Shown here one piece after another: positions 1 through 64,000 of a stretch of DNA of 64,000 nucleotides. This DNA is from an uncultured delta proteobacterium (GTDB lineage: Bacteria > Desulfobacterota > RBG-13-43-22): assembly GCA_963843145.1 (NCBI GenBank), contig CAWJJC010000020.1:672001-736000 (forward strand). The letters are read 5' to 3'. Both the position numbers and the translations under genes were made by a program. Numbering within the stretch: position 1 is the first letter of the stretch; each line of letters begins with the position of its first letter. The notes beneath the pieces are model-generated. The model made no database searches, was not told where the DNA came from, and saw only the letters and a program-made list of their open reading frames with translations.

Positions 1-1
1 G

Positions 2-697
2 AGCGACTGGCGCGGCGAGTTACTGCGCCACGACAAGCGTTGGCAGTACGGGGCGCCCCCTGCCGGGAATGCCAACTTCGCCTGGGTGCAACACATGATC
101 TACCACCTCGCATCCACCGGTGTGGCGGGCTTTGTACTGGCCAATGGGTCCATGTCATCCAATCAATCCGGCGAAGGGGAGATCCGTAAAAACATCATAG
201 AAGCTAACCTGGTAGACTGCATGATCGCCTTGCCGGGACAACTCTTTTACTCCACGCAAATTCCCGCCTGCCTCTGGTTCCTGGCCCGCGACAGGAAGAA
301 CGGAAAATTCCGTGACCGTCGGGGCCAGGTACTTTTTGTCGATTCCCGGAAGCTCGGCCGGATGGTGGACCGGACCCACCGCGAGCTGACCGGCCAGGAC
401 ATCGCCCGCATCGCCGGGACCTATCACGCCTGGCGCGGCGAGAAGGATGCTGGTGATTACCAGGATGTGCCGGGGTTCTGCAAGAGCGCCACACTTGATG
501 AGATCAGAAAGCACGGCCATGTGCTTACGCCCGGCAGATATGTAGGAGCGGCGGCAGTTGAGGACGATGGGGAGCCTTTTCAGGAGAAGATGACGAGGCT
601 TACAACGACCCTCAGAGACCAGTTTGCTGAATCAGCACGGCTGGATTCTGAAATAAAAAAGAACCTTGCGATGCTCGGTTTCCCGATGGAGCGTTAA
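2..697 (+). CDS. hsdM: Type I RM methyltransferase subunit, C-terminal part (begins before the window)
   Basis: Frame is open from base 2: [56 protein letters not shown] are typical HsdM motifs. Confidence 0.95.
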
Positions 698-701
698 AAG
701 A

Positions 702-1805
702 ATGAAAAAGAATGCCTTATCTGGCAGGTTCCCCCCTGATCTCGATTGGGTAGATCTGATCTCTATTATCGGCAAGGCTAACGCCGTGTTAGCCCGATAT
801 GATGGCCTCCTTCAAGGTATCATCAATCCCGAGATTCTGCTGGCGCCATTAACCCTTCAAGAAGCTGTTCTCTCATCTCGCATCGAAGGGACTCAAGCTT
901 CATTGTCCGAAGTCCTCAAACACGAAGCGGGAGAACGTTTCGAGGAGAGGAAGGAGCAGGATATCCAGGAAATTGTCAATTACCGCAAAGCCCTTGTTTT
1001 TGCAGAGAATCGACTCAAGAAGCGCCCTTTAAGTTTGAATCTTATAAAAGAGATACACACCATTTTACTTGACAGCGTTCGAGGACAGAACAGGGGAAGA
1101 GGAGAATTCAGACGGATTCAAAACTGGATAGGGCCGAAGGGATATCCCATTGAGAAGGCCACTTATGTGCCTCCCAACCCCTCCCAACTGATGACCTATC
1201 TTGATGCCTGGGAGAAGTATATCCACAGCGAAGAAAAGGACCCTCTCGTCCAACTGGCAGTTATCCATGCCCAATTTGAGAGTATCCATCCATTTCTTGA
1301 CGGTAATGGCCGGATTGGACGCATTCTTATACCTCTTTTTCTTGCGGAAAAGGGGATGCTTTCGAGACCCATGTTTTATTTGAGTGCCTATCTGGAGGCA
1401 CATCGCGATCAATATTACGCGGGGCTGCTTGGCATCACTTCCCGGAATGACTGGCAAACCTGGGTAAAATTTTTCCTGCAGGCCATTATAGAACAAGCGG
1501 GGGAGTGTGTTGATAAAGCAACAAAAATTCGAAAGCTTTATGATTCCATGAAGCAAAAGATCGTTGAGGCTACCCGATCCCAATTTGCCCTGGCGACGAT
1601 TGACGCCCTCTTTTACCGGCCCATATTTAAACCGAGGGATTTCCTTGAACAGTCCAAGATTCCAAAACGCACTGCGACAACGATTTTAAGCCAGCTTGAA
1701 GATAAAGGGATTATTAAGGAGATACGCCAGGCGGTCGGCCGTCGCTCTGCGGCCTATGGTTTCACCGATCTGATAGATATTGTGGAAGAAAATCGGTTTG
1801 TGTGA
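702..1805 (+). CDS. Fic family protein (AMPylase) with N-terminal inhibitory helix and probable C-terminal winged helix
   Basis: Canonical HPFLDGNGRIGR motif and SSRIEG inhibitory motif. ATG at 702 follows the hsdM stop. Confidence 0.93.
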   Translation: MKKNALSGRFPPDLDWVDLISIIGKANAVLARYDGLLQGIINPEILLAPLTLQEAVLSSRIEGTQASLSEVLKHEAGERFEERKEQDIQEIVNYRKALVFAENRLKKRPLSLNLIKEIHTILLDSVRGQNRGRGEFRRIQNWIGPKGYPIEKATYVPPNPSQLMTYLDAWEKYIHSEEKDPLVQLAVIHAQFESIHPFLDGNGRIGRILIPLFLAEKGMLSRPMFYLSAYLEAHRDQYYAGLLGITSRNDWQTWVKFFLQAIIEQAGECVDKATKIRKLYDSMKQKIVEATRSQFALATIDALFYRPIFKPRDFLEQSKIPKRTATTILSQLEDKGIIKEIRQAVGRRSAAYGFTDLIDIVEENRFV

Positions 1806-1828
1806 AGTAGACAGCCCGCAACATAATA

Positions 1829-1957
1829 TGTGAGAAGTAATAATCCGTTTACTTCCCACAAAAGGATTTGCGAGAAATATGCTTCCCACAAAAGGAAAAA
1901 AAGGTTGTGCAAGTTGAGATAAACGTGTCCAGAAAATACATTTTCTTAGACACGTTT
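1829..1957. repeat. Cluster of short palindromes and direct repeats between fic and hsdS
   Basis: TGTGAGAAGTAA-N8-TTACTTCCCACA at 1829-1860; CTTCCCACAAAAGGA at 1852 and 1882; AAACGTGTC..GACACGTTT hairpin at 1921-1957. Confidence 0.75.
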
Positions 1958-2051
1958 TGTGAAAGTATCCATGGCGTCGGCATAAACTTGCCAAAAGAAA
2001 TAGCTGCGAAGGTTGGACGTATAGTCTGGGGAAATTCGAAGGAGTTGGGTT

Positions 2052-3371
2052 ATGGGGGGTAGGTGTGCTCCGGTGCGTCTCGGTGATGTTTGCACAAAGA
2101 TCGGGAGTGGCGCGACGCCACGAGGTGGCAGTGATGTCTACTTAGAAACGGGTCCTTATACCTTGATTAGAAGCCAGAATATTTACAACGATAGCTTCCA
2201 CCATAACGGCCTAGTTTATATCGACGAGAAGCAGGCTATTGCCCTTGAGAATGTAGTGGTCCTCGAAGGCGACGTTCTTCTAAACATCACTGGTGATTCC
2301 GTTGCTCGGGTGTGTCAGGTTGATCCAGAGATACTTCCCGCCCGCGTAAACCAGCATGTTGCGATCATTCGACCCGACCCCGAAAAGTTGGACCCGCAAT
2401 TCCTTCGGTACTTTCTCGTTTCTCCTGAATTACAAACCAAGCTACTATCATGGGCAGGCTCTGGGGGAACTAGGAATGCTCTGACCAAGGGGATGATCGA
2501 GTCGTTAGAAGTGCTGGCACCGACAGAAGTCTCTGAACAACAGGCCATCGCCCATATACTCGGCACAATGGACGACAAGATCAAACTGAACCGGCGGATC
2601 AACGAGACGCTAGAGGCTTTGGCACGAACCCTTTTCAAATCCTGGTTCATTGATTTTGACCCCGTCCGCGCCAAAGCCGAAGACCGCGACTCTGGTTTGC
2701 CTAAAGGGATAGCCGACCTCTTTCCTAACAGCCTCGTAGACTCTGAACTAGGCGAAATACCAAAGGGATGGACGGTTGCCCAGCTACCTGAAATCATTGA
2801 TGTCAACCCTTCACGCTCGCTCAGCAAAGGAGAGATCGCTCCTTATCTTGACATGGCCAATATGCCGATTCGGGGACATGCACCTGACGTCGTGATTGAC
2901 CGGCCCTTTGGCTCGGGCATGCGGTTCATAAACGGAGACACCCTCGTCGCTCGGATTACCCCATGTCTTGAGAATGGCAAGACCGCCTATGTTGATTTCT
3001 TGAAGGAGGGCCAAGTCGCCTGGGGTTCGACAGAATATATCGTTATGCGTCCGAAGCCGTCAATTCCAGAGGAGTTCGCTTATTGCCTCGCACGGAGTGA
3101 AGGATTTCGAGAGTTCGCAATCCAAAGCATGACTGGCTCCAGCGGCAGACAACGCGTCCCCGCCGAAACGATGTCCCATTTCCTACTCACCCTGCCATCA
3201 GACCAAGTAGCAAAAAGTTTTGGCTTTTTTGTCCGGTCGCTGTTCTCGCGGGCTAGAGCAGCCAAAGATGAAGCCATCACGCTAGCTACCCTGCGCGATA
3301 TACTGCTGCCCAAACTTATTTCTGGTGAAATACGGGTGAACTCAATAGAAAAAGACAGTAAATCCTTATGA
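2052..3371 (+). CDS. hsdS: Type I RM specificity subunit
   Basis: Two TRDs separated by EQQAIAHILGTMDDKIKLNRRINETLE...LFKSWF and LGEIPKGW; ends LRDILLPKLISGEIRV. Confidence 0.95.
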   Translation: MGGRCAPVRLGDVCTKIGSGATPRGGSDVYLETGPYTLIRSQNIYNDSFHHNGLVYIDEKQAIALENVVVLEGDVLLNITGDSVARVCQVDPEILPARVNQHVAIIRPDPEKLDPQFLRYFLVSPELQTKLLSWAGSGGTRNALTKGMIESLEVLAPTEVSEQQAIAHILGTMDDKIKLNRRINETLEALARTLFKSWFIDFDPVRAKAEDRDSGLPKGIADLFPNSLVDSELGEIPKGWTVAQLPEIIDVNPSRSLSKGEIAPYLDMANMPIRGHAPDVVIDRPFGSGMRFINGDTLVARITPCLENGKTAYVDFLKEGQVAWGSTEYIVMRPKPSIPEEFAYCLARSEGFREFAIQSMTGSSGRQRVPAETMSHFLLTLPSDQVAKSFGFFVRSLFSRARAAKDEAITLATLRDILLPKLISGEIRVNSIEKDSKSL

Positions 3372-4435
3372 AAAATTCCCAAAGTCAGTTTATTCTTCCG
3401 AAAAGCATTGAGCACTATTTAGCTGCACTATCAAAATTGTACGCCCTAGAGGGCGAACGACAAAAACAAGAGATTCTTGTCAACGCTCAGGTTAGAGTGG
3501 TTGAAGAGTGGAGCTGTGATAACTGGTATGGTGGCACGTATGGCCATGCATTATACCTTGCCTTGCCAGAGGGCCTATATCTAGCCACCATAAGGCAGAA
3601 GGAGGATCTCCAAAAACAGATAAAGGACGACATCAACAAGATCCACAACCTCCAGAACGAATTTATCGAAGAAGTTTTTCTTGAAATGTCCTTGCCGGGA
3701 GATCAAGACTGGCGACGTGAATCCGGGCTAATCCAGTTGGGAAAGGTTGTCATTTCTCCGGATACGACAAAGCGGATTTGGGGGGATAACGCCTATCGAG
3801 TATTCTTGAGCCACAAGTCTGAGGTAAAGAAGGAGGCCGGAGAACTTAAAGTGCGATTGAAGATGTTTGGTGTTTCTTGTTTTGTTGCCCACGAAGACAT
3901 AAACCCAACAAAGGAATGGCAAGACGAAATTGAGAATGCACTCAGATCAATGGATGCTTTCATCGCCCTATTGACGGAAGAGTACCATGATAGCCTGTGG
4001 ACAGATCAAGAGGTGGGTTTTGCACTTTGCAAGGGTGTGCCTATAATTGCAGTTCGTCTCGGAAGAGATCCATATGGATTTATCGGGAAGTTCCAGGCCC
4101 TTTCTTGTGACTGGAAAACTGCCCCTCGCGAAATTGTCAAACTTCTCATAAAATATGAACGGATGTTGAATACCTACGTCATAGCGGTTAAGGAGTGTGG
4201 CAGTTTTGATCAAGCAAACCTTCTGGCAGAAATGCTTCCCAATTTAACTGATCTTTCCGAGAAACAGATTCAAAATCTGATTGTAGCATTTAATGAGAAC
4301 AATCAAGTACGAGACTCTTATGGTTTTAATGGCAAAAAGCCTTTTGTATACGGCGAGGGCCTAGTTCCACATCTCAATAGGTTGAGCAGAAGCAGGTATG
4401 AGTTGTCGTCTAGTGGCAAAATTGAGGTCAAATAA
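3368..4435 (+). CDS. TIR-domain protein with uncharacterised N- and C-terminal domains (putative anti-phage effector)
   Basis: VFLSH..., FVAHEDINPTKEWQDEIENAL, and WTDQEVGFA carrying the catalytic Glu. ATGA overlap with the hsdS stop. Confidence 0.88.
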   Translation: MKNSQSQFILPKSIEHYLAALSKLYALEGERQKQEILVNAQVRVVEEWSCDNWYGGTYGHALYLALPEGLYLATIRQKEDLQKQIKDDINKIHNLQNEFIEEVFLEMSLPGDQDWRRESGLIQLGKVVISPDTTKRIWGDNAYRVFLSHKSEVKKEAGELKVRLKMFGVSCFVAHEDINPTKEWQDEIENALRSMDAFIALLTEEYHDSLWTDQEVGFALCKGVPIIAVRLGRDPYGFIGKFQALSCDWKTAPREIVKLLIKYERMLNTYVIAVKECGSFDQANLLAEMLPNLTDLSEKQIQNLIVAFNENNQVRDSYGFNGKKPFVYGEGLVPHLNRLSRSRYELSSSGKIEVK

Positions 4436-4613
4436 TGAGCCCTCTGTCCATCTCCATATTTTTCGCGAGGGGTTTGGGGACAAATGGGCCGTTCCCGCTC
4501 CCCAAGACAAATTCCCAAATGCTGATACAAGTCCTTGGGATACGCTGAATGATTTCATGTTATTCTGTAATATAACCAAACAACCGTTGATACAGAAGGG
4601 GTTATGGACATGA
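4436..4613 (+). pseudogene. C-terminal remnant of the small gene that normally precedes DUF1828/DUF1829 genes (DUF6978-like, from memory)
   Basis: HLHIFREGFGDKWAVP...[19 protein letters not shown] with no plausible start. It begins at the TIR stop and overlaps the next gene's start. Confidence 0.6.
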
Positions 4614-5374
4614 TCGGCGAGGTACAGGAACTGTTGGATCAATACTGGTTATGGCTTAAGGATAAAACCACGCTTCGTAAGGTTAACGATTGGGTTGAAA
4701 TTACCACTCCTTATCTTGACCGGCACAATGACTATATACAGATATATGCAAAGCGGCAGAATGGGGGCATCATTCTTACCGATGACGGATATACGGTTGG
4801 CGACCTGAGGCACTCAGGCTGCGAATTGGAGAGCAAAAAAAGAAAGGATCTCCTCTCAATTACCCTTAACGGTTTTGGTGTGAAACTAGATGGTGATTCG
4901 CTTACGGTCAATGCCTCGAATGATAATTTTTCACTAAAGAAACACAACCTTGTTCAAGCCATGTTGGCTATCAACGATCTCTTCTATCTTTCAACCCCCA
5001 TGGTAGCGAGTCTCTTTCTTGAAGATGTGGCCCTTTGGCTCGATGCCAACGATATCCGTTATACCCCTAAAGTAAAATTCACCGGGAAGAGCGGATACGA
5101 TCATCTTTTTGATTTTGTCATCCCAGCGTCGAGGAGGCAACCTGAGAGGATACTTAAAGCTATCAATAGGCCCAGCAGGGATATGGCGGAAGCTGTAGCC
5201 TTTTCGTGGATAGATACAAAGGAGGTAAGGCCAACGAACTCACGGGCCTACGCTTTCCTGAATGACGTGGAGCATACTGCATCACCATCTGTGTTGGACG
5301 CGATGAGAAATTATGATGTTCATCCGGTTTTATGGAGTGCTCGGCAGGATGTTGTGGAAGATCTTGCGGCCTAA
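4604..5374 (+). CDS. DUF1828 + DUF1829 domain protein
   Basis: [24 protein letters not shown] and [14 protein letters not shown] signatures. Confidence 0.85.
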
Positions 5375-5496
5375 GCGGGAACTCATGAATGGGCGATCTG
5401 ATCCTGTTGAGTGGGAAGGTGGAGGGACTGGATCAGAAGTTTTTTGAGGAAGGCGGGTTTACGGAGCACTCTTACCGGAAGCGCTGGGAACAGAAA

Positions 5497-8400
5497 ATGA
5501 ATGCATTTACCGAATCCGTTGTCGAAGATGCTGCCCTTGCCTGGCTGGAGAGTCTCGGCTATGTGATTAAACATGGCTTGGAGATCGCCCCCGGCGAACT
5601 TTTCGCCGAGCGTACCGACTACGGCCAAATAGTGATAGGGCAAAGACTACGAGACGCTCTCGCTCGAATTAACCCGCAGCTTCCTGCAGAGGCGGTCAGC
5701 GAAGCCTTCCGCAGGCTGACCCGGCCGGAAGGGCCGGCACTGGAGGCTCGAAACCGGGCCGTCCATCGGATGCTGGTGGATGGGGTAACGGTAGAATATC
5801 GGGATCGTGACGGCTCCATCCGAGGGGCACAGGCGGGGGTGATCGATTTTGACGATCCGGATAACAACGACTGGTTGGTAGTCAATCAGTTTACCGTCAG
5901 CGAGAATAAACATACCCGCCGCCCAGACTTGGTGGTCTTTATCAATGGGCTGCCTCTTGCAATGGTGGAGCTGAAAAACGCCGCTGACGAGAACGCCACC
6001 ATCTGGTCAGCCTTTGACCAGTTTCAAACCTACAAGGCTGAGCTGCCCACCCTTTTCGCCTTCAACGCGCTGCTGGTCGTCTCCGATGGTATCGAGGGTC
6101 GCATCGGCACCTTTACGGCGGGGCGGGAGTGGTTCAAACCCTGGCGGACAATCTCGGGTGAGGCCCTAGCCGATCCTCATCTGCCGGAGTTGCAGATAAT
6201 CATCGAGGGCTTGTTCGAGAAACGCCGTTTTCTCGATTTGATCAGAAATTTCATTGTGTTTGAGGACACGGGCGACGGGTTGTTGGTTAAGAAGATGGCG
6301 GGATACCACCAGTTTCACGCGGTGAATGTGGCTGTAGGGGAGACGCTCCGGGCCGCACGGCTTCAGGCAGTTGGAGGTTGGGGTGAGGAGCATGGCCGGT
6401 ACGAGGCCGGGTTAAAACACGGCGGCACTCGAGGCGATCGGCGGATCGGGGTGGTCTGGCACACCCAGGGGTCCGGCAAGAGTCTGACCATGGCCTTTTA
6501 TGCGGGGCGGGTGATCGGGAACCGGCGATGGAGAACCCGACGCTCGTCGTGCTTACCGACCGCAACGATCTCGACGACCAGCTTTTCGGCACTTTCTCAC
6601 GCTGCCAGGAACTCCTGCGCCAGCCGCCCGGTCCAGGCGGAGAACCGCGCGGACCTTCGAGAGCAAGCTGTCATGTCGACTCCGGCGGGGTGGTCTTCAC
6701 CACGATCCAGAAGTTCTTGCCCGAGGAAAAGGGCGACATGCATCCGGTGCTTTCCGACCGGCGCAACATCGTGGTCATCGCCGACGAGGCCCACCGCAGC
6801 CAATACGACTTCATCGACGGCTTTGCCCGGCACATGCGCGACGCCCTGCCCAACGCCTCGTTCATCGGCTTCACCGGCACGCCGATCGAGCTGACCGACA
6901 AGAACACCCGGGCCGTCTTCGGCGATTACATCAGCATTTACGACATCCAGCGGGCCGTCGAAGACAAGGCCACGGTGCCGATCTACTACGAGAGCCGGCT
7001 GGCCAAGCTGGAGCTGGACGAGTCCGAGAAGCCGACGCATCGACCCGAATTTGAGGAAGTGACCGAAGGCGAGGAGGTCGAGCGCAAGGAGAAGCTCAAG
7101 AGCAAATGGGCGCAGCTTGAAGCCATGGTCGGCGCCGAGAAACGCCTCGAGCTGGTCGCCCAGGACATCGTGGAGCACTTCGAGGAGCGGCTGTCGAGCG
7201 ATGGACGGCAAGGCGATGGTGGTCTGCATGAGCCGGCGCATCTGCGTGGACCTCTACAAGGAGATCGTCGAACTGCGCCCCGACTGGCACGACGAGGACG
7301 ACGACAAAGGCAAGCATGAAGGTCGTCATGACCGGCAACGCCTCGACGGCCCTCGAGTGGCAGCAGCACATCCGCAACAAGCCCCGGCGCGAGGCACTGG
7401 CCAAGCGGTTCAAGAATCCCGACGGACCCGTTCAAGATGGTGATCGTCCGCGACATGTGGCTGACCGGCTTCGACGCCCCGTGCCTGCACACGATGTACG
7501 TGGACAAGCCCATGCGGGGCCACGGGCTGATGCAGGCCATCGCCCGGGTGAACCGCGTCTTCCAGGACAAGCCCGGCGGGCTGGTGGTGGACTACCTCGG
7601 GCTCGCCGCACGAGCTGAAGGCCGCGCTGGCGACCTACACCGAAAGCGGCGGCACGGGGAAGACAGCGATCGACCAGGAAGAAGCGGTCGCAGTGATGCT
7701 GGAGAAACACGAAATCTGCTGCGGCCTGTTCCACGGCTTCGACTGGTCGCAAGTGGGTGACCGGCACGCCCGCCGAGCGACTGGCGCTGCTGCCGGCGGC
7801 CCAGGAGCACATCCTGGCCGCAGGAAGACGGCAAGGACCGGCTGCTTCGCGCCGTGCCGAACTGTCGGAGGCCTTTGCCCTGGCCGTTCCGCACGAGAAA
7901 GCGCTGCGAGATCCGCGACGACGTGGCCTTCTTCCAGGCGGTGAGGGCCGTGCCTGGCAAAGCGCGCGCCGGGCGAGGCGAAAGACCGAAGAGGAACTCG
8001 ATCACGCCGTCCGGCAGATCGTGTCGCGGGCGGTGGCCTCCGAGGGCGTCATCGACATCTTCGCCGCCGCCGGGCTTGAAGAAGCCCGACATCTCGATCC
8101 TCTCCGAGGAGTTCCTGGCCGAGGTCCGGGGCATGCCGCAGCGCAATCTGGCCGTGGAGCTGCTCCGCAAGCTGCTGTACGGACGAGATCGAGACCCGCA
8201 CGAAGCAAGAACTCGTTCAAGCGCAGTCTTTCGCCGAGATGCTGGAGCAGACGATCCGCCGCTACCAGAACCGGGCCATCGAGGCGGCCCAGGTCATCGA
8301 GGAGCTGATCGAGCTGGCCAGGGAGATGCGCGAGGCGAACGCCCGCGGCGAAGCCCTGGGCCTGACCGAAGACGAGTCGCCTTCTACGACGCCCTGGAAA

Positions 8401-8646
8401 CCAACGACAGCGCCGTGAAGGTGCTGGGGGACGAAACCCTCGACCATCGCCCGGGAACTGGTCGAGACGGTCCGCGCCAACGTCACCATCGACTGGACGG
8501 TCCGGGAGAACGTGCGCGCCCAGCTGCGCGTCATGGTCAAGCGTATCCTCCGCAAGTACGGCTATCCCCCCGACAAGCAGGAGAAGGCCACCCAGACGGT
8601 GCTGGAGCAGGCAGAGGTGCTTTCGGCGGAATGGGCGCAGGCATGA
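5497..8646 (+). pseudogene. hsdR: Type I RM restriction subunit, multiply frameshifted after ~6520 (true pseudogene or assembly error)
   Basis: [19 protein letters not shown] nuclease motif, [38 protein letters not shown], and the C-terminal [15 protein letters not shown], spread over alternating frames. TGA at 8644-8646. Confidence 0.9.
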
Positions 8647-8817
8647 AGAGGAGAATGGAAGTCTTAAAAAAACTAACCCAAGCCAAGCTGGCGGAAAAGA
8701 AACTGCAAAGGGGGCGATCTATTTCGTCATTGCCGCCTCGTTATGATAAAGTCTTTTTTGAAGGGATGGGATGGCTGGACAGTCTGGCGGGGAAGCCGTT
8801 TGATCGGAGGGTTCGAT

Positions 8818-9112
8818 ATGAAAACCAGGGAAGAAATTCTTAGCATTCTCCAAGAGCGCAAGCCTGATTTGGTAAAAAAATTCGGCCTGCAAACGGTTGG
8901 CTCTGTTTGGTTCTTTTGCCCGGGGGGATAATAAAGAAGGCAGCGATGTGGATATTCTGGTCGAAGTTCCTCCGACCATTGGTCTCGGATTTGTGGATTT
9001 GGCTGAAGAAATCGAAACGTTTCTGGGAATGCCGGCGGACGTCGTCTCTCGGCGGGCTATCAAGCCCAGACATTGGAACGTAATACAGGAGGATCTGATC
9101 GATGTCGCGTAG
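8818..9112 (+). pseudogene. Minimal nucleotidyltransferase (MNT/MntA-like antitoxin), one frameshift near 8895
   Basis: MKTREEILSILQERKPDLVKKFG joins LFGSFARGDNKEGSDVDILVE (GS-x10-DxD) in another frame. Confidence 0.85.
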
Positions 9113-9359
9113 GTCGTAGACTTTCTGATCGAGGATCTCTGGGAAGCGGTTGAAAAAGTTGAGTTGTTTGGGAAAAATATCTGGATTAGAGGGGCGGAAA
9201 CCCCCGACAAAAAATTAATGGAAAAAGATTATCGGTTTGAGACATAGGATCGTCCACGATTATTTCGACATCGACGTTGAAATAATCTGGCAGATCATTA
9301 AAAAAGATATCCCTCTCTTTAAACAGAATCTTTTCTTGATCCGGGAGTCAAAATTATAA
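9102..9359 (+). pseudogene. HEPN (DUF86/HepT-like) toxin remnant
   Basis: Fragments FLIEDLWEAVEKV and WKKIIGLRHRIVHDYFDIDVEIIWQII (RxxxxH motif). Frameshifts are present and the central helix is missing. Confidence 0.8.
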
Positions 9360-9389
9360 CCAGACCTAACCTTAAAGGCGTCGATCAAT

Positions 9390-10418
9390 ATGGAAAATTC
9401 AAAACCGACCAACGAACAATGGACCGCCCTGTATGAAGCGGCCGCGGCTTTTAAGCAAACCGCCCCCTGGAAATGGATGTACGACAGCGAGCTCTTCGGG
9501 GTGCAGGACCCGGAAAGCGGGGAGGTGGGTTACTGCTGTGTTCTAGGCAGCCTGGGGGAAGTGCTGGGATTGAATGTTTATCTGGGGGCTCGGGGATTGA
9601 GCAGATATCTGGAGATGTATGAAGCGGAGCATCCTGAAAAAGATCCTGATATGCCCTATAAACAGGACCTCCTGGTGGCCCATTTCGATGACCGGTCCTT
9701 TATGGAACCCGAGGATTTGAAGCGGGTCAAGGTCCTGGGGTATTCCTTCAAAGGTAAAAAAGCCTGGCCCTGGTTTCGAAGATACGAACCGGGGTTCTAT
9801 CCAAGGCAAATTAATGAATCCGAAGTGGTCTTTCTAACGCAGGCCTTGAGGCAAGCCATTGAAATGGCCAAACGATTGAAAGAGAATCCAGCCATGTTGG
9901 AAAAAGCCGGGAACCAAGTCTGTCTGGTCCGGGTTCCGTCGATCCAGGAAGAACAGATAACCTGGGAAGACGTTTGGCAAGAGATTCCTTTGCTTAAACC
10001 GGCGGCCATCCAAGTCCCGCCGGTTGATGAACTACGCCTGAAAAAATTAAAGAAGGAAGTTCGTCGCCTTGGAGGGGTTTGGGAAGGGGATTATTTTTTC
10101 AGTCCGGCGGTAATTCAAGAAGGGGGACGGCCCTATTATCCGCAAACCGTCCTCTGGGTTCACCAGGAATCCGGCCAGATCCTGGCCGGGGAATTTTTCC
10201 CTCATCAGGGGTTCGAAAAGGCCTTTCAAGATCATTTTATGACCCTGATCGAGAAACTGGATGCGGTCCCTCAGGAAATCCAGGTTAAGAGGATCGAGGT
10301 GTTACAGTTGCTGCAGCCGGTCATTGACTATTTGAAAATATCCGCAGCTTTAAAGAAAAATCTTCCCGGTTTGGAGGAAGCCCGCCGGGCGATGGAGGAA
10401 TTTTTAAGACGGAAATAG
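9390..10418 (+). CDS. Conserved hypothetical protein
   Basis: 342-aa ORF with a protein-like pattern (APWKWMYDSELFGVQDP, GYCCVLGSLGE, WPWFRRYEPGFYP). Function not recognised. Confidence 0.8.
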   Translation: MENSKPTNEQWTALYEAAAAFKQTAPWKWMYDSELFGVQDPESGEVGYCCVLGSLGEVLGLNVYLGARGLSRYLEMYEAEHPEKDPDMPYKQDLLVAHFDDRSFMEPEDLKRVKVLGYSFKGKKAWPWFRRYEPGFYPRQINESEVVFLTQALRQAIEMAKRLKENPAMLEKAGNQVCLVRVPSIQEEQITWEDVWQEIPLLKPAAIQVPPVDELRLKKLKKEVRRLGGVWEGDYFFSPAVIQEGGRPYYPQTVLWVHQESGQILAGEFFPHQGFEKAFQDHFMTLIEKLDAVPQEIQVKRIEVLQLLQPVIDYLKISAALKKNLPGLEEARRAMEEFLRRK

Positions 10419-10428
10419 GCCCAAAATA

Positions 10429-10455
10429 AAAGGGCCTCAAAAACCGAGGCCCTTT
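10429..10455. terminator. Bidirectional intrinsic terminator
   Basis: AAAGGGCCTC-aaaaacc-GAGGCCCTTT between convergent genes. Confidence 0.8.
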
Positions 10456-10494
10456 ACGTTAATTCGATTTTCTCTTTTTTCAGCGCGGGGTCAT

Positions 10495-11121
10495 TTATTT
10501 TTTTGGCAGTATCCTCACGTCAATTTCCCCCTTCAGCAGTTTCTTGAACTCCTCCGCATCCTGGTCCGAACCGACGATGGCGCCATAATGGATGGGGATG
10601 GCAATTTGAGGCTTGATGGCCCGGGCGGCCTCGGCGGCCTGTTTAGCCGTCATGACGTAGGTGCCGGAAACCGGCAGGAAAGCGATGTCCGTTTTCAAGG
10701 TTTTCATTTCCGGGATGAAATCGGCGTCGCCCGGGTGATAGATCCGGACCCCTTCGATAGTGACGATGAAACCCAGCCAGTTGTTTTTTTTGGGGTGAAA
10801 ATCCTTGTCCGTATTATAGGCCGGGACGGCTTCGATGGTCATCCCTTCCCATTGTTTCACCTCGCCCGGTTTCATGGTCTCCACTTGGCCGCTTAGTTTT
10901 TTAGCGGAGGCCGGCTCGGTGATGATCAGGGTGTCCTTGGTCTGGATCTTGGCCACGTCCTCCGGGGAGCAGTGGTCGAAATGGTCATGGGTGATCAGGA
11001 TCAGGTCCGCCGGAGGCCCCCCGGCAATCTGGAAGGGGTCAAAATAGATGGTTTTTTTGTTCTGGTAGAGGATGCCGTCGTGACCCAGCCAGGATAGCTT
11101 TTTGAAAACTTCCTCAATCAT
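10495..11121 (-). CDS. Metallo-beta-lactamase-fold hydrolase (UlaG-like)
   Basis: WLGH, THDHFDH, YHPGD and IPIHYG motifs. Confidence 0.92.
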   Translation of the reverse strand: MIEEVFKKLSWLGHDGILYQNKKTIYFDPFQIAGGPPADLILITHDHFDHCSPEDVAKIQTKDTLIITEPASAKKLSGQVETMKPGEVKQWEGMTIEAVPAYNTDKDFHPKKNNWLGFIVTIEGVRIYHPGDADFIPEMKTLKTDIAFLPVSGTYVMTAKQAAEAARAIKPQIAIPIHYGAIVGSDQDAEEFKKLLKGEIDVRILPKK

Positions 11122-11160
11122 AAAATCCTCCTTAAAGGGAAAAGCGGTCCGCCGCCCGAA

Positions 11161-11349
11161 TTATTTCGATTCCAGGATAATTTTGTGATCTACCAAAGAC
11201 AATTTTTTTATTTTCGCCGGCAGTACCTTCTGCTCGCCGAAGATATTCACCAAGCGGATATTCCCATTTTCCTGTTCGAGGATATCCACGCTTTCCAGGA
11301 CCAGTTCCTCCTGGCCGTCCCGCAGGATAAAGGCCGATGCTTCACACAT
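11161..11349 (-). CDS. cooT: CooT family nickel-binding protein
   Basis: 62 aa starting MCEA..., with IFGEQK and LVDHKIIL; GGAGG RBS upstream. Confidence 0.85.
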   Translation of the reverse strand: MCEASAFILRDGQEELVLESVDILEQENGNIRLVNIFGEQKVLPAKIKKLSLVDHKIILESK

Positions 11350-11350
11350 G

Positions 11351-11758
11351 TTACTGAACCTCCTTTAAACGAAGAATTATCTTATCTACTAAATGAGGGA
11401 GCGGTTCCGATACAAACCCCATGATTTCCACGTTTTCCTGAGAAAGGGGAATGAGCAGTTTCAGGGCCGGGCATTCGGCCACGGCCTGGGCGATAGCCGG
11501 CGATACTTCCCCCATCATGGCTTGAGCCAGGACGATCCCGATGGGGCCCACGATAACGTCCATTTTAGGCGCCGTTTGAATGATGGCGTTCTCCCCGGTA
11601 GCCCCTTTGTTGGCCCGGGCCTTGATCATCTGGGCCGTGGCAATGGAATTGGTGCCTAAGGCGATGATCTGGACGGATTCGCCGAATTCCTCGCGCAACC
11701 TTTTGATCACGGCGCTCCCGATCCCGCCGCCTTGTCCGTCCACCACCGCGATTTTCAT
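11351..11758 (-). CDS. DUF3842 family protein
   Basis: IAVVDGQGGGIG, ALGTNSIATAQM and GATGENAI signatures. Confidence 0.85.
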   Translation of the reverse strand: MKIAVVDGQGGGIGSAVIKRLREEFGESVQIIALGTNSIATAQMIKARANKGATGENAIIQTAPKMDVIVGPIGIVLAQAMMGEVSPAIAQAVAECPALKLLIPLSQENVEIMGFVSEPLPHLVDKIILRLKEVQ

Positions 11759-11850
11759 TGATATCATTCCTTTATTCCAGTTGTTTTATTATCTTAACAA
11801 AAAATACGCCTGGAAACAAGCTCAAGGATCAAACCGCCATATTCCGTTCG

Positions 11851-12873
11851 CTAAAATTCATCGCCAATCTGCAATAACACTTTAACGGCCAGACCGGGGT
11901 CAATTCTTTCCCGGTACACTTCCGGTAACTTTTCCAAGGGGATCAGGTCGGAAACCAGGGGGTGGGCATCAACCTGGCCTGCGGCCATCCAATTCAAACA
12001 CTGTATATTCTCCGCATGGGTATTGGAGATGGAGGCCGTCAGCTTAACTTCCTTGAAATTGATCAGGTAAGGTTCGGGTATTTCCAGGGGTTTGAACAGT
12101 ACGCTGACGATGCAGATCTGCCCGCAGTCAGCCGCCAGATGAACGGCGCGACCGACATTGGCCGTTACCCCCGAGCATTCGAATATCTTATTAAACCCGC
12201 CTTCGACCATAGAGCTGACCTGCAAATCGAGATCCTTTTCCCCGGGATCAAATACCCCGTCGGCCCCGAATCCCAGGGCGATCTCTCTTTTTTCTTTGAG
12301 CGGCTCGAAGAGGACCACGGGGTGGTAACCAAGAATTTTCAGGATCCTGACTGCGGAGAGGCCGATGGGGCCGCCGCCCATGACCAAGGCAGGACCGATT
12401 TCAGATCCGGTACAGTTTACGGCGTGTAAGGCGGAAGCAAAGGTCTCGGCCAGGGCCGCGTTGCGGGAATCCACCCCTTCGGGTATGGGAATCAACATCT
12501 GAGGGAAGACCTTGACATATTCGGCAAAACCGCCGGGTAAGTCACCGATGCCCGTGGTTCGACGATGAACCCGGCAAAGGTGCGGTCTACCCCTAAGGCA
12601 GTTGGCGCACTGGCCACAATAGGTCGGACGGATGCAGACCTTCGTGCCCAGGGGAGGTCCGTCGGCGTCTGCGCCTTTTTCAACCAAAACGGCACTGATC
12701 TCGTGACCCAGTATCGTGCCGTCGGGCATGAACCCGCCGGCCACCAATGAATGATCCGACCCGCAAAAGCCGGTATTGACCACTTTGACCAAAACCTCAT
12801 CTGCCTTTAGCTGGTAATCGGGAACCTCCTCATAGACCAGCCCGCTGGACGGGCGAAAAACAACGGCCTTCAT
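11851..12873 (-). CDS. Zinc-dependent medium-chain alcohol dehydrogenase
   Basis: CGSD, GHE, CxxCxxCx7C structural zinc site, and GGGPIG. Confidence 0.93.
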   Translation of the reverse strand: MKAVVFRPSSGLVYEEVPDYQLKADEVLVKVVNTGFCGSDHSLVAGGFMPDGTILGHEISAVLVEKGADADGPPLGTKVCIRPTYCGQCANCLRGRPHLCRVHRRTTGIGDLPGGFAEYVKVFPQMLIPIPEGVDSRNAALAETFASALHAVNCTGSEIGPALVMGGGPIGLSAVRILKILGYHPVVLFEPLKEKREIALGFGADGVFDPGEKDLDLQVSSMVEGGFNKIFECSGVTANVGRAVHLAADCGQICIVSVLFKPLEIPEPYLINFKEVKLTASISNTHAENIQCLNWMAAGQVDAHPLVSDLIPLEKLPEVYRERIDPGLAVKVLLQIGDEF

Positions 12874-12901
12874 CGTTTGCTCCTATATTCATTTTCTTCC
12901 G

Positions 12902-14200
12902 TTAATCCTCGCATTCTAGCGTAACCTTTTCCACCTTGTTCAGATCTTTTTCATAAAAGAAGGACCCGGCAAAAAAAAGCAGGGCCGACAGCAGAAGAAA
13001 AATGGGCAGGATAGTCATGGCCACTTTGATGCCGTATACATCGGAAATCGCCCCGATCACGATCGGAGCCAGCGAGGCCCCGAGGAGATTCTGAAAAACG
13101 ACACAGATGGAATAAGAGATCGCCCGAAGTCCGGGGTGGACCACCTCCTGGGTAACGGTGATGGCCGCCGGGGAAAAGGCGCTGGCTACGATGCCCATAA
13201 GCAGGAGCAGCAGGTACTGGGCCTTTCCCTCAAGAAAGGAAAAGGCGATAAACAGGATGACGGCATTCAAGGCGGTCGTAATGGCCGGGAAGAGGAGTCG
13301 TGCACTCACCCGCTTCTTAAACCACATATCGGCCAACCATCCCCCCAGTGGGAGGCCGATGATGGCCAGCAGCATGAGCAGACCTGTTTTCATGCCCGCC
13401 TGACTGATAGGGAGACCGTCCACACGGTGAAAATAGGTGGGGAGCCAGGTAATGATAGCATTGTTGGCAAAGATGCAGCCGACAAATCCGAGATTGGTCA
13501 GAATCAGGGAAGGAACATGGAGGAAGGCGCGAAAGATATCCATCTTGCTCATTTTGACCCGGTTCCGGCCGGGTTCACAGGAATCCACCGTCTTGACCAG
13601 TTCTACGGTCTTATAGTCCTTGACGAAGAAGAAAAGGATGGCCACGAGCGCTCCGGGAAGGGCTACCAGGCCGAAGGCATGCCGCCACCCCCAGGTTTGG
13701 GCCACGTAGCCGCCGATACCAATGCCGACGGCGATACCGAGGGGAATAGAGATATTCCAAAGACCCATCATGCGGGAACGTTTTTCCGGGGGAAACAGAC
13801 CCGAGAGCATAGCCGTGCCGGCGGGGGCATAGCCGGCCTCCCCGATACCAATGCCGGAGCGGGCCATCAGCAACTGGGGGAAGCTCTTGGTAAAGGCGCA
13901 GGCTACCGTGGCGGCCGTCCAGAGCAGGGCCATGACGCCGATGGTTTTTTTTCGGCTCCAGCGGTCCACGAGGATCGAGACGGGAAAGACAAAGGCGACA
14001 ATGGACCAGTAAACGGCCGACACAAGCATGCCGGATTCGGCGTCCGTCAGTCCATATTCTATTTTAATGAACGGGAAAAGGGAGGTTACGATCATCCGGT
14101 CGACATAATCGAAAAAATAAAGCAGGAACAGCAGGGTGAAGATATAATAGGAACTTCCTTTGGACAGCTTGTATTCCTTGGGTGTAGTCAGGCCATTCAT
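12902..14200 (-). CDS. MFS transporter (spinster-like)
   Basis: About 12 hydrophobic segments; FDYVDR, DRWSRK and RSGIGIGEAG motifs. Confidence 0.93.
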   Translation of the reverse strand: MNGLTTPKEYKLSKGSSYYIFTLLFLLYFFDYVDRMIVTSLFPFIKIEYGLTDAESGMLVSAVYWSIVAFVFPVSILVDRWSRKKTIGVMALLWTAATVACAFTKSFPQLLMARSGIGIGEAGYAPAGTAMLSGLFPPEKRSRMMGLWNISIPLGIAVGIGIGGYVAQTWGWRHAFGLVALPGALVAILFFFVKDYKTVELVKTVDSCEPGRNRVKMSKMDIFRAFLHVPSLILTNLGFVGCIFANNAIITWLPTYFHRVDGLPISQAGMKTGLLMLLAIIGLPLGGWLADMWFKKRVSARLLFPAITTALNAVILFIAFSFLEGKAQYLLLLLMGIVASAFSPAAITVTQEVVHPGLRAISYSICVVFQNLLGASLAPIVIGAISDVYGIKVAMTILPIFLLLSALLFFAGSFFYEKDLNKVEKVTLECED

Positions 14201-14252
14201 AAGGGCTCCTTATATCATTAAAAGGTTCACTGGGCAAACAGGTCTTTAACGC

Positions 14253-14283
14253 TCAGGTCCGATCGACCGGTCGAACGACCTGA
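14253..14283. promoter_or_regulatory. Palindrome upstream of the MFS gene (candidate operator)
   Basis: TCAGGTC-cga-TCGACCGGTCGA-ac-GACCTGA. Confidence 0.45.
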
Positions 14284-14523
14284 TTCGGTTCTCCAGCGGT
14301 GCTTTAACTAACCTGATTTTTTTATCAAGGCTGGCGAAAAGGTCTCCTCGTTCGAATTTGCCGAATATAGCATAAAATCCTCCTGATAGGGGTGTAAAGC
14401 CTCTTTCCCCTGGGTTGATTGGACGTTGACAAATCGAGGAATTCCAACCAATATAAAACCCGGCAAGTTTACCAGTTAAACGGAGCCTAACGTTTCTGCC
14501 TTAATAGAATGGTCCGGTTTAGT

Positions 14524-15222
14524 ATGACGACCTTAAAAAGCAATGTTAGGGAAGCGCCGGCAACCGAATTTCTGAAAGAAGTTCCGGCCAGTCCGACATT
14601 CCTGAACCTTCCGGAAGCCAAGCGGGATCGAATTATCTTGGCGGCCACCCGGGAATTTTCAGAAAAGGGATACCAGGGAGCTTCCATCAACACCCTGGTG
14701 GACGACCTGGGAATCTCCAAGGGATCGATATTCCAATATTTTTCTAACAAGAAAGGCCTTTTTCTCTTTATCTTCCAGGCGGCGGTGGCCCAGGTCCGCA
14801 AAACCCTGGTAATGGTAAAAGAAGAAACCGAGGAACTGGAGGTCTTTGAACGAATCAGGAGTTCACTCCTGGCCGGAGTCGATTTCGTTCGTCGGCATCC
14901 CCATATCTATAGAATCTATTTGAAATTACTATTCGATCGGGACGCCCCTTTCCGCAATGAGCTGCTTCAGGCCGTTCGATTATTTTCCGCCGAATATCTG
15001 GGTTCTCTGGTGCGAAAGGGGATGGACCGGGGGGAGATCCGCCGGGATATCGCCCCGGAACAGGCGGTCTTTATCCTGGACGCGGTGCTGGACCGATACC
15101 TGCAAGCCTATATGGTTCCTTATCTGGACCACAGAGGCAATATCTACCGGGTGGATCAAAAAAAGGTGGAAGAGTGGGCGGTCGGACTGGTTACTATTTT
15201 GCGAAAAGGCTTGCAAGGATAG
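14524..15222 (+). CDS. TetR/AcrR family transcriptional regulator (start uncertain)
   Basis: TFLNLPEAKRDRIILAATREFSEKGY...ISKGSIFQYFSNKKGLF helix-turn-helix. Confidence 0.92.
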   Translation: MTTLKSNVREAPATEFLKEVPASPTFLNLPEAKRDRIILAATREFSEKGYQGASINTLVDDLGISKGSIFQYFSNKKGLFLFIFQAAVAQVRKTLVMVKEETEELEVFERIRSSLLAGVDFVRRHPHIYRIYLKLLFDRDAPFRNELLQAVRLFSAEYLGSLVRKGMDRGEIRRDIAPEQAVFILDAVLDRYLQAYMVPYLDHRGNIYRVDQKKVEEWAVGLVTILRKGLQG

Positions 15223-15259
15223 TTTTTTTTCTTTATAAAATGACCAGGTGGTCATTTTA
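15211..15259 (+). promoter_or_regulatory. Sigma70-type promoter of the mqn operon overlapped by a perfect palindromic operator
   Basis: TTGCAA-N17-TATAAA at 15211-15239; TAAAATGACC-AGGT-GGTCATTTTA at 15236-15259. Confidence 0.75.
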
Positions 15260-15275
15260 GTGGAGGTGTTTAAAA

Positions 15276-16364
15276 GTGCTTGAAGTCAGAGATGCGCGTC
15301 TAATGCCCATCCGGGAAAAGGTTTTATCGGGTGGGCGCTTGGGAAAGGAAGATGGTTTGGCCCTCTATCAAAGCCCTGACCTGCTGGGTGTGGGGGCTTT
15401 GGCCAACCTGGTCCGAGAGAACCGGAACGGCAACCGGGCCTATTACATCGTCAACCAGCATATTAACTATTCGAATATCTGTCAGAACCGCTGCCGTTTC
15501 TGCGCCTTCGGTCGGGACCCGGAGGATCCGCTGGCTTATCAAATGAGCCTGGAGGATATCGAGGCGAAAGTCCGGGAACGGCTGTCCGACCCGATCAGCG
15601 AAATTCACATCGTCGGGGGTATCCATCCCACCCTTCCCTTTGCCTACTACCTGGAAATGCTTCAACGGATTAAAAGAATCCGCCCGTCGGTTCACCTGCA
15701 AGCCTTCACGGCCGTGGAAATCGCCCATTTGGCTCACCTGGCCCAAAAATCCATTGAAGACACCTTGTCGGTCTTGATGGAAGCCGGGTTGGGATCTTTG
15801 CCGGGGGGCGGGGCGGAGGTCTTCAGCTCCCGTATCCGGGAAAACCTCTGCGCCAAAAAACTCCCTTCCCAGGATTGGATTTCCGTTTGCCAGACGGCCC
15901 ACCGTCTCGGACTCCATACCAATGCCACCCTGCTCTACGGCCATCTGGAGACCCTGGAAGAGCGGGTGGACCACTTGCTGGCCCTGCGGAAGGCCCAGGA
16001 TGAGACCGGAGGTTTTCTGACCTTTATCCCGCTCGCTTTCCATCCCAAGAATACCGAGTTGGCGGGAATGGCCGGCACGACCGGCGTGGATGATCTGAAA
16101 AATATCGCCGTGGCTCGCCTGATGCTGGACAACTTTCCCCACATCAAGTCCTTCTGGATCATGATCGGTCCCAAACTGGCCCAGATTTCCCTGTCCTTTG
16201 GAGCCGACGATATAGATGGAACGGTCATTGAAGAACGGATTACCCATATGGCCGGGGCGGAAACCGCCCAAGCCATGACCCGGGAGGAAATTCTTCACCT
16301 GATCCGGGAAGCCGGACGTGAACCGGTGGAGCGGGATACTTTATATAATACTCTAGTCTATTAA
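15276..16364 (+). CDS. mqnE: Aminofutalosine synthase (radical SAM)
   Basis: HINYSNICQNRCRFCAF, EIHIVGG, AFTAVEI, LPGGGAEVF, PHIKSFWIM and EERITHMAGA. Confidence 0.92.
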   Translation: MLEVRDARLMPIREKVLSGGRLGKEDGLALYQSPDLLGVGALANLVRENRNGNRAYYIVNQHINYSNICQNRCRFCAFGRDPEDPLAYQMSLEDIEAKVRERLSDPISEIHIVGGIHPTLPFAYYLEMLQRIKRIRPSVHLQAFTAVEIAHLAHLAQKSIEDTLSVLMEAGLGSLPGGGAEVFSSRIRENLCAKKLPSQDWISVCQTAHRLGLHTNATLLYGHLETLEERVDHLLALRKAQDETGGFLTFIPLAFHPKNTELAGMAGTTGVDDLKNIAVARLMLDNFPHIKSFWIMIGPKLAQISLSFGADDIDGTVIEERITHMAGAETAQAMTREEILHLIREAGREPVERDTLYNTLVY

Positions 16365-16386
16365 ACCTGGTTGCCGCTCAAACCCG

Positions 16387-17407
16387 ATGCGCCTCAATTT
16401 CCAACAAGCCCTGGACTGGTACCAATCGGATCTCCTGACACTCGGGCAAGCCGCCCAGGAGGTTCGCTGGAAGCTCCACCCCGAACCGGTGGTCACTTAT
16501 GTGGTGGACCGGAACATTAATTACACCAATGTCTGCCTTTCCGGCTGCCGTTTTTGCGCTTTTTATCGGCCGGCGGATTCCCCGGAAGCCTATGTGCTGG
16601 ACCGGGAGGTCTTGGGCAAAAAAATTGAAGAAACATTGGCCCTGGGAGGCACCCAGATACTACTTCAGGGCGGGATGCACCCTGCTCTGCCCTTTTCATT
16701 TTATGAGGACTTGCTTCAATGGATCAAGGCCCGTTACCCGATCCACATCCACGGGTTTTCGCCCCCCGAAATCAATCACCTGTCCCGTATAGCGGGGCTG
16801 CCCCTGGAAACGGTTCTAATCCGGCTCAGGGATTCCGGGCTTGGCTCCATTCCCGGGCGGTGGGGCTGAAATACTGGTGGACCGGGTCAGGGAACGGGTT
16901 TCTCCCCGAAAAGGGACGAGCGCCGAGTGGCTTCAGGTCATGGAAACGGCCCACCGTCTCGGGTTGCGAACCACCGCCACCATGATGTTCGGCCATCTGG
17001 AAACGGTCGCAGACCGGATTGAGCACCTCCTGGTCGTTCGAGAACTGCAGGATCGTACCGGCGGCTTCACCGCTTTCATCCCCTGGACCTTCCAGCCGGG
17101 GAATACCGATCTACGGCGGATTCCGGCCGGGGGGACGGAGTACTTGCGTATGCTGGCCTTGTCCCGGTTGGTCCTCGACAACATTCCCAACATCCAGGCT
17201 TCCTGGGTTACCCAGGGGCCCAAGGTCGGACAAATCGCCCTTCTGTTCGGAGCCAACGACCTGGGCAGCACGATGATCGAAGAAAATGTGGTGGCCGCCG
17301 CCGGGGTGGCTTACCGCTTATCTATTGAAGAGCTGGCCCGCCTGATCACGGCCGCCTGTTTTATCCCCCAACAGCGGGACACCTTTTACCAAAAGGTGGC
17401 GGCATGA
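16387..17407 (+). CDS. mqnC: Cyclic dehypoxanthine futalosine synthase (radical SAM), with one extra base near 16856
   Basis: VTYVVDRNINYTNVCLSGCRFCAFYR, then IPGGGAEIL, FIPWTFQPGNT, QASWVTQG and MIEENVVAAAG in the second frame. Confidence 0.9.
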
Positions 17408-18270
17408 CCCCCCGTGTGGCGGTTATCGCCAGGGTTGGAGCTCATCGGTCTTTTCTGGAACAGGGCGCCCGAGAGTTAAATGTTCAGCCCTTGAACACTC
17501 CATTCGGATTAAGCGTTCCGATCCATTTTTTGGAGTCGGAGGGCATCCCCTTTGTGGTCTTATCCCGCCACGGGGAGGACCGATATGCTACCGCGGCCCC
17601 CTTCGTAAACGACCTGGCCAACATCTGGGCACTGAAAGAAGCCGGCATCGAAAAAATCCTGTCCTGGTCGGCCCCCGGTTCTCTGAATCCGAATTTGGCG
17701 CCTGGTTCCCTGGTGGTGGTGGATGATTTGCTGGATGAAACCCGGTCGGGCCCGCGGTCTTTTTTCGAGGGAAAGGGTATCGGGGTAATCCGGCAGGAGG
17801 CTGTGTTTTGTCCGGAGATCAGAGTCTTGATGGTGGAAAAGCTGGCGAACGGACGGTTTCCCCTTCATTCGAAAGGAGTGTATGTCTCCGTGGAAGGGCC
17901 ACGACTGGAAACCAAGGCGGAGATCCGCAAGTATCGTCTGCTAGGAGGAGACCTGATCGGCATGAACCTGGCGCCGGAGGCCTTCCTGGCCAAGGAGCTG
18001 GAGATGTGTTACGGGGCCTTGTGCTATCCCGTCAATTTCGCCGAAGGGGTCAAGGTGCGCCCTTACGTGCGGGGGGTCCTGTTTGAAGGACTGGCCTATC
18101 CCGAGGAAATGGCGCTGGTCAAAGAAGTGGAAGAGGCCTTCCCGGATCTGATCCTGCCTTTATTGGCCCCCTTGACGGAAACCCCCCGCGCCTGCCCCTG
18201 TCCCGTCGCTATGGAGCGCTATAAAATTCGGGGGGACATCGGGGAGGACTTTCACACGTGGATCAAATAA
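17404..18270 (+). CDS. MTAP/PNP-fold nucleoside phosphorylase-like protein (candidate futalosine-cleaving enzyme)
   Basis: TPFG, SRHG, ANIWALKE, EGPRLETKAE, PEAFLAKELEMCY and VNFAEG. Overlaps both neighbouring genes. Confidence 0.88.
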   Translation: MTPRVAVIARVGAHRSFLEQGARELNVQPLNTPFGLSVPIHFLESEGIPFVVLSRHGEDRYATAAPFVNDLANIWALKEAGIEKILSWSAPGSLNPNLAPGSLVVVDDLLDETRSGPRSFFEGKGIGVIRQEAVFCPEIRVLMVEKLANGRFPLHSKGVYVSVEGPRLETKAEIRKYRLLGGDLIGMNLAPEAFLAKELEMCYGALCYPVNFAEGVKVRPYVRGVLFEGLAYPEEMALVKEVEEAFPDLILPLLAPLTETPRACPCPVAMERYKIRGDIGEDFHTWIK

Positions 18271-19460
18271 CACTCTACCAGGCCCGCTGGATCGTCCCGG
18301 TAAGCCGCCCCCCCATTGAGCAAGGGATCATCGCGGTCCGAAACGGCGAGATAACCGCGGTAGGGAGGGGAAAGGAAATTTCCACGGCCTTTCCCGGGGA
18401 ACGGCGGGACTTGGGCCAGGGAGCGATCCTTCCCGGCTTGATCAATGCGCACACCCATGTGGAACTGTCCCAGTTTAAAGGTCTCATTCCGGAAGGTTTG
18501 GGGTTTGTTTCCTGGGTGAGGAACCTGTTGTCTCTCAAAGAAAAAACCAAGGCGGAGAATCCGGACGAGGCCGTGGGACCGGCCTGGGATGAAATCAGCC
18601 GTACCGGCACCTGTGCCGCCGGGGACTGGATCAGTCTGGGGCGCTTGATCCCGCGAGGGTCTTTATCGAAAATATTCCGTCGGTTATTCTTTGAAGTGAT
18701 CGGGTTTGACTCCTCGGCGTTGACTTTGCCGGAGGGCCTCGACGAGAGACCGGCGCCGGACCTATTCGGAAGTTTAACCCTGGGGGCCCACGCCCCCCAT
18801 AGCACCTCGGCCGCTTTGCTCCAGGCCGCCAAAACCTGGACCCGGCGAAGGGGTCTGCCGCTCGCCGTTCATGTGGCGGAATCGCCGGAGGAAACTGAGT
18901 TTCTGTTCTCCGGCAGCGGCCTCTGGAAGGATTTTTTGATCGAGCGGGGTAAATGGGTCGAGGGTTGGAGAGCCCCGGGGACCACTCCGGTAAAATACCT
19001 GGACCACCTGGGTCTGCTGGATGAAAAGACGCTGGCGGTTCACCTGACCCAGGCGGATGAAGCGGATCTTTCCCTGCTCCGAAAAAGAAACGTCCGGATA
19101 GCGGTTTGTCCCCGCAGCAACCAATTCATTGTCGGCGCCCTCCCCAAAATTCCTTTTATGCTGCGGATGGGCCTGAACCCGGCCTTGAGCACCGACAGCC
19201 TGGCGAGCAACCGGGACCTCAGTCTCTGGGGAGAAATGGAAACCGTGCAGCAGGCCTTCCCGGAGATCGAACCCGAGGAAATTATCCGGATGGCAACGAT
19301 CAACGGGGCTTCGGCCCTGGATCTTTCCGAAGAGCTGGGAGACTTGACGCCGGGGAAAAAGGCCCGCATGTTCTTTCTTCCTTTGCCTGAGGTCAATAAG
19401 GCGAATTTATTGTCCGCCATCATTCAATCCCGGGGCCACGGATTGGAATGGGTGTCGTAA
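18258..19460 (+). CDS. Amidohydrolase, probable aminofutalosine deaminase
   Basis: PGLINAHTHVELS, HAPHS, HVAESPEE, CPRSN and STDSLASN, plus the mqn operon context. Confidence 0.85.
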   Translation: MDQITLYQARWIVPVSRPPIEQGIIAVRNGEITAVGRGKEISTAFPGERRDLGQGAILPGLINAHTHVELSQFKGLIPEGLGFVSWVRNLLSLKEKTKAENPDEAVGPAWDEISRTGTCAAGDWISLGRLIPRGSLSKIFRRLFFEVIGFDSSALTLPEGLDERPAPDLFGSLTLGAHAPHSTSAALLQAAKTWTRRRGLPLAVHVAESPEETEFLFSGSGLWKDFLIERGKWVEGWRAPGTTPVKYLDHLGLLDEKTLAVHLTQADEADLSLLRKRNVRIAVCPRSNQFIVGALPKIPFMLRMGLNPALSTDSLASNRDLSLWGEMETVQQAFPEIEPEEIIRMATINGASALDLSEELGDLTPGKKARMFFLPLPEVNKANLLSAIIQSRGHGLEWVS

Positions 19461-19493
19461 CCAAACCTATCATTTTAAAAATGGGAAGTAACC

Positions 19494-20942
19494 ATGGCCT
19501 ATGCTGATTTACAGTCGTTTATATCCAGGCTGGAAAAGGAGGGGGAACTGGTTCGCATCAGGGAACCGCTGGATCCCTATTTGGAGATCTGCGAGGTAAC
19601 CGACCGGGTCTGCAAGGCGGGCGGTCCCGCACTCCTTTTTGAGGCGGTGAAGGGGAACACCGTTCCGGTGCTGACCAACGCCTTCGGTTCATTAAAACGG
19701 ATGTGCCGGGCTCTGGAAGTGGAGCGCCTGGATCAGATCGGAGAGGAAATTCACCAGTTGTTGGCCCTCAAACCTCCCCAAGGTTTCATGGACAAACTCC
19801 GGCTGCTCCCCCGGCTCAAACGGCTTCGGGACCTGCTGCCGCGCACGGTGGACCAGGGGCCCTGCCAGGAAGTCGTTTTTCAGGAAAACCCGGACCTGTC
19901 CGCCTACCCGGTCCTGACCACCTGGCCCCTGGATGGCGGTCCATTCATCACCCTTCCCCTGGTCATCACTCGGGATCCGTTGACCGGGAAACGCAACGTG
20001 GGCATGTACCGCCTCCAGGTATTTGACGCCAGGACCCTGGGGGTCCACTGGCAACTCCATAAAGTGGGGGCCCAGCATTTTCGCGCCGCCGAAGCCTCGG
20101 GGAAGGACCTGCCCGTGGCCGTGGCTCTGGGACCAGACCCGGCCCTGACCTACGCGGCCACCGCCCCGCTGCCGGAAGAGCTGGATGAATTCATGTTCGC
20201 CGGATTCCTGCGCCGGGAGCCCGTCAAACTGGTCAAATGTCGAACCATCGATCTGGAGGTGCCGGCCAACGCCCAGATCGTCATTGAAGGGATCGTCCCG
20301 GCCGGGAAGCGGCGACGAGAAGGGCCTTTCGGGGATCACACGGGCTATTATTCCCTGGCGGATGACTATCCGCTGATGGAGGTAACCTGCATCACTCAGC
20401 GAAAGAACCCTGTTTACCCGGCTACGGTAGTAGGGGTGCCGCCCATGGAAGACGCCTTCCTGGGCAAAGCCACGGAGCGGATTTTCCTGCCCCTGCTTCG
20501 TCAGACCCTGCCGGAAATCCGGGATATGCATCTGCCGGCCGCCGGCGCTTTCCATAACTTCGCCCTGGTGTCCATAAACAAGCGCTATCCCGGGCACGCC
20601 AAAAAGGTCATGATGGCCCTCTGGGGGCTGGGACAGATGATGTTTTCCAAATTCATCGTGGTCTTTGACGGGGAGGTGGACGTCCAGGACCTGAACCAGG
20701 TCCTCTGGCAATGGGGGGCCAATGTGGACCCCCGGCGGGACTCGGTACTGGTGGAAGGCCCGGTGGATGCGCTGGATCACGCCGCACCGCTGCCGGCTCT
20801 GGGCAGCAAAATCGGGTTTGATGCCACAACCAAATGGCCGGAGGAAGGATTCGGCCGGCCCTGGCCGGATAAGATCCGCATGGATCCTCAGGTGAGCAAG
20901 AGGATCAATCAAATCTGGTCCAGGCTGGGGCTGCCGCGATGA
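19494..20942 (+). CDS. ubiD: UbiD-family menaquinone biosynthesis decarboxylase (MqnL-like)
   Basis: RNVGMYRLQ, EGPFGDHTGYY, PPMED and GPVDALDHA. Confidence 0.93.
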   Translation: MAYADLQSFISRLEKEGELVRIREPLDPYLEICEVTDRVCKAGGPALLFEAVKGNTVPVLTNAFGSLKRMCRALEVERLDQIGEEIHQLLALKPPQGFMDKLRLLPRLKRLRDLLPRTVDQGPCQEVVFQENPDLSAYPVLTTWPLDGGPFITLPLVITRDPLTGKRNVGMYRLQVFDARTLGVHWQLHKVGAQHFRAAEASGKDLPVAVALGPDPALTYAATAPLPEELDEFMFAGFLRREPVKLVKCRTIDLEVPANAQIVIEGIVPAGKRRREGPFGDHTGYYSLADDYPLMEVTCITQRKNPVYPATVVGVPPMEDAFLGKATERIFLPLLRQTLPEIRDMHLPAAGAFHNFALVSINKRYPGHAKKVMMALWGLGQMMFSKFIVVFDGEVDVQDLNQVLWQWGANVDPRRDSVLVEGPVDALDHAAPLPALGSKIGFDATTKWPEEGFGRPWPDKIRMDPQVSKRINQIWSRLGLPR

Positions 20943-21799
20943 AGCAGCTCGCGACGATTTTTGAACTAGTCAAATTTGAACATACGATTTTTGCCCTGCC
21001 CTTTGCCTATCTGGGGGCCTGGCTGGCGGCTTCCGGTCCGCCCACCCTGAAGGTGGGGCTGCTGATCCTGGGGGCCATGGTCGGCGCCCGGACGGCGGCC
21101 ATGGCCTTCAACCGGATCGCCGATGCCAAAATCGACGCACTCAACCCGCGAACGGCCGGCCGGCCGATTCCCTCTGGACGCCTATCCTCGGCCGCAGCCT
21201 GGCTTGTCTGTCTAGCGGCGGCAGCGGCTTTTTTTCTGGCCAGTTGGGCCCTAAACCCCCTGGCTTTGGCCCTTTCGCCCCTGGCCCTGGGGGTGATCCT
21301 GGCCTATTCCTACACGAAACGGTTTACGGCGACCTCTCACCTGATACTGGGACTGGCCTTGGCGATAGCTCCCATCGGGGGTTGGGTGGCGGTGCGAAAT
21401 GAACTGGGGCTGCTCCCCTTGGTCTTGGGGGCCGGGGTCTTGTTTTGGGTGGCCGGCTTCGATGTCCTCTATGCCTGCCAGGACGAATCCTTTGATCGCC
21501 GGCACGGGCTGTATTCCCTTCCGGCCCGCAGGGGAGCCGCGGCGGCCTTTCGGGTGGCCGGTTTTTTTCATTTTCTGGCTTTTCTGTTTTTTGCCCTCAC
21601 GGGCCGACTGGCCAACCTGGGGGGATTCTTTTTTATCGGTTTAACCCTGGTCTTTATCTTTCTCTTTCTGGAACACCTGATTATTTCCCCCCGAGATCTT
21701 TCCAAGCTGCAGACTGCTTTTTTCACCTTGAACGGGGCGGTCAGTCTGGTTCTTTTTTTGGCCACCTGGCTGGAATTTTGGAAAGGACGTTCGTACTAA
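20939..21799 (+). CDS. ubiA: UbiA-like polyprenyltransferase (MqnP-like)
   Basis: KFEHTIFALPFA, FNRIADAKIDALNPRT, YSYTKRFT and GFDVLYACQD. Confidence 0.93.
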   Translation: MKQLATIFELVKFEHTIFALPFAYLGAWLAASGPPTLKVGLLILGAMVGARTAAMAFNRIADAKIDALNPRTAGRPIPSGRLSSAAAWLVCLAAAAAFFLASWALNPLALALSPLALGVILAYSYTKRFTATSHLILGLALAIAPIGGWVAVRNELGLLPLVLGAGVLFWVAGFDVLYACQDESFDRRHGLYSLPARRGAAAAFRVAGFFHFLAFLFFALTGRLANLGGFFFIGLTLVFIFLFLEHLIISPRDLSKLQTAFFTLNGAVSLVLFLATWLEFWKGRSY

Positions 21800-21856
21800 A
21801 ACCTCTTGCCCCAGGGGGTACCTGCGGAGCATGAAAAAAATAAAGGAGGAGGTCCG

Positions 21857-22864
21857 ATGAATAAAAAAATTTTCCTCTTGTTAGGGGCCGCTTTCTGGCT
21901 GGTGAGTTTCTGTCCCCAGCCGGCCTCGGCCCTGACCACGGTCAAAGTGGGGATGCTCAAAGTTTCCAGCAGCGCTCCTCTTTTTGTGGGACTGGAAAAA
22001 GGATATTTTCAGGAGGAGGGGATCAAGATCGAGCCGATCTGGTTCAAGTCGGCCCAGCCCATTGCCATGGCTCTGGCCAGCGGGGATATTGATGTCGGGG
22101 CCACCGGTCTGACCGCCGGGCTATACAACGCCGCCGCCCAAGGAACCAAGCTGGCGGTCGTGGCGGATAAGGGTCGGGAATGGCCCGGCTATAAATTGAC
22201 CGCCCTGGTGGTGGATTCGAACCAAGCCAAGGCCGGAATCAAAGATCTCGCTCAACTCAAGGGTAAGCGGATCGGCATCACCCAGATAGGCTCCACCTTT
22301 CACTATATGCTGGGCAACCTGCTGGAGAAAAGGGGCCTGTCTCTCAAGGACGTCAAAGTCGTTCCCCTGAACAGCCTCAATACGATGCGGGACGCCGTTT
22401 TCAGCCACCAGATCGAGGCCGCCTTCATGGTCCAGCCCCATGTCACCCCGGCGGAAAAAGCGGACTTGGCCGAAGTGCTGCTCTGGGTGGGTGATCACCT
22501 GCCTTACCAGTTGGGAGGGATCTTTTATGGAGAAAAACTGATCAAGAACCACTCCCTGGCCGTCTCTTTTCTTAAGGGCTATATTCGCAGTTGCCGGTAT
22601 TATCATGAAAACGGATTGAGCAAGAAAGCGGGGGTGCCGACTCCGGAACTCCTGACCCTGATCGCTCGGTATACGGAAGAGAAACCCGAGGACGTGGCCG
22701 CCGGGCTCCCCTATATTGATCCCAACGGAGAGCTGCTCAGTGGTGACATTCAAAAACAGATTGACTGGTACGCGGCCCATGGCCTGGTGATCCGAAGGAT
22801 GCCTTCCTCCGAAATCATGGACCTTTCGCTTTACCGTGAGGCTCTGAAACAGCTTAAAAAATAA
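21857..22864 (+). CDS. ABC transporter substrate-binding protein (SsuA/NMT1-like)
   Basis: GGAGG RBS, signal peptide, APLFVGLEKGYFQEEGI and LKGKRIGITQIGST. Confidence 0.9.
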   Translation: MNKKIFLLLGAAFWLVSFCPQPASALTTVKVGMLKVSSSAPLFVGLEKGYFQEEGIKIEPIWFKSAQPIAMALASGDIDVGATGLTAGLYNAAAQGTKLAVVADKGREWPGYKLTALVVDSNQAKAGIKDLAQLKGKRIGITQIGSTFHYMLGNLLEKRGLSLKDVKVVPLNSLNTMRDAVFSHQIEAAFMVQPHVTPAEKADLAEVLLWVGDHLPYQLGGIFYGEKLIKNHSLAVSFLKGYIRSCRYYHENGLSKKAGVPTPELLTLIARYTEEKPEDVAAGLPYIDPNGELLSGDIQKQIDWYAAHGLVIRRMPSSEIMDLSLYREALKQLKK

Positions 22865-23640
22865 TGCCGGTCTTGATCGAACAGCTTACCAAAACCTATC
22901 TGGACCGGAAGGGGCGGACCTTGACGGCGCTGGAAGGAGTGGATTTGACTGTCCGCGAGAGCGAATTCCTGACCCTCCTGGGGCCCAGCGGCAGCGGAAA
23001 AACAACACTGCTCAATATCATCGCCGGGTTGCTATCCCCCACTTCCGGCCGGGTGGTCTTCGAGGGAGCGAGTCTCAATGGTCGGCCGCTGACGGCGGTT
23101 GTTTTTCAGGAAGGCGCCCTTTTCCCCTGGCGGACCGTGGCAAAAAACATTCAGTTCGGACTGGAGGAAAAGGGCCTGGGAAAAACACAGCGCCGATCCC
23201 TGGCCGCTGAATTTATCCAATTGACGGGCCTGGCCGGCTTTGAGGATCGGTATCCCCACCAGCTCTCCGGAGGGTTAAAACAGCGGGTGGCCTTGGCTCG
23301 GGCCCTGGCCGTGAATCCCTATCTCCTGTTGATGGATGAACCGTTATCGGCCCTGGATGCCCAGACCCGGCTGCTGATGCAGCGGGAAATTTCGCAAATT
23401 TGGGAAAAGGCCAGAAACAGTGTCTTATACGTCACCCACAATATTCGGGAGGCCGTTTTCCTCAGCGATCGGGTGGCCGTCCTCTCGCGGAGACCGGGAC
23501 GGATCATAGACCTGGTCTCCATCGACCTGCCCCGTCCCCGCAGCGAGGATCTAACCCGTGAGCAGCCCTTCCAGCGATACGTGGATCGCTTATGGGCCCG
23601 GATCAAGGACCAAGCCCGCGAGGCCGTTGAGGAGGGATGA
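22864..23640 (+). CDS. ABC transporter ATP-binding protein (SsuB/TauB-like)
   Basis: [29 protein letters not shown] and LLMDEP. Confidence 0.94.
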
Positions 23641-24500
23641 TGGCAGAGAAAAAGACCGCCTCTTTCTTAATCAGCCATCGGACGCCCCAGCCGTCCTATG
23701 CGGCGGCCCGAACCGGGACGGTTCGGGACAAGACCGCTTTTATCGATGACCGGCCCCAGCCTTATTTGAGCTGGATCGCTTTTGCGGTCTTGCTGGGCCT
23801 CTGGGAAGCGGCCGGCCGTCTCTCCCTGGTCTCCCCCCTCTTTTTGCCGGCTCCCAGCGATATTCTCCTGGAAGCCTGGGGACTGCTGATCTCCGGCCAG
23901 CTTTTCCGGCACCTGGGGATCAGCCTGTTCCGAATTGGAAGTGGTTTTATGCTAGCCGCCGGACTGGGCGTTCTGTCCGGGATCCTGCTGGGTTCTTCGC
24001 GCCTGGCAGAGGCGCTGGGGAATCCGATTCTGGCCGCCCTCTTTCCCATCCCTAAAATCGCCATCCTCCCCTTGCTGATTCTCTGGTTGGGAATCGGGGA
24101 AGCCCCGAAGATTGCGGTAATCGGTCTGGGGGTCTTTTTCCCCCTGGCCATCAACGTCTATACGGGCGTTAAGAACGTGGATCCCCTGTTGATCCGGGTG
24201 GCCCTGAGCCTCGGTTCCAGTCGTCTGGGCCTGATCAGAAAGGTTGTCTGGCCCGCCATTCTGCCCATGATCTTTGCCGGTCTGAAGCTGGGCCTGGGGA
24301 TCTCGCTCCTTTTGGTGGTGGCCGCCGAGATGATCGCCGCCGACGCCGGGATCGGGTATCTCATCCTCACCGCCGCCGACTTGATGCAGACCAAGAAACT
24401 GATGGTGGGGATCGGGATGCTGTCCGGGCTCGGAATTTTGTTTAACTGGCTGCTGGGGAAAATGGAACGGTGGCTGATTCCCTGGAAAGAGGGTCTCTAA
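23637..24500 (+). CDS. ABC transporter permease (SsuC/TauC-like)
   Basis: LPAPS, PIPKIAILPLLILWLGIGE and VVAAEMIAADAGIGY. Confidence 0.93.
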   Translation: MMAEKKTASFLISHRTPQPSYAAARTGTVRDKTAFIDDRPQPYLSWIAFAVLLGLWEAAGRLSLVSPLFLPAPSDILLEAWGLLISGQLFRHLGISLFRIGSGFMLAAGLGVLSGILLGSSRLAEALGNPILAALFPIPKIAILPLLILWLGIGEAPKIAVIGLGVFFPLAINVYTGVKNVDPLLIRVALSLGSSRLGLIRKVVWPAILPMIFAGLKLGLGISLLLVVAAEMIAADAGIGYLILTAADLMQTKKLMVGIGMLSGLGILFNWLLGKMERWLIPWKEGL

Positions 24501-24508
24501 AGAGGAAA

Positions 24509-26329
24509 TTACAAGTCGGCCACGGCGATTTCCCAGCGCGTTACCGCCTGGCCGGATTCGTCCGTAACCGTGGCCTGTCTTTCACTAAACTGGACCCGTT
24601 TTAAATCCGACGGGACGATCAGAGAAACCTGTTTTCCCTTAATCGTGGTTCCGACATGAATAATCTGTCGGACCTTGACGAAAGATTCCAGGTTAGCCTG
24701 GTTGGCCTCTTGTTTAATTCTTTCAATCTGCGCCTTACGCCCCTGGATGGCCTGTTCCTGTTCCTCAATAGCCCGTTGCTGGGCCAGGATGGTTTCGGTA
24801 ACCTGATCCTGTTGTTCCAGCAACTGATTTAACGATCCCTCCACGGACTTGATTTTTCGTTCCAGATTTCTATATTCCCACTCCGCCTGGGACAGGCGGG
24901 CCAATTCGTTTTTTTGCCTCAATTCTTCAAGCTGAACCTGGAGGGGTTTCTGCTCCAGGATCCCGCGATCTTGGACCTGGGCCAGGTGGGCTATCTGGCC
25001 GTCATAGTTTTTGGATTCCCGTTTCAACTTTTCAATTTTTTTTCTTCCGGCCTCTTGTTCCTTTTTTAAGTTTTCAATTTCCAGGCCGATTTGTTTGCTC
25101 AATTCCTTAGCCTGAGAATCGACCCCAATAATCAAGGTACAGGGCCGGGAAGCTTCGGAACCGACAATCGCCAGGTCCATTCCTTTGCGGGCCGAAATGG
25201 TGGAGGAGATGATTTTCCCCGACGGGGAACTCATCGATAAAAGGCCGTTGATCTCGATATCCCCATGCAACACCTCATCCCGGACACTGATATCCCCCAA
25301 GGCCCAAATGGTGGAGGCTTCTATATAGCGGGCTTTAATATTCCCGCTGGCCTTGACCCGGGAACCAATGATGCCGCCCTGAATATCGATATCTCCCTCA
25401 ATGTCCACTTCGGCCTTGTTGATTTCCAAAGCCGTTAAACGACCGCCCTTAACCCGAAATCCTTCCTGGATGATCCCGCGGACATTGATGTGGCCATTAA
25501 ACTGGATGTGGCCGGTCTCCAATCCCACGTCCCCCTCGATTCTCAGTTCCGGGTAAACTGAGATCCGGCCATCTTTGGCCAGGGCCGGCCGCCCGCCGGT
25601 CTTGGCGGAGAGCTTCAGTCCATCCTCTGAAACCTTGGTGTTTTCCCCCGTCAGCAAATGGGCATCCTGCGCCTTGTCTACCGGGATCATTTGACCAAAG
25701 ACATCTTTCCCGGGGACCTCTTCGACCAAGGGAACTTTTTCGGCCAAAAGGTCTCCTTCCTTGACTTGCTGGATTTCTCCTTTATCCCTGAAGTCGATTA
25801 TTCCGCTATCGCGAACGGTCCCGACTTTATGGGCTTCCGTGTCAAACTGATAGATAATATTCGCATCTTCTCCCGACTGGGGAGGAGTTCCTTCGGCAAT
25901 CAACCAGCCCTCTTCCTTCGGTTCCAGGGAGGTTAAAAAGTTGGAGAGGTCGTTATCTCCTATCAATCCGAAAACGATTCCTTTTGAGGAAACATACTCT
26001 TTCAATGTCTCCAGGGTGATGGAATCCGGCGCCGACTCCGGAGGGAATAATCGGGCGCTTAATCGGTCATCTGGGATCACTATTTTAAACCCCAATGATT
26101 CAAGTTCCGGGATGTTCGTTTCCTGGGGCTCGGCCTCTTTCGAAGGGTCAGCGGTTGTTGATTTTTCTGTCTCCACGGACGGGGGTCCGGTAGGCGCCCC
26201 ATCCTCAAAAACAATTTTGAATTTTTGGCCGCATTTTAAGCAGGGAGCAATCTTATGCAGGGCGGTTTCCGGGACGCGGTATCTGGTCCCGCAGGCGGGG
26301 CAAAGGGCGGGTCGTTTCTGAATCTCCAT
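24509..26329 (-). CDS. fapA: FapA/DUF342 flagellar assembly protein with N-terminal zinc ribbon
   Basis: CPACG-x-CLKCG; IAEGTPPQSGEDA, IDFRD, PGKDVFG and GDVGLETGHIQFNG; long coiled coil. Confidence 0.85.
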   Translation of the reverse strand: MEIQKRPALCPACGTRYRVPETALHKIAPCLKCGQKFKIVFEDGAPTGPPSVETEKSTTADPSKEAEPQETNIPELESLGFKIVIPDDRLSARLFPPESAPDSITLETLKEYVSSKGIVFGLIGDNDLSNFLTSLEPKEEGWLIAEGTPPQSGEDANIIYQFDTEAHKVGTVRDSGIIDFRDKGEIQQVKEGDLLAEKVPLVEEVPGKDVFGQMIPVDKAQDAHLLTGENTKVSEDGLKLSAKTGGRPALAKDGRISVYPELRIEGDVGLETGHIQFNGHINVRGIIQEGFRVKGGRLTALEINKAEVDIEGDIDIQGGIIGSRVKASGNIKARYIEASTIWALGDISVRDEVLHGDIEINGLLSMSSPSGKIISSTISARKGMDLAIVGSEASRPCTLIIGVDSQAKELSKQIGLEIENLKKEQEAGRKKIEKLKRESKNYDGQIAHLAQVQDRGILEQKPLQVQLEELRQKNELARLSQAEWEYRNLERKIKSVEGSLNQLLEQQDQVTETILAQQRAIEEQEQAIQGRKAQIERIKQEANQANLESFVKVRQIIHVGTTIKGKQVSLIVPSDLKRVQFSERQATVTDESGQAVTRWEIAVADL

Positions 26330-26606
26330 AGGGCTCCCAAGAAAGTGTACGGATATTGCGGAACCAATTGAATATTAGTATAGCCGAACTCGGTTGCCAA
26401 GGAAAAACGTAACCCGGATCAATGAGGAAACGGCAATTTTTTCCCTCAGGCGGTGCCGGAAAGGAATTCCAGCAATCCGCAATTTCAAAATTATGGTCGA
26501 GGAACAATCCCCTTTTTGTTTGCAGGGAAGTAGGTTTATTTAATAAAATCGAATTTCTATCCGGTTCTCGAAAAAAATGAAGGCCATTTCATTATTGGGC
26601 GGCACA

Positions 26607-26622
26607 CGGCATCTAAATTGCA
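26607..26622 (+). promoter_or_regulatory. Sigma54 (-24/-12) promoter
   Basis: CGGCATCTAAATTGCA, GG-N10-GC. Confidence 0.65.
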
Positions 26623-26656
26623 TAAAAAAGTTAAAAAAACTAAGGAGCTATTGCCT

Positions 26657-27139
26657 ATGGATATCCAAAAAATCGGAATTTCTCCTTCCCTGCCCTCGAT
26701 GGGGCAGAACCAGGAGACCAAAAAGACATCGGATTTTCAACGGATCCTCCAGGAGGCCCATCAATCCGTCAGCGCTTCAAAACCAGATCCGAGTCTCCTG
26801 CTCACCCCCCCCACTCAACCCCTGGCCCCAGGATTTGAAATCGGCCCGCTGAAGGGAGTTATAGAAGTTCAATCCGCAGACCAACTGCGAGCCCAAGGAG
26901 TTTCGGCGGCCGAAAAGACCCTGGATTTACTGGGGCAATACCAGCAGGCCCTGTCAGATCCGGCTCAATCGCTCAAGCAAATCAGCCCCCTGGTTGAATC
27001 CCTGTCACAAAGGGTAGACCAATTGCAAGGGTTGACCCAGCAATTCGCCGCGGGGGATCCTTTGCATAAAATTATCCAGGATGTCGGGGTGGTCTCGGCC
27101 GCGGAGATCGCCAAATTTAATCGCGGAGATTATGTCTAA
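26657..27139 (+). CDS. Flagellar-cluster-associated hypothetical protein
   Basis: AAGGAG RBS; low-complexity N-terminus with FQRILQE; helical C-terminus ending KFNRGDYV. Confidence 0.75.
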   Translation: MDIQKIGISPSLPSMGQNQETKKTSDFQRILQEAHQSVSASKPDPSLLLTPPTQPLAPGFEIGPLKGVIEVQSADQLRAQGVSAAEKTLDLLGQYQQALSDPAQSLKQISPLVESLSQRVDQLQGLTQQFAAGDPLHKIIQDVGVVSAAEIAKFNRGDYV

Positions 27140-27151
27140 AAGAGAACGTAC

Positions 27152-27760
27152 ATGACCATTTCCATAGGCTCGACCTTGCCGACCGTGGAAGAACTCCCGG
27201 CAGTAGCCACCAGGGGGATTCCCCTGAGCGCTCCTCGAAATTCCACTTTTCCTCAACTATTGGAGACCAAACTGTCCCAGCCCGGCCCGTCAGGGGAAGG
27301 GCCGAGGCAGACGAGTATCGAATATATAGTCCAACCCGGCGACACTTTATGGAAACTGGGTGTCAAAAAATTTCAGACAGACCCCTACCAAATCGCGCGG
27401 GATAACGGAATCAAGAATCCGGACCGAATTTATCCCGGGCAAAAACTGACGATCCGGAAAGAGGTAAATCCAGGTTCTCAGGAGGTGACCGCCAGTTGGT
27501 ATGGGGCGGACTACCAAAATAAACCCACCGCCAGCGGGGAACGATTCGATATGTATAAGAATACGCTGGCCCATAAGACCTTACCCCTGGGAACCGAGGT
27601 TAGATTGACCAATCCCAAAAATGGTCTGCAGGTCGTGGCCAAAATCAATGACCGAGGCCCTTTCATTTCCGGAAGGGATGTGGATCTTTCTTACGGGCTG
27701 GCTCGGAAACTGGATATGGTTACCCAAGGCGTGGGAAAATTGAAGATGGAAATCTTATGA
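27152..27760 (+). CDS. LysM + RlpA-family lytic transglycosylase
   Basis: YIVQPGDTLW...NPDRIYPGQKL (LysM); ASWYG, TASGE, AHKTLPLGT and INDRGPFISGRDVDLS (RlpA DPBB). Confidence 0.92.
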   Translation: MTISIGSTLPTVEELPAVATRGIPLSAPRNSTFPQLLETKLSQPGPSGEGPRQTSIEYIVQPGDTLWKLGVKKFQTDPYQIARDNGIKNPDRIYPGQKLTIRKEVNPGSQEVTASWYGADYQNKPTASGERFDMYKNTLAHKTLPLGTEVRLTNPKNGLQVVAKINDRGPFISGRDVDLSYGLARKLDMVTQGVGKLKMEIL

Positions 27761-28092
27761 TCTTCTGCCCCAGATTTTTCATCGTTTTTTTAACTTCGTT
27801 CGTCCTGCTGGCCATGGCCTTCGAAGTCTTTTCCGGTGGAATCGACCAACCCCCTTTCCCCCGGGATACACGCACTGTTGAGCAACCGGCACCGGTCAGG
27901 CCAGCCGAGCTGAATATGAACAGGCCCTCTGCGGTAGGGGTTCAAGAGGTCTCCCGTCCTGACGGGGGAAGCGATGTCATCTATTATTCCATTACTCCGC
28001 CGGAAGAGAAGCAGGCCAGGCGGCAGGCAGAAATCCAAAAACAGGAAAAATCGCTGGAGCTATTGGATCGAGCGGTTATCATCAAACGGTAA
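27757..28092 (+). CDS. Hypothetical exported protein
   Basis: ATGA overlap with the previous gene; N-terminal hydrophobic segment. Confidence 0.55.
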   Translation: MIFCPRFFIVFLTSFVLLAMAFEVFSGGIDQPPFPRDTRTVEQPAPVRPAELNMNRPSAVGVQEVSRPDGGSDVIYYSITPPEEKQARRQAEIQKQEKSLELLDRAVIIKR

Positions 28093-28324
28093 CAGGGTTT
28101 TTTAATCTTGTAGTCCAATAGGCTGCTGTTCAAAGGGGATCCGTAACGTTTCTTTAGAGAAGCTCACGTTTTACAGTCTGTCTGTTTTTCCTGGTTGGCT
28201 CCCGTCCCTTCCGTCCATTGCTCCCCCTTTCTCCCTAACAAAATAAATTCATTGACTAAAAGGCCGGGTTAGGCAAAAATACGGCACTGAGTAGTGAGTC
28301 TAATCCTATTGCCAAGAGGTCCCA

Positions 28325-29713
28325 TTGAATTCAGAAAAAATCCTGATCATTGACGATACCGCCTATATCCTCGATTTGTTATCCGAGTTTTTGGGGGCCA
28401 AGGGGTACGAGGTGAAAATCGCCCAAGATGGGGCAACCGGGATTGCCGGCTTGGAAAAGGATTCCTATGATCTGGTTTTGACTGACCTAAAAATGCCGGG
28501 ATTGGGCGGTATGGACGTTTTGAACTATGTCATCAATCACTGCCCGGAGACCCTCTGCATCATTTTGACCGGACATGGGTCCATTAAAAACGCGGTTGAA
28601 GCGGTTAAAGCCGGGGCCTACGACTACCTGACCAAACCGGTGGATCTGGAAGAAATTCTGATCGCGATTAAGCGGGCGATCGAATTCCGCAACCTAAAAA
28701 GGGAAAACGTTCTGCTTCGGAACCAGTTAAGGAAAAAGTATAGATTTGATAATATCATCGGTGACAGCGGCCCCATGCAAAAGGTATTTCAAACCATTGA
28801 AAAAGTGGCCGACACCGACAGCACCATCATGATTTTGGGAGAAAGCGGCACAGGGAAGGAACTCGTGGCCCGAGCGCTTCATTATAATAATAGCAGCCGG
28901 GCCAAGGGCCCCATTGTGCCGGTCAATTGCGCGGCTATTCCCTCTGAGTTGTTGGAGAGCGAACTTTTCGGCCATGAGAAGGGGGCTTTTACCAATGCCA
29001 TCCGGACCCGGATCGGTCGATTTGAATTGGCCAACGGGGGCACAATTTTTTTAGACGAAATAGGTGACATGGATCCGGTGCTGCAGAGCAAACTATTACG
29101 GGTGTTGCAGGACCGGGCCTTTGAACGCATTGGGGGCACCCGAACCATTCACGTCGATATCCGGGTGATCACGGCCACGCACCGTAATCTGAAAAAGGCG
29201 GTGGAGAACGGCCATTTTCGAGAAGACTTGTATTATCGACTCAACGTAATTCCCATTGAGATCCCACCGCTACGGGAGCATAAATCCGATATTCCGCTTT
29301 TAGTCCATCATTTTATTGACCAGTTTAACAAAGGCAAGAAAAGAAATATCCAGGGCCTCGAGGAGGAGGCCCTAAAGAAGCTCCAGGATTACGAATGGCC
29401 CGGAAATATTCGCGAGTTGGAAAATATGATTGAACGGATCGCGATCCTGACCAATAACGAGGTGATTACTCTTTCGGATCTACCGGAAAGGATTCAAAAG
29501 ATCCCGCCGCAAGATCAGGCCGTGCCCCCTGACATTCCGGAAGAGGGAATCTTTCTGGATACCGCCGTCAATGAATTCGAACGAAAATTGATTCTCCAGG
29601 CCCTGATCAAGACCGGGTGGGTTAAAAACAAGGCGGCCCAATTGTTGAACCTCAACCGAACGACCTTAATCGAAAAAATAAAACGCCAAAACCTCCAGGC
29701 CCCCCCGACGTAG
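28325..29713 (+). CDS. Sigma54-dependent response regulator (FleQ/FlrA-like flagellar master activator)
   Basis: REC domain (IIDD, LVLTDLKMP), GESGTGKE, GAFTNA, WPGNIRELEN, and Fis-type HTH. Confidence 0.9.
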   Translation: MNSEKILIIDDTAYILDLLSEFLGAKGYEVKIAQDGATGIAGLEKDSYDLVLTDLKMPGLGGMDVLNYVINHCPETLCIILTGHGSIKNAVEAVKAGAYDYLTKPVDLEEILIAIKRAIEFRNLKRENVLLRNQLRKKYRFDNIIGDSGPMQKVFQTIEKVADTDSTIMILGESGTGKELVARALHYNNSSRAKGPIVPVNCAAIPSELLESELFGHEKGAFTNAIRTRIGRFELANGGTIFLDEIGDMDPVLQSKLLRVLQDRAFERIGGTRTIHVDIRVITATHRNLKKAVENGHFREDLYYRLNVIPIEIPPLREHKSDIPLLVHHFIDQFNKGKKRNIQGLEEEALKKLQDYEWPGNIRELENMIERIAILTNNEVITLSDLPERIQKIPPQDQAVPPDIPEEGIFLDTAVNEFERKLILQALIKTGWVKNKAAQLLNLNRTTLIEKIKRQNLQAPPT

Positions 29714-29747
29714 CCCCAACCCCACTTCAGGATGTTTGGGCAAGCGA

Positions 29748-29791
29748 GTCAAAAATTTGACACATTGAACGAGCACCGTCGATATTTTTAC
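29748..29791. promoter_or_regulatory. Two tandem FleQ-box-like enhancer sites
   Basis: GTCAAAAATTTGAC at 29748-29761 and GTCGATATTTTTAC at 29778-29791. Confidence 0.6.
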
Positions 29792-29865
29792 TTTCTTCAG
29801 CCATCCCACTAGGTCCCTTCTTTCTAACAATTTGATTTCAATCACCATGCCGGACCCGGAGCTAT

Positions 29866-29881
29866 TGGCATACTCCTTGCT
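29866..29881 (+). promoter_or_regulatory. Sigma54 promoter
   Basis: TGGCATACTCCTTGCT. Confidence 0.8.
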
Positions 29882-29947
29882 CAAAGCACACATGGGACCC
29901 AGCCGAAAAAGTTGGCCTAAGGGTCCGGGGAAAGGATTCTGCGGATT

Positions 29948-31750
29948 TTGTTTCGAGCCAGGCCAAGCTATTTATTGCGCATCGGTTTGATCTTTGTCGG
30001 ATTGGCGGGAGCATTCCCGGGTTCGTTCCTGCGAGCGCAGGATCCGGAAGCGCCCGTGGGGGAATTATTTCAAATCAAGTCGGAATCCGCGGAAGGGAAG
30101 CTCCGGGTGGTCTTGAAAGTCAGGCACCCGGTTAAGCATACTATCTTCACCCTGACCAATCCCGACCGGGTCGTTATTAATTTGACCCCTAGCCTACTAA
30201 AATTAAGCACTATTCCAGAACTGAAAACCGGGCCGATTCAACGACTGCGCTGTTCCCAATTCAACGAAAAGACGGTACGCCTGGTTCTGGATATGAAGCA
30301 AAAGACCCTTTTTTCCGTATCCACCCCGGAGGATAATCCTTTGCAACTTTGGATCGATCTTGAATCTAAACCGAAGAAAGCCGAGACCCCGGCAGCGGCT
30401 CAAATCTCAAACGAATCCGTTTCCCTTGCCCGGAATAAGGAGGCAGAGGTCCGGAAAACCGGGAAAACGGTCAAAAAAACCTCCCCACCGGTGTCCAAGG
30501 TGAAAGAAGCCGTCGCTTCGGTGACTCCGGATTCCACCCCCAAGGGCAGCCCTCCGGAACCACTGCTGGAGACCGGGCGCGGCCTCCTGGAGCAAAAAAA
30601 ATACGCCCAGGGAAGGGAGGCGTTTTTCCATTATCTGAATGTAGTCCCCTTGGAAAAACTTGATTTGCGGGTTGTGGAAGAAATCGTTCACAGTTATCGT
30701 TTGGAGGGAAACGCCCCTCAGGGCGAAAAGGCCCGCCGTCAAATTCTTCAAGCCTTCTCCCAGGCTCATGGACCCGCCGCCTTTCCTGCTTTAGCACAAC
30801 TTGTTGATTTTTATATTGAATCAAAGCAATGCCCGCTGGCCATCCAGATCATCACTTCCTTGGAATCCTTTCCTCAGGAAAAAAATGAAAGGAAAAAAAT
30901 CTTTCAATCCCAGCTTCAAAGAGCCTTGATTCCGGTGCTGGAAGGGTTGTTCGCTCAGTCCAACTATACGGAAGTGATTCGCTCGTATTATCGGCATCGG
31001 GAAACCTTGCCGGATAATCCGGAACCCCGGCTATTCGTTCTATTGGGAAAAAGTTTCAAGGCCGTGGGACTGCCTGACCAGGCCGGCCGATATTTCCAGG
31101 CGGCCTGGCAGCAGGGAAACCAGGAACCCCGGGAAATGCTGGTGGATTGGGCGGAAATACTTATCGAAAAAGGCGATCAGGCCTCCGCCGTCCCGCTCCT
31201 ACGAAAGTTGATTGATCACCCGTCCGTTCCAGAAATTGAAAAACAGCGGGCTTACCTGCTTTTAGGCCAGGGTTGGTACCGGCAAGGTAACTATGCAGAA
31301 GGACTGAAGATACTGGAGGAGTCCATCGCCCGGTATCCTTCCGCGGAGGCCTATCCTGAGCGCTGGTATCTTTTGGGGTCCCTTTATTCTGAAAGCCCGA
31401 CATTGAACCTCAAGGCCTATGAGGCCCTAAGGAAATTTATTGTCCGAAGCCAGGACCCGGCCAAAACCGCCTTGGCTTATGAGCGGATCGGAGACCTCTA
31501 TTTCAGGGAAAAAAAGGGGGCCGCGGCCTGGGAGGCTTACCACCAGGCCCAGCAATTAAACCGACGGCCGGCTTCCCCCTTCTTGGCGCAAAAGATAACC
31601 CAATGCCGCTTGCTTTTGGAACCGAAGGGCCAGGGATCAATCCCGGCGAATCCGTCCGGCGAAATAGACCCTTTTTGGAAAAAGGTTTATGACTCGAGGG
31701 CGAGCCAGCAAATCCTGGAGAAAAAGATCAGCGAATTGAGGCTAAACTGA
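29948..31750 (+). CDS. Exported AMIN-domain + TPR protein (start uncertain)
   Basis: Signal-like N-terminus; FTLTNPDRVVINL and RCSQFNEKTVRLVLD (AMIN); TPR-like helices such as AYLLLGQGWYRQGNYAEG. Confidence 0.8.
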   Translation: MFRARPSYLLRIGLIFVGLAGAFPGSFLRAQDPEAPVGELFQIKSESAEGKLRVVLKVRHPVKHTIFTLTNPDRVVINLTPSLLKLSTIPELKTGPIQRLRCSQFNEKTVRLVLDMKQKTLFSVSTPEDNPLQLWIDLESKPKKAETPAAAQISNESVSLARNKEAEVRKTGKTVKKTSPPVSKVKEAVASVTPDSTPKGSPPEPLLETGRGLLEQKKYAQGREAFFHYLNVVPLEKLDLRVVEEIVHSYRLEGNAPQGEKARRQILQAFSQAHGPAAFPALAQLVDFYIESKQCPLAIQIITSLESFPQEKNERKKIFQSQLQRALIPVLEGLFAQSNYTEVIRSYYRHRETLPDNPEPRLFVLLGKSFKAVGLPDQAGRYFQAAWQQGNQEPREMLVDWAEILIEKGDQASAVPLLRKLIDHPSVPEIEKQRAYLLLGQGWYRQGNYAEGLKILEESIARYPSAEAYPERWYLLGSLYSESPTLNLKAYEALRKFIVRSQDPAKTALAYERIGDLYFREKKGAAAWEAYHQAQQLNRRPASPFLAQKITQCRLLLEPKGQGSIPANPSGEIDPFWKKVYDSRASQQILEKKISELRLN

Positions 31751-31753
31751 CCC

Positions 31754-33172
31754 ATGGGCGAAAAGGCATTATTAATTGCGGAAAACGACCCGGAAGCCCG
31801 GGAGGTTTTTGTAGAAAGCTACCCCAAAAACGGTTTTTGGATCCAATGGGTCAATAGGGGGGAAGAAGCCCTCCGCTGGTTGGACCAAAGACCTTTCGAT
31901 CTGGTGATTACCGAAATGGAACTGGAAGATTTAAGCGGCCTACAGCTTTTGGGTCAGGTCAAACAGCGTTTTCCGGAGACGCCGGTCATCGTCATGACCG
32001 CCGGGGGAAGCATTCCGCAGGCCATCGAGGCCATCAAGCAAGGGGCCTTGGATTACGTCGTCAAGCCTCTTTCCGGGGTCTGGCTGGAAGAACGAATCGG
32101 GCAGCTCGATCATCAGCGGACAGGGTCGTTGGGCGAACCCGGGGGCCCCTTCGGGGCCGGACCAGTGTCCCGCCCGATTGTCACCCAGAACCGGAAGATG
32201 CTGGATCTCCTGGAATTATGCCGCAAGGTCGCTGCCAGTAAAGCCACTGTGCTGATTCAGGGAGAGAGCGGCACAGGAAAAGAACTGTTTGCCCGCTATC
32301 TCCACGAGCGCAGTCCCCGAAATAAGGAGGCTTTTATTGCCGTCAATTGTGCCTCTCTCCCAGACGGGCTATTGGAAAGCGAATTGTTCGGCCATGAAAA
32401 GGGGGCCTTTACCGGGGCCATCCAAAAAAAATTGGGGAAATTTGAGTTGGCGCAGCGGGGGTCCATTTTATTGGATGAAATCAGTGAAATGAATACTCAA
32501 TTGCAGGCCAAGCTGCTCCGGGTGCTGCAGGAAAACGAGTTGGATCGGATCGGCGGGCGACATCCGGTTCCTCTGGATATACGGGTCATCGCCACAACCA
32601 ATCGAAATCTAGAAGAAAGCGTTGAAAAGGGGGATTTTCGCGCCGACCTGTATTACCGTTTAAATGTCATCCCTTTGCGCATTCCGCCTTTGCGGGAACG
32701 CCCGGAGGATATTGAACTGCTGGTCGCCTATTTTGTGCGAAAATTAGCCAAACTCTATAATCGGGATGTGGTTCGGGTGTCGGACCAGGCTTTGAACTGG
32801 ATCAAGCAACGGGAGTGGCGGGGAAATGTCCGCGAACTGGAAAACCTGTTGGAGCGTACCGTGCTTATCTCCTCCGGTCCGACGATCGAAATGAAAGATT
32901 TTTGCCTGGAGGACTCCGCGCCCCCGACAACGGAGGTCCGGATCGATGGCTCGTCGACTTTCTCCCTCCGTGAAGTAGAAAAAGACCTGATCTTCAAGGC
33001 CTTGGATAAGACGGAGGGCAACCGAACCCAGGCTGCCAATATTCTGGGTATCAGCGTCCGGACCCTCCGGAACAAACTGCAGGAATATAAGCAGGAGGCG
33101 GGGTCGTGGACGGAGGAGGGATTGGTCCCGATTCACCCCCCGACCATGGTATGGGATTTGCAGAAAGCCTAA
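31754..33172 (+). CDS. Sigma54-dependent activator (FlrC/FleR-like) with atypical receiver domain
   Basis: GESGTGKE, GAFTGA, LGISVRTLRNKL; the receiver reads LVITEM, with Glu at the phospho-Asp position. Confidence 0.9.
   Translation: MGEKALLIAENDPEAREVFVESYPKNGFWIQWVNRGEEALRWLDQRPFDLVITEMELEDLSGLQLLGQVKQRFPETPVIVMTAGGSIPQAIEAIKQGALDYVVKPLSGVWLEERIGQLDHQRTGSLGEPGGPFGAGPVSRPIVTQNRKMLDLLELCRKVAASKATVLIQGESGTGKELFARYLHERSPRNKEAFIAVNCASLPDGLLESELFGHEKGAFTGAIQKKLGKFELAQRGSILLDEISEMNTQLQAKLLRVLQENELDRIGGRHPVPLDIRVIATTNRNLEESVEKGDFRADLYYRLNVIPLRIPPLRERPEDIELLVAYFVRKLAKLYNRDVVRVSDQALNWIKQREWRGNVRELENLLERTVLISSGPTIEMKDFCLEDSAPPTTEVRIDGSSTFSLREVEKDLIFKALDKTEGNRTQAANILGISVRTLRNKLQEYKQEAGSWTEEGLVPIHPPTMVWDLQKA
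33147..33162 (+). promoter_or_regulatory. Sigma54 promoter for the flgB operon, inside the 3' end of the activator gene
   Basis: TGGTATGGGATTTGCA, GG-N10-GC. Confidence 0.65.
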
Positions 33173-33194
33173 GGATAAGAAGGATGAGGTGCTT

Positions 33195-33608
33195 ATGAAT
33201 CAATTTTTATCCGGTGCACTGTTTGATCGAACCTTCCATTTTCTGGAAAAATCTTTAAATCTCCGGGGTGCGCGCCAGGGGATACTGACCAGTAATATTG
33301 CCAATGCCGAGACCCCCGGCTATTCGGCCAAGGATCTCCCCTTCCGGCAAATCATGCGCCAAACGATGGGAGATCCATCCACCGTCTCGGTGCAAAAAAC
33401 ACATCCCCAACATTTTCCCGATCCGGGGTCGGCCCCGGAAAAGGAGTCCGGTCTACCCTGGTCGGTCGAAACCGTATCCTCGGGAGTTAATATCGACCAG
33501 GAAATGACCAAGCTGGCGGAAAACAACCTCCAATACCAGTCGGCCGTCCAGGCCCTGAGCAAAAAATTGGAAACCATTAAATACGTCATTTCCGGTGGGG
33601 GGCAATAA
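33195..33608 (+). CDS. flgB: Flagellar basal-body rod protein FlgB
   Basis: SNIANAETPGYSAKDL and VNIDQEMTKLAENNLQY. Confidence 0.95.
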   Translation: MNQFLSGALFDRTFHFLEKSLNLRGARQGILTSNIANAETPGYSAKDLPFRQIMRQTMGDPSTVSVQKTHPQHFPDPGSAPEKESGLPWSVETVSSGVNIDQEMTKLAENNLQYQSAVQALSKKLETIKYVISGGGQ

Positions 33609-33613
33609 ATCGA

Positions 33614-34051
33614 ATGGACCTTTTTAAAGCAATGAACATAAGCGGCACGAGCCTCAATACCCAACGGACGGTGATGAATATTATCTCCACCAACGTCGCC
33701 AACGCGCAAACCACCCGAACGGAAGAGGGCGGACCCTACCGGAGGAAAATCGCCGTTTTGGGACCGGCGGCGGTGCCCTCCGATTTTTCCCAAATTTTCG
33801 CCGGACGCGTAGAAAAGGGACAGGAGGGGGTGGAGGTCAAGGAAATAGTGGCCGACATGAGCGATTTGGAGACCCAGTATGATCCCCAGCATCCGGATGC
33901 GGATGAACGGGGCTACGTCACCTTGCCGAATGTCAATATTTTAGAAGAGATGGTGCAGTTGATGAGCGCCGCTCGAAATTACGAGGCCAGCGTTACAGCC
34001 TTCAATTCCGCCAAAAATATGATTCTTAAGGCCCTAGAAATCGGCCGCTAA
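33614..34051 (+). CDS. flgC: Flagellar basal-body rod protein FlgC
   Basis: NVANAQTTRT..GGPYRRK and YDPQHPDADERGYVTLPNVN. Confidence 0.96.
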   Translation: MDLFKAMNISGTSLNTQRTVMNIISTNVANAQTTRTEEGGPYRRKIAVLGPAAVPSDFSQIFAGRVEKGQEGVEVKEIVADMSDLETQYDPQHPDADERGYVTLPNVNILEEMVQLMSAARNYEASVTAFNSAKNMILKALEIGR

Positions 34052-34074
34052 CTTGAAAAGGAGGAAACCGAATT

Positions 34075-34374
34075 ATGAACGCCATTTACGGTCTGGATCC
34101 AACGACTAATCGCCTGTCGGCTGGGGAACAAGTCGGCCGACGGGAAGTGGCGACGGCGGGATTTAAGGAATCCCTCGCCCAAACAGTCCGCGAAATCGAC
34201 GGCCTGCAAAAAGAGGCCGATCAGTCCATTGAAACCATGGCCGCCGGGGAGCCAAAAGACGTCCATGAAGTGATGATCGCCATGGAGAAGGCGGGGATCT
34301 CCCTGCGCTTAATGGTGCAAGTCCGCAACAAGATTATGAACGCTTACGAAGAAATCATGCGTCTGCAAGTATAG
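34075..34374 (+). CDS. fliE: Hook-basal body protein FliE
   Basis: DVHEVMIAMEKA..VQVRNKIMNAYEEIMRLQV. Confidence 0.96.
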   Translation: MNAIYGLDPTTNRLSAGEQVGRREVATAGFKESLAQTVREIDGLQKEADQSIETMAAGEPKDVHEVMIAMEKAGISLRLMVQVRNKIMNAYEEIMRLQV

Positions 34375-34394
34375 GGCGTTGAAGGCACAGGATT

Positions 34395-36071
34395 ATGGCC
34401 TCCAAATTGGTCGAACAATCTACTCAGCTAGTCGGCTCCATATCCAAGGGACGACTGTTTTCCCTGATCGCCATCCTCCTGGTGGCCGGGATAGGGTTCG
34501 GTTCCCTCATCTTTTGGAATACCCGCCCGGAGTATCAGGTCCTGTTCAGCAACCTTTCCCCGGAAGACGCCGGCGACATTGCCAACAAACTCAAGGAAAA
34601 GAAGATTCCCTATCAGGTGACGAACAGCGGGACGGCGGTTCTGATCCCCCGGGAACAGGTGTACGACACCCGACTGTCGCTGGCTTCAGAGGGGCTGCCC
34701 AAAGGCGGAGGTGTCGGATTTGAAGTATTTGATCGCACCAATTTGGGAACCACCGACTTTGTCCAGAAATTAAATTATCAAAGGGCGTTGTCGGGAGAAT
34801 TGGCCAGGACGATCAAGCAATTAAAAGAAATTGACCAGGCCCGGGTCCATATTGTCACTCCAAAGGATTCACTCTTTGTGGAAGAACAGAGAAAACCGAC
34901 GGCTTCGGTCCTGGTGAAAACCCGTTCGGGGATGACTTTGGGGCCCCCTCAGGTGGATGGCATTATCCATTTGGTGGCCAGCGCCGTGGAAGGCTTGGAC
35001 CCCAACAATGTAACCGTGGTGGATCAAACCGGTAAAATGCTGACCAAGAAAAACGACGGCTCTCCTGCAGGCCAGTTGACCACCAGCCAGTTGGATTATC
35101 AGCGCAACATTGAGGAGGGCCTGAAAAAGAAAATCCAGGGAATGCTGGAAGGAGTAGTCGGTCCCGATAAAGCCATTGCCCGGGTTTCGGCGGATATGGA
35201 TTTCCAGCAAGTCAATATTACCGAGGAACGTTTTGATCCGGCCACGGTTATTCGCAGCGAACAGAAAACGCTGGAAAAATCGTCCAGCACCACGGGTGGC
35301 AAAATCGGTGCGGACAAAGAAGGTTTTGTTTCACTAAAGTTGCCGGCCGAATCCAAGAACCCTGCCCGACCCGGCGCCACGGCCGGCAGCAAAACCTTTT
35401 CCGGAAGCACGGCCGGCGGTAATGAAACGATCTCGGAACGGCAAAACGAAACCAAAAATTATGAAATAACCAAGATCAATAAACAGATCCGCGGCCCGGC
35501 CGGAATAATCAAAAAAATTTCGACAGCGGTGATTATTGACGGGACCTACAAGGAAAGTGTGGGCGCCAAAGGAGCCAAAATCCGGCAGTTCGTCCCCAGG
35601 CCACCGGAAGAGATGAAAAACTTTGAAAACATGGTGAAGAAAGCTATCGGCTTTGACGACAGCCGCGGGGACCAGGTAGAAGTCACTTCCATGCCCTTTG
35701 CCTGGTCGGCCCTGGAGGATGGGCCCCGGTCCGAGACCGGATCGGCCTGGAAGGACTATTTCCAAATGCTGTATAAACCTTTGATCAGCTTGGTTTTGGC
35801 CTTGCTGTTTTTCTTTTTGGTGATCAAACCGATGATGAAAAGAAATCTCTTCAGCGGTTTTCGGACGGAAGAACAGGTGTTATTGGACCAGCTTCGGCCG
35901 CGGCCAGCGCTGCCCTCGGGAACGGAAGGCGGCGAGGTCCCGCAAATTGCCCAGAACGAGGAGGCCGGCCTTCTTAAGGGAATGGACCGGAAACGGATAT
36001 TTCAGTCCGTGGAGGAAGACCCCACCAAAGCGGCCGAAATTGTCAAATCCTGGCTGCACGAAAAAGGGTAA
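34395..36071 (+). CDS. fliF: MS-ring protein FliF
   Basis: GVGFEVFD, NYQRALSGELARTI, ARVHI and RGDQVEV. Confidence 0.96.
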   Translation: MASKLVEQSTQLVGSISKGRLFSLIAILLVAGIGFGSLIFWNTRPEYQVLFSNLSPEDAGDIANKLKEKKIPYQVTNSGTAVLIPREQVYDTRLSLASEGLPKGGGVGFEVFDRTNLGTTDFVQKLNYQRALSGELARTIKQLKEIDQARVHIVTPKDSLFVEEQRKPTASVLVKTRSGMTLGPPQVDGIIHLVASAVEGLDPNNVTVVDQTGKMLTKKNDGSPAGQLTTSQLDYQRNIEEGLKKKIQGMLEGVVGPDKAIARVSADMDFQQVNITEERFDPATVIRSEQKTLEKSSSTTGGKIGADKEGFVSLKLPAESKNPARPGATAGSKTFSGSTAGGNETISERQNETKNYEITKINKQIRGPAGIIKKISTAVIIDGTYKESVGAKGAKIRQFVPRPPEEMKNFENMVKKAIGFDDSRGDQVEVTSMPFAWSALEDGPRSETGSAWKDYFQMLYKPLISLVLALLFFFLVIKPMMKRNLFSGFRTEEQVLLDQLRPRPALPSGTEGGEVPQIAQNEEAGLLKGMDRKRIFQSVEEDPTKAAEIVKSWLHEKG

Positions 36072-36080
36072 ACGAGCGTC

Positions 36081-37097
36081 ATGGCCAACGAAAAATTAAC
36101 CGGTCCGCAGAAAGCCGCCATGTTCTTGCTCAGTCTGGGCGAGGAATTAACCACGAATATCATCAAGCAGATGGATGAGGAGGAGATTAAAAAATTGGGC
36201 AGCCATATTGCCCAGGTCAACTACATCGGTCCTAAAACCATAGAAAGCATTTTCTCTGAATTCAGCAGCCTCTATACCGTGGACCAACCCCTTCTCCTGA
36301 GTTCCCAGGGAAGCAATCAGTTCCTGAAGAACGTGGTGACCCGGGCTATTCCAGGGGAAAAGGGCCAGGAGATCATTGAAGAGATCGAGGAGCAAGGCAA
36401 GTGGAAATTATTTCAAAAAATAAAAAAATATGATCCCAAAACCTTAGCCAATTTTATTCGCAATGAACATCCCCAGACCATTGCCATTATTCTATCCCAC
36501 CTGGAGTCGGGGCAGGCGGCCGCCATTTTAAGCGAGCTGCCGATCAACCTTCAAACCGAAGTGGTTTATCGGGTAGCCGAATTAGAAAATGTGTCCCCGG
36601 AAATCGTGGAAGAAATCGATCAGGCGTTAATGGAAGAAGTGGCGGCGGTCAAAAGCTTTGAGGGGCAGCAGATTGGAGGCGTACGCTCGGTGGCCGAGAT
36701 GCTGAACCAGATGGACAGTTCCATGGAGGGCAATATTCTAAAGGGGATCGAAGAATTCCGACAGGGCCTGGCCGATGAAATCCGCCAGTTGATGTTTATC
36801 TTTGAAGACCTGATCAATGTGGACGATCGAGGCATTATGGCCATCCTGAAGGAAGTCAACAACGAAGAATTAATCCTGGCCATGAAAACGGCATCGGACG
36901 AAATGAAGGAGAAGGTCTTCAAGAACATGTCCGAACGGGCGGCGCAAATGATGAAGGAGGACCTCGAAGTGATGGGGCCGGTGCGGCTCAAAGACGTGGA
37001 AGTGGCTCAACAGTCGATTATCAAGATCGCTAAAAAACTGGAAGCCGAAGGCAAAATCGTTCTGGCCGGAAAAGGCAGCGAAGAGGCTTTGGTGTAA
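36081..37097 (+). CDS. fliG: Motor switch protein FliG
   Basis: KAAMFLLSLG, EHPQTIAIILSHL, MFIFEDL and NMSERAA. Confidence 0.97.
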   Translation: MANEKLTGPQKAAMFLLSLGEELTTNIIKQMDEEEIKKLGSHIAQVNYIGPKTIESIFSEFSSLYTVDQPLLLSSQGSNQFLKNVVTRAIPGEKGQEIIEEIEEQGKWKLFQKIKKYDPKTLANFIRNEHPQTIAIILSHLESGQAAAILSELPINLQTEVVYRVAELENVSPEIVEEIDQALMEEVAAVKSFEGQQIGGVRSVAEMLNQMDSSMEGNILKGIEEFRQGLADEIRQLMFIFEDLINVDDRGIMAILKEVNNEELILAMKTASDEMKEKVFKNMSERAAQMMKEDLEVMGPVRLKDVEVAQQSIIKIAKKLEAEGKIVLAGKGSEEALV

Positions 37098-37109
37098 GGA
37101 GTCGAACAG

Positions 37110-37814
37110 ATGCCCGCCGGGACGTCCCCAAAAAGCTTTTCCCTCAACCCCTTTATCCGGAAGGACCAAAATCCGGATTTTCGCCCGGGGGCCATCCAAC
37201 CCCAATCGCCCAAAAGTCAATTTCAGTTCCATCCTCAGGTGACCCGGTATATGGAGGAGCTGCAGGAACAGGTTTATCAGGAACTAAAGATGAAGGCCAC
37301 GCAGATCGAACACGAGGCGTACGAGAAAGGCTTTGCTCAGGGGGAAAAAGACGGCCTGGAGAGCGGACAAAAGCGCCTGGAAGTGGTCATCAAACGGATC
37401 AACGCCCTCCTGACTCAAATTGAAAGCCAGAAAATAACGCTTTTCGAGCGGTTCGAACGGGAGATGGTCGAATTTGCCTTTTGCCTGATCAAAAAGATAC
37501 TCCAGCGGGAATCGCGATTGACGACCGGAGTCATCAAGGACACCTTGTCGACGGCCCTTAAAAAGACCGAGGAAAACCGGCAGGTCATCCTCCACATCAA
37601 CCCGGTGGATTATAGATATCTGCTGGCCCATCCGGATCAGATCCCCTGGGTGCTGAATGACCGAGAACGGGTAAAGATTCTGGAGGACGAAGCCATTACC
37701 CCCGGGGGCGGGCTCCTGGAAACAGAATTAGGGGTCATCGACGCCACCCTCGAAGGCCAGTTTGACCAGATCGTGGAACAGATCCAATGCCGATTGCCGC
37801 AGGGGGGGAAATGA
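37110..37814 (+). CDS. fliH: Flagellar assembly protein FliH
   Basis: AYEKGFAQGEKDGLESG repeats, GGGLLETELGVIDATLE, and gene position. Confidence 0.9.
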   Translation: MPAGTSPKSFSLNPFIRKDQNPDFRPGAIQPQSPKSQFQFHPQVTRYMEELQEQVYQELKMKATQIEHEAYEKGFAQGEKDGLESGQKRLEVVIKRINALLTQIESQKITLFERFEREMVEFAFCLIKKILQRESRLTTGVIKDTLSTALKKTEENRQVILHINPVDYRYLLAHPDQIPWVLNDRERVKILEDEAITPGGGLLETELGVIDATLEGQFDQIVEQIQCRLPQGGK

Positions 37815-39136
37815 GCTTAACCCCTACTTCTTGGAAAGCCTTTCAAACCCTGGCCCAGGAAACAGAGACCATCTGCAATTACGGACGCACCACCCAGGTG
37901 ATTGGATTGGTTATTGAGGGCCAGGGGCCCCGGGCGGCAGTGGGCGATATTTGCCACATCGAAAAGAATGATAAGAGTCGAAAAATCCCGGCTGAAGTGG
38001 TCGGGTTTCGGGACCAAAAGATATTACTTATGCCCTTCGGAGCGAGTCAGGGGATTGAACCCGGATGCCGGATTATACCGGCCGGTTTCCCGGCCCTGGC
38101 CCAGGTGGGGGAAGGGCTGCTCGGGCGGGTGATCGACGGCCTGGGGGAACCGCTGGACCAGAAAGGACCGCTCCTCCTGGAAGAAACGCTCCCTTTCCAG
38201 GTTAAGGCCGTTAATCCGGTATTAAGAAAAAGAATTTCGGAGCCCATCGATGTGGGGCTCAAGGCCATTAATGGACTGCTGACCTTGGGCCGGGGACAAC
38301 GCCTGGCCATCATGGCCGGGTCTGGAGTGGGAAAGAGCACCCTACTCGGGATGATGGCCCGCCATACTTCGGCTGAGGTCTCCGTGATCGCCCTGATCGG
38401 GGAACGGGGAAGGGAAGTCCGGGAATTTATCGAGAAAGATTTAGGGGCGGAGGGGCTAAAACGATCGGTGGTCGTGGTGGCCACCTCCGACCAGCCGCCT
38501 TTGATCCGTATCCGGGGAGCATACCTGGCAACGGTGATTGCCGAATTTTTTCGGAACCGGAAAAAAAACGTGCTCTTTATGATGGATTCGATCACCCGTT
38601 TTGCTATGGCTTCCCGGGAAGTGGGCCTGGCCGTGGGGGAGCCGCCGACCACCAAAGGCTACACTCCCAGCGTCTATGCCCAACTGCCGGGTCTGCTGGA
38701 GCGGGTCGGGACGACTCCCGGTCTGGGGAGCATCACCGGGATCTATACGGTGCTGACGGAAGCCGACGATATCAATGACCCCATCGCCGATGCGGTTCGC
38801 TCCGTGGCCGATGGACATATCGTGCTTTCCCGGGATTTGGCCAACCAAAATCATTACCCGGCCATCGATATCCTGGGCAGTATCAGCCGGGTTATGCCCG
38901 ATGTGGTGGATCGAGACCAGTTAGCGGCCCGCAACCAACTGATCGCCACTATGGCCGTTTACAAAAAAGCGGAAGACCTGATAAACCTCGGAGCCTATGT
39001 GACCGGGAGTAATCCCCAGATTGACCAAGCCATTAAAAAGATGCCGGAGATCAACGCCTTCCTTCGACAAGGGGTTGAGGAAAAAGTGGATTTTGCCTCT
39101 ACCTTGATGCAACTGAAAGCGCTGGCCAGTCAATAA
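37811..39136 (+). CDS. fliI: Flagellar export ATPase FliI
   Basis: AGSGVGKST, LIGERGREV, MDSITRFAMA and DGHIVLSR. Confidence 0.97.
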   Translation: MSLTPTSWKAFQTLAQETETICNYGRTTQVIGLVIEGQGPRAAVGDICHIEKNDKSRKIPAEVVGFRDQKILLMPFGASQGIEPGCRIIPAGFPALAQVGEGLLGRVIDGLGEPLDQKGPLLLEETLPFQVKAVNPVLRKRISEPIDVGLKAINGLLTLGRGQRLAIMAGSGVGKSTLLGMMARHTSAEVSVIALIGERGREVREFIEKDLGAEGLKRSVVVVATSDQPPLIRIRGAYLATVIAEFFRNRKKNVLFMMDSITRFAMASREVGLAVGEPPTTKGYTPSVYAQLPGLLERVGTTPGLGSITGIYTVLTEADDINDPIADAVRSVADGHIVLSRDLANQNHYPAIDILGSISRVMPDVVDRDQLAARNQLIATMAVYKKAEDLINLGAYVTGSNPQIDQAIKKMPEINAFLRQGVEEKVDFASTLMQLKALASQ

Positions 39137-39139
39137 TCC

Positions 39140-39589
39140 ATGGCTTTTACCTTTCGACTGCAGTCCCTGTACCTTTGGCGAAAAAATTTAGAAGAGTTGT
39201 CCCAGCTCCGCTTGGCCGGGTACCTTCAAGCCCTGGCCGGACAGGAGGAACGAATGAAGAAACTCCGGGAGATCCGGAAGGCCTATGACGGGGAATGCCG
39301 GCATAAGGCCGGACAGGGGGCAACGGTCTGCGACCTGATCCTCTATCTGGATTATTCAAATGACAGCTTTCGACAACTGGAGGTCCTGGAACTGGAGCGG
39401 AAAAGAAACTTGAAACTTATCGAAACGGAACGGCAAAAACTGATGAACTTAACCCGGGAAAGAAAAATTTTGGAAAAGCTCAAGGAACGGCAGTTCATCA
39501 AATTTTTGTCCGAGCAGGAAAAAAGGGAACGAAAAGCGTCGGATGACCTGCTGGTGCAACGGCGTCCCGTTTCCAGGAAAGGCATCTAA
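39140..39589 (+). CDS. fliJ: Flagellar export protein FliJ
   Basis: FTFRLQSL start, KILEKLKERQ, coiled coil, and position after fliI. Confidence 0.88.
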   Translation: MAFTFRLQSLYLWRKNLEELSQLRLAGYLQALAGQEERMKKLREIRKAYDGECRHKAGQGATVCDLILYLDYSNDSFRQLEVLELERKRNLKLIETERQKLMNLTRERKILEKLKERQFIKFLSEQEKRERKASDDLLVQRRPVSRKGI

Positions 39590-39593
39590 CCCT

Positions 39594-40193
39594 ATGGGAA
39601 CCAGGAAAGGGAGCGCCTTTTTTTATTACTTGCTGGGCCTGCAGGTTTTTTTGCTGGTCTTATTAATCGCTAAGGTCAGCTTGTCCGGGCTTCATTCTCC
39701 GGATAGACCGAAAATAAAACCCGACGCGATTCAGGGACGGCAAACTGTGCGAATCGAGACGACACCCCAAACACCCGCCGCTGACGCCTGGACCAAGGAT
39801 CCGGAAATCCTGAAAGCCCTGCAGGAGAAGTCCCGGGCCCTTGAAATTCAGAAACAACAGGTGGACCAAAAAGAGAAGGATTTGGCCCGGATTCAAATGG
39901 AGATCGACGGAAAAATAAATCAGTTAAATCAGCTACAGGTTCAATTAAAAAAAATAGTGGACCAATCTAAAACGATTCAGGATAAAAAGATTCAGCATCT
40001 TTCAGAAATTTTTTGCGCCATGCTGCCGGATAAAGCGGCCCGAATGATTGAGAAGATGGACGATAAAACCGTTACCGAAGTATTTCAAATCATGCGCAGC
40101 AAGGAAGTGGGTGGAATTTTGACCCATCTGGATCCCGCCCGCGCTGCCAGGATCAGCGCTAACTTGAGTCTGTTGACCCCCCGGGCGAATTAA
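39594..40193 (+). CDS. MotE/MgtE-N-like flagellar protein
   Basis: TM segment, coiled coil, MLPDKAARMIEKMD..ILTHLDPARAA; position after fliJ. Confidence 0.8.
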   Translation: MGTRKGSAFFYYLLGLQVFLLVLLIAKVSLSGLHSPDRPKIKPDAIQGRQTVRIETTPQTPAADAWTKDPEILKALQEKSRALEIQKQQVDQKEKDLARIQMEIDGKINQLNQLQVQLKKIVDQSKTIQDKKIQHLSEIFCAMLPDKAARMIEKMDDKTVTEVFQIMRSKEVGGILTHLDPARAARISANLSLLTPRAN

Positions 40194-40344
40194 GGAAAAA
40201 AATTTCTGCCCTGTCCCGCCTAGCCTGGAAATATTTGCCGCTCAGCCCGACCCTCAGGGGCGGCCTTACCGTTCGTTTATTGTAACTTCTCGAAAATACA
40301 ACTAAAAAAAATGGCCAGGGGCTGGGTTGGAAGAGTTTTAATGA

Positions 40345-40360
40345 TGGCACGACCATTGCT
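40345..40360 (+). promoter_or_regulatory. Sigma54 promoter for fliK-flgD-flgE
   Basis: TGGCACGACCATTGCT, a near-perfect consensus. Confidence 0.88.
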
Positions 40361-40378
40361 TTACCCTGTGGTCAAACC

Positions 40379-42176
40379 ATGGAAACACTTGCCCCTAGCC
40401 CCTTGACCCGGTTAAAAATCCAGGACGCTCCTCCGGAGTTTGCTCCGAAAAATCCGCCGGAGCGCTTTGCCCAGGTAATATCCCGTCAAGAAAAGTCTAA
40501 CCGCCCTAAAAAAAATGCGATGGGTTTAGAGCGGGAAGAAGCGGGAGCGAATATTCCTTTGCCTCCCAAAAAGAAAGCCAAGCAGGAGAGCCCGGACCCG
40601 GTGACTGATCCGGAAGTCACGGCCTTGCTAACGCCTCCGACCTCGAATACCGTCCTCCCGAGTCCCCCGAGCCCACAGCAGGACCTAAAAGACCCGACTT
40701 TGTTCCCGAAACCCGAGGGCCAGACTCCCACCCCGGCCCTCGCCTCGACGGAGGTAAAGCCGCAGGATTCGCTTCTGGCAGTGGACCTCGAAGACCAGAC
40801 TTTTCTCCTTAAACTCATACCCCAGGCCTCTAATTCGGCCATGGCCTCTACGGATCAAATCGGTCCCGGTGCCAAGAGCCAGCCCGGGCCGGAGGATTTC
40901 CTTATTACCAGCGAAACCGGACCTGCATCTGCTCCGGCCGCTGTTCAGCCCTTAGGAGCTTTAAGAGAAAATCCGTCTGATTTCAAAGACGCTTGAAAAT
41001 CTGATTCTTTTCCCCACCCCGGAATCTTTAACCATTGAACAAAAGGTTTCTCCGGAGACGACGGGGAATGTTATGCGGTCTTCCCAGACAACGACGGAAA
41101 ACAATCTGTCGTTCTCCCCCCAGGGTCCGGCCATCCCGGAGACTACCTCGGCAGTTGATGGTCCGGACCCCTCCCCTTCGTTAATTCTCCAGGAGATCGC
41201 GCTGAAAGGCCAGGCTGGCGCGTCCCCTGCCCAAGAGATAAAACCCGAATCTCAGGAACCCTCTTTAGTAACCTTATCCAGGACAGAAAAGGTCGCTACC
41301 GCGCCAATAGTGGAGGGCCCGCCGTCCGTGGAGGCGAACCGGGTTGTCTCCAATTCGCCAGCAGTAAAGATTTCCACTACGGACACCTCTCCGCCGACTT
41401 CGAAAGAGATCCTTTCTGGCAGGGATATCTCCTCCTTAGCAAAGGCGGAAGGAGCGCCTGCCCCCGAGAAGACCTCCCCGAGATTAACCGGTCTGGGTCC
41501 GGAACCTTCTTCCCTTCACCAGGCCCCGCTGGAAAAAGTGGAACCGGGGATCACCCTCCGGAATCCTGGTGAAAACCTGCCCGCTTCTGGGGATCAGGAG
41601 ACGAATAACCCTTCCCGGATCCAGAACGACACCCACCACGGAAGTATAACCGAGTTCCTCAACCAACCCAGAATCGAAGGGATCTCGGCCGATCGTCCCA
41701 TTGAGGGGCCACCGAAAGCGTCTCCGGAATGGATCAAAGAGGCCCTCTCCGTTTATCAACAGTACAGCAAAGGGCTTCTCCGTAATCTCCAGCAGGCCGG
41801 AGAACGTATCCAAATGACCCTCGATCCGCCTCAATTGGGCAACATTCTAGTGGAGATTAATCGCGACCGAAATTTCGTTACCGCCCATTTGTGGACCGAC
41901 AATCCCCACACCAAGGAACTGTTGGACTTCAGCCGGGGGCAGCTTCAAAAGACACTGAAATTGGACGGCTTCCAACTCGACCGGTTCGAGGTCCTGGTAC
42001 AGCCGGACTTAAAATCCTTTCAGGAGGAGCGCTGGTTCGGGGGCCGGCAACCGGCTTGGGAAAACAACCGGCAAGAGGGGAGCCGCGCCTCGCCGGCCGC
42101 ACTGATCCCCATTTCTCCGGGGACGGTACCTCTCCGTTTCAGCCAGGGCAATCAATACGTGGACACTTGGGTCTAA
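40379..42176 (+). CDS. fliK: Hook-length control protein FliK, split by a frameshift at ~40965-40996
   Basis: Pro/Ser-rich N-terminal part; C-terminal IQMTLDPPQLGNILVEI domain; lies before flgD; the second frame is open from 40965. Confidence 0.85.
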
Positions 42177-42198
42177 TTCAAAAAAAGAGGAAAAGGAA

Positions 42199-42858
42199 AT
42201 GACAACCAGCGCGATAAACGCAGCCACGACGACCGGCACTTCAACCAACCCGACCTCAAAAAATAATACGTTGAATCAGGCGGACTTCCTGAATATTTTT
42301 GTCACCCAGTTGAAGTATCAAGACCCCTTACAGCCATTGGATAACTCCCAGATGGCCTCTCAAATGGCCCAGTTCAGCATGGTCCAATCACTGAACAGCA
42401 TGACCGAATCCATGAAGAATATGGAAAGCTCCCAGGCGGCGGTTAACAACCTGCAGGCCGCTTCCCTGGTAGGCAAGAAGGTGGAGGTCAAAGGGAGCAC
42501 CCTGTCCCTCAGCCAAGGAACCGCCTCGGAAGGAAGCTACCAACTGGATAAACCGGGAAAGGTGACCATCAAGATTATGGATGAGAAGGGGAGTCTGGTT
42601 CGGGTCATCGAATCCGGAGTCACGGATACCCAAAAACAAAAATTCGTCTGGGATGGCAAAAACCAGCAAGGGGCCACTTTGCCCGATGGGCAGTACAGTT
42701 TTCAGGTCTCGGCCGTCGATGCGCAGGGCACGGCCATCGGGGTCAACACGACCATGGTAGGAAAGGTGGACGGCGTATCCCTCGACCAGGGAACGGCCTA
42801 CCTCCAGATAGGGTCCAATAAAGTTCTTTTATCGGAAATCATAGCCATTTTGGCTTAA
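42199..42858 (+). CDS. flgD: Hook capping protein FlgD
   Basis: FLNIFVTQLKYQDPLQP and FVWDGKNQQGATLPDGQY. Confidence 0.96.
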   Translation: MTTSAINAATTTGTSTNPTSKNNTLNQADFLNIFVTQLKYQDPLQPLDNSQMASQMAQFSMVQSLNSMTESMKNMESSQAAVNNLQAASLVGKKVEVKGSTLSLSQGTASEGSYQLDKPGKVTIKIMDEKGSLVRVIESGVTDTQKQKFVWDGKNQQGATLPDGQYSFQVSAVDAQGTAIGVNTTMVGKVDGVSLDQGTAYLQIGSNKVLLSEIIAILA

Positions 42859-42876
42859 CAAAAAAGGAGGACAGTC

Positions 42877-44196
42877 ATGGGAATCGGATCAGCATTTTAT
42901 ACGGGACTCAGCGGGTTGGACACCAGCGGGATGGCCATGGGGGTCATGGGGGATAACCTGGCCAATAGCGGCACCACCGGCTATAAGGGCAGCTCCATTT
43001 ATTTCAGCGATGTCCTGGGCCTGAGTCTTACCGGAGTATCCGGGGGTAACCGGGTGGGGGCTGGGTCCAAAACCCAGGCGGTGGACGTCAATTTTACCCA
43101 GGGCACCTTTGAAACCACCGGGTCCGGGACCGACGTGGCCATCAACGGGAACGGCTTTTTTGTAGTCCGGAATCCCGGTGACGGGGCGGAGTATTTCACC
43201 CGGGACGGCCATATGAGCATCGATAATGAAGGCTATTATATCAACAGCCAAGGGTACCGGATCCAGGGATATAAATACGGCCTGGATTCCGTTACCAAAG
43301 AGTATGCTCTGGAAGAAACCTTAACGGATTTAAAGGTGACCCCCGGCAGCATCAACCCCCCGATAGCCACCACCGCCGCGACCATGAAATTGAATTTGGA
43401 TGCTTCCGCGGACATCAAAACGACGGCTTGGTCTATAGTCAACCCTTCAGCCCCACCGGCTACTATACCCCCAACTCCGGATATGTATAATTTTTCGGCG
43501 CCGGTGACCATCTATGACTCCCTGGGCTCCAGTCATGTGATTCAAGTCTTTTTCACCAAGACCGCCGCCTCCACCTGGGATTGGCACGCCTTGATCGATG
43601 GCGGCGATGTGACCGGAGGTACCGCCGGGGCGCCGCAGTTGTTTGGTTCCGGGGTCGGCATGGCCTTTGATCCGGCAACCGGAAAATTGACCGCCCCCTT
43701 GGCCGCGGTACCCTTTCACGCGGGGGGATTAACCTTCCAGAATGGGAGTCCCTCCATCGCCAGTACGCTTGATTTCGCCGACAGCGTATCCTTTGCCTCC
43801 CCCTCCCTGCTCCAGGACCTGAGTCAGAACGGTTTTCCGGCCGGCAGCGCCACCTCGGTTTCAATCGATGAGTTTGGGAACTTGACGGCCGCCTACTCCA
43901 ACGGCACCAATAAACCCCTGTTCCGTATGGCCCTGGCCACCTTCAAAAGTCTAAGCGGCCTGGAGCGAAAAGGGCTGACCCTTTACCAGAACACCATTGC
44001 TTCCGGCGACCCCCTCTACGGAAAGGCCGGGGAAGGGAGTTTGGGAAAGATCAACCCCACCATGCTGGAAGCGGCCAACGTGGATCTGGCCTCGGAGATG
44101 ATCAAAATGATCATCGTGCAGCGGGCCTACCAGGCCAACGCCAAGGTCATCACCATGGTCGATGAGATGATGCAGGCCGTTCAAAATATCCGCTAA
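42877..44196 (+). CDS. flgE: Flagellar hook protein FlgE
   Basis: GDNLANSGTTGYK, IYDSLG, LEAANVDLASE and QRAYQANAKVIT. Confidence 0.96.
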   Translation: MGIGSAFYTGLSGLDTSGMAMGVMGDNLANSGTTGYKGSSIYFSDVLGLSLTGVSGGNRVGAGSKTQAVDVNFTQGTFETTGSGTDVAINGNGFFVVRNPGDGAEYFTRDGHMSIDNEGYYINSQGYRIQGYKYGLDSVTKEYALEETLTDLKVTPGSINPPIATTAATMKLNLDASADIKTTAWSIVNPSAPPATIPPTPDMYNFSAPVTIYDSLGSSHVIQVFFTKTAASTWDWHALIDGGDVTGGTAGAPQLFGSGVGMAFDPATGKLTAPLAAVPFHAGGLTFQNGSPSIASTLDFADSVSFASPSLLQDLSQNGFPAGSATSVSIDEFGNLTAAYSNGTNKPLFRMALATFKSLSGLERKGLTLYQNTIASGDPLYGKAGEGSLGKINPTMLEAANVDLASEMIKMIIVQRAYQANAKVITMVDEMMQAVQNIR

Positions 44197-44218
44197 CTGC
44201 TTTGAGAGCCTTTAAGGG

Positions 44219-44269
44219 TACGGGAGGGGACTTCGGCCAGCTCAGCCAAGCCGTTCAGCCCCTCCCGTA
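44219..44269 (+). terminator. Hairpin after flgE (probable terminator or stabiliser)
   Basis: TACGGGAGGGG...CCCCTCCCGTA 11-bp stem with a long loop, followed by AT-rich sequence. Confidence 0.55.
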
Positions 44270-44278
44270 TTCACTAAT

Positions 44279-44613
44279 TATTAATTGGTTGTTCGCCCTT
44301 TTGGGTGGGTGGCCACAATATCTGGTAGATTAGACTGAAATCAGGCCTTCGTGGCCGATGGGTCTCGGCGAAAGGGTTTTCCACCTTGCTTTATAGGTTC
44401 TAACCCGGCCCCCATGTTTCTAAATCTTCACGGAGGCAGGGCCGGCCGAAGAAGCATCAAAAGCCTTTGAGTTTGGGCCTGCTTCAAATAAAATTGGTAA
44501 TTTAGGCCCGGATTCGAAGTCCGGAGTACCTTTGGAAAGCCCTTTCGCCGAGACCCATCGGCCATACCAGATCTGGGGGGTACCCACCCAAAAGGGCGAA
44601 GCGTCTATTAATT
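44279..44613. mobile_element. 319-bp MITE-like non-autonomous element (44287-44605) with long inverted repeats and 8-bp target duplication TATTAATT
   Basis: TATTAATT at 44279-44286 and 44606-44613; inverted arms 44292-44310/44582-44600 (19/19) and 44352-44383/44533-44564 (31/32); no credible ORF. Confidence 0.78.
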
Positions 44614-44833
44614 TAACGCCGCCTTCGACTCGGCCGGAAGAAGTGGGTTCCGGCCCGGGATAACTCCGCGATCCCACTCCTCCAACACGCTCCCGATCGG
44701 TCTTAGCGTACGAAACGGAATCTCGCGCCCTTCGGCCCGGACATGCAGAGACGGAGTCCCTCTCCGCCCGCCCCTTGGTCATCCCGGGTTTGTTGCGGGC
44801 GGAAAAATATAAAACCCTGCCGGACGCTCGACT

Positions 44834-44847
44834 GTCAACCGATTGAC
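44834..44847. promoter_or_regulatory. FleQ-box-like enhancer upstream of the fliL promoter
   Basis: GTCAACCGATTGAC, about 100 bp upstream of a sigma54 promoter. Confidence 0.6.
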
Positions 44848-44949
44848 GCTTACCCTTCGAATTGACGAACTCTCCCCGACGCCCTGTCCCCACATGAAAA
44901 ATAAACCATAGATAACAACTAGTTAAGTAATACCGCTTCGATTCCCATC

Positions 44950-44965
44950 TGGCATAGGCTTTGCT
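44950..44965 (+). promoter_or_regulatory. Sigma54 promoter for the fliL operon
   Basis: TGGCATAGGCTTTGCT. Confidence 0.82.
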
Positions 44966-45056
44966 TAATAGGAAGTCGACGTCGCCACCCAGGGTAATCC
45001 CCTCCGCCAAGGAGGACCTAAGTTTGCGACCCTATCACTAAAACCGATGGACAGCG

Positions 45057-45596
45057 ATGGCTAAGAAAATAGCAGAAATTCCCCCCGAATCTCAGGATGA
45101 AGACAGCCCGGTTCCGCAGAAATCGGCTTTGAAAAAATGGCTGATCCTGGGGGGCCTGGTGTTCATCCTGCTGGCGGCCGGGGGTGGGGCGGCCGTCTTT
45201 TTTCTCCCGGAGTATCTGCCCGAACCGCTCAATTTTTTTGACCAAAAACCGGCCAAAGGCTCCCCGGCCCACAAAAAACCCCCTGAAGAGGAACGAGGCC
45301 ACATTTACACCATGGACCCCCTCATCGTCAATCTAGCCGATGCCGACCAGAACCGGTACTTAAAAATTCGAATCAACCTGGAAAGTACGAAGCCGGAAGC
45401 GAACGAGGAATTTTCCAAGAAACTGCCCTTGATCAAGGATACCATCCTGACCATTTTGTCCCAAAAAAAGAGTGAAGAAATGTTTCCCTCTTCCGGCAAG
45501 GAAAAATTGAAAGCGGAAATGTTGCGCTCGATTAATCCCAACTTGCTCGAATTGAAAATAAAAGCCGTTTATTTTAGCGAATTCGTCATCCAATGA
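45057..45596 (+). CDS. fliL: Flagellar basal-body protein FliL
   Basis: TM segment, LIVNLAD..RYLKI and VYFSEFVIQ. Confidence 0.95.
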   Translation: MAKKIAEIPPESQDEDSPVPQKSALKKWLILGGLVFILLAAGGGAAVFFLPEYLPEPLNFFDQKPAKGSPAHKKPPEEERGHIYTMDPLIVNLADADQNRYLKIRINLESTKPEANEEFSKKLPLIKDTILTILSQKKSEEMFPSSGKEKLKAEMLRSINPNLLELKIKAVYFSEFVIQ

Positions 45597-46576
45597 GCAA
45601 AATTTTATCTCAGGAAGAAATCGATGCCCTCCTCTTCGGAGTGGAGGAGGGAGCGGTCCCCACGCAGCCGGATCAGCCGGTTGATTCGGTGGTGGTTCCT
45701 TATGACCTGACCAACCAAGACCGCGTTATCCGGGAAAGAATGCCTTCCCTGGAAATCATCAATGACCAGTTTTCCCGTTTTATCCGGAACACCCTCTCTT
45801 CTGCGCTGCGAAAAATCCTGGAAGTCAGCATCCAGGGCATCCAGATGATTAAATTCGGTGAATTCATCCGCACTCTTCCCGTCCCCAGCAGCCTGCATAT
45901 CTTTAAGATGGAGCCCCTGCGCGGGCACGCCATTTTAGTGCTGGATCCCAAGATGGTTTTCACCTTGATCGATGTGTTCCTGGGGGGAACCGGGAAAGGG
46001 ACTTACCGTATCGAGGGACGGGAATTTACGGCCATTGAATCTCGGTTGATCTACCGGGTGGTGGTGATGATCCTGACCGAACTGGAAAAGGCCTGGCATC
46101 CCGTGCATCCAGTGAGCATTCAATATGTACGCAGCGAAATCAATCCCCAGTTTGTCAGTATCGTCGGACCGAACGACCTGATGATCATGACGACCTTCGG
46201 ACTGGAGCTGGAACACTTTACGGGAATGATCAACATTTGCATCCCCTATGCCCTGCTGGAACCGATCAAAAACAAACTCTATTCCGGGTACCAGCGCGAT
46301 CGACTGGCGGTCGATAAAGGCTGGATCCGGCGCTTTGAAGCCGGCATCCAGCAGGCGGAAATCGACCTGGTCGTGGAACTGGGGCGGACCCAGCTTAAAG
46401 TGAAGGATTTGCTGAAACTGAAAATAGGCGACACCCTGGTACTCAATACCGAAGCCAACGATTGTCTGATCGCTAAAGTGCAGGGAGTTCCCAAGTATCT
46501 GGGACACTCCGGACTGTATGGTGCGAATAAGGCCTTCCAAGTCAAAGAAAAGATATCCCTGCCCCGAAATGGTTAA
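45593..46576 (+). CDS. fliM: Motor switch protein FliM
   Basis: ILSQEEIDALL, FLGGTG and GREFTAIE. Confidence 0.97.
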   Translation: MSKILSQEEIDALLFGVEEGAVPTQPDQPVDSVVVPYDLTNQDRVIRERMPSLEIINDQFSRFIRNTLSSALRKILEVSIQGIQMIKFGEFIRTLPVPSSLHIFKMEPLRGHAILVLDPKMVFTLIDVFLGGTGKGTYRIEGREFTAIESRLIYRVVVMILTELEKAWHPVHPVSIQYVRSEINPQFVSIVGPNDLMIMTTFGLELEHFTGMINICIPYALLEPIKNKLYSGYQRDRLAVDKGWIRRFEAGIQQAEIDLVVELGRTQLKVKDLLKLKIGDTLVLNTEANDCLIAKVQGVPKYLGHSGLYGANKAFQVKEKISLPRNG

Positions 46577-46588
46577 AAGAGGTTAACG

Positions 46589-46954
46589 ATGGAAGAACAA
46601 GCGACCCCGCTGAACGAAGAGGAACTGCAAGAAGTCATGGAGATGGAATTGGATCCCCTGGAAAACCGGTCTCCTGAGCCCAACGGACCGACCGTTACCA
46701 ACCTGGATTTCATCCTGGATATCCCCATGGAGGTTTCCGTGGAACTGGGCCGGTCCAAAATGTTGATCAGCGATCTGCTGCAACTGGGTCAAGGTTCGGT
46801 CATCGAATTGACCAAACTGGCCGGGGAACCATTGGAAGTGCTGGTCAATCAAAGATTGATCGCCCGGGGAGAAGTGGTGGTGGTGAATGAAAAATTCGGC
46901 ATCCGGCTGACGGATATCATCAGCCCCACCGAACGGGTCAAGCGGTTGGGCTGA
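46589..46954 (+). CDS. fliN: Motor switch protein FliN
   Basis: ILDIPMEVSVELG and GEVVVVNEKFGIRLTDI. Confidence 0.97.
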   Translation: MEEQATPLNEEELQEVMEMELDPLENRSPEPNGPTVTNLDFILDIPMEVSVELGRSKMLISDLLQLGQGSVIELTKLAGEPLEVLVNQRLIARGEVVVVNEKFGIRLTDIISPTERVKRLG

Positions 46955-46966
46955 GCGGGATTGGAC

Positions 46967-47359
46967 ATGGGCTGGGTGGTATTTAAAATGTTGTTTGCGC
47001 TGAGCCTGGTTCTGGGCCTGCTGTTTCTGCTGGTTCGGGTCTTGAAGCGAACCCCGCTGATTCGAAAAGATCTCCCCACGGATTTTGACATTCGAGTCCT
47101 GACCACCAAACCGATCGCTCCTCGGAAGTTCATTTCCTTAGTGGAAATCGGCGGAGAAGTGCTGGCTCTGGGGATTTCGGAGGCCCAGGTCAGTTACCTG
47201 ACAAAAATTGAAAACCCGGAATGGCTAAAAAAATGGAAGCAGGGGACTCCCCCCGGTCCTGCCGGCACGCTGCCCGCCTGGATGGGAAATTTTCCATTGA
47301 AGAAAAGAAAAACCATCTCCTCCTCCGAGGAAAGAAGGGTATACGAGAATGGGGAATAA
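46967..47359 (+). CDS. fliO: Flagellar biosynthesis protein FliO
   Basis: N-terminal [18 protein letters not shown], and position between fliN and fliP. Confidence 0.88.
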
Positions 47360-48122
47360 AAGCCTTCTCTCTATCATCCCGGTAATCGTGGTCGGCTGGG
47401 CGATCGGATTGACGCCCGCCGTCTGCTGGGGGCAAGGCTCTGCCTTGCCTCTTCCCGCCTTGAATATCGGCTTGGGGGCGGCGAAAAACCCGGGGGACGT
47501 TTCGGTCCTCGTTCAAATTCTTTTCCTCCTGACGGTCCTTTCTCTGGCCCCGGCGATCCTGATTATGATGACCTCCTTTACCCGCCTGGCTATCGTTTTT
47601 TCCTTTATACGTCATGCCATCGGCACCCAGCAGATGCCCCCCAACCAGATCCTGATCGGCTTGTCCCTGTTTTTGACCTTTTTTATCATGACCCCGGTCT
47701 GGCAGTCGGTCAAGACCACCGCCTGGGATCCCTATATGAAGAAGACCATCAACCAGGAGCAGGCCTTGGAAGCGGCGGCCAAGCCGGTGCGGGCCTTTAT
47801 GTTCAAACAGACTCGGGAAAAAGACCTGGCCCTGTTCGTCAACTTGGCCAAAATCGTCAAGCCTAAGAATACCGAAGACATCCCGACCACGGTGCTGGTC
47901 CCGGCCTTTATGATCAGCGAGTTGAAAACCGCCTTTCAAATTGGATTTGTCCTCTTTCTCCCTTTTTTGGTGATCGACCTGGTGGTGTCCAGCATCCTCC
48001 TCTCCATGGGCATGATGATGCTGCCGCCGGTGATGATCTCCCTGCCGTTCAAGATCTTGTTGTTTGTCCTGGTGGACGGCTGGCATTTAATTGTAGGTTC
48101 TCTGGTAAAAAGTTTCCTGTAA
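47349..48122 (+). CDS. fliP: Export gate protein FliP
   Basis: [25 protein letters not shown] and MGMMMLPP. Confidence 0.97.
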
Positions 48123-48138
48123 GGAGCGAGGTGCCTTC

Positions 48139-48408
48139 ATGACCCCGGAAATGGTAATCAGCCTGGCCAAAGAGACCGTGGAATTGACCTTGCTGATCTC
48201 CCTGCCCATGCTGGCCGTAGGCTTGATTATCGGCGTGGGAATCGGCTTGCTGCAGTCCCTGACCCAGATCCAGGAGATGACCCTGGTCTTGGTACCCAAG
48301 ATTATCGCCACCCTGCTGGTTCTGCTTTTCATGCTGCCCTGGATGATGAATAAGATGACGGCCTATACCGAACAACTGATCCTCAACATTCCTACTTACG
48401 CCAAATGA
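48139..48408 (+). CDS. fliQ: Export gate protein FliQ
   Basis: QSLTQIQEMTLVLVPKI. Confidence 0.96.
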   Translation: MTPEMVISLAKETVELTLLISLPMLAVGLIIGVGIGLLQSLTQIQEMTLVLVPKIIATLLVLLFMLPWMMNKMTAYTEQLILNIPTYAK

Positions 48409-48415
48409 GGGAACT

Positions 48416-49207
48416 GTGCCCATTTCCTGGTTGAACTGGTCTCTGACGCAATTTCAGGCTTTCGTCATCGTCCTGACCCGGGTGGCCGCGGTCTTGTTTA
48501 TGATGCCGCTCCTGGGTACGCGCTATGTGCCCACCCTGGTAAAAATCGGGTTGGCCTTGGTGATCAGCTTGATCCTCCTGCCCTTGGTCAAGGTGGAAGT
48601 CTCGACCGCCCTGTTTGAACCGGTGGGCTTCGCCTGGTATCTGATCGCCGAGCTGATGCTTGGCCTCATCCTGGGGCTGACCATGAAGCTGATCTTCGCC
48701 GGGATCCAGTTGGCCGGGGAGTTCATGGGTTATCAGATGGGCCTGGCCATGGCCAGCCTTTTTGACCCCCAGTCCGGGGTGAACAACACGGTGACGGCCG
48801 AGTTCCTTTATCTGGTGGCCCTCTTGTTCTTCCTGGCCCTGAACGGGCACCACTGGTTTTTTAAGGCCCTGGTGGAAAGTTTCCGGGAGGTTGAACCGGG
48901 AGTGTTGCCGGTTCGGGCTGGCTTGTATGAATACCTGCTGCAGCTTTCCGGAAAGATGTTCGTGATCGCCATCAAGCTGGTGGCCCCGGTCATGGCCATT
49001 GTCTTGTTTGTCCATATGGCCCTGGGTCTGACGGCCAAGATGGTCCCCCAAATCAATCTACTGATGGCCAGTTTCCCCCTGACCATCGGCCTGGGTTTGG
49101 TCTTTCTGGCCTTATCGATCGAACTATTCGGCCCGTATTTTCAATCCCTGTTTGAAGAAACGGGAATGGGAATGATAAAAACCGTTCTCCCTTTAATGGG
49201 CAGGTAA
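48416..49207 (+). CDS. fliR: Export gate protein FliR
   Basis: AGEFMGYQMGL, NGHH and KMVPQIN. Confidence 0.96.
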   Translation: MPISWLNWSLTQFQAFVIVLTRVAAVLFMMPLLGTRYVPTLVKIGLALVISLILLPLVKVEVSTALFEPVGFAWYLIAELMLGLILGLTMKLIFAGIQLAGEFMGYQMGLAMASLFDPQSGVNNTVTAEFLYLVALLFFLALNGHHWFFKALVESFREVEPGVLPVRAGLYEYLLQLSGKMFVIAIKLVAPVMAIVLFVHMALGLTAKMVPQINLLMASFPLTIGLGLVFLALSIELFGPYFQSLFEETGMGMIKTVLPLMGR

Positions 49208-49209
49208 CC

Positions 49210-50277
49210 ATGGCTGAAGAATTTTCCGGGGAAAAAAGCGAACAGGCCACACCACGGCGGCGGGAGGAGGCCCGTAAAAAAGGGCAGGTCGCCAAAAGCC
49301 GAGAAATCCCTTCGGTCCTGGTGTTGATGACCGGGCTGCTGGTCCTTTTATTAATCGGCCGGCATTTGACACAACGTTTGGCGGACTTCACGGCCCAGAT
49401 GCTGGGACGGGCCGGCACGCTGTCGATCACACCCTCCTCGGTCCAGGCCCTGGGTCAGGAGCTGGTTACTTTTCTCCTGGTAGCCCTGGCTCCTCTCATG
49501 CTGGCCGTCCTGGCCATGGCGGTTCTGTCCAACTATATCCAGGTCGGTTCCCTGTTTGCCTTGGAACTCATCAAACCCGATTTTTCCAAGATCGATATTT
49601 TTAAGGGTTTGAAGCGTCTCTTTTCGATCCAATCCTTAGTGGAGATGCTTAAATCCTTGCTGAAATTGGTGATTATCGGCTATGTGGCCTATTCCACCAT
49701 CGCCGGAGAACTGCAAGAAATCCTACCCCTCACCGATCAGGAATTACCCGCCATCTTTAGCTATATCAGTCGGGTATCTTTCAACATCTTCATCAAGTCG
49801 ACCCTGGTGATGGCCTTGCTGGCCGGTCTGGACTATGTTTTCCAGCGGTTTCAGCACGAAAAGAAACTGCGCATGTCCCATCAGGAATTAAAGGAAGAGT
49901 TTAAACAGACCGAAGGAGACCCGTTAATCAAATCGCGGGTGCGCAGCCTCCAAAGGGAAATGGCCCGCCGGAGGATGATGGCCGAAGTCCCCAAGGCCGA
50001 TGTGATCATCACCAACCCAACCCATTTGGCCATAGCCGTAACCTATCGCAGCGGGGAAATGGTCGCCCCCCAAGTGTCGGCCAAAGGGGCGAATTTTCTG
50101 GCTGAGAAGATCAAAGAAATCGCCCGACACCATGGAATTCCCGTCCTGGAAAATAAACCCCTGGCCCAAGCCCTCTTTAAAACCGTGGATTTGGGGCAGA
50201 TGATCCCTCCCAGCCTCTACCAAGTGGTAGCGGAAATATTAGCCTATGTGTACCGGCTTAAAAACAAAAGGATCTGA
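49210..50277 (+). CDS. flhB: Export switch protein FlhB
   Basis: EKSEQATPRR, EGDP and the NPTH autocleavage motif. Confidence 0.97.
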   Translation: MAEEFSGEKSEQATPRRREEARKKGQVAKSREIPSVLVLMTGLLVLLLIGRHLTQRLADFTAQMLGRAGTLSITPSSVQALGQELVTFLLVALAPLMLAVLAMAVLSNYIQVGSLFALELIKPDFSKIDIFKGLKRLFSIQSLVEMLKSLLKLVIIGYVAYSTIAGELQEILPLTDQELPAIFSYISRVSFNIFIKSTLVMALLAGLDYVFQRFQHEKKLRMSHQELKEEFKQTEGDPLIKSRVRSLQREMARRRMMAEVPKADVIITNPTHLAIAVTYRSGEMVAPQVSAKGANFLAEKIKEIARHHGIPVLENKPLAQALFKTVDLGQMIPPSLYQVVAEILAYVYRLKNKRI

Positions 50278-50330
50278 GGAGAAGATGAAACCCATTTTTC
50301 TTTGGCCAAGAGACATTCCCAGAGGGCACC

Positions 50331-52430
50331 ATGGCGGTTGATTCTTTAGCTCCGGCTGCTCCGCTCCTTAGGGACAAAATCCGTTTAGACCAGGTCGACC
50401 TGATGATGGGGATCGGGGTGGTGGCCGTGCTCCTGGTCATGATCATCCCTTTGCCGGCTTTCATTTTGGATATACTTTTGTCCCTGAGCATCACCTGCTC
50501 TCTGGTCATTTTATTGACCTCCACCTATATTACCAAGCCCCTGGAATTTTCCACTTTTCCCTCCGTCCTGCTGGTCACCACCCTTTTCCGGCTGTCCCTG
50601 AACGTGGCCTCTACCCGCCTGATCCTCCTGCACGGCAACGAGGGCGGCGCCGCCGCCGGGCAGGTGATTAGGTCTTTTGGCAATTTCGTGGTGGGCGGCA
50701 ATTTTCTGGTGGGGTTTATCATCTTCAGCATCTTAGTCATTATTAATTTTGTGGTTATTACCAAGGGAAGCGGTCGAATCGCCGAAGTGGCGGCCCGCTT
50801 TACCCTGGATGCCATGCCGGGCAAGCAGATGGCCATCGATGCCGACTTGAACGCCGGGTTGATCGATGATCGGGAGGCCCGAAGCCGACGCGGCCAGATC
50901 GCCCGGGAGGCCGAATTTTATGGGTCCATGGATGGGGCCAGCAAATTCGTTCGCGGGGAGGCCATTGCCGGGATCATTATCATTCTAATCAATATCGGCG
51001 GCGGATTCATCATCGGCGTGTTGCAGCAATCCTTGTCGCTGGCCGTGGCCGCGCAGAACTACACCATCCTGACTATCGGCGACGCCTTGGTGACCCAGAT
51101 CCCGGCCCTGATGATTTCCACGGCCGCCGGTATTATCGTCACCCGGGCCGCCTCGGAAAACAGCATGGGAAAAGAACTCGGGCGGCAGTTCAAACTCCAG
51201 CCTCAGGCGATCAGTCTATCCGCCGGCATCCTTTTTTTCTTTGGCCTGATACCCGGACTGCCCCACCTTCCCTTTATCAGTCTGGCGTTGATTATCGGCT
51301 TTCTAGCGTTTCTGGTCTTCCGGGAACAAAAACGGCTGGCGGAAGGACTGGCGGCGGCGGAACCCAAAAAAGGTGCCGCTCAACCCGCCGAGCAGATCGA
51401 ATCCCTGCTGCATCTGGACCTGCTGGAATTGGAGGTGGGCTACGGTTTGATCCCCTTGGTGGATGAAGAACAACAGGGAAATCTCCTGGAACGGATCCGT
51501 TCCATCCGGCGCCAGTTCGCCTTGGAAATGGGTTTTATCGTTTCCCCGCTGCGGGTCCGGGACAACTTGCAGTTGAAACCGGGGGAATATCGTTTTCTGA
51601 TTAAGAACAACGAAGTAGCCAGAGGAGAAATGATGTTGGGCTATTGCCTGGCGTTGAACCCCGGCGAAGTAAAAAACGTCATCGAGGGAATCCCCACCCA
51701 GGAACCCGCTTTTCAACTCCCGGCCCTGTGGATCTCCGAAAAAAGAAAAGACGAGGCCCAGTTTGCCGGTTATACGGTGGTGGATATTTCGACCATTATC
51801 GCCACCCATTTAACGGAAGTCATCCGGAGCCATGCCCAGGAATTGCTGAGCCGCCAGGATGTGCAAAAATTATTGGACCACCTGTCCCAGAGTTACCCCA
51901 AATCGGTGGATGAATTGATCCCCAACCTGCTTTCCCTCGGGGTAATTCAGAGGGTTTTACAGAATTTATTGAAAGAAAGGGTTTCCATCCGGGATCTCCT
52001 GACAATCGTTGAAACTTTGGCTGACTACGGCCCGGTCACCAAAGATCCGGATATCCTTACCGAGTACGTTCGTCAAAAAATCGCCCGTTCCATCCTGAAA
52101 CAATATGAAACCGTCGAAGGTGTTTTGCCGCTGGTCACCCTGGATCAGCATCTGGAAGACATTCTTCGGGACGGCATTCAGAAAGTGGACCAGGGCGCTT
52201 ATCTTTCCTTAGAGCCCAGTCTGGCCCAGCGGATCCTGGTCAGCATCAACCAGACCCTGGAAAAAACCGTTCATTTAAATTATCAACCGATAATTCTCTG
52301 TTCACCCCCGATTCGGCGCCATCTAAAAAAACTGCTGGACCGGTTTATGCCCCAAGTGGTGGTCATCTCTCATAATGAGCTGACCGCCAAATCCAAAATT
52401 CAATCCTTAGGTACGGTGACTATCAGCTAA
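50331..52430 (+). CDS. flhA: Export apparatus protein FlhA
   Basis: RIAEVAARFTLDAMPGKQMAIDADL and FYGSMDGASKFV. Confidence 0.98.
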   Translation: MAVDSLAPAAPLLRDKIRLDQVDLMMGIGVVAVLLVMIIPLPAFILDILLSLSITCSLVILLTSTYITKPLEFSTFPSVLLVTTLFRLSLNVASTRLILLHGNEGGAAAGQVIRSFGNFVVGGNFLVGFIIFSILVIINFVVITKGSGRIAEVAARFTLDAMPGKQMAIDADLNAGLIDDREARSRRGQIAREAEFYGSMDGASKFVRGEAIAGIIIILINIGGGFIIGVLQQSLSLAVAAQNYTILTIGDALVTQIPALMISTAAGIIVTRAASENSMGKELGRQFKLQPQAISLSAGILFFFGLIPGLPHLPFISLALIIGFLAFLVFREQKRLAEGLAAAEPKKGAAQPAEQIESLLHLDLLELEVGYGLIPLVDEEQQGNLLERIRSIRRQFALEMGFIVSPLRVRDNLQLKPGEYRFLIKNNEVARGEMMLGYCLALNPGEVKNVIEGIPTQEPAFQLPALWISEKRKDEAQFAGYTVVDISTIIATHLTEVIRSHAQELLSRQDVQKLLDHLSQSYPKSVDELIPNLLSLGVIQRVLQNLLKERVSIRDLLTIVETLADYGPVTKDPDILTEYVRQKIARSILKQYETVEGVLPLVTLDQHLEDILRDGIQKVDQGAYLSLEPSLAQRILVSINQTLEKTVHLNYQPIILCSPPIRRHLKKLLDRFMPQVVVISHNELTAKSKIQSLGTVTIS

Positions 52431-53455
52431 TGCGCATCCGAAGGTTCGAAGCCGAAAATATGCAAGAGGCCATGAAACAGGTCAAGGCCGTTTTGGGCCC
52501 GGAGGCCTTAATCCTTTCCTCCCGGTCGATCAAAAATCCAAATCAGCCGCACCAGTCGATTTTTGAAATCGTAGCCGCCATGGACCCTGACCCGACACCG
52601 GCCTTTCCCAAACCACCGCCCCGAGCGCCTTCCCGAAACCGGCCTTATTCTTCGGAAGTTCGCTCGGGGTCGCCTTCCCCCGAGAGGATCGTGGAAAAAC
52701 TTCTGGCCTGCGGGCTCTCCCCGGATTGGGTGAGCCCCTTGATCCGGGAGCTCAAGACCCTCTCCGGGAAGGAAAAAGGTCTCGCGGGAGAACAATTCCA
52801 GGATTATCTCGTCCGAAGACTGGCGGACGGGGTGGAAGTAGCCGGCCCGCAACAATCCGCCGGCCGGGTCTATGCCCTGATCGGTCCCACCGGGGTGGGG
52901 AAAACGACGACCATCGCCAAGTTGGCCGCTTATTTCAGTTTAAAAATGGCTCAAAGAGTCCTGCTGCTGACCATTGACACCTATCGGATTGGGGCGGTAG
53001 AACAACTGGCCACCTACGCCCGTATTCTGGGCCTTCCCCTGAAGGTGGCGGCCAGCCCGAAAGAACTAAAATCCTGTCTGGAAGAGCGGGGTGAACAGGA
53101 TCTGGTGCTGATTGATACCGCGGGCCGAAGTCCCAATAACACCGGAATGCTGGATGAGTTACGGGACTTTCTGACCGTTTCTCCGGTTATTGGGAGCCAC
53201 CTGGTGGTCAGCGCCACCACCAAAGAGGGGGACTTAAAAAAGATTATCTCCGGATTCAGCGGCCTCCCCCTGGAAGGATATATCTGCACCAAGCTCGATG
53301 AAACGGACCACTATCTCCCGCTGCTCAATCAATTGGTGCCGACCCGACGTCCCTTGGCCTATTTTACCCACGGCCAGCGGGTACCCGAGGATTTGGAGCA
53401 GGTTACCAAGTCCCGGATCGTCCGATTATTATCCAATCAAATTCATTGGAATTGA
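52430..53455 (+). CDS. flhF: SRP-type GTPase FlhF
   Basis: GPTGVGKTTTIAKLAA, DTYRIGA, DTAGRS, TKLDE and GQRVPED. Confidence 0.95.
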   Translation: MRIRRFEAENMQEAMKQVKAVLGPEALILSSRSIKNPNQPHQSIFEIVAAMDPDPTPAFPKPPPRAPSRNRPYSSEVRSGSPSPERIVEKLLACGLSPDWVSPLIRELKTLSGKEKGLAGEQFQDYLVRRLADGVEVAGPQQSAGRVYALIGPTGVGKTTTIAKLAAYFSLKMAQRVLLLTIDTYRIGAVEQLATYARILGLPLKVAASPKELKSCLEERGEQDLVLIDTAGRSPNNTGMLDELRDFLTVSPVIGSHLVVSATTKEGDLKKIISGFSGLPLEGYICTKLDETDHYLPLLNQLVPTRRPLAYFTHGQRVPEDLEQVTKSRIVRLLSNQIHWN

Positions 53456-53469
53456 TGAGGGGGCCCCGG

Positions 53470-54387
53470 ATGGATCAAGCCGAAGGTTTAAGGAAGATGG
53501 TCAACGGCGCCCAGGTTGATTTTAAGGCCCTGCAGTCCGCCCCCAGCGCCTCGCTGTCGCCGACGGACAGCCCGCAGGTGATCTCCATTTCCAGCGGCAA
53601 AGGCGGAGTGGGGAAAACCAATATTGTGGCCAACCTGGCTTTGGCCCTGACCCGGTTAGGGAAGAGGGTTCTGATCCTGGATGCCGACCTGGGATTGGCG
53701 AATATTGATATTTTACTCGGATTGACTCCGCGCTACACCATCGAGCACTTGCTGACCGGTCAGAAGCGATTAGAGGATATTTTAGTCCAGGGTCCGGAAG
53801 GAATGGTGATCCTGCCGGCCGGGTCCGGGATCCCGGAACTGGCCGACTTAAATGAGGGTCAAAAACTTTTTCTCTTGAGCGAGATGGATCAATTGTCGCA
53901 GCGCATCGATCTCCTCTTGATTGACACCGGAGCGGGAATCTCGGCTAATGTGCTCTATTTCAACCTGGCCGCCCAGGAATCGATCATCATTATCACCCCG
54001 GAGCCCACTTCCCTGACCGATGCCTATGCTTTGATCAAGGTGCTGGCCACCCGACATCAAAAAAAGCATTTTATGGTCCTCGCCAATTCCGTGACCACTG
54101 AACCGGAGGCCAAGGAAGTCTTTAGAAAAATCAGTCTGGTCGCCGATCGTTTTTTAGGCAGTGTCTCTTTGGATTACCTGGGGTTTATTCCTCTGGATGA
54201 ACATGTCCTCAAGGCGGTCAGGAAACAAAAGGCCGTCTTGGAGCTCTTTCCGCAATCTCCGGCCGGGAAAAGTTTTATGGCCCTCTCGCAGCGCCTGCTG
54301 GACCGGCCCTTTCGTAACCGCAACGAAGGCAATATTCAGTTTTTCTGGAAGCAGGTCTGGGAGCATTCCCATTTTAATGTCTCATGA
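53470..54387 (+). CDS. flhG: MinD-like ATPase FlhG/FleN
   Basis: MDQAEGLR, SGKGGVGKT, DADLGLAN and TPEPTSLTDAYA. Confidence 0.94.
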   Translation: MDQAEGLRKMVNGAQVDFKALQSAPSASLSPTDSPQVISISSGKGGVGKTNIVANLALALTRLGKRVLILDADLGLANIDILLGLTPRYTIEHLLTGQKRLEDILVQGPEGMVILPAGSGIPELADLNEGQKLFLLSEMDQLSQRIDLLLIDTGAGISANVLYFNLAAQESIIIITPEPTSLTDAYALIKVLATRHQKKHFMVLANSVTTEPEAKEVFRKISLVADRFLGSVSLDYLGFIPLDEHVLKAVRKQKAVLELFPQSPAGKSFMALSQRLLDRPFRNRNEGNIQFFWKQVWEHSHFNVS

Positions 54388-55205
54388 AAAGGATGGCTGC
54401 TTTGAAAGCAAGTTTACAAAATTTTAGCCAGGTGAACGGATCGGCCCCCTTGAGGGCCTACGGCTCCGACCCGGAACCGTCGGCCGAGCGGGAGACCTTG
54501 ATTCTCAAGTACGCCCCGTTAATCAAATACATCGCCCATCGTTTGGCCATGCGGCTGCCGGCTCACGTCTCCGTGGAAGATTTGATCAGCGCCGGGGCCA
54601 TCGGATTGATGGATGCCCTGAATAAATTTGACCCGGGCAAGAAGGTCCAGTTCTCCACCTATGCGGAGTACCGGATTAAAGGGGCCATGCTGGACGAATT
54701 GAGGGCCCTGGACTGGGTACCTCGTTCGGTGCGGCAGAAAATGTCTCGTCTGGACAAGGCCTACTGGGAACTAGAAAAAGAAAAAGGACGCCCGGTGGAA
54801 GATGAGGAGATGGCCGAGGCCTTGGGGGTGACGCTGACCGATTTTTATGGACTGCTCAATGACACCAATCGGGTATCGCTCCTGGATATCGAAAACCTAC
54901 CGCGTCAATTAGCCGGTTTAAAAGATGATGAATTGGTGCAGTTGCTCCGGGATGATGAACATCGGGACCCCGCCTTTCAATTAAGCCTCATGGAAGTGAA
55001 AAAAATCTTGGCCCAGGCCATCGAGCGATTGTCCCAGAAGGAAAAAACCATCATCTCGCTTTATTATTATGAAGAAATGACCTTAAAGGAAATTGGCCAG
55101 ATTATGGGATTTACCGAATCCCGAATTTGCCAAATTCATTCCAAAGTTATCTTGAAGTTACGGGGCCAACTGAAAAAAGTATTCGATGCGGAAAGGGTAT
55201 CATGA
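54384..55205 (+). CDS. fliA: Flagellar sigma factor sigma28
   Basis: YAEYRIKGAMLDELRALDWVPRSVR and TESRICQIH. Confidence 0.96.
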   Translation: MKRMAALKASLQNFSQVNGSAPLRAYGSDPEPSAERETLILKYAPLIKYIAHRLAMRLPAHVSVEDLISAGAIGLMDALNKFDPGKKVQFSTYAEYRIKGAMLDELRALDWVPRSVRQKMSRLDKAYWELEKEKGRPVEDEEMAEALGVTLTDFYGLLNDTNRVSLLDIENLPRQLAGLKDDELVQLLRDDEHRDPAFQLSLMEVKKILAQAIERLSQKEKTIISLYYYEEMTLKEIGQIMGFTESRICQIHSKVILKLRGQLKKVFDAERVS

Positions 55206-55232
55206 CTTCTGGTCAAAAAGAGGGAGCTGGAT

Positions 55233-55613
55233 ATGGATGTTAAGATGAAGGTTTTGGTGGTGGATGATTTTTCCACTATGCGGCGGATTGTCAAAAATAT
55301 TCTTCGGCAGTTGGGATTTGAAAACATCCTGGAAGCCGACGACGGGATGAGCGCCCTGGACGTGTTGCGCAGTCAGAAGGTCGATTTCATCATTTCCGAC
55401 TGGAATATGCCTCGCTTTTCCGGGATCGAACTGCTAAAAGCCGTCCGGACCAATGAAGAGTGGAAAGACCTCCCCTTCCTGATGGTTACGGCCGAAGGTC
55501 AAAAGGAAAACGTGATTGAGGCCGTCAAAGCCAAGGTCAGCAATTATATTGTCAAGCCTTTTACGCCGGAAACGTTGGCCGAAAAGATTAAGAAAATTTT
55601 TGAAAAAGGGTAA
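55233..55613 (+). CDS. cheY: Chemotaxis response regulator CheY
   Basis: LVVDDFSTMRRI, SDWNMP, MVTAE and YIVKPFT. Confidence 0.96.
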   Translation: MDVKMKVLVVDDFSTMRRIVKNILRQLGFENILEADDGMSALDVLRSQKVDFIISDWNMPRFSGIELLKAVRTNEEWKDLPFLMVTAEGQKENVIEAVKAKVSNYIVKPFTPETLAEKIKKIFEKG

Positions 55614-55616
55614 ATC

Positions 55617-56106
55617 ATGAATCGACGGAGACGGTTTTTTTTCTCAAAAAAAGGATGGGGCCTGATCCTCCTGGCGCTGACCATCTGCGGAGGATGGTTG
55701 CTCTCCAGCCAGGGACGGCCGGGGGATGACCGGCTAACCGCCTTTTTATTCACTAAAGCCGCTACCCCTTTACCCGTCCGGGAAATACCCGGAACCGGGC
55801 GCAGAGAAATGAAGGGCTGGAAGCTGACTCCTTTTTGGCTGTCGCTGGTTCACCAGGGACAGCCTACCCTGGCGGAGATTCGGGTGGCCTTGCAGCTAGC
55901 CGCCCCCTTCAGTCCTGATGAAGGATCGATCCGCTTAAGGGAATTGCGGGAGACCGTTTGGAGTGTTATCCAGGCGCCCGAAGCTACTCTGTTGCAACCG
56001 GGGGGAAGAAATCGGATGGAAGAGACTTTGACGCGTTCGCTTGAATGAGCACATTTTTCAAGGAACACTAAAGGGGGTAACGCTGGAGATCTTTCCCTGG
56101 TCGTAG
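55617..56106 (+). CDS. Divergent second FliL-like protein, frameshift near 56037
   Basis: N-terminal TM, LTPFWLSL and ELRETVWSVI; another frame continues RLNEHIFQGTLKGVTLEIFPWS*, resembling a FliL C-terminus. Confidence 0.55.
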
Positions 56107-56143
56107 AGTTCCCAGGAACCGGCCTTCCTCTCCGGAAATCGTT

Positions 56144-56362
56144 ATGGCTGACAGTTTCCTTTCCACACCGCTCAATCAAACGGCACCGGTGAATCGCCTC
56201 CGGGATTCCAAACAGGAGGTGCCGGACCGCTACGGGAAAAGGCCGCGCCCGAAGAAACCCGAAGGGCTGCCCCCGAAGTCGGAAGAAAAAGAGAAATCCG
56301 CAACCCCGGAGATCGAAGAGGAAACCAAAAAATCCGGGAAGATTTTGGACATCGTCATCTGA
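56144..56362 (+). CDS. Small charged hypothetical protein
   Basis: 72 aa, disordered, ends SGKILDIVI; fits the operon spacing. Confidence 0.65.
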   Translation: MADSFLSTPLNQTAPVNRLRDSKQEVPDRYGKRPRPKKPEGLPPKSEEKEKSATPEIEEETKKSGKILDIVI

Positions 56363-56369
56363 AAAAATT

Positions 56370-56843
56370 ATGAATATGGAAAATCCCATCTTTTGGATGA
56401 CCGTCGTCGAAGGGGCGGCCATTGTGATCTTATCCGTCTCGATCCTCTGGATGCTCTGGGCCAAAAGAACCGGAAAGTGGGCTGCCGGCGAGGCCGCCGA
56501 CGAGCAAGCGCCGGCGCTGCCGATCGAAGAACTCAGGCAACTAATGGCAGAATCCCAGGTCATTACCCAGGACCTGGCCGGAAATTTAAAGGAAAAAAAA
56601 TTGATTTCCCAGCAATTGCTAGCGCAATTGGATGAAAAAATCAATAAATTAACCTGGCTGCTGGGTCGGGCCGAGGAAGCATCCCTTCAGCCTCGGCCTA
56701 CGGAGAACACCACCAACATCTATGTTAAAGCTATTGAACTGGCGGATCAAGGCCTTTCCCTACCGGAAATAGAGCAACAACTCCACCTGGCCAAGGGGGA
56801 GGTCCAATTGCTGTTGGACCTGAAAGCCTACTGCCTGAAATAA
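56370..56843 (+). CDS. Membrane-anchored coiled-coil protein with C-terminal HTH-like motif (DUF2802-like)
   Basis: TM segment, coiled coil, and YVKAIELADQGLSLPEIEQQLHLAKGEVQLLLDL. Confidence 0.75.
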   Translation: MNMENPIFWMTVVEGAAIVILSVSILWMLWAKRTGKWAAGEAADEQAPALPIEELRQLMAESQVITQDLAGNLKEKKLISQQLLAQLDEKINKLTWLLGRAEEASLQPRPTENTTNIYVKAIELADQGLSLPEIEQQLHLAKGEVQLLLDLKAYCLK

Positions 56844-56859
56844 ATCTTCGAGGACCTTC

Positions 56860-57948
56860 GTGCCGATCCCCTCTTTGGACGCCATCCTAAACACCGTCGG
56901 AATAACCCTTCTGCCTGCCAAACCGATCGATCGGGACTCGTTCACTCTGGGAGAAATCATCCCGGTGAAATGGGTACGTTCCCTGGACCCGCAGCGGATC
57001 CTCATCCAGGTTAAAGGGAGGGAACTGGTTGCCGAAACGGCTTTCCCCCTTCCCGAGGGGACTGAATTCCAGGCGCGGGTGGAGCAATTGGAACCCCGCC
57101 TAATTTTTAAGTTCCTGATGCCGGCCAGCGGCGATTCGGTTTCTTTCAGCCTGCTTAAAAAATATTGGGTCGGCGATCCGCCGCTGGAGAGGCTGGTCGA
57201 AAGCTGGAAAGCGCTCGAAAACTCCCAAGGACCTTCTCTGCCCAAGGAAGTTCAGGAGACCTGGACCCGAATCCGGGAGACGATCAAGATTTTTTCCGGG
57301 ATGCTGGAAGCCGGCGCGGATCCCCAGGCCCTGGCCCGGATCATTGATCAATCGGGTCTGAACTTGGAAAATAAAATGCGGCGAATAATCGATGCGGACG
57401 GAAAGCCTTTCCCCGCAGACCTGCTGCTAGGGGACCTGAAAGGCCTGCTCTTAAAAATGAAGGCCCAGTTGGAACGGGCTGCACCGGAAACGGCTCGTGA
57501 ACTTCAACCCCTTATCCAGAAGATGGAGCTCTACCAATTGCTCAATGCCGGGGAGGGAGACCCTTCTAAACTCCTCCTCCTAATTCCCTTTCTTTTCCCG
57601 GAAGGGCTTCGCTGGACGGAAATCCTGTTTTCCGGGGATCGGGGAGGCCGAGAGTCCGCCGAAGAACGGGGAAACGGCCTTCTTTTTCTCCTGGACCTGC
57701 CGGCCCTGGGAAAATTGCAGGTTGAGATCCAGATCCGTGAAAACCGTCTGCACGGCCGTTTCAAAACGCCGGATCCAAGAATCGGGGAATATCTGCAGGA
57801 AAACCTGTCCCGACTGGCAGACCGCCTGGGGCTGGCCGGATATTTGGCGGATATCGAAATCCGGGTGGTGGACCCGCAGCAACTCCAGGAGATCCTACCG
57901 GCCCGGCTGGAAAGTTTCCCGGATTCCTTGATGAGCCTGGTGGTTTGA
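56860..57948 (+). CDS. FliK-like C-terminal domain protein
   Basis: SGLNLENK and LFLLDLPALGKLQVEI; coupled to the FlhB-C-like gene. Confidence 0.75.
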   Translation: MPIPSLDAILNTVGITLLPAKPIDRDSFTLGEIIPVKWVRSLDPQRILIQVKGRELVAETAFPLPEGTEFQARVEQLEPRLIFKFLMPASGDSVSFSLLKKYWVGDPPLERLVESWKALENSQGPSLPKEVQETWTRIRETIKIFSGMLEAGADPQALARIIDQSGLNLENKMRRIIDADGKPFPADLLLGDLKGLLLKMKAQLERAAPETARELQPLIQKMELYQLLNAGEGDPSKLLLLIPFLFPEGLRWTEILFSGDRGGRESAEERGNGLLFLLDLPALGKLQVEIQIRENRLHGRFKTPDPRIGEYLQENLSRLADRLGLAGYLADIEIRVVDPQQLQEILPARLESFPDSLMSLVV

Positions 57949-58235
57949 TGTCGCGGAAAAAGGAATTTCACCAGGCGGCTGCCTTGAAATATCACCCGGG
58001 CCGGGATTCGGCCCCCCGGGTCACGGCCCAAGGGTCCGGCCTGGTGGCGGAAAAGATCATTGATCTGGCTCGCCGAAACGGCATTCCCATTAAGGAGGAT
58101 CCGGCCCTGATTCAGGTCCTGTCAAAACTGGATCTCAATCAGGAAATTCCACCGGCTGTTTATGTAGTGGTGGCCGAGATCCTGGCCTTCGTCTATTCCC
58201 TTAACAAAGGATACGCGGCAGCCAAGAAATCTTAA
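57948..58235 (+). CDS. FlhB C-terminal-domain-only protein (EscU/YscU/HrcU family)
   Basis: AAALKY..APRVTAQGSG..AEKII and EIPPAVYVVVAEILAFVY. Confidence 0.92.
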   Translation: MSRKKEFHQAAALKYHPGRDSAPRVTAQGSGLVAEKIIDLARRNGIPIKEDPALIQVLSKLDLNQEIPPAVYVVVAEILAFVYSLNKGYAAAKKS

Positions 58236-58450
58236 GTTTAGGCGACAAAACCTCACTCTAGGTAAAAATTTCCTATCCGGGCAAAACGGCACCCCCTGGA
58301 GGGACTCCGGGGAAGCAATTCAAGCCCTCTTTCGGGCTGATACTTATCGGGTGGGCCCGAGAGATAAAAAATAGATAACGAATTTAATTAGTTAAGTTTA
58401 GCGGGGCCATGGCCGGCCTGGCCAAGGATTCGGCCCCAGGACAGACCAAA

Positions 58451-58466
58451 TGGCACAGGCATTGCA
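58451..58466 (+). promoter_or_regulatory. Sigma54 promoter for the flgF operon
   Basis: TGGCACAGGCATTGCA. Confidence 0.87.
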
Positions 58467-58498
58467 GACATGAATAATAAACGAGGGGAGAGACGATC

Positions 58499-59224
58499 TT
58501 GAATCAAAACCTGGCCCCGCTGGGCGCCTTACATCAGGAACGAAGAATCAGCATCCTGGCCAATAACCTGAGCAATTCCATGACGGTGGGTTTCAAAAAA
58601 GATATCCCTGTTTTCAATTCCATTTTTTATCATGAACAGGAACAACTCAGAAATCAAAAGATGGAGACCACCCAGACCGATTTCAGCCAGGGGGAACTCC
58701 AGCGGACCGGCAACGACCTGGACCTGGCCCTGACCGGGGAAGGATTTTTTAAGATCAGCACTCCGTTGGGAATCCGCTACTCCCGAGCCGGTAATTTCCG
58801 GCTGGATACCCAGGGACGATTGGTCAACGCCGGCGGCTATCCGGTATTGGGAGAGGGTGGGGAAATCGTCCTGGACGGCAAGAAGAAGATCACCGTGGGT
58901 ACGGATGGGACCATCCGGGCCCAAGGGGTGGAAGCCGGCAGCACAGCGGAAACCGTGGGCAAGCCGGTCTTAGTGCGATTTAAGGATTCGAGTCTGCTCA
59001 AGAAAGAGGGACACGCCCTTTTTCGTCTCGATGAACCCCAGCCGGAACTGGGGGCGGAAGGGTTGGAGGTCCAACAGGGTTACCTGGAAACAGCCAATGT
59101 GAACGCCGTGGAAGAAATGACCAAAATGATGGAGGCCTTCCGGACCTATGAGAACTGCCTGAAAATTATGCAGGCTAATGATGAAATGACCGGCAAAGCC
59201 GTCAACGAGGTGGGTCGAACGTAA
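58499..59224 (+). CDS. flgF: Rod protein FlgF
   Basis: ANNLSN..GFKKD, TGNDLDLALTGEGFF and LETANVNAVEEM; lies before flgG. Confidence 0.92.
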   Translation: MNQNLAPLGALHQERRISILANNLSNSMTVGFKKDIPVFNSIFYHEQEQLRNQKMETTQTDFSQGELQRTGNDLDLALTGEGFFKISTPLGIRYSRAGNFRLDTQGRLVNAGGYPVLGEGGEIVLDGKKKITVGTDGTIRAQGVEAGSTAETVGKPVLVRFKDSSLLKKEGHALFRLDEPQPELGAEGLEVQQGYLETANVNAVEEMTKMMEAFRTYENCLKIMQANDEMTGKAVNEVGRT

Positions 59225-59282
59225 CCCAATGAGTCTTACCTAAAATTCAATCGAAATGAATGAATAAGGAGAAAGATACAAG

Positions 59283-60065
59283 ATGATACGCGGACTCTGG
59301 ACGGCAGCCACCGGCATGTCGGCCCAACAATCGAATGTGGCCGTTATCGCCAACAACCTGGCCAATGTTAATACCGCCGGCTTCAAACGAAGCCGGACCA
59401 ATTTCCAGGATTTGATGTACCAAAATATCCGCAACGCCGGTGCTTCGACTTCGGAAGGAAGCCAGTTGCCGGTGGGCATCCAAGTGGGCATGGGCACCAA
59501 GGTCATTTCGGTCAGCAAAAATTTTCAACAGGGGGATTACACCCATACCAACAACCCCCTGGATCTGGCCATTGACGGCCGCGGTTTTTTCAAATTGATC
59601 AGTAACGACCGGGAAGTGTACACCCGGGCCGGGTCCTTCAAAACCGACAAGGATGGATACATCATGGATAGCAATGGGAGCCGGCTCCAGCCTGAATTTG
59701 CCGTGCCCTCCCAAACCACGACCATCACCGTGGGTTCGGGGGGGAAATTGGTCTGCACCGATGCCGGCGGCAAGGAATTGGGGAGTGTCCAGATGCAGGT
59801 CTATGATTTCATCAATCCCGCCGGGCTTCAGGCCATCGGACAGAATTACTTTGTCAATACCGACGGATCCGGAGACCCGGTGGAAGGCAACCCCGGCACG
59901 GACCAATTTGGGTCCATCAGCCAAGGGTTCCTAGAAATGTCCAACGTGGACATCGTCGAGGAAATGGTGACCATGATCATCGCCCAACGGGCCTATGAAA
60001 TCAGCGCCAAGGCGATTCAAACCGGGGATGAAATGCTCCAACAAGTGAATAATCTCAAGCGGTAA
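59283..60065 (+). CDS. flgG: Distal rod protein FlgG
   Basis: LWTAATGM, ANNLANVNTAGFK, FQDLMYQ and LEMSNVDIVEEM. Confidence 0.97.
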   Translation: MIRGLWTAATGMSAQQSNVAVIANNLANVNTAGFKRSRTNFQDLMYQNIRNAGASTSEGSQLPVGIQVGMGTKVISVSKNFQQGDYTHTNNPLDLAIDGRGFFKLISNDREVYTRAGSFKTDKDGYIMDSNGSRLQPEFAVPSQTTTITVGSGGKLVCTDAGGKELGSVQMQVYDFINPAGLQAIGQNYFVNTDGSGDPVEGNPGTDQFGSISQGFLEMSNVDIVEEMVTMIIAQRAYEISAKAIQTGDEMLQQVNNLKR

Positions 60066-60095
60066 GAGATTCTTTTGGATCTTATTAGGCAGACT

Positions 60096-61085
60096 ATGAA
60101 AAATTCATGGCGTACTTTGGGAATCATAATCGGCTCCGGGCTACTGAGCCTGGGGCTTATGGCCGGGGCCGGCAAGGCGGAGTCCGGCCCGCGAATGCTT
60201 TTCAAAAGCCGGGCGACTGTTTCCGGTGAATGGATCCGGGTCGGCGATATAGCGGACCTCAAAGGGCTGCGGAGCGCCTTGACGGCGGAGATCAATCAAT
60301 TGCCGATCAAAGAGGCTCCCGAACCCGGGGAGGCCGCGGTGGTGACCCGCGAGGAGATCGCCTCGGCCCTAGAGACCGTCCCGGAGTGGATTCGGCGGCC
60401 TTGGGAGCTCGCGCCTCAGAAAATCACCGTTATTCGAGAAGGGCGTGTCCTGGGAGCGGAAGAGATCGGTCGAATCATAGCAGGTCATATCAGTAAGAAT
60501 CTGCCTGGGGGAAATCTCCAAGTGGAGGTGCGGGAGGTGCGGAATTTCGAGGAAGTCACCCTGCCGGCGGAAGCCCGATCCTGCAAGGTTTGGATTTCGG
60601 AACCCCTGCGCAAAGGCGGATGGGTTCGAGCCAACCTGGTCTTCTACGGGAAGGGAAAAGAAATAGAACGAATGACCGTGAACGCCCAGGTGGACCTTTA
60701 TCAAAAAGTGGTAGTGGCCGACCGCTACCTGAAGCGGCATCAGGAAATTCAGGCCGAGGACCTCCGGGTCATGCCCGTTAATCTTCAGCAACTGCCCCCG
60801 GATGCGGTCACCGACCCCCAGGAGGTCCTGGGGAAACGAATGATCGTCAACCTCAACGGACGGGAACCCATCCGGGCCTCCCTGCTCGAGGTCCCGCCTC
60901 TGGTTAAAAAGGGGGATGTGGTCAATGTCATCCTGGAAAGAAACAGCCTGCGGATTTCCTGCCTCGGCGAGATTAAGGAGACCGGGCGAAAAGGCGACCG
61001 GGTGAAACTGGTCAATCTCGGAAGCAAGAAAGAATTGTTCGCCCGGGTAGTAGACGCCGGCACCGTCCAACTGGATGTCAATTAA
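60096..61085 (+). CDS. flgA: P-ring formation chaperone FlgA
   Basis: Signal peptide, SAF-like VVVADRYL, PPLVKKGDVV and GRKGDRVKLVNLGSKK. Confidence 0.92.
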   Translation: MKNSWRTLGIIIGSGLLSLGLMAGAGKAESGPRMLFKSRATVSGEWIRVGDIADLKGLRSALTAEINQLPIKEAPEPGEAAVVTREEIASALETVPEWIRRPWELAPQKITVIREGRVLGAEEIGRIIAGHISKNLPGGNLQVEVREVRNFEEVTLPAEARSCKVWISEPLRKGGWVRANLVFYGKGKEIERMTVNAQVDLYQKVVVADRYLKRHQEIQAEDLRVMPVNLQQLPPDAVTDPQEVLGKRMIVNLNGREPIRASLLEVPPLVKKGDVVNVILERNSLRISCLGEIKETGRKGDRVKLVNLGSKKELFARVVDAGTVQLDVN

Positions 61086-61097
61086 GGGAACTGAACT

Positions 61098-61787
61098 ATG
61101 ACCCAATCCAAGAAAATAACCTGGGGAATCTTCATCCTGCTATCGATGGCTACCGGGGCCTGCATGCCCTTAACCTCCCACCGCTTGAATGCCACCCCGG
61201 TTGATCCGGCCCCGGCGGAGATCGCCGCCGTCTCGGAGGAGGGCTCCCTCTGGTCGGCCTCGACGGCCGCCAACCTCTTTACGGATTTAAAGGCCTCCCA
61301 CGTCAATGATATCCTCACCATCAGCATCGTGGAAACAGCTTCCGCCTCGAATAACGCCTCGACCAGCCTCGACCGGCAATCCGGATTGAAGGCCGGTTGG
61401 AGCGGGATACTGGAGGCCTTCCAGCAATTAGGCATGATCAAGGAATTGGGGAATTCTCACTCAGTCGATTTCGGGAACAAATTTGACGGCCAGGGAACCA
61501 CCACCAACTCTTCTAAACTGACGGCTTTCATTACCGCCCGAGTGATCAAGGTCCGGCCCAACGGCAATTTGGTCATCCGGGGGGCCAGGGACGTGCGGGT
61601 CAATAACGAGAACCAGTATATCTATCTTCAAGGTGAAGTCCGCCCGGTAGATATCTCCTCCAGCAATGTCGTCCTGTCCACCTACATCGCCGACGCGGTC
61701 ATCGAGCTGAGCGGCTACGGGGTAATCAGCGACAAGCAGCATCCGGGTTTAGTGGCCCGACTCCTGGATTGGATCTGGCCGTTTTAG
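61098..61787 (+). CDS. flgH: L-ring lipoprotein FlgH
   Basis: Lipobox-like TGAC, GSLW, LFTDLKA, PNGNLVIRG and GEVRPVDI. Confidence 0.95.
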   Translation: MTQSKKITWGIFILLSMATGACMPLTSHRLNATPVDPAPAEIAAVSEEGSLWSASTAANLFTDLKASHVNDILTISIVETASASNNASTSLDRQSGLKAGWSGILEAFQQLGMIKELGNSHSVDFGNKFDGQGTTTNSSKLTAFITARVIKVRPNGNLVIRGARDVRVNNENQYIYLQGEVRPVDISSSNVVLSTYIADAVIELSGYGVISDKQHPGLVARLLDWIWPF

Positions 61788-61865
61788 TATGAAAATATAT
61801 TCTGGATAAAGATCAACAGCGATACTGGATAAAAAACAATATTTCCGGAACGAAAGAAACGCTAA

Positions 61866-63107
61866 ATGGAAAACCATGTGAATAGGCCGCAGCCCGTCAA
61901 CCGAACCCCGATTACTCGATTAGGCTTCACCCTCCTCCTGGTCCTGGCCCTGGCCGCCCCGGGCTGGTCGGCCCGCCTGAAAGATATCGCCTCTATCAAG
62001 GGGATCCGCAGTAACCAATTAGTCGGTTACGGTCTGGTGGTGGGGCTGAATGGGACCGGGGACAGTTCGAACAACGTCGACTTCGCCATCCGCTCCACTT
62101 TGAACATGCTGGAGCGTATGGGCGTTCATGTGGAACGGGAGCGTTTCTCCAACATCAAGCTTAAGAACGTAGCCGCGGTCATGGTCACGGCCAACCTCCC
62201 GCCCTTTGCCCGTCTGGGAAGTAAGATCGATGTGGTCATCTCTTCCATTGGAGACGCTAAAAGCCTCCAAGGGGGGACCTTGCTCTTGACCCCTTTGAAA
62301 GGGGTGGACCATCAGGTCTACGCCCTGACCCAGGGTCCGATTACGGTGGGCGGGTATGTGGTTTCGGGGGGGGCTGGCGGAGGGGTGATTAAAAACCATC
62401 CCACGGTGGCGACCATTTCCAAGGGCGCGATTATTGAGCGGGAGGTGCCGGTGCGTCTGGCGGACAAGAAAGAGCTGTTCTTGGCCCTCTATACCTCCGA
62501 TTTCACCACCGCTGAAAAGGTCAAGGAGATCATCAACCGGTTTGCCGGGGCCGAAATGGCCCGATCGCTCGATTCCGGGACCATCCGGATCTCCATTCCG
62601 GAGGGTCACCAATCCAACCCGGCGGATTGGATTGCGGCCATCGAAAGGTTGGAGGTGACCCCCGATGCCCCGGCCAAAGTTGTCGTCAATGAGCGGACCG
62701 GCACCATCGTCATGGGCGAAAATGTGCGAATTTCCACGGTGGCCGTGGCCCACGGCAATCTGAGCATCCAGATCAAAGAAAATTTCAATGTTTCCCAGCC
62801 CCTGCCCTTCGCCCCGGGCGCTCAGCCGGGAGCATCCGGCCGGGGGGTGACGCCCAGCGGCGCCCCACCTCCCGGTGGAGGCACCGGACCGATTGTCGCC
62901 CCCGGGGGAGCCACGGTGGTCACCCCCGACTCGGATGTCTCGGTCAAAGAGGAAGGGAAAAAGTTGATGGTCGTGCCCCAGGGGGCTAATTTGGGCGAAC
63001 TGGTCCAGTCGTTGAATGCCATCGGGGTGACACCCCGGGACCTGATCTCCATCCTGCAGACGATCAAGTCGGCCGGCGCCTTACAGGCGGACCTGGAAAT
63101 AATCTAA
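61866..63107 (+). CDS. flgI: P-ring protein FlgI
   Basis: RLKDIA, NQLVGYGLVVGLNGTGD, SLQGGTLL and ILQTIKSAGAL. Confidence 0.97.
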   Translation: MENHVNRPQPVNRTPITRLGFTLLLVLALAAPGWSARLKDIASIKGIRSNQLVGYGLVVGLNGTGDSSNNVDFAIRSTLNMLERMGVHVERERFSNIKLKNVAAVMVTANLPPFARLGSKIDVVISSIGDAKSLQGGTLLLTPLKGVDHQVYALTQGPITVGGYVVSGGAGGGVIKNHPTVATISKGAIIEREVPVRLADKKELFLALYTSDFTTAEKVKEIINRFAGAEMARSLDSGTIRISIPEGHQSNPADWIAAIERLEVTPDAPAKVVVNERTGTIVMGENVRISTVAVAHGNLSIQIKENFNVSQPLPFAPGAQPGASGRGVTPSGAPPPGGGTGPIVAPGGATVVTPDSDVSVKEEGKKLMVVPQGANLGELVQSLNAIGVTPRDLISILQTIKSAGALQADLEII

Positions 63108-63112
63108 ATTTT

Positions 63113-63139
63113 TAAGAAAAAGGGAAATAATGCCGATTA
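63113..63139 (+). promoter_or_regulatory. Candidate sigma28 (FliA) promoter for flgJ-flgN
   Basis: TAAG-N15-GCCGATTA versus consensus TAAA-N15-GCCGATAA. Confidence 0.55.
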
Positions 63140-63507
63140 ACACCTTAGCCGTGAATCCGCCGCCCCTCCCGCTCCCGATGAAACCGGGCGGCAAAAAGAT
63201 CGATGAAAAGAAGCTGAAGAAGGCCTCCGAAGATTTTGAGGCCCTGTTTATCAATCAGCTTCTGCAATCCATGCGTCGGACGGTCCTGAAATCCAAATTA
63301 CTGGAAGACGCCCCCGGCAAGGAGGTTTATCAATCCCTGTTTGACCGGGAAATCAGTAAGAAAATGGCCCAAAAAGGGGCATTGGGCGTGGGAAAAATCA
63401 TCTACCGGAACGTGCTGGAACACGAAAAGGCTCGAATGGCCCGCCCGGCGAACGGTTTGCAAATGCCTGAAAGCGGAACCTTAACTGGATCGGGAGAAAA
63501 GCCATGA
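63130..63507 (+). CDS. flgJ: Single-domain FlgJ (rod-binding only, no muramidase); true start may be downstream
   Basis: LKKASEDFEALFINQLLQSMRRTV and YQSLFDREIS. Confidence 0.88.
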   Translation: MPINTLAVNPPPLPLPMKPGGKKIDEKKLKKASEDFEALFINQLLQSMRRTVLKSKLLEDAPGKEVYQSLFDREISKKMAQKGALGVGKIIYRNVLEHEKARMARPANGLQMPESGTLTGSGEKP

Positions 63508-64000
63508 GTCAGGAAACTTTAAGGGGCCAACAAGTACTGGATTGGCTGAAGACCGAAAAACAGGGGTATGAAGCTCTGTTGGCTCTTCTGGACCAGGAGT
63601 GGGAGTGTCTTAAAAGGCGGGATATCACCCAGCTCATTCCTCTGACCCGGGCCAAAGAGAGCCGGATCCTGGAGCTTCATGATCTGGCTCAAAAAATCAG
63701 GCCTTATCTGCCGTTGGAAAAAGCGGCTGACAAATATACGGAAATCGGAGGGCCAGGCGGCGGGTCACAGGCTCAAGCCTCAGACCCCCGGGAAGCCGCT
63801 CTGGCCAAGGTTCAAAAATCCATCCGGAAAATAAAAATGGATATCCAGACCCGGAATGAAAGGAACCGGCGCTATATCGAGGAGAGCTTGAGGGTCATCG
63901 AAGAGTTCTTTTCCCTCCTGGCCCCACCGCCGGATAAACCAGCCGCCTATAGCCCCTTTGAAAACCGGCGGGCCATGAACTCCGGGGGCCCTTCCTCTTT
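63504..64000 (+). CDS. flgN: FlgN export chaperone (runs off the window end)
   Basis: Own translation: MSQETL..YEALLALLDQEWECLKRRDITQL..RNERNRRYIEESL; ATGA overlap with flgJ. Confidence 0.75.
   Translation, partial: MSQETLRGQQVLDWLKTEKQGYEALLALLDQEWECLKRRDITQLIPLTRAKESRILELHDLAQKIRPYLPLEKAADKYTEIGGPGGGSQAQASDPREAALAKVQKSIRKIKMDIQTRNERNRRYIEESLRVIEEFFSLLAPPPDKPAAYSPFENRRAMNSGGPSS

Follow-up and report, generated by a model that had tools for sequence, protein, structure and literature searches.

The region described here lies within a 64,000-nucleotide stretch of contig CAWJJC010000020.1 (the window), from the assembly GCA_963843145.1 of an uncultured delta proteobacterium of the Desulfobacterota. 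It carries a cluster of genes for the futalosine route to menaquinone, with the following features:

14509..15222, + strand: TetR-family regulator, first gene of the cluster (PF00440, 49.1 bits)
15276..16364, + strand: mqnE, aminofutalosine synthase, a radical SAM enzyme (TIGR03700, 502.3 bits against a cut-off of 434.55)
16387..17407, + strand: mqnC, cyclic dehypoxanthinyl futalosine synthase, present as two ORFs that match TIGR03699 positions 2-159 and 156-341
17404..18270, + strand: MTAP-fold protein of 288 aa, candidate futalosine phosphorylase/nucleosidase
18258..19460, + strand: amidohydrolase, probable aminofutalosine deaminase (from its PDB matches and residue set)
19494..20942, + strand: mqnL, UbiD-family menaquinone decarboxylase of the SCO4490 type (TIGR03701, 649 bits against a cut-off of 495.9)
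20939..21799, + strand: mqnP-like UbiA-family prenyltransferase (PF01040, 181 bits; NF041586 MqnP_DT, 279 bits, under the cut-off of 430)
21806..24500, + strand: ABC transporter (NMT1/SsuA-type binding protein with a signal peptide, ATPase and permease), directly downstream and of uncertain operon membership

The operon order is TetR-mqnE-mqnC-X-deaminase-mqnL-mqnP, where X is the MTAP-fold gene, whose ATG overlaps the mqnC stop codon as ATGA (17404-17407) and which shares a 13-nt overlap with the amidohydrolase gene starting at 18258. The TetR gene upstream of mqnE is also kept in two relatives (L007 and L008), and the binding protein and ATPase genes likewise follow mqnP in L007. The mqnC frame is split in the window (16387-16869 and 16841-17407) because of a candidate +1 frameshift near 16852, where one extra C is present compared to L007 and L008; the extra C is absent from the contig of a related strain (X2), and a near-identical contig (X1) stops 5 nt past the site. 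No separate 'variant-type' MqnC clade was recovered among the genomes with the variant gene set in a FastTree phylogeny of 62 rows, a weak line of evidence, and one that does not point to an altered MqnC substrate.

The MTAP-fold protein belongs to the PNP_UDP_1 superfamily (Pfam PF01048, 103.9 bits against a cut-off of 25.1) and scores under the cut-offs of the NCBIfam models for both MTAP (TIGR01694, 167.5 bits against 274.85) and MTIP (NF006599, 131.3 bits against 223), and neither MqnB (TIGR03664) nor MTAN (TIGR01704) is among its NCBIfam matches at E <= 0.001. An AlphaFold model (mean pLDDT 90.4) predicts the trimeric-PNP/MTAP fold, and the top Foldseek matches are the human, Sulfolobus and Aeropyrum MTAPs (TM 0.73-0.81). 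Together with the gene overlaps on both sides, the superfamily match and predicted fold bear out the sequence-only reading that an MTAP-fold enzyme is fixed in this futalosine operon.

Sites were mapped by aligning the protein pairwise to P0230, a vertebrate representative of MTAP, from which the human-enzyme numbering follows. For the phosphate site, which we take to comprise T18, R60, H61, T93 and T197 of MTAP, the window protein retains R55, H56 (R60/H61 in P0230) and S89 (within Ser89-Ala90, at the T93/A94 positions), while the GGTG of P0230 (T18) is ARVG (V11) and M196-T197 is M187-N188, such that T18 and T197 are replaced by V11 and N188. The Asp-x-Asp loop D220-Y-D222, of which D220 and D222 presumably bind adenine in human MTAP, is N211-F-A213 in the window protein, as had been read from the sequence at the outset. 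Across 30 aligned members of the family, R55, H56, N211, A213, E214, C136, C202, C264 and C266 are invariant, and the motif N-[YF]-A-E-G occurs in all 30, as well as in 118 of the 120 close relatives from databases that are 240 aa or longer. Further residues specific to the clade are Y61 (the H65 position), W88, R130/Q131 and R272. A C-terminal CxC was considered as a family mark and set aside, as it is also found in 64 of about 120 other representatives of at least 240 aa.

Two of the initial proposals regarding these residues hold only in part. The loop Asn had been taken to mark 6-oxopurine specificity, and the N-[YF]-A-E-G motif fits such a preference, with the MTIP model NF006599 passed by four of five ordinary Asn-type relatives (NxAAG) versus neither of two Asp-type relatives; the Asn is, however, also common in ordinary bacterial MTAP/MTIP-like proteins, and it is Glu214 that discriminates the family (Glu in 1% of 88 other rows, where Ala is the usual residue). 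The remodelled phosphate site is present in the window protein, with the Arg-His pair retained, but the ARVG/GMN combination does not define the family because it is confined to 3 of the 30 aligned members (the window protein and the two relatives nearest to it); I-G-G-S and G-M-T are kept by most of the remaining 27.

Set against characterized members of the superfamily, the protein resembles MTAP (PDB 1CB0, 2A8Y, 1V4N) in its full-length fold, at 34% identity over 216 residues, in the R-H phosphate pair and the S/T-A pair and in the C-terminal CxC shared with many prokaryotic members; it differs in having N-F-A-E-G rather than D-Y-D, in the substitutions of T18 by V and T197 by N in its subclade, and in a location among mqn genes, whereas MTAP acts in methionine salvage. 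MTIP (PDB 3OZB, which matches the window protein at 91.5 bits) has the base-loop Asn and is likewise paired with a deaminase making the inosine form of its substrate, but the usual residue at the Glu214 position is Ala and the gene context is different. MqnB and MTAN, hydrolases without a phosphate site, would act at the same proposed reaction site, the removal of the purine from (amino)futalosine, yet they belong to other branches of PF01048, and the phyletic patterns of MqnB and the MTAP-like family are mutually exclusive.

The partner amidohydrolase, described as deaminase-like from the sequence, has a full deaminase residue set (H65, H67, H205, E208, H262 and D313, invariant in 20 homologues), and its nearest solved relatives are DR_0824 (2IMR, the best PDB match at 100.4 bits) and a protein annotated as 'Aminofutalosine deaminase' (7LKJ, 52.9 bits), with a score under the cut-off for NF006269 (137 bits against 320). 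Of the MqnC-positive genomes without the variant, 31 have orthologues at 283 bits or more, including in canonical mqn clusters, and the MTAP-like gene is therefore the variant-specific part of the pair. A Desulfobacterota family (f10) has the order mqnC-X-deaminase-mqnA, and canonical genomes have mqnC-deaminase-mqnA.

The window genome is 98% complete and lacks several enzymes expected of the pathway. No MqnB was found over the TIGR03664 cut-off at this locus or in the whole assembly, where the one weak match (23.7 bits) falls on a disrupted MTAN-like domain joined to an NTPase-like protein, and no MTAN (TIGR01704) match was found in the genome at E <= 1e-15; the absence of mqnB and MTAN noted for the operon thus extends to the assembly, and the canonical mqnB elsewhere that would have counted against the initial proposal was not found. 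MqnA and MqnD are both missing as well, and with no MenD or MenB over cut-off this operon is the only menaquinone route found in the genome.

The lack of MqnB and MqnD recurs across the family, which is widespread amongst the Desulfobacterota, Armatimonadota, anammox Planctomycetota, Nitrospirota, Aquificota and others. Amongst 50 family-bearing genomes from many phyla, MqnB exceeds the cut-off in one and MqnD is absent from 48, while the MTAN model is matched over cut-off in 10 (nine weakly, at 76-94 bits), and a nucleosidase is therefore not always missing. A sample of 71 MqnC-positive Desulfobacterota genomes was divided into 15 with the family or a divergent sister clade and 56 with neither. 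MqnB is present in 0 of the 15 versus 49 of the 56, and MqnD in 0 of the 15 while it is missing from none of the 56, of which 54 possess both MqnA and MqnD. In these MqnD assignments, PF02621 proteins were sorted by a quick tree, with four rows assigned by BLAST. The anti-correlation with mqnB/MTAN suggested as a check is therefore recovered, both across phyla and within this phylum. As carriers lack two standard enzymes, the MTAP-like gene probably marks a variant of the futalosine route; the initial view of the protein as a stand-in for MqnB agrees with the absence of MqnB but is incomplete, as MqnD is missing too.

Gene neighbourhoods link the family to the pathway at most loci. Of 80 loci drawn from many phyla, 61 have deaminase or mqn genes near the family gene, with the deaminase no more than 600 nt downstream in 41 and MqnC directly upstream in 22, and MqnC/MqnE-like genes are present in 44 of the 50 family-bearing genomes. 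In the remaining six, MqnC/MqnE-like matches are absent at E <= 1e-60 and MqnA does not reach its cut-off, and in four of these the family gene is located beside a QueT-type ECF transporter; either part of the clade functions outside menaquinone synthesis or these assemblies are incomplete. The sister clade is about 28% identical to the window protein and includes names from Pelotomaculum, Desulfotomaculum and Thermosyntropha.

Several other genes were considered for the MqnD step and rejected. The NMT1-type binding protein, a potential hidden analogue of MqnA or MqnD, is assigned to a transporter, since it carries a signal peptide and its gene precedes those of an ABC ATPase and a permease. 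The amidohydrolase retains all of its deaminase residues and has orthologues in canonical clusters that hold MqnD. The conserved neighbours SerRS, LolA, IspF, a dynamin-like GTPase, RidA, SurE and a PQQ-propeller protein reflect lineage-specific synteny and supply no candidate.

In the best explanation, the gene would belong to a distinct branch of the MTAP/trimeric purine-nucleoside-phosphorylase family whose members serve the futalosine route specifically. From the residue pattern, predicted fold, neighbourhood and phyletic pattern we infer, with moderate confidence, a futalosine-cleaving, hypoxanthine-releasing enzyme of the phosphorylase type that acts in place of MqnB. MqnE would form aminofutalosine, which the adjacent amidohydrolase would deaminate to futalosine, and the MTAP-like enzyme would then cleave the N-ribosidic bond of this hypoxanthine nucleoside, probably by phosphorolysis in most members and possibly by hydrolysis in the ARVG/GMN subclade of the window. 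The predicted products are hypoxanthine and either dehypoxanthinyl futalosine or its 1-phosphate, to be used by MqnC. A simple exchange of MqnB does not close the pathway because MqnD is also absent, and lineages without MqnD must have another way of turning the cyclised intermediate into 1,4-dihydroxy-6-naphthoate.

One extension would account for both losses through a single gene, though we consider it tentative and rather unlikely. If the protein were a futalosine phosphorylase yielding dehypoxanthinyl futalosine 1-phosphate, C1' would be blocked as a phosphate ester, the chemistry of MqnD would be both impossible and unnecessary, and one gene would displace MqnB and MqnD together. After MqnC, an enzyme of the methylthioribose-1-phosphate-isomerase type and an aldolase could open and cleave the sugar to give 1,4-dihydroxy-6-naphthoate and DHAP, by analogy with the DHAP shunt that handles 5-deoxyribose. 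The joint disappearance of MqnB and MqnD where the gene is present and the phosphate site kept in most members are consistent with such a branch. Genes for an IF-2B-family isomerase and a class II aldolase occur in the window genome, neither of them linked to the operon (the aldolase having been recorded for the window genome only); as a marker of a phosphorylated route the isomerase (PF01008) does not discriminate, because nearly all genomes of the phylum sample (146 of 151) have it.

The proposal of an undescribed pathway variant has to be qualified, as the gene type has already been flagged. Ravcheev & Thiele 2016 (PMC4746308) reported a PF01048 protein, 'MqnZ', clustered with mqnE/mqnA/mqnC in genomes without mqnD and predicted it to substitute for MqnD, and the window protein is likewise a PF01048 member in an mqn cluster without mqnD. 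The taxa of the genes named there (e.g., MHY_27640) appear to fall in the sister clade, as judged from taxon names, and a lack of MqnB or MTAN is not reported in the accessible text of that paper. Literature searches on futalosine phosphorylase, mqnZ, missing mqnD, the anammox futalosine pathway, and futalosine with methylthioinosine, with supplements and subscription futalosine enzymology outside their scope, returned nothing beyond this paper and PMC6302742, and the term 'mqnZ' is absent from the main text of PMC5738691.

Under the 2016 prediction the protein would convert cyclic dehypoxanthinyl futalosine to 1,4-dihydroxy-6-naphthoate and another nucleosidase or phosphorylase would remove the base. 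The absence of MqnD is indeed the most consistent correlate of the gene (48 of 50 genomes; 15 of 15 versus 0 of 56 in the phylum sample), the earlier paper reports the same co-location, the same lack of mqnD and taxa overlapping the sister-clade names, and in the 10 genomes matching the MTAN model that protein could take off the base. MqnD acts on a substrate that lacks a purine, but the Asn of the purine loop and the Arg and His of the phosphate site are invariant, and the closest and most common partner is a deaminase, the maker of a hypoxanthine nucleoside; both the residues and this partnership argue for base removal, a step that would otherwise be orphaned, with 49 of 50 genomes lacking MqnB and 40 of 50 lacking an MTAN-model match over cut-off. 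We know of no PNP-fold enzyme that performs a retro-aldol reaction, and a role at the MqnD step appears distinctly unlikely.

A role restricted to by-product salvage seems equally improbable. With the deaminase, the enzyme would clear methylthioadenosine and the 5'-deoxyadenosine that MqnC and other radical-SAM enzymes release, via their inosine forms, in analogy to the methanogen DadD/MTIP pair, and its location among mqn genes would protect the radical-SAM steps. The protein is the sole MTAP-family member in the window genome and may therefore remove methylthioinosine and 5'-deoxyinosine as well as, or instead of, cleaving futalosine; four further variant genomes (G059, G101, G138, G172) also have one MTAP-family match each, MTAN is absent from the window genome, and the MTIP model fits Asn-type relatives. 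The likeness of methylthioinosine to futalosine and the promiscuity of the methanogen enzyme, both noted by Sekowska et al. 2018 (PMC6302742), point the same way. Conversely, 7 of 12 clade-1 genomes of the phylum sample possess an ordinary MTAP-type gene besides the family gene (two matches each), the window genome has a separate MtaD-like deaminase beside a PunA-type PNP, and the deaminase partner is orthologous to that of canonical mqn clusters. Salvage also leaves unexplained the loss of MqnB and MqnD exactly where the gene occurs.

Least probable, and very unlikely in our view, is a general salvage phosphorylase for an imported 6-oxopurine-type nucleoside (e.g., a 7-deazaguanine nucleoside), recruited to mqn loci in particular lineages without a fixed pathway role: the gene does follow a QueT-family ECF transporter in L079, L082 and L083, stands two ORFs downstream of ECF genes and ahead of a QueT gene in L086, and is paired with the deaminase near such a transporter in L010 and L022, and the genomes of L079, L082 and L086 (G045, G047 and G050) lack any MqnC/MqnE-like match at E <= 1e-60, with MqnA either unmatched (G045, G050) or below cut-off (G047), but the transporter-linked members are more distant (34-43% identity), MqnC/MqnE-like genes accompany the family in 44 of 50 genomes, and the window gene overlaps both mqnC and the deaminase.

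Many anaerobes and several pathogens make menaquinone by the futalosine pathway, which is studied as a drug target. Genome annotations label the present gene 'MTAP', and under that label anammox bacteria, Nitrospirota, Armatimonadota and many Desulfobacterota and Firmicutes look incomplete, without MqnB and MqnD. An activity on futalosine, with or without phosphate, would, if true, supply one of the absent steps or uncover a phosphorylated pathway branch, and the ten-year-old 'MqnZ' prediction would be corrected, or at least put to the test.

The MTAP-like gene, which encodes a 288-aa protein, is the fourth of seven genes that run in the same direction between window positions 14509 and 21799.

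Genes of the seven-gene run, window 14509-21799, in order
starts at 14509, + strand, TetR regulator at the head of the run
second gene, + strand, mqnE (TIGR03700, 502 bits, over cut-off)
third gene, + strand, mqnC, directly before the MTAP-like gene and appearing as two ORFs
17404-18270, + strand, MTAP-like protein, 288 aa
18258-19460, + strand, amidohydrolase
sixth gene, + strand, mqnL, UbiD-type decarboxylase (TIGR03701, 649 bits)
ends at 21799, + strand, UbiA-type prenyltransferase (mqnP)

The mqnC stop codon and the ATG of the MTAP-like gene share the sequence ATGA, and the end of the MTAP-like gene overlaps the start of the amidohydrolase gene by 13 nt. The split of mqnC is due to one surplus C in a C run near 16852 (window 16845-16870), a base absent from two relatives (L007 and L008) and from the contig of a related strain; a near-identical contig stops 5 nt past the site, and the surplus base could stem from the assembly or reflect a true frameshift. 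Downstream of the run lies an ABC transporter with a signal peptide on its binding protein, and in both the window and L007 an ABC importer directly follows mqnP. Contigs from two wetland metatranscriptome libraries (X6 and X8) match window 17572-17771 with 2 differences over 200 nt and 1 over 158 nt, respectively, which is presence of the MTAP-like gene in an RNA library, not proof of its transcription.

The protein matches PF01048 and, below both cut-offs, the MTAP and methylthioinosine-phosphorylase models, and its best solved relatives are the human and archaeal MTAPs. An AlphaFold model with 30 homologues as input (pLDDT 90.4) superposes over its full length on MTAP structures (TM 0.73-0.81). 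When mapped to a vertebrate MTAP representative, GGTG is replaced by ARVG, M-T by M-N and D-Y-D by N-F-A, with R-H kept, in agreement with the MTAP fold and site changes described in the sequence-only reading. The remodelled phosphate site proposed for this protein is no hallmark of the family: within a 30-member alignment the combination of ARVG and GMN is confined to the window's protein and the two relatives closest to it and is therefore a subclade trait, with most members keeping I-G-G-S-x-A-Y at the N-terminus and G-M-T, and with R55, H56, N211, A213, E214 and four cysteines among the invariant positions. The Asn at position 211, which the sequence-only reading took to mark 6-oxopurine specificity, is likewise the rule among ordinary bacterial relatives (motif NxAAG) when 161 MTAP-family rows (73 mqn-linked and 88 others) are aligned. 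Four of five tested NxAAG-type rows, and neither of two Asp-type rows, pass the NCBI methylthioinosine-phosphorylase model, which fits a 6-oxopurine preference. The column that separates the mqn-linked proteins is Glu214, found in all 73 of their rows, since the group was defined by it, versus 1% of the 88 others. Clade-specific residues include Y61 (the position of human H65), W88, R130/Q131 and R272, some of which we take to line the MTAP 5'-substituent pocket.

The protein has hundreds of close relatives, which carry the annotation 'MTAP' or 'MTAP family purine nucleoside phosphorylase'. The 80 loci fetched from species-representative genomes derive from uncultured Deltaproteobacteria-type MAGs, Acidobacteriota, Armatimonadota, Abyssobacteria, anammox Planctomycetota (Kuenenia, Scalindua, Brocadiales), Nitrospirota, Nitrospinota, Desulfurobacteriaceae, Spirochaetes and Bacillota. 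An amidohydrolase lies within 600 nt downstream of the MTAP-like gene in 41 loci, mqnC lies directly upstream in 22 and some mqn gene occurs in 30; either an amidohydrolase or an mqn gene is present in 61, and the 19 loci with neither include several that are short or cut. With X as the MTAP-like gene, the order is mqnL-ubiX-mqnP-mqnE-mqnA-mqnC-X in Armatimonadota, deaminase-mqnE-mqnC-X in Nitrospirota, X-deaminase in anammox bacteria and mqnC-X-deaminase-mqnA in Desulfobacterota family f10. A SurE-family phosphatase/nucleotidase gene directly follows the MTAP-like gene in nine Armatimonadota-type loci (L013, L017, L018, L024, L027, L037, L047, L058, L062), which could be relevant to an enzyme that yields a sugar 1-phosphate, or could be mere synteny, and one Armatimonadota locus has a DUF4432 (mutarotase-like) gene upstream of mqnL (L011:751-1941). 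A minority of clade members (L079, L082, L083 and L086; also L010 and L022) adjoin an ECF transporter of the QueT family (S component, two ATPases and T component), and in three of the genomes concerned (G045, G047 and G050, with L079, L082 and L086) nothing MqnC/MqnE-like matches at E<=1e-60. Menaquinone synthesis is therefore not the family's sole setting, and these members may work in another kind of salvage, perhaps that of 7-deazaguanine nucleosides.

The best solved relative of the amidohydrolase is DR_0824 (2IMR, 100 bits), which reportedly was shown by Goble and colleagues in 2013 to deaminate aminofutalosine. The protein also matches 7LKJ, an entry named aminofutalosine deaminase, and 20 homologues all carry H65, H67, H205, E208, H262 and D313. 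Orthologues scoring at least 283 bits against a profile of these proteins (225 bits for the MtaD-like paralogue of the window's own genome) occur in 31 MqnC-positive genomes that lack the variant, lying between mqnC and mqnA, e.g., in G080, G089 and G057. The deaminase is therefore shared by canonical and variant clusters, and it is the MTAP-like gene that is specific to the variant.

The window's own genome (G000; 5.35 Mb, 97.9% complete, 6.9% contamination) has neither MenD nor MenB over cut-off, so that the operon is the only menaquinone route found. A search of this genome returned no MqnA, MqnB, MqnD or MTAN, leaving three canonical steps (MqnA, MqnB and MqnD) without an assigned gene. 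It has four PF01048 loci: the MTAP-like gene, its only MTAP-family member; a PunA-type PNP (NF006054, 352 bits) adjoining an MtaD/5'-deoxyadenosine-deaminase-like amidohydrolase, a second deaminase-phosphorylase pair (L001, G000:C27:203273-207013); a weak AMP-nucleosidase-like ORF; and a broken MTAN-like domain. The last (L004, G000:C28:34722-35317) has a TGA within it, is joined to a longer NTPase-like protein and lies beside an AbiEi-like gene; it looks like a decayed defence-type gene rather than an MqnB. Neither this genome nor G001 or G076 yielded a PF02621 protein (the family of MqnA and MqnD), though MqnE and MqnC are present, so that no source of the MqnE substrate was found in any of the three.

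Among 151 genomes of the window's phylum, scores for the family profile are bimodal, with twelve genomes at 369 bits or more and ordinary MTAPs at 194 bits or less; seven of the twelve also carry an ordinary MTAP-type gene. Together with three genomes bearing a sister clade, these make up 15 variant genomes from eight families among the 71 that are MqnC-positive. The anti-correlation with mqnB and MTAN that the sequence-only reading put forward as a test is seen: no variant genome has an MqnB match at E<=1e-15, versus 49 of the 56 other MqnC-positive genomes, and none has an MTAN-model match over cut-off (one is weak), a pattern to which no probability is attached because relatives are not independent. 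The variant genomes have at most one PF02621 copy each, with MqnA in 13 (absent from G000 and G076), and 54 of the 56 others have two; in the ten non-variant genomes looked at, the MqnD copy adjoins MqnB. Two genomes of the phylum sample, G109 and G146, have MqnB, MqnC and MqnD, the last as their sole PF02621 copy, with no MqnA found.

Across phyla, 50 family-bearing genomes have MqnC over cut-off in 40, MqnB in one and MTAN in ten (nine of these at 76-94 bits). PF02621 is over cut-off in 40, as a single copy in 37, and when typed by solved structures (two chorismate dehydratases and one TTHA1568/MqnD), tree and BLAST, every genome with a copy has MqnA and only G037 and G048 have MqnD. The MqnD of G048 sits on a 2.5-kb contig; that of G037, a Scalindua-type MAG, adjoins a true MqnB (G037:C72:21921-23362; L090, L093) alongside the MTAP-like gene and its deaminase, so that this genome either has both forms of the pathway or includes a foreign contig. 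Six of the 50 lack both an MqnC/MqnE-like match at E<=1e-60 and an MqnA over cut-off.

Homology, the kept purine loop, the phosphate residues kept in most members and the tight pairing with a deaminase that itself belongs to the pathway point to cleavage of a 6-oxopurine nucleoside. We lean towards the MqnB step, since the obvious candidate for this nucleoside is futalosine, whose usual cleaving enzyme is missing exactly where the gene is present. The step assigned in the sequence-only reading is thus favoured, with amendments on chemistry, subclade and salvage: across the family as a whole phosphorolysis is the more likely reaction, the ARVG/GMN subclade may differ from it, and in genomes such as G000, which have no other MTAP-family member, the enzyme may additionally act in the salvage of methylthioinosine and 5'-deoxyinosine.

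With MqnD lost alongside MqnB, the naphthoate ring has to be completed in some other way. One possibility is a phosphorylated branch, where isomerase and aldolase chemistry like that of the DHAP shunt would act on the 1-phosphate; it is attractive in explaining the joint loss, and neither the isomerase family, found in 146 of the 151 phylum-sample genomes, nor the MqnC tree, in which variant genomes form no clade of their own, is informative on it. Another is that the MTAP-like protein itself performs the MqnD step, and a bifunctional enzyme is also possible. The MqnD assignment goes back to the 'MqnZ' of Ravcheev & Thiele 2016 (PMC4746308), a PF01048 protein whose gene clusters with mqnE/A/C where mqnD is missing, and which that paper proposed as an MqnD substitute. 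The taxa named there match those of the relatives of the sister clade (Pelotomaculum, Desulfotomaculum, Desulfofundulus and Thermosyntropha, among others), which is likely the same group, matched by taxa and not by sequences. The sister-clade proteins of the three Desulfobacterota genomes are ~28% identical to the window's protein and retain N-Y-A-E-G and CxC, but with G-Q-S, in the order deaminase(-)|mqnE-mqnA-mqnC-X-mqnL.

The gene class was thus already noticed in 2016, with a step other than MqnB, and the literature searched (paper supplements excluded) held no experiment on it. Sekowska et al. 2018 remarked that futalosine-type substrates could fit a promiscuous methylthioinosine phosphorylase. 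What is new is the window's clade with its breadth and signature Glu, the deaminase as common to canonical clusters, the correction of the phosphate-site argument, and the demonstration that MqnB and MqnD are both missing alongside the MTAP-like clade.
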